DNA of 628 nt, taken from the sequence record DQ006815.1; one strand, given 5' to 3'. The notes under the pieces are model-generated. The model was given only the letters and a program-made list of their open reading frames with translations. It had not been told where the DNA came from and did no database searches. This DNA comes from a phage. The translations under genes and the position numbers were made by a program. This document shows, one piece after another, positions 1 through 628 of this stretch; positions within the stretch are counted from its first letter, which is position 1; each line of letters begins with the position of its first letter.

Positions 1-24
1 ATTTAACTGAGTATAAGAGGACAT
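1..24 (+). other. Partial 5' untranslated leader of an ssRNA phage genome (cDNA sense), upstream of the A2 start
   Basis: An in-frame TAA at 4-6 closes the A2 frame upstream, and the first downstream ATG is at 25-27. The stretch gagtataagaggacatatg matches my recollection of the Qbeta 5' leader immediately before A2. The window appears to begin a few tens of nt inside the genome, so the terminal 5' hairpin is not present. Confidence 0.75.
15..21 (+). promoter_or_regulatory. Shine-Dalgarno / ribosome-binding site for A2 (AAGAGGA)
   Basis: Purine-rich AAGAGGA at 15-21 with a GAGG core at 17-20, 4 nt upstream of the ATG at 25-27. The spacing is slightly short but workable for E. coli initiation. 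Confidence 0.7.
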
Positions 25-628
25 ATGCCTAAATTACCACGTGGTCTGCGTTTCGGAGCCGATAATGAAATTCTTAATGATTTTCAAGAGCTCTGGTTTC
101 CAGATCTCTTTATCGAATCTTCCGACACGCATCCGTGGTACACACTGAGAGGTCGTGTGTTGAACGCTCACATGGATGACTACTTACCTAATGTAAGTGG
201 TCGCCAGGTAAGGCGCACTCCACATCGTGTTACTGTTCCGATTGCCTCTTCAGGCCTTCGTCCAGTGACAACCGTTCAGTATGATCCCGCAGCACTATCG
301 TTCTTGTTGAACGCTCGTGTTGATTGGGATTTCGGTAATGGCGACAGTGCGGACCTTGTCATTAAAGACTTTGTGTTCCGCACCTTTGCACCTAAGGATT
401 TCGATTTCTCGAATTCCTTAGCTCCTCGTTATACCCAGGCCTTCTCCGCCTTTAATGCCAAATATGGCGTTATGATCGGTGAAGGGCTCGAGACTATAAA
501 ATATCTCGGGCTTTTACTGCGCAGACTGCGTGAGGGTTACCGTGCTGTTAAGCGCGGCGATTTACGTGCTCTTCGCAGGGTTATCCAGTCTTACCATAAA
601 GGTAAGTGGAAACCGGCTACTGCTGGTA
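25..628 (+). CDS. A2: Maturation (A2) protein of a Qbeta-like ssRNA phage, N-terminal 201 codons; 3'-partial, ORF continues beyond the window
   Basis: ATG at 25-27 follows an in-frame stop at 4-6 and an SD. The frame is open for 201 codons (25-627, plus 1 nt of the next codon) with no stop, whereas the other two + frames are stop-dense (for example frame +2 stops at 8-10, 14-16, 146-148, 161-163, 194-196). Translation: MPKLPRGLRFGADNEILNDFQELWFPDLFIESSDTHPWYTLRGRVLNAHMDDYLPNVSGRQVRRTPHRVTVPIASSGLRPVTTVQYDPAALSFLLNARVDWDFGNGDSADLVIKDFVFRTFAPKDFDFSNSLAPRYTQAFSAFNAKYGVMIGEGLETIKYLGLLLRRLREGYRAVKRGDLRALRRVIQSYHKGKWKPATAG. I recognise the N-terminal sequence as Qbeta A2 from memory; this is not alignment-verified. 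Confidence 0.92.
   Translation, partial: MPKLPRGLRFGADNEILNDFQELWFPDLFIESSDTHPWYTLRGRVLNAHMDDYLPNVSGRQVRRTPHRVTVPIASSGLRPVTTVQYDPAALSFLLNARVDWDFGNGDSADLVIKDFVFRTFAPKDFDFSNSLAPRYTQAFSAFNAKYGVMIGEGLETIKYLGLLLRRLREGYRAVKRGDLRALRRVIQSYHKGKWKPATAG
140..160 (+). other. Predicted RNA stem-loop (ACACAC / GUGUGU 6-bp stem, 9-nt loop)
   Basis: Manual pairing: a140-t160, c141-g159, a142-t158, c143-g157, a144-t156, c145-g155; loop 146-154 (tgagaggtc). An alternative extension pairs g147-c154 and a148-t153 with t146 bulged. Not checked with a folding program. Confidence 0.3.
158..169 (+). repeat. Copy 1 of a 12-nt exact direct repeat TGTTGAACGCTC (encodes ..V-L-N-A..)
   Basis: Exact 12-mer tgttgaacgctc at 158-169, identical to 305-316. 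Both copies sit in the same codon phase, 147 nt (49 codons) apart. Confidence 0.9.
305..316 (+). repeat. Copy 2 of the 12-nt exact direct repeat TGTTGAACGCTC (encodes ..L-L-N-A..)
   Basis: Exact 12-mer tgttgaacgctc at 305-316, identical to 158-169. Flanking bases differ (157 g vs 304 t; 170 a vs 317 g), so the identity is exactly 12 nt. Confidence 0.9.
392..421 (+). other. Predicted RNA stem-loop (12 bp with one U-U mismatch, 4-nt loop UUUC)
   Basis: Manual pairing: 392-404 (ctaaggatttcga) against 409-421 (tcgaattccttag). Pairs are c392-g421, t393-a420, a394-t419, a395-t418, g396-c417, g397-c416, a398-t415, t399/t414 mismatch, t400-a413, t401-a412, c402-g411, g403-c410, a404-t409; loop 405-408. 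Not checked with a folding program. Confidence 0.4.
397..408 (+). repeat. Perfect tandem hexamer repeat GATTTC x2, in codon register (encodes D-F-D-F, aa 125-128)
   Basis: Direct read: gatttc at 397-402 and again at 403-408. It lies inside the predicted hairpin at 392-421. Confidence 0.9.

Follow-up and report, generated by a model that had tools for sequence, protein, structure and literature searches.

In the 628-nt stretch of phage DNA analysed here (the window), the Shine-Dalgarno (SD) sequence of the A2 gene lies in a leader segment that is complementary to a segment of the A2 coding sequence about 400 nt further downstream. This complementarity is very probably best explained as the published silencing helix of phage Qβ, by which the A2 start site would be hidden, a reading favoured by the identity and coordinates of the paired bases, by folding, conservation, specificity and codon choice, by a series of chains of increasing length and by the literature. 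The helix counts among the classic cases in which an RNA virus controls a gene by folding its RNA: a maturation/lysis protein would be held at a low level and coupled to replication, and ribosomes would be denied access to the 5' end of completed genomes. The observation holds and is already known. Its re-derivation from sequence alone means that the first reading of the window was sound and that nothing is added to the published Qβ model, except for two modest extras, namely the differences in helix stability from strain to strain and a concrete design for a synonymous mutant.

Origin of the window and identity of the helix

The window is the 5' genome part of Qubevirus durum, a Qβ-type ssRNA phage, in the plus-strand sense. 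Its best blastn match is strain BR12 (FJ483842, record positions 38-665), with 97.1% identity over the full window length; other Qβ isolates share 91-96% identity with it, and MX1 and M11 share 75-77% in its 3' part only. Window position 1 corresponds to nt 38 of BR12 and approximately to nt 37 of AB971354. Since the A2 AUG is found at nt 61 of AB971354 and at window position 25, classical Qβ numbering is obtained by adding 36 to the window position. With this offset, window 11-21/423-438 becomes Qβ 47-57/459-474, which are the bases that PMC3718328 describes as a long-distance interaction, crediting it to Beekwilder et al. (1996, J Mol Biol 256:8-19). The window helix is therefore the published Qβ helix, the match at the nucleotide level resting on the coordinates as PMC3718328 quotes them. 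No Rfam family covered the region in a scan of the window at E≤1, and the search of an A2 N-terminal alignment against a collection of 5.8 billion proteins returned zero matches.

The A2 (maturation/lysis) ORF starts at window position 25 and is open past the 3' end of the window. The parts of the A2 start region and of the 5' domain to which it belongs are the following.

7..21, + strand: long-distance helix, 5' strand, in the A2 leader; 11-21 corresponds to Qβ 47-57, and 7-9 extend the helix past A10·C435
14..42, + strand: ribosome-protected A2 initiation region, Qβ 50-78 from Staples et al. 1971 as quoted by PMC3718328, placed with the offset of +36
17..21, + strand: A2 Shine-Dalgarno core GAGGA, paired with UCCUC 423-427; the same in 12/12 Qβ-type genomes; pair probability 0.85-1.0
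22..29, + strand: AUG-flank helix, 5' strand (CAU.UGCC), paired with 334-340 in the minimum free energy (MFE) fold; pair probabilities 0.84-0.97
25..27, + strand: A2 AUG start codon; the annotated CDS of BR12 and of Qβ starts at the homologous position
334..340, + strand: AUG-flank helix, 3' strand, partner of 22-29 in the MFE fold and by RNAalifold
392..421, + strand: conserved hairpin encoded by codons F-D-F-S-N-S-L, directly 5' of the anti-SD; -14.7 kcal/mol; 98% of cells paired
423..438, + strand: anti-SD, that is, the 3' strand of the long-distance helix, in A2 codons (A)-P-R-Y-T-Q; corresponds to Qβ 459-474; UCCUC 423-427 is the partner of the SD and 436-438 that of 7-9, with a bulge at G428 and, in this strain, a mismatch at C435

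The segment 11-21, which contains the SD, reads GUAUAAGAGGA (the same letters as GTATAAGAGGA), and the segment 423-434 reads TCCTCGTTATAC, with GTATAACGAGGA as its reverse complement. The two form 11 Watson-Crick pairs with G428 bulged, exactly as had been listed pair by pair in the first-pass annotation. Beyond the A10·C435 mismatch the helix continues with C7-G438, U8-A437 and G9-C436, giving a total of 14 bp with one mismatch and one bulge and a calculated energy of -16.9 kcal/mol (RNAduplex, 6-24 against 416-445). The annotation had also proposed that the 5' domain be folded as a whole and compared with published Qβ structures. The MFE of the whole window is -254.7 kcal/mol (z = -9.6 relative to shuffles), and this fold includes the helix, the pairs of which have probabilities of 0.85-1.0.

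In the predicted fold, the long-range helix and the AUG-flank helix meet an internal hairpin (341-389) and the hairpin 392-421 in a multibranch junction. The latter hairpin, described earlier as strong and as lying beside the partner segment, was recovered with a single unpaired base (C422) between it and the long-range helix, and coaxial stacking of the two is plausible. The tips of the predicted hairpins coincide with stem-loops 2, 3, 4 and 6 of the cryo-EM genome model (PMC8880383 Table S3), in which stem-loops are placed at nt 106-118, 128-140, 220-232 and 436-449 (PMC8880383). The last of these, stem-loop 6 ('CP-anchored'), corresponds to the tip of hairpin 392-421. The cryo-EM density was traced with the phylogenetic structure of Beekwilder, which includes the long-distance helix.

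Judged from the window alone, the significance of the helix is weak. Duplexes with the leader at least as stable were found in 8% of 300 dinucleotide shuffles of 28-628 (p≈0.08), in rough agreement with the earlier estimate that a match falling exactly on the SD would arise by chance at a level of a few percent. The weight in favour of the helix comes from the comparative evidence and from the literature. On the structural side, the analysis consisted throughout of thermodynamic prediction and sequence comparison.

Conservation and specificity of the pairing

For the comparison, 19 annotated Qubevirus genomes (ten Qβ-type strains, MX1, M11, SP, NL95, FI and four FI-like strains) were taken with 900 nt each from the 5' end, together with metagenomic contigs. 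The latter came from scans of IMG/VR and JGI metagenomes, which yielded, besides copies of SP and FI, a single Qβ-like contig and a single SP-like one. Folded alone, each of the 19 genomes paired its SD region with a segment located at AUG+395 to +417, as did the window and the Qβ-like IMG/VR contig. Among Qβ-type sequences, the MFE folds of the window and 11 further genomes all contain the helix, at probabilities close to 1.0. The SP-like metagenomic contig keeps a 9-bp complement that is unused in its MFE fold, so that global folding picks the homologous site in 21/22 genomes.

A protein-guided codon alignment showed that the partner always falls on homologous codons, (A/V/G)-P-R-Y/F-S/T, directly 5' of which lies a conserved hairpin encoded by F-D-F/Y-S/Q-N/S-S/V. 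The paired sequences differ between the three clades.

Qβ type: leader CUGAGUAUAAGAGGA, partner UCCUC(G)UUAUACUCAG; 15 bp with one bulged G in reference Qβ
MX1/M11: leader CAUUACUG..GGC, partner GCU.CAGUAAUG; 8 + 3 bp
SP/FI/NL95 group: leader GGAGAAUCUA, partner UAGGUUCUCU; 10 bp

Relative to Qβ, the pairing register is shifted by one codon (3 nt) in MX1/M11 and by two codons (6 nt) in group IV. Strict column covariation between clades was dropped as a criterion because of these differences of 3 and 6 nt in register. The alignments indicate instead that, between clades, the complement has been re-established inside the same stretch of about 20 nt, which is not column-by-column covariation. For the 14 group III genomes, RNAalifold returned the pairing of columns 11-21 with 426-437, the AUG-flank helix (columns 22-29 with 337-343) and the hairpin. 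With the structure held fixed, 93.1% of cells were standard pairs, versus 32-48% when the 3' partners were slid by 1-3 columns; the counts of positions with both sides changed in this alignment come from MX1/M11 only. The covariation between 11-21 and 423-434 for which the earlier annotation proposed a test was not seen column by column. Pairing is kept across three clades, and compensatory double changes in the helix were absent among the 12 Qβ-type sequences.

Each leader is also specific for the partner of its own clade. Calculated duplex energies ranged from -11.8 to -17.7 kcal/mol for combinations within a clade and from -3.7 to -12.4 kcal/mol for combinations between clades. In a leader-swap test, leaders of 20 nt were exchanged between genomes, the chimeras were refolded and the expected number of pairs with the homologous partner was counted; the leaders of SP and NL95 are identical, and each was scored as 'own' for the other. 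The Qβ body gave 14.7 expected pairs with its own leader and 0-5.3 with foreign ones, the corresponding values being 10.8 and 0.1-1.3 for the MX1 body, 8.2 and 0-3.8 for the SP body, and 8.7 and 0 for the NL95 body. In these predicted folds, exchanging leaders between clades abolishes the pairing. Isolated duplex energy was dropped as a means of ranking partner sites, given that MX1/M11 and some group IV genomes have equal or better sites elsewhere and global folding takes the homologous one.

The coding sequence of the partner was analysed by generating all synonymous versions of its seven codons and scoring them for pairing with the leader. Variants pairing at least as well as the natural sequence amounted to 2.0% for the window, 0.13% for Qβ and 3.7% for MX1, and to 8-30% for the group IV genomes, which is not significant. 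Codon choice in the window, Qβ and MX1 thus favours pairing.

The complementarity could alternatively be a chance match without structural or regulatory role, as the frequency of equally stable leader duplexes in the shuffles and the similar isolated duplex energies at other sites in several genomes might suggest. Such an origin is, however, difficult to reconcile with the recurrent use of the same site under global folding, with a complement re-created on different sequences over the same codons in three clades, with the loss of pairing on leader exchange and with the bias in codon choice. In addition, the helix belongs to the published phylogenetic model with which the cryo-EM density was traced. 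On these comparative grounds chance complementarity was rejected as extremely improbable.

Chain length, strain variation and A2 dose

When 5' fragments of rising length were folded and the mean unpaired probability of the SD region was recorded, Qβ and BR12 gave values of 0.52-0.69 at 80-460 nt, 0.04-0.11 at 470 nt and 0.04 from 480 nt on. In chains shorter than 460 nt, the SD is without a stable partner. In MX1 and SP the switch, at 460-480 nt, was less pronounced. The transition is predicted to be sharp, with the SD at its centre, and the modelled series matches the published description of Qβ control, in which the long-distance helix is a timer for A2 translation and the control is temporal, not exerted via a structural intermediate (PMC6071253; further literature on the mechanism is found in PMC2978339 and PMC4615214).

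In the mechanism that these data suggest, segment 7-21, including the A2 SD, would pair with 423-438 inside the A2 coding sequence and close a 5' domain of about 430 nt. Together with the AUG-flank helix (22-29/334-340), the helix would shut the A2 start site in the folded genome. On a nascent plus strand the start site would stay largely open until the replicase had copied about 470 nt, and ribosome loading would be possible on short nascent chains only. A2, which is present in one copy per virion and is the lysis protein, would thereby be held low and coupled to replication. The earlier proposal that the SD is sequestered, with translation limited to nascent or unfolded RNA, is supported in that the published Qβ model and the folding, comparative, leader-swap and chain-length analyses agree; from these analyses and from the literature, we infer that A2 translation is actually repressed in vivo.

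Natural strains differ in the distal part of the helix. All changes among the 12 Qβ-type sequences fall in the distal helix, and none affects the SD-core pairs GAGGA/UCCUC. A15 is replaced by G in five strains, giving a G·U pair. The Thr codon ACU is changed to ACC in the window, BR12, VK, BZ1 and a metagenomic contig (Ga0179939), giving A·C at window 10/435, and to AAC/AAU in FrSangria and FrMerlot, giving G·A; BZ1 has in addition CGC for CGU, giving A·C. Reference Qβ has U at the position of window 435, and its helix (15 bp with one bulge) has a calculated energy of -21.7 kcal/mol, as does the helix of HL4-9, compared with -16.9 kcal/mol for the window and BR12 and -13.7 kcal/mol for FrSangria. 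Helix stability in natural Qβ-type strains is therefore spread over 5-8 kcal/mol, a difference that stems from the distal mismatches.

Polymorphisms at Qβ 47 and 52 have been reported from evolved populations in two independent experiments (PMC3718328; Kashiwagi and Yomo, PMC3150450). Single changes were modelled at these and other helix positions (G47A/U, A52G, A51G, U471C, U465C and C470A). The resulting loss of duplex stability reached 6.2 kcal/mol at most and was essentially nil for A51G and A52G. None of the modelled single changes opened the SD at equilibrium, its unpaired probability staying at 0.03, and such mismatches could therefore affect the phenotype only through kinetics. When the anti-SD was altered synonymously from CCU CGU to CCA AGA (Qβ 460-465), the predicted SD accessibility rose from 0.03 to 0.45. 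Because distal mismatches vary the stability of the helix and mutations at Qβ 47 and 52 recur in evolution experiments, one may tentatively speculate that helix stability is an evolvable dial for A2 dose, and hence for lysis timing, acting via folding or breathing kinetics and not via equilibrium occupancy; we consider this idea doubtful at present.

Alternatively, the helix could be mainly architectural, closing the 5' domain for compaction, packaging, nuclease resistance or replicase passage, with SD occlusion as a secondary consequence; the coat ribosome-binding site, which is much stronger, would then largely set A2 output through cis competition. The tip of the adjacent hairpin (Qβ 436-449) does contact coat protein in the virion model, and the distal helix mismatches are tolerated in natural strains. 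Moreover, two bases of GGAGG are unpaired in MX1/M11, where the SD-core unpaired probability is 0.52 and the SD core is less completely paired than the part of the leader that precedes the SD. What the paired leader segment overlaps in all three clades is, nevertheless, the SD or the AUG, and no other part of the 5' UTR. A mainly architectural function would also leave aside the invariance of GAGGA/UCCUC in the Qβ clade while distal pairs vary, and the centring of a sharp predicted switch on the SD; reviews likewise credit the helix with translational timing (PMC6071253). The architectural and SD-occlusion roles are not mutually exclusive, and it is unlikely that the former is the main one.

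Relation to known control systems

The study of Beekwilder, Nieuwenhuizen, Poot and van Duin from 1996 is said to deal with 'Control of A-protein synthesis'. The silencing helix of the window has the distinctive features of the Qβ A2 SD/anti-SD interaction: the bases are homologous, the complement lies about 400 nt downstream, global folding of the window and of the 900-nt 5' regions yields the helix, by which the 5' domain is closed, and the helix is kept in groups III and IV. The two share the same nucleotides, a partner in the A2 gene, the adjacent hairpin and the proposed silencing of the A2 start on completed RNA. They differ in that the window strain has ACC for ACU, with the resulting A·C mismatch and a duplex about 5 kcal/mol weaker, and in nothing else.

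In MS2 and the group-I phages (Groeneveld 1995; Poot 1997; summary in PMC4615214), the SD is paired, within a cloverleaf of the 5' UTR, to an upstream complementary sequence (UCS), and a kinetic trap delays this pairing. The two systems are alike in that the SD of the maturation gene is hidden by a non-adjacent sequence and that translation can take place only on fresh, unequilibrated plus strands. However, the MS2 complement lies upstream, in the 5' UTR, and a metastable hairpin accounts for the delay. In the Qβ-type helix the complement belongs to the coding region, about 400 nt downstream, and the delay simply equals the time taken to synthesise it. The window does not have an upstream 5'-UTR complement of the MS2 type, its partner segment being 400 nt downstream.

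The cis competition between the coat and maturation ribosome-binding sites (Priano 1997; PMC2978339) involves the same A2 start site and leads to the same low A2 output. Unlike the helix, it operates through competition for ribosomes along one RNA, on top of the pairing. Full-length RNA yielded A2 once the coat ribosome-binding site had been occluded (Jayant, Priano and Mills 2010, PMC2978339); the helix is therefore leaky, and cis competition constitutes a second layer of control.

Compensatory changes and laboratory variation in the 5' domain

The long-range helix, in which window 7-21, carrying the A2 Shine-Dalgarno (SD), would pair with the anti-SD at 423-438, closes the predicted 5' domain. 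Clear compensatory changes were found within the Qβ clade at three column pairs, all of them in internal hairpins of this domain, and they support the fold of this domain.

Compensatory pairs (window positions; alignment A2 columns; base pairs with counts)
184/196; columns 184/196; CG 7, UA 5
234/264; columns 234/264; UA 5, CG 5
352/378; columns 355/381; AU 7, GC 6

Two independent Qβ laboratory evolution studies reported recurrent polymorphisms at the helix positions Qβ 47 and 52 (window 11 and 16), the changes being G47 to A or U and A52 to G. In silico, the G47 changes removed about 6 kcal/mol of duplex stability, and A52G was nearly cost-free because a G·U pair forms, almost no stability being lost.

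Reference records and strain-specific differences

The RefSeq record NC_001890.1 is titled "Enterobacteria phage Qbeta", but its locus tags are those of MX1, and in both searches it matched the window with the same coordinates and identity as AF059242. Its A2, given the product name "head maturation protease", shares only 61% identity with the A2 of true Qβ. Use of this record as a Qβ reference is an annotation trap.

Window sites that differ
5; 147 and 184-186

At position 5 the window has A, versus C in all 11 other Qβ-type genomes. The T-L-K/R-G-R motif carries Arg rather than Lys, and an unusual codon encodes Tyr where Arg would stand (D-D-Y-L-P for D-D-R-L-P), a feature shared only with the Qβ-like IMG/VR-JGI metagenomic contig Ga0179939_1057709.

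A second leader complement in group IV

In all group IV genomes (L013-L019, SP/NL95/FI-type) the leader/SD has a second, bulged complement, for example CUUCUCCUGCUGU, which is absent from Qβ-type genomes.

Second group IV leader/SD complement
About AUG+470 to +490; codons Y-L-L-L-L/V-F/V-R-R; L013-L019

Lying some 75 nt 3' of the homologous anti-SD, it forms duplexes of -14.4 to -21.6 kcal/mol with the leader, and in chain-length folding it was the minimum free energy partner of the leader/SD in SP chains of 550-600 nt. This element may represent an alternative or back-up anti-SD.

In the SP-like metagenomic contig L024 (MAVO01000006.1), the Arg codon is AGA instead of AGG, which converts one U·G pair in the SD/anti-SD helix to U-A. 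At the 5' end of this contig (1-55), the first ~50 nt match part of the A2 coding sequence, comparable to SP residues Y-I-P-D-G-T-Y-V-R-L-D-G-H-V-K-F-E-G and joined upstream of an apparently genuine 5' UTR; this probably reflects either chimeric assembly or a rearranged RNA.

Pairing of the A2 AUG flanks

Pair probabilities point to a second long-range helix, involving the flanks of the A2 start codon.

AUG-flank helix
Window 22-29 with 334-340; A2 AUG flanks (CAU.UGCC) with a segment ~310 nt downstream

In Qβ-type genomes the pairs have probabilities of 0.84-0.97. An analogous helix is present in MX1/M11 (CAUG with +314 to +317), and group IV genomes have G+2 paired near +362 to +368. The helix probably belongs to the published 5'-domain model.

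Follow-up and report, generated by a model that had tools for sequence, protein, structure and literature searches.

A segment of a natural Qbeta strain with the leader end and first 201 codons of the A2 gene, whose ribosome-binding site lies in predicted long-range helices

The leader end and the open A2 frame

The stretch analysed here, called the window throughout, is 628 nt of phage DNA (record DQ006815.1) comprising the end of an untranslated leader followed by about half of a single gene, both on the + strand. The leader part (1-24) is the 3'-terminal 24 nt of the 5' untranslated region and aligns to nt 38-61 of the genome of strain BR12 (FJ483842), in which the coding sequence, annotated as maturation protein, starts at nt 62, i.e. 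at window position 25. Within this leader, AAGAGGA is read from the sequence at 15-21 (+ strand) as the Shine-Dalgarno sequence serving A2, with a GAGG core at 17-20; none of the four core bases (G17, A18, G19, G20) varies among the 16 aligned genomes, MX1 and M11 included. The A2 maturation/lysis gene itself occupies 25-628 with codons 1-201 of 420 and is still open at the window end; its assignment draws on the translation, on PDB structures, on the Pfam family PF03863 and on dN/dS. The position of ATG 25 at genome nt 62 is that of A2 as first cistron, about 61 nt from the 5' end and behind a Shine-Dalgarno sequence. An earlier note made from the letters of the window had described it as the 5' leader plus the N-terminal half of a maturation protein. 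Both are present, but the leader is restricted to the last 24 of its 61 nt, the first 37 nt with the 5'-terminal hairpin lying outside the window.

Frame 1 is stop-free from ATG 25 through base 627, i.e. over 201 codons representing 48% of the gene. The longest stop-free run amounts to 207 codons, against a mean of 85 and a maximum of 198 in 5000 shuffles, none of which reached 200. The other five frames contain 7 to 18 stops each (11 and 18 on the + strand; 14, 7 and 8 on the - strand), and their longest ORFs are of 45 aa (- strand) and 35 aa (+ strand), in agreement with the statement of the earlier note that one frame is fully open and the others are stop-dense. The sole stop in frame 1 is a TAA at 4-6, within the untranslated leader. 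This triplet results from a C to A change at window position 5, unique among the 14 Qbeta sequences, and stands in frame with A2, seven codons upstream of the ATG. It falls among bases predicted to be single-stranded, and no effect on coding is expected.

The product of this frame (residues 1-201) matches the A2 chains of PDB entries 5VLZ, 5VM7 and 7LHD with E = 4e-130 and no indels, and that of 5MNT with E = 1.3e-129. It also belongs to the Phage_mat-A family of Pfam (PF03863), scoring 148.2 bits for a cut-off of 25 (E = 4.4e-43). The gene is under purifying selection, with dN/dS values of 0.10-0.20 in 13 pairwise comparisons with Qbeta sequences and, in the A2 segment, 90 synonymous versus 33 non-synonymous extra codon types. 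The differences from relatives are mostly located at third codon positions, for example 4/3/10 over the three positions, and 7/4/32 in the comparison with the laboratory strain.

Relationship to Qbeta genomes

In a megablast search of 50,697 phage records, 31 records matched the window, every one of them Qbeta or Qubevirus, and the window aligned without gaps over its full length to nt 38-665 of Qbeta genomes. Nineteen Qbeta-type records cover it entirely without gaps, with identities of 91.4-97.1%; in these, the matched stretch extends from nt ~26-40 to nt ~653-665 of the genome and always lies under an A2 maturation protein annotation. The closest record is strain BR12 (97.1%), followed by strain VK (95.9%). 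A more sensitive nucleotide search added MX1 and M11 only, with 75-77% identity over the 3' 40% of the window. The nucleotide and translated searches proposed by the earlier note thus reveal an overwhelming similarity to the maturation proteins and genomes of ssRNA phages, and its reading of the window as a known Qbeta-type maturation/lysis protein is borne out by genomes that are 91-97% identical as well as by the PDB and Pfam matches. Its wording of a "Qbeta-like" phage placed the lineage correctly but can be made more precise, the phage being Qbeta itself, species Qubevirus durum.

In all fetched relatives, namely BR12, other Qbeta genomes, MX1, M11 and an IMG contig, A2 is followed by the coat, A1 read-through and replicase genes in this order, which holds for every relative with 91% identity or more. 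The coat, A1 and replicase genes are therefore presumed to follow 3' of this window too, as judged from relatives that are 97% identical.

Compared with BR12, whose A2 is recorded as assembly/maturation protein (ACT66737), the window occupies the same position (nt 38-665) and shares 196 of 201 residues. However, 18 nucleotides differ, one in the leader and 17 in the coding part, leading to K42R, R53Y, A69V, T76S and T198A, and the two are not the same strain. In IMG/VR and the JGI metagenomes, window-specific 35-49-mers had no match, and conserved 32-54-mers retrieved one contig only, deposited under two names and 96.7% identical to the window. These two names, IMGVR_UViG_3300019216_000421 and Ga0179939_1057709, designate an identical 2890-nt sequence, a partial Qbeta genome that begins about 9 nt from the 5' end. 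The contig has the gene order A2-coat-A1-replicase and, like the window, carries M50, Y53, S58, D110, K114 and V117, but it differs at 21 nucleotides and has neither K42R nor the C to A change in the leader. MX1 and M11 are more distant members of Qubevirus durum, with the same gene, leader layout and long-range closure of the Shine-Dalgarno sequence, the latter preserved by compensatory changes, whereas their nucleotide similarity is confined to the 3' 40% mentioned above and their gene has one extra codon.

Two database labels concerning these genomes deserve mention. In LC710219, the coat ORF at 1335-1736 is mislabelled "lysis protein A2". The title of NC_001890 is Qbeta, but the record bears MX1 locus tags, is about 77% identical to Qbeta strains and calls its A2 (56-1321) a "head maturation protease".

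Infectious cDNA plasmids of Qbeta such as pBRT7Qbeta exist (PMC10248866), and the sequence, given in DNA letters, could in principle come from a DNA molecule, either a Qbeta cDNA clone in a plasmid or an integrated copy, rather than from a replicating RNA phage. This origin has a negligible probability, as searches of 72,556 plasmids, 5,426 complete E. coli genomes and 185,579 GTDB species genomes did not find the window, which differs by about 7% of its nucleotides from the laboratory strains that served for cDNA cloning, finds its nearest sequences in environmental isolates and one metagenome contig, and displays differences with a natural purifying-selection pattern. The earlier note had named embedding in a DNA replicon as a finding that would speak against its reading, and none of these plasmids and genomes provides such a context; the lack of a DNA copy in these three collections is consistent with an RNA genome and is not a proof of it. 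The window almost certainly represents, in cDNA sense, plus-strand genomic RNA from a natural coliphage Qbeta strain (Qubevirus durum), including the leader end, the ribosome-binding site held in predicted long-range helices and the first 201 of the 420 A2 codons.

No identical sequence occurs in the phage records, IMG/VR or the JGI metagenomes, and the window therefore represents a further natural Qbeta variant, about 3% away from the nearest record, with a novelty confined to strain-level substitutions. The system is already known and the window is an ordinary segment of a well-studied RNA phage. The discovery value is small, as the A2 protein of Qbeta is a textbook "protein antibiotic" whose structure has been solved for the free protein, for the virion and for the complex with MurA; what is gained is a negative result, namely that the window can be struck from lists of candidate novel systems.

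Predicted long-range pairing around the A2 start

The RNA corresponding to the window has a minimum free energy (MFE) of -254.7 kcal/mol, compared with -180.1 +/- 7.8 for shuffled sequences (z = -9.6). Three folds were compared, namely the MFE fold of the window, the MFE fold after grafting on the missing 37 nt from BR12, and the RNAalifold consensus of 16 genomes. The identical two long-range helices are predicted in all three. In the first, the leader and Shine-Dalgarno region (7-21) pairs with a downstream complement, UCCUCGUUAUACCCAG, located at 423-438 (+ strand); in the second, the start-codon region CAUAUGCC (22-29) pairs with GGUAAUG at 334-340 (+ strand), as given by the MFE pair list.

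In the 16-genome alignment, 95.9% of the cells are paired over the consensus structure as a whole. The predicted Shine-Dalgarno helix (helix 1) consists of 11 pairs, with 93.8% of the cells paired; MX1/M11 keep three of its pairs via double changes, and the five strains with A15G still form a G-U pair there. The start-codon helix (helix 2) consists of seven pairs with 94.6% of the cells paired, and its changes are one-sided only. Double changes occur at 28 pairs of the consensus, versus 9.3 for shuffles and 5-12 for controls with slid partners, figures to be taken as generous, since the structure and the pair counts come from one and the same alignment and the sequences are mostly close relatives; in the Shine-Dalgarno helix, the double changes come mostly from one lineage (MX1/M11). 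With this reading of the counts, covariation supports the modelled fold closing the ribosome-binding site and the start codon. A search of Rfam at E <= 1 matched no family in the window.

In leviviruses, the ribosome-binding site of the maturation gene is shut by a long-distance interaction and translation takes place on nascent strands, as described in PMC4615214, which cites Beekwilder et al. 1996 for Qbeta. The MS2-type control follows the same principle, the maturation-gene ribosome-binding site being shut by a long-distance helix and translated from nascent strands (PMC4615214), but in MS2 the complement stands upstream in the leader, within a 5' UTR cloverleaf, whereas here it belongs to the A2 coding region, some 400 nt downstream. 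No such pairing of the Shine-Dalgarno sequence with the upstream leader was found in the window, its partner being 423-438. In the predicted fold, the Shine-Dalgarno sequence and the AUG would be locked in long-range helices with sequences located about 400 and about 310 nt downstream, respectively. With the ribosome-binding site and AUG locked by downstream partners, ribosomes should therefore start A2 only on nascent plus strands, prior to synthesis of these partners, a step suggested by the fold together with the levivirus principle. Initiation limited to nascent strands would in turn keep the A2 output low. The work of Beekwilder and colleagues is said to have described RNA-level control in Qbeta with a downstream partner of the ribosome-binding site. 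This control of A2 translation, for the most part contained in the window, is a layer absent from the earlier note. The window offers a clean example, among ssRNA phages, of coding, translational control and RNA folding superimposed on identical bases.

Synonymous variation is unevenly distributed along the gene. It is low in codons 1-40, 71-90 and 151-170 (window 25-144, 235-294 and 475-534), with 3-4 extra types per 20 codons versus up to 24 elsewhere, and these low-variation stretches overlap conserved helices of the consensus fold.

A second, overlapping gene on the + strand, for example an embedded single-gene lysis ORF, is another conceivable reading of such constraint, the candidates being ORFs 41-148 and 317-421. 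Both are uninterrupted in 13-14 of 14 Qbeta sequences, and the A2 codons 1-40 overlapping ORF 41-148 show 7 extra synonymous codon types for about 18 expected (p ~0.003); an internal ATG at window position 65 is also preceded by a GGAG at a distance of 6 nt. However, ORF 41-148 is interrupted by stops in MX1 and M11, and the conserved helices 2-6 fall on the same codons 1-40 and are a sufficient cause of their low synonymous variation. For ORF 317-421, the overlapped codons 98-133 display an above-average synonymous variation (20 types over 36 codons) and the encoded peptide differs freely among strains. Neither candidate peptide includes a stretch of transmembrane grade, their maximum Kyte-Doolittle means over 19 residues being 1.06 and 1.38. 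An overlapping gene is thus highly improbable. The same idea was rejected for all four alternative ORFs, and an embedded sgl ORF that is conserved, under selection and, as is usual for such ORFs, provided with a transmembrane segment was not found in the window. The claim of the earlier note that there is no space for additional genes holds, as the small ORFs in the other five frames are without sign of selection.

Lysis determinant, substitutions and a coding-region hairpin

A2, present as a single copy, is the maturation protein of Qbeta; it attaches the phage to the F-pilus and brings about host lysis through its binding to MurA (PMC12856241), the form bound being the closed, UDP-GlcNAc-loaded enzyme as seen in PDB 5VM7 (PMC10610835). 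The dual role in pilus attachment and MurA inhibition put forward in the earlier note agrees with this literature. Most MurA contacts are attributed to residues 30-120 of the beta-region, and residues 1-180, acting from the cytosol, are given as the shortest lytic fragment (Cui et al. 2017, as cited in PMC12856241). Counted from ATG 25, codons 1-180 correspond to window positions 25-564 and codons 30-120, the range given there, to 112-384, both on the + strand. As both lie inside the window, the whole reported lysis determinant is present, even though the window holds 48% of the gene only. The C-terminal alpha-region, which binds genomic RNA inside the virion (PMC12856241), belongs to the 219 residues C-terminal to this segment and is outside the window. 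From the literature, the exposed beta-region of A2 would bind closed, UDP-GlcNAc-loaded MurA and thereby block the first committed step of peptidoglycan synthesis.

The segment shares 190 of 201 residues (~95%) with laboratory Qbeta A2 (5VLZ for the virion, 5VM7 for the A2-MurA complex, 7LHD and the 5MNT crystal), without indels, and the same 11 differences are found for the solved chain and for Anc(P1). Its fold and its MurA- and pilus-binding surfaces are therefore expected to be the same as those of laboratory Qbeta A2. From the literature and the 190/201 match to the protein of the A2-MurA structure, MurA inhibition and host lysis are presumably retained by this variant; from the literature, it would also bind the F-pilus and genomic RNA as one copy per virion. 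The por/rat mutant positions L28P, D52N and E125G, with L138Q in MurA, gave no match in the literature search, and no claim made here rests on them.

Seven of the 11 differences from the laboratory strain fall within residues 30-120, namely K42R, L50M, R53Y, G58S, N110D, N114K and L117V. This clustering, together with K42R occurring in no other Qbeta sequence examined, could point to a Qbeta-lineage maturation protein with a weaker or altered MurA binding through K42R, R53Y, G58S and others. Such a change is nevertheless very unlikely. The substitutions are all conservative or common to plaque-forming isolates, BR12 and VK having M/I50, S58, D110, K114 and V117; all seven but K42R are present in other natural Qbeta sequences, R53Y being common to the IMG contig. 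Moreover, Y53 is also the state in MX1 and M11, R42 occurs in MX1, residues 1-41 and 59-109 are almost invariant, and R53Y and G58S are accounted for at the RNA level by the maintenance of a hairpin.

The hairpin in question, a 10-bp stem with a CUAAU loop, is located at 178-202 (+ strand) within codons 52-60. It folds identically in 14 of 14 Qbeta sequences, with energies from -10.6 to -15.6 kcal/mol, and is kept despite six variable stem positions, three stem pairs showing compensatory changes (helix 9 of the consensus); it is not conserved in MX1/M11. The codons of R53Y (181-183) and G58S (196-198) stand on opposite arms, facing each other, and co-vary. At 182:198, laboratory Qbeta has G:C, BR12 has G:U and the window has A:U, and at 184:196 the pair changes from C:G to U:A. 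R53Y completes a compensatory change begun by a silent change in the codon of residue 58. This co-variation suggests that selection on RNA structure acts on amino-acid replacements. It is a more doubtful proposal, and on balance an unlikely one, that K42R, and R53Y together with G58S, all in the beta-region that faces MurA and the pilus, might adjust when lysis occurs or how the receptor is used, or else that R53Y and G58S were driven by keeping the hairpin 178-202 intact. If the latter were true, selection on RNA structure would dictate the protein sequence of a lysis/attachment protein.

The K42R codon is found at window positions 148-150, inside the stretch of residues 30-120. It encodes the sole residue of the window that is absent from the other Qbeta sequences compared, and MX1 has R at the aligned position.
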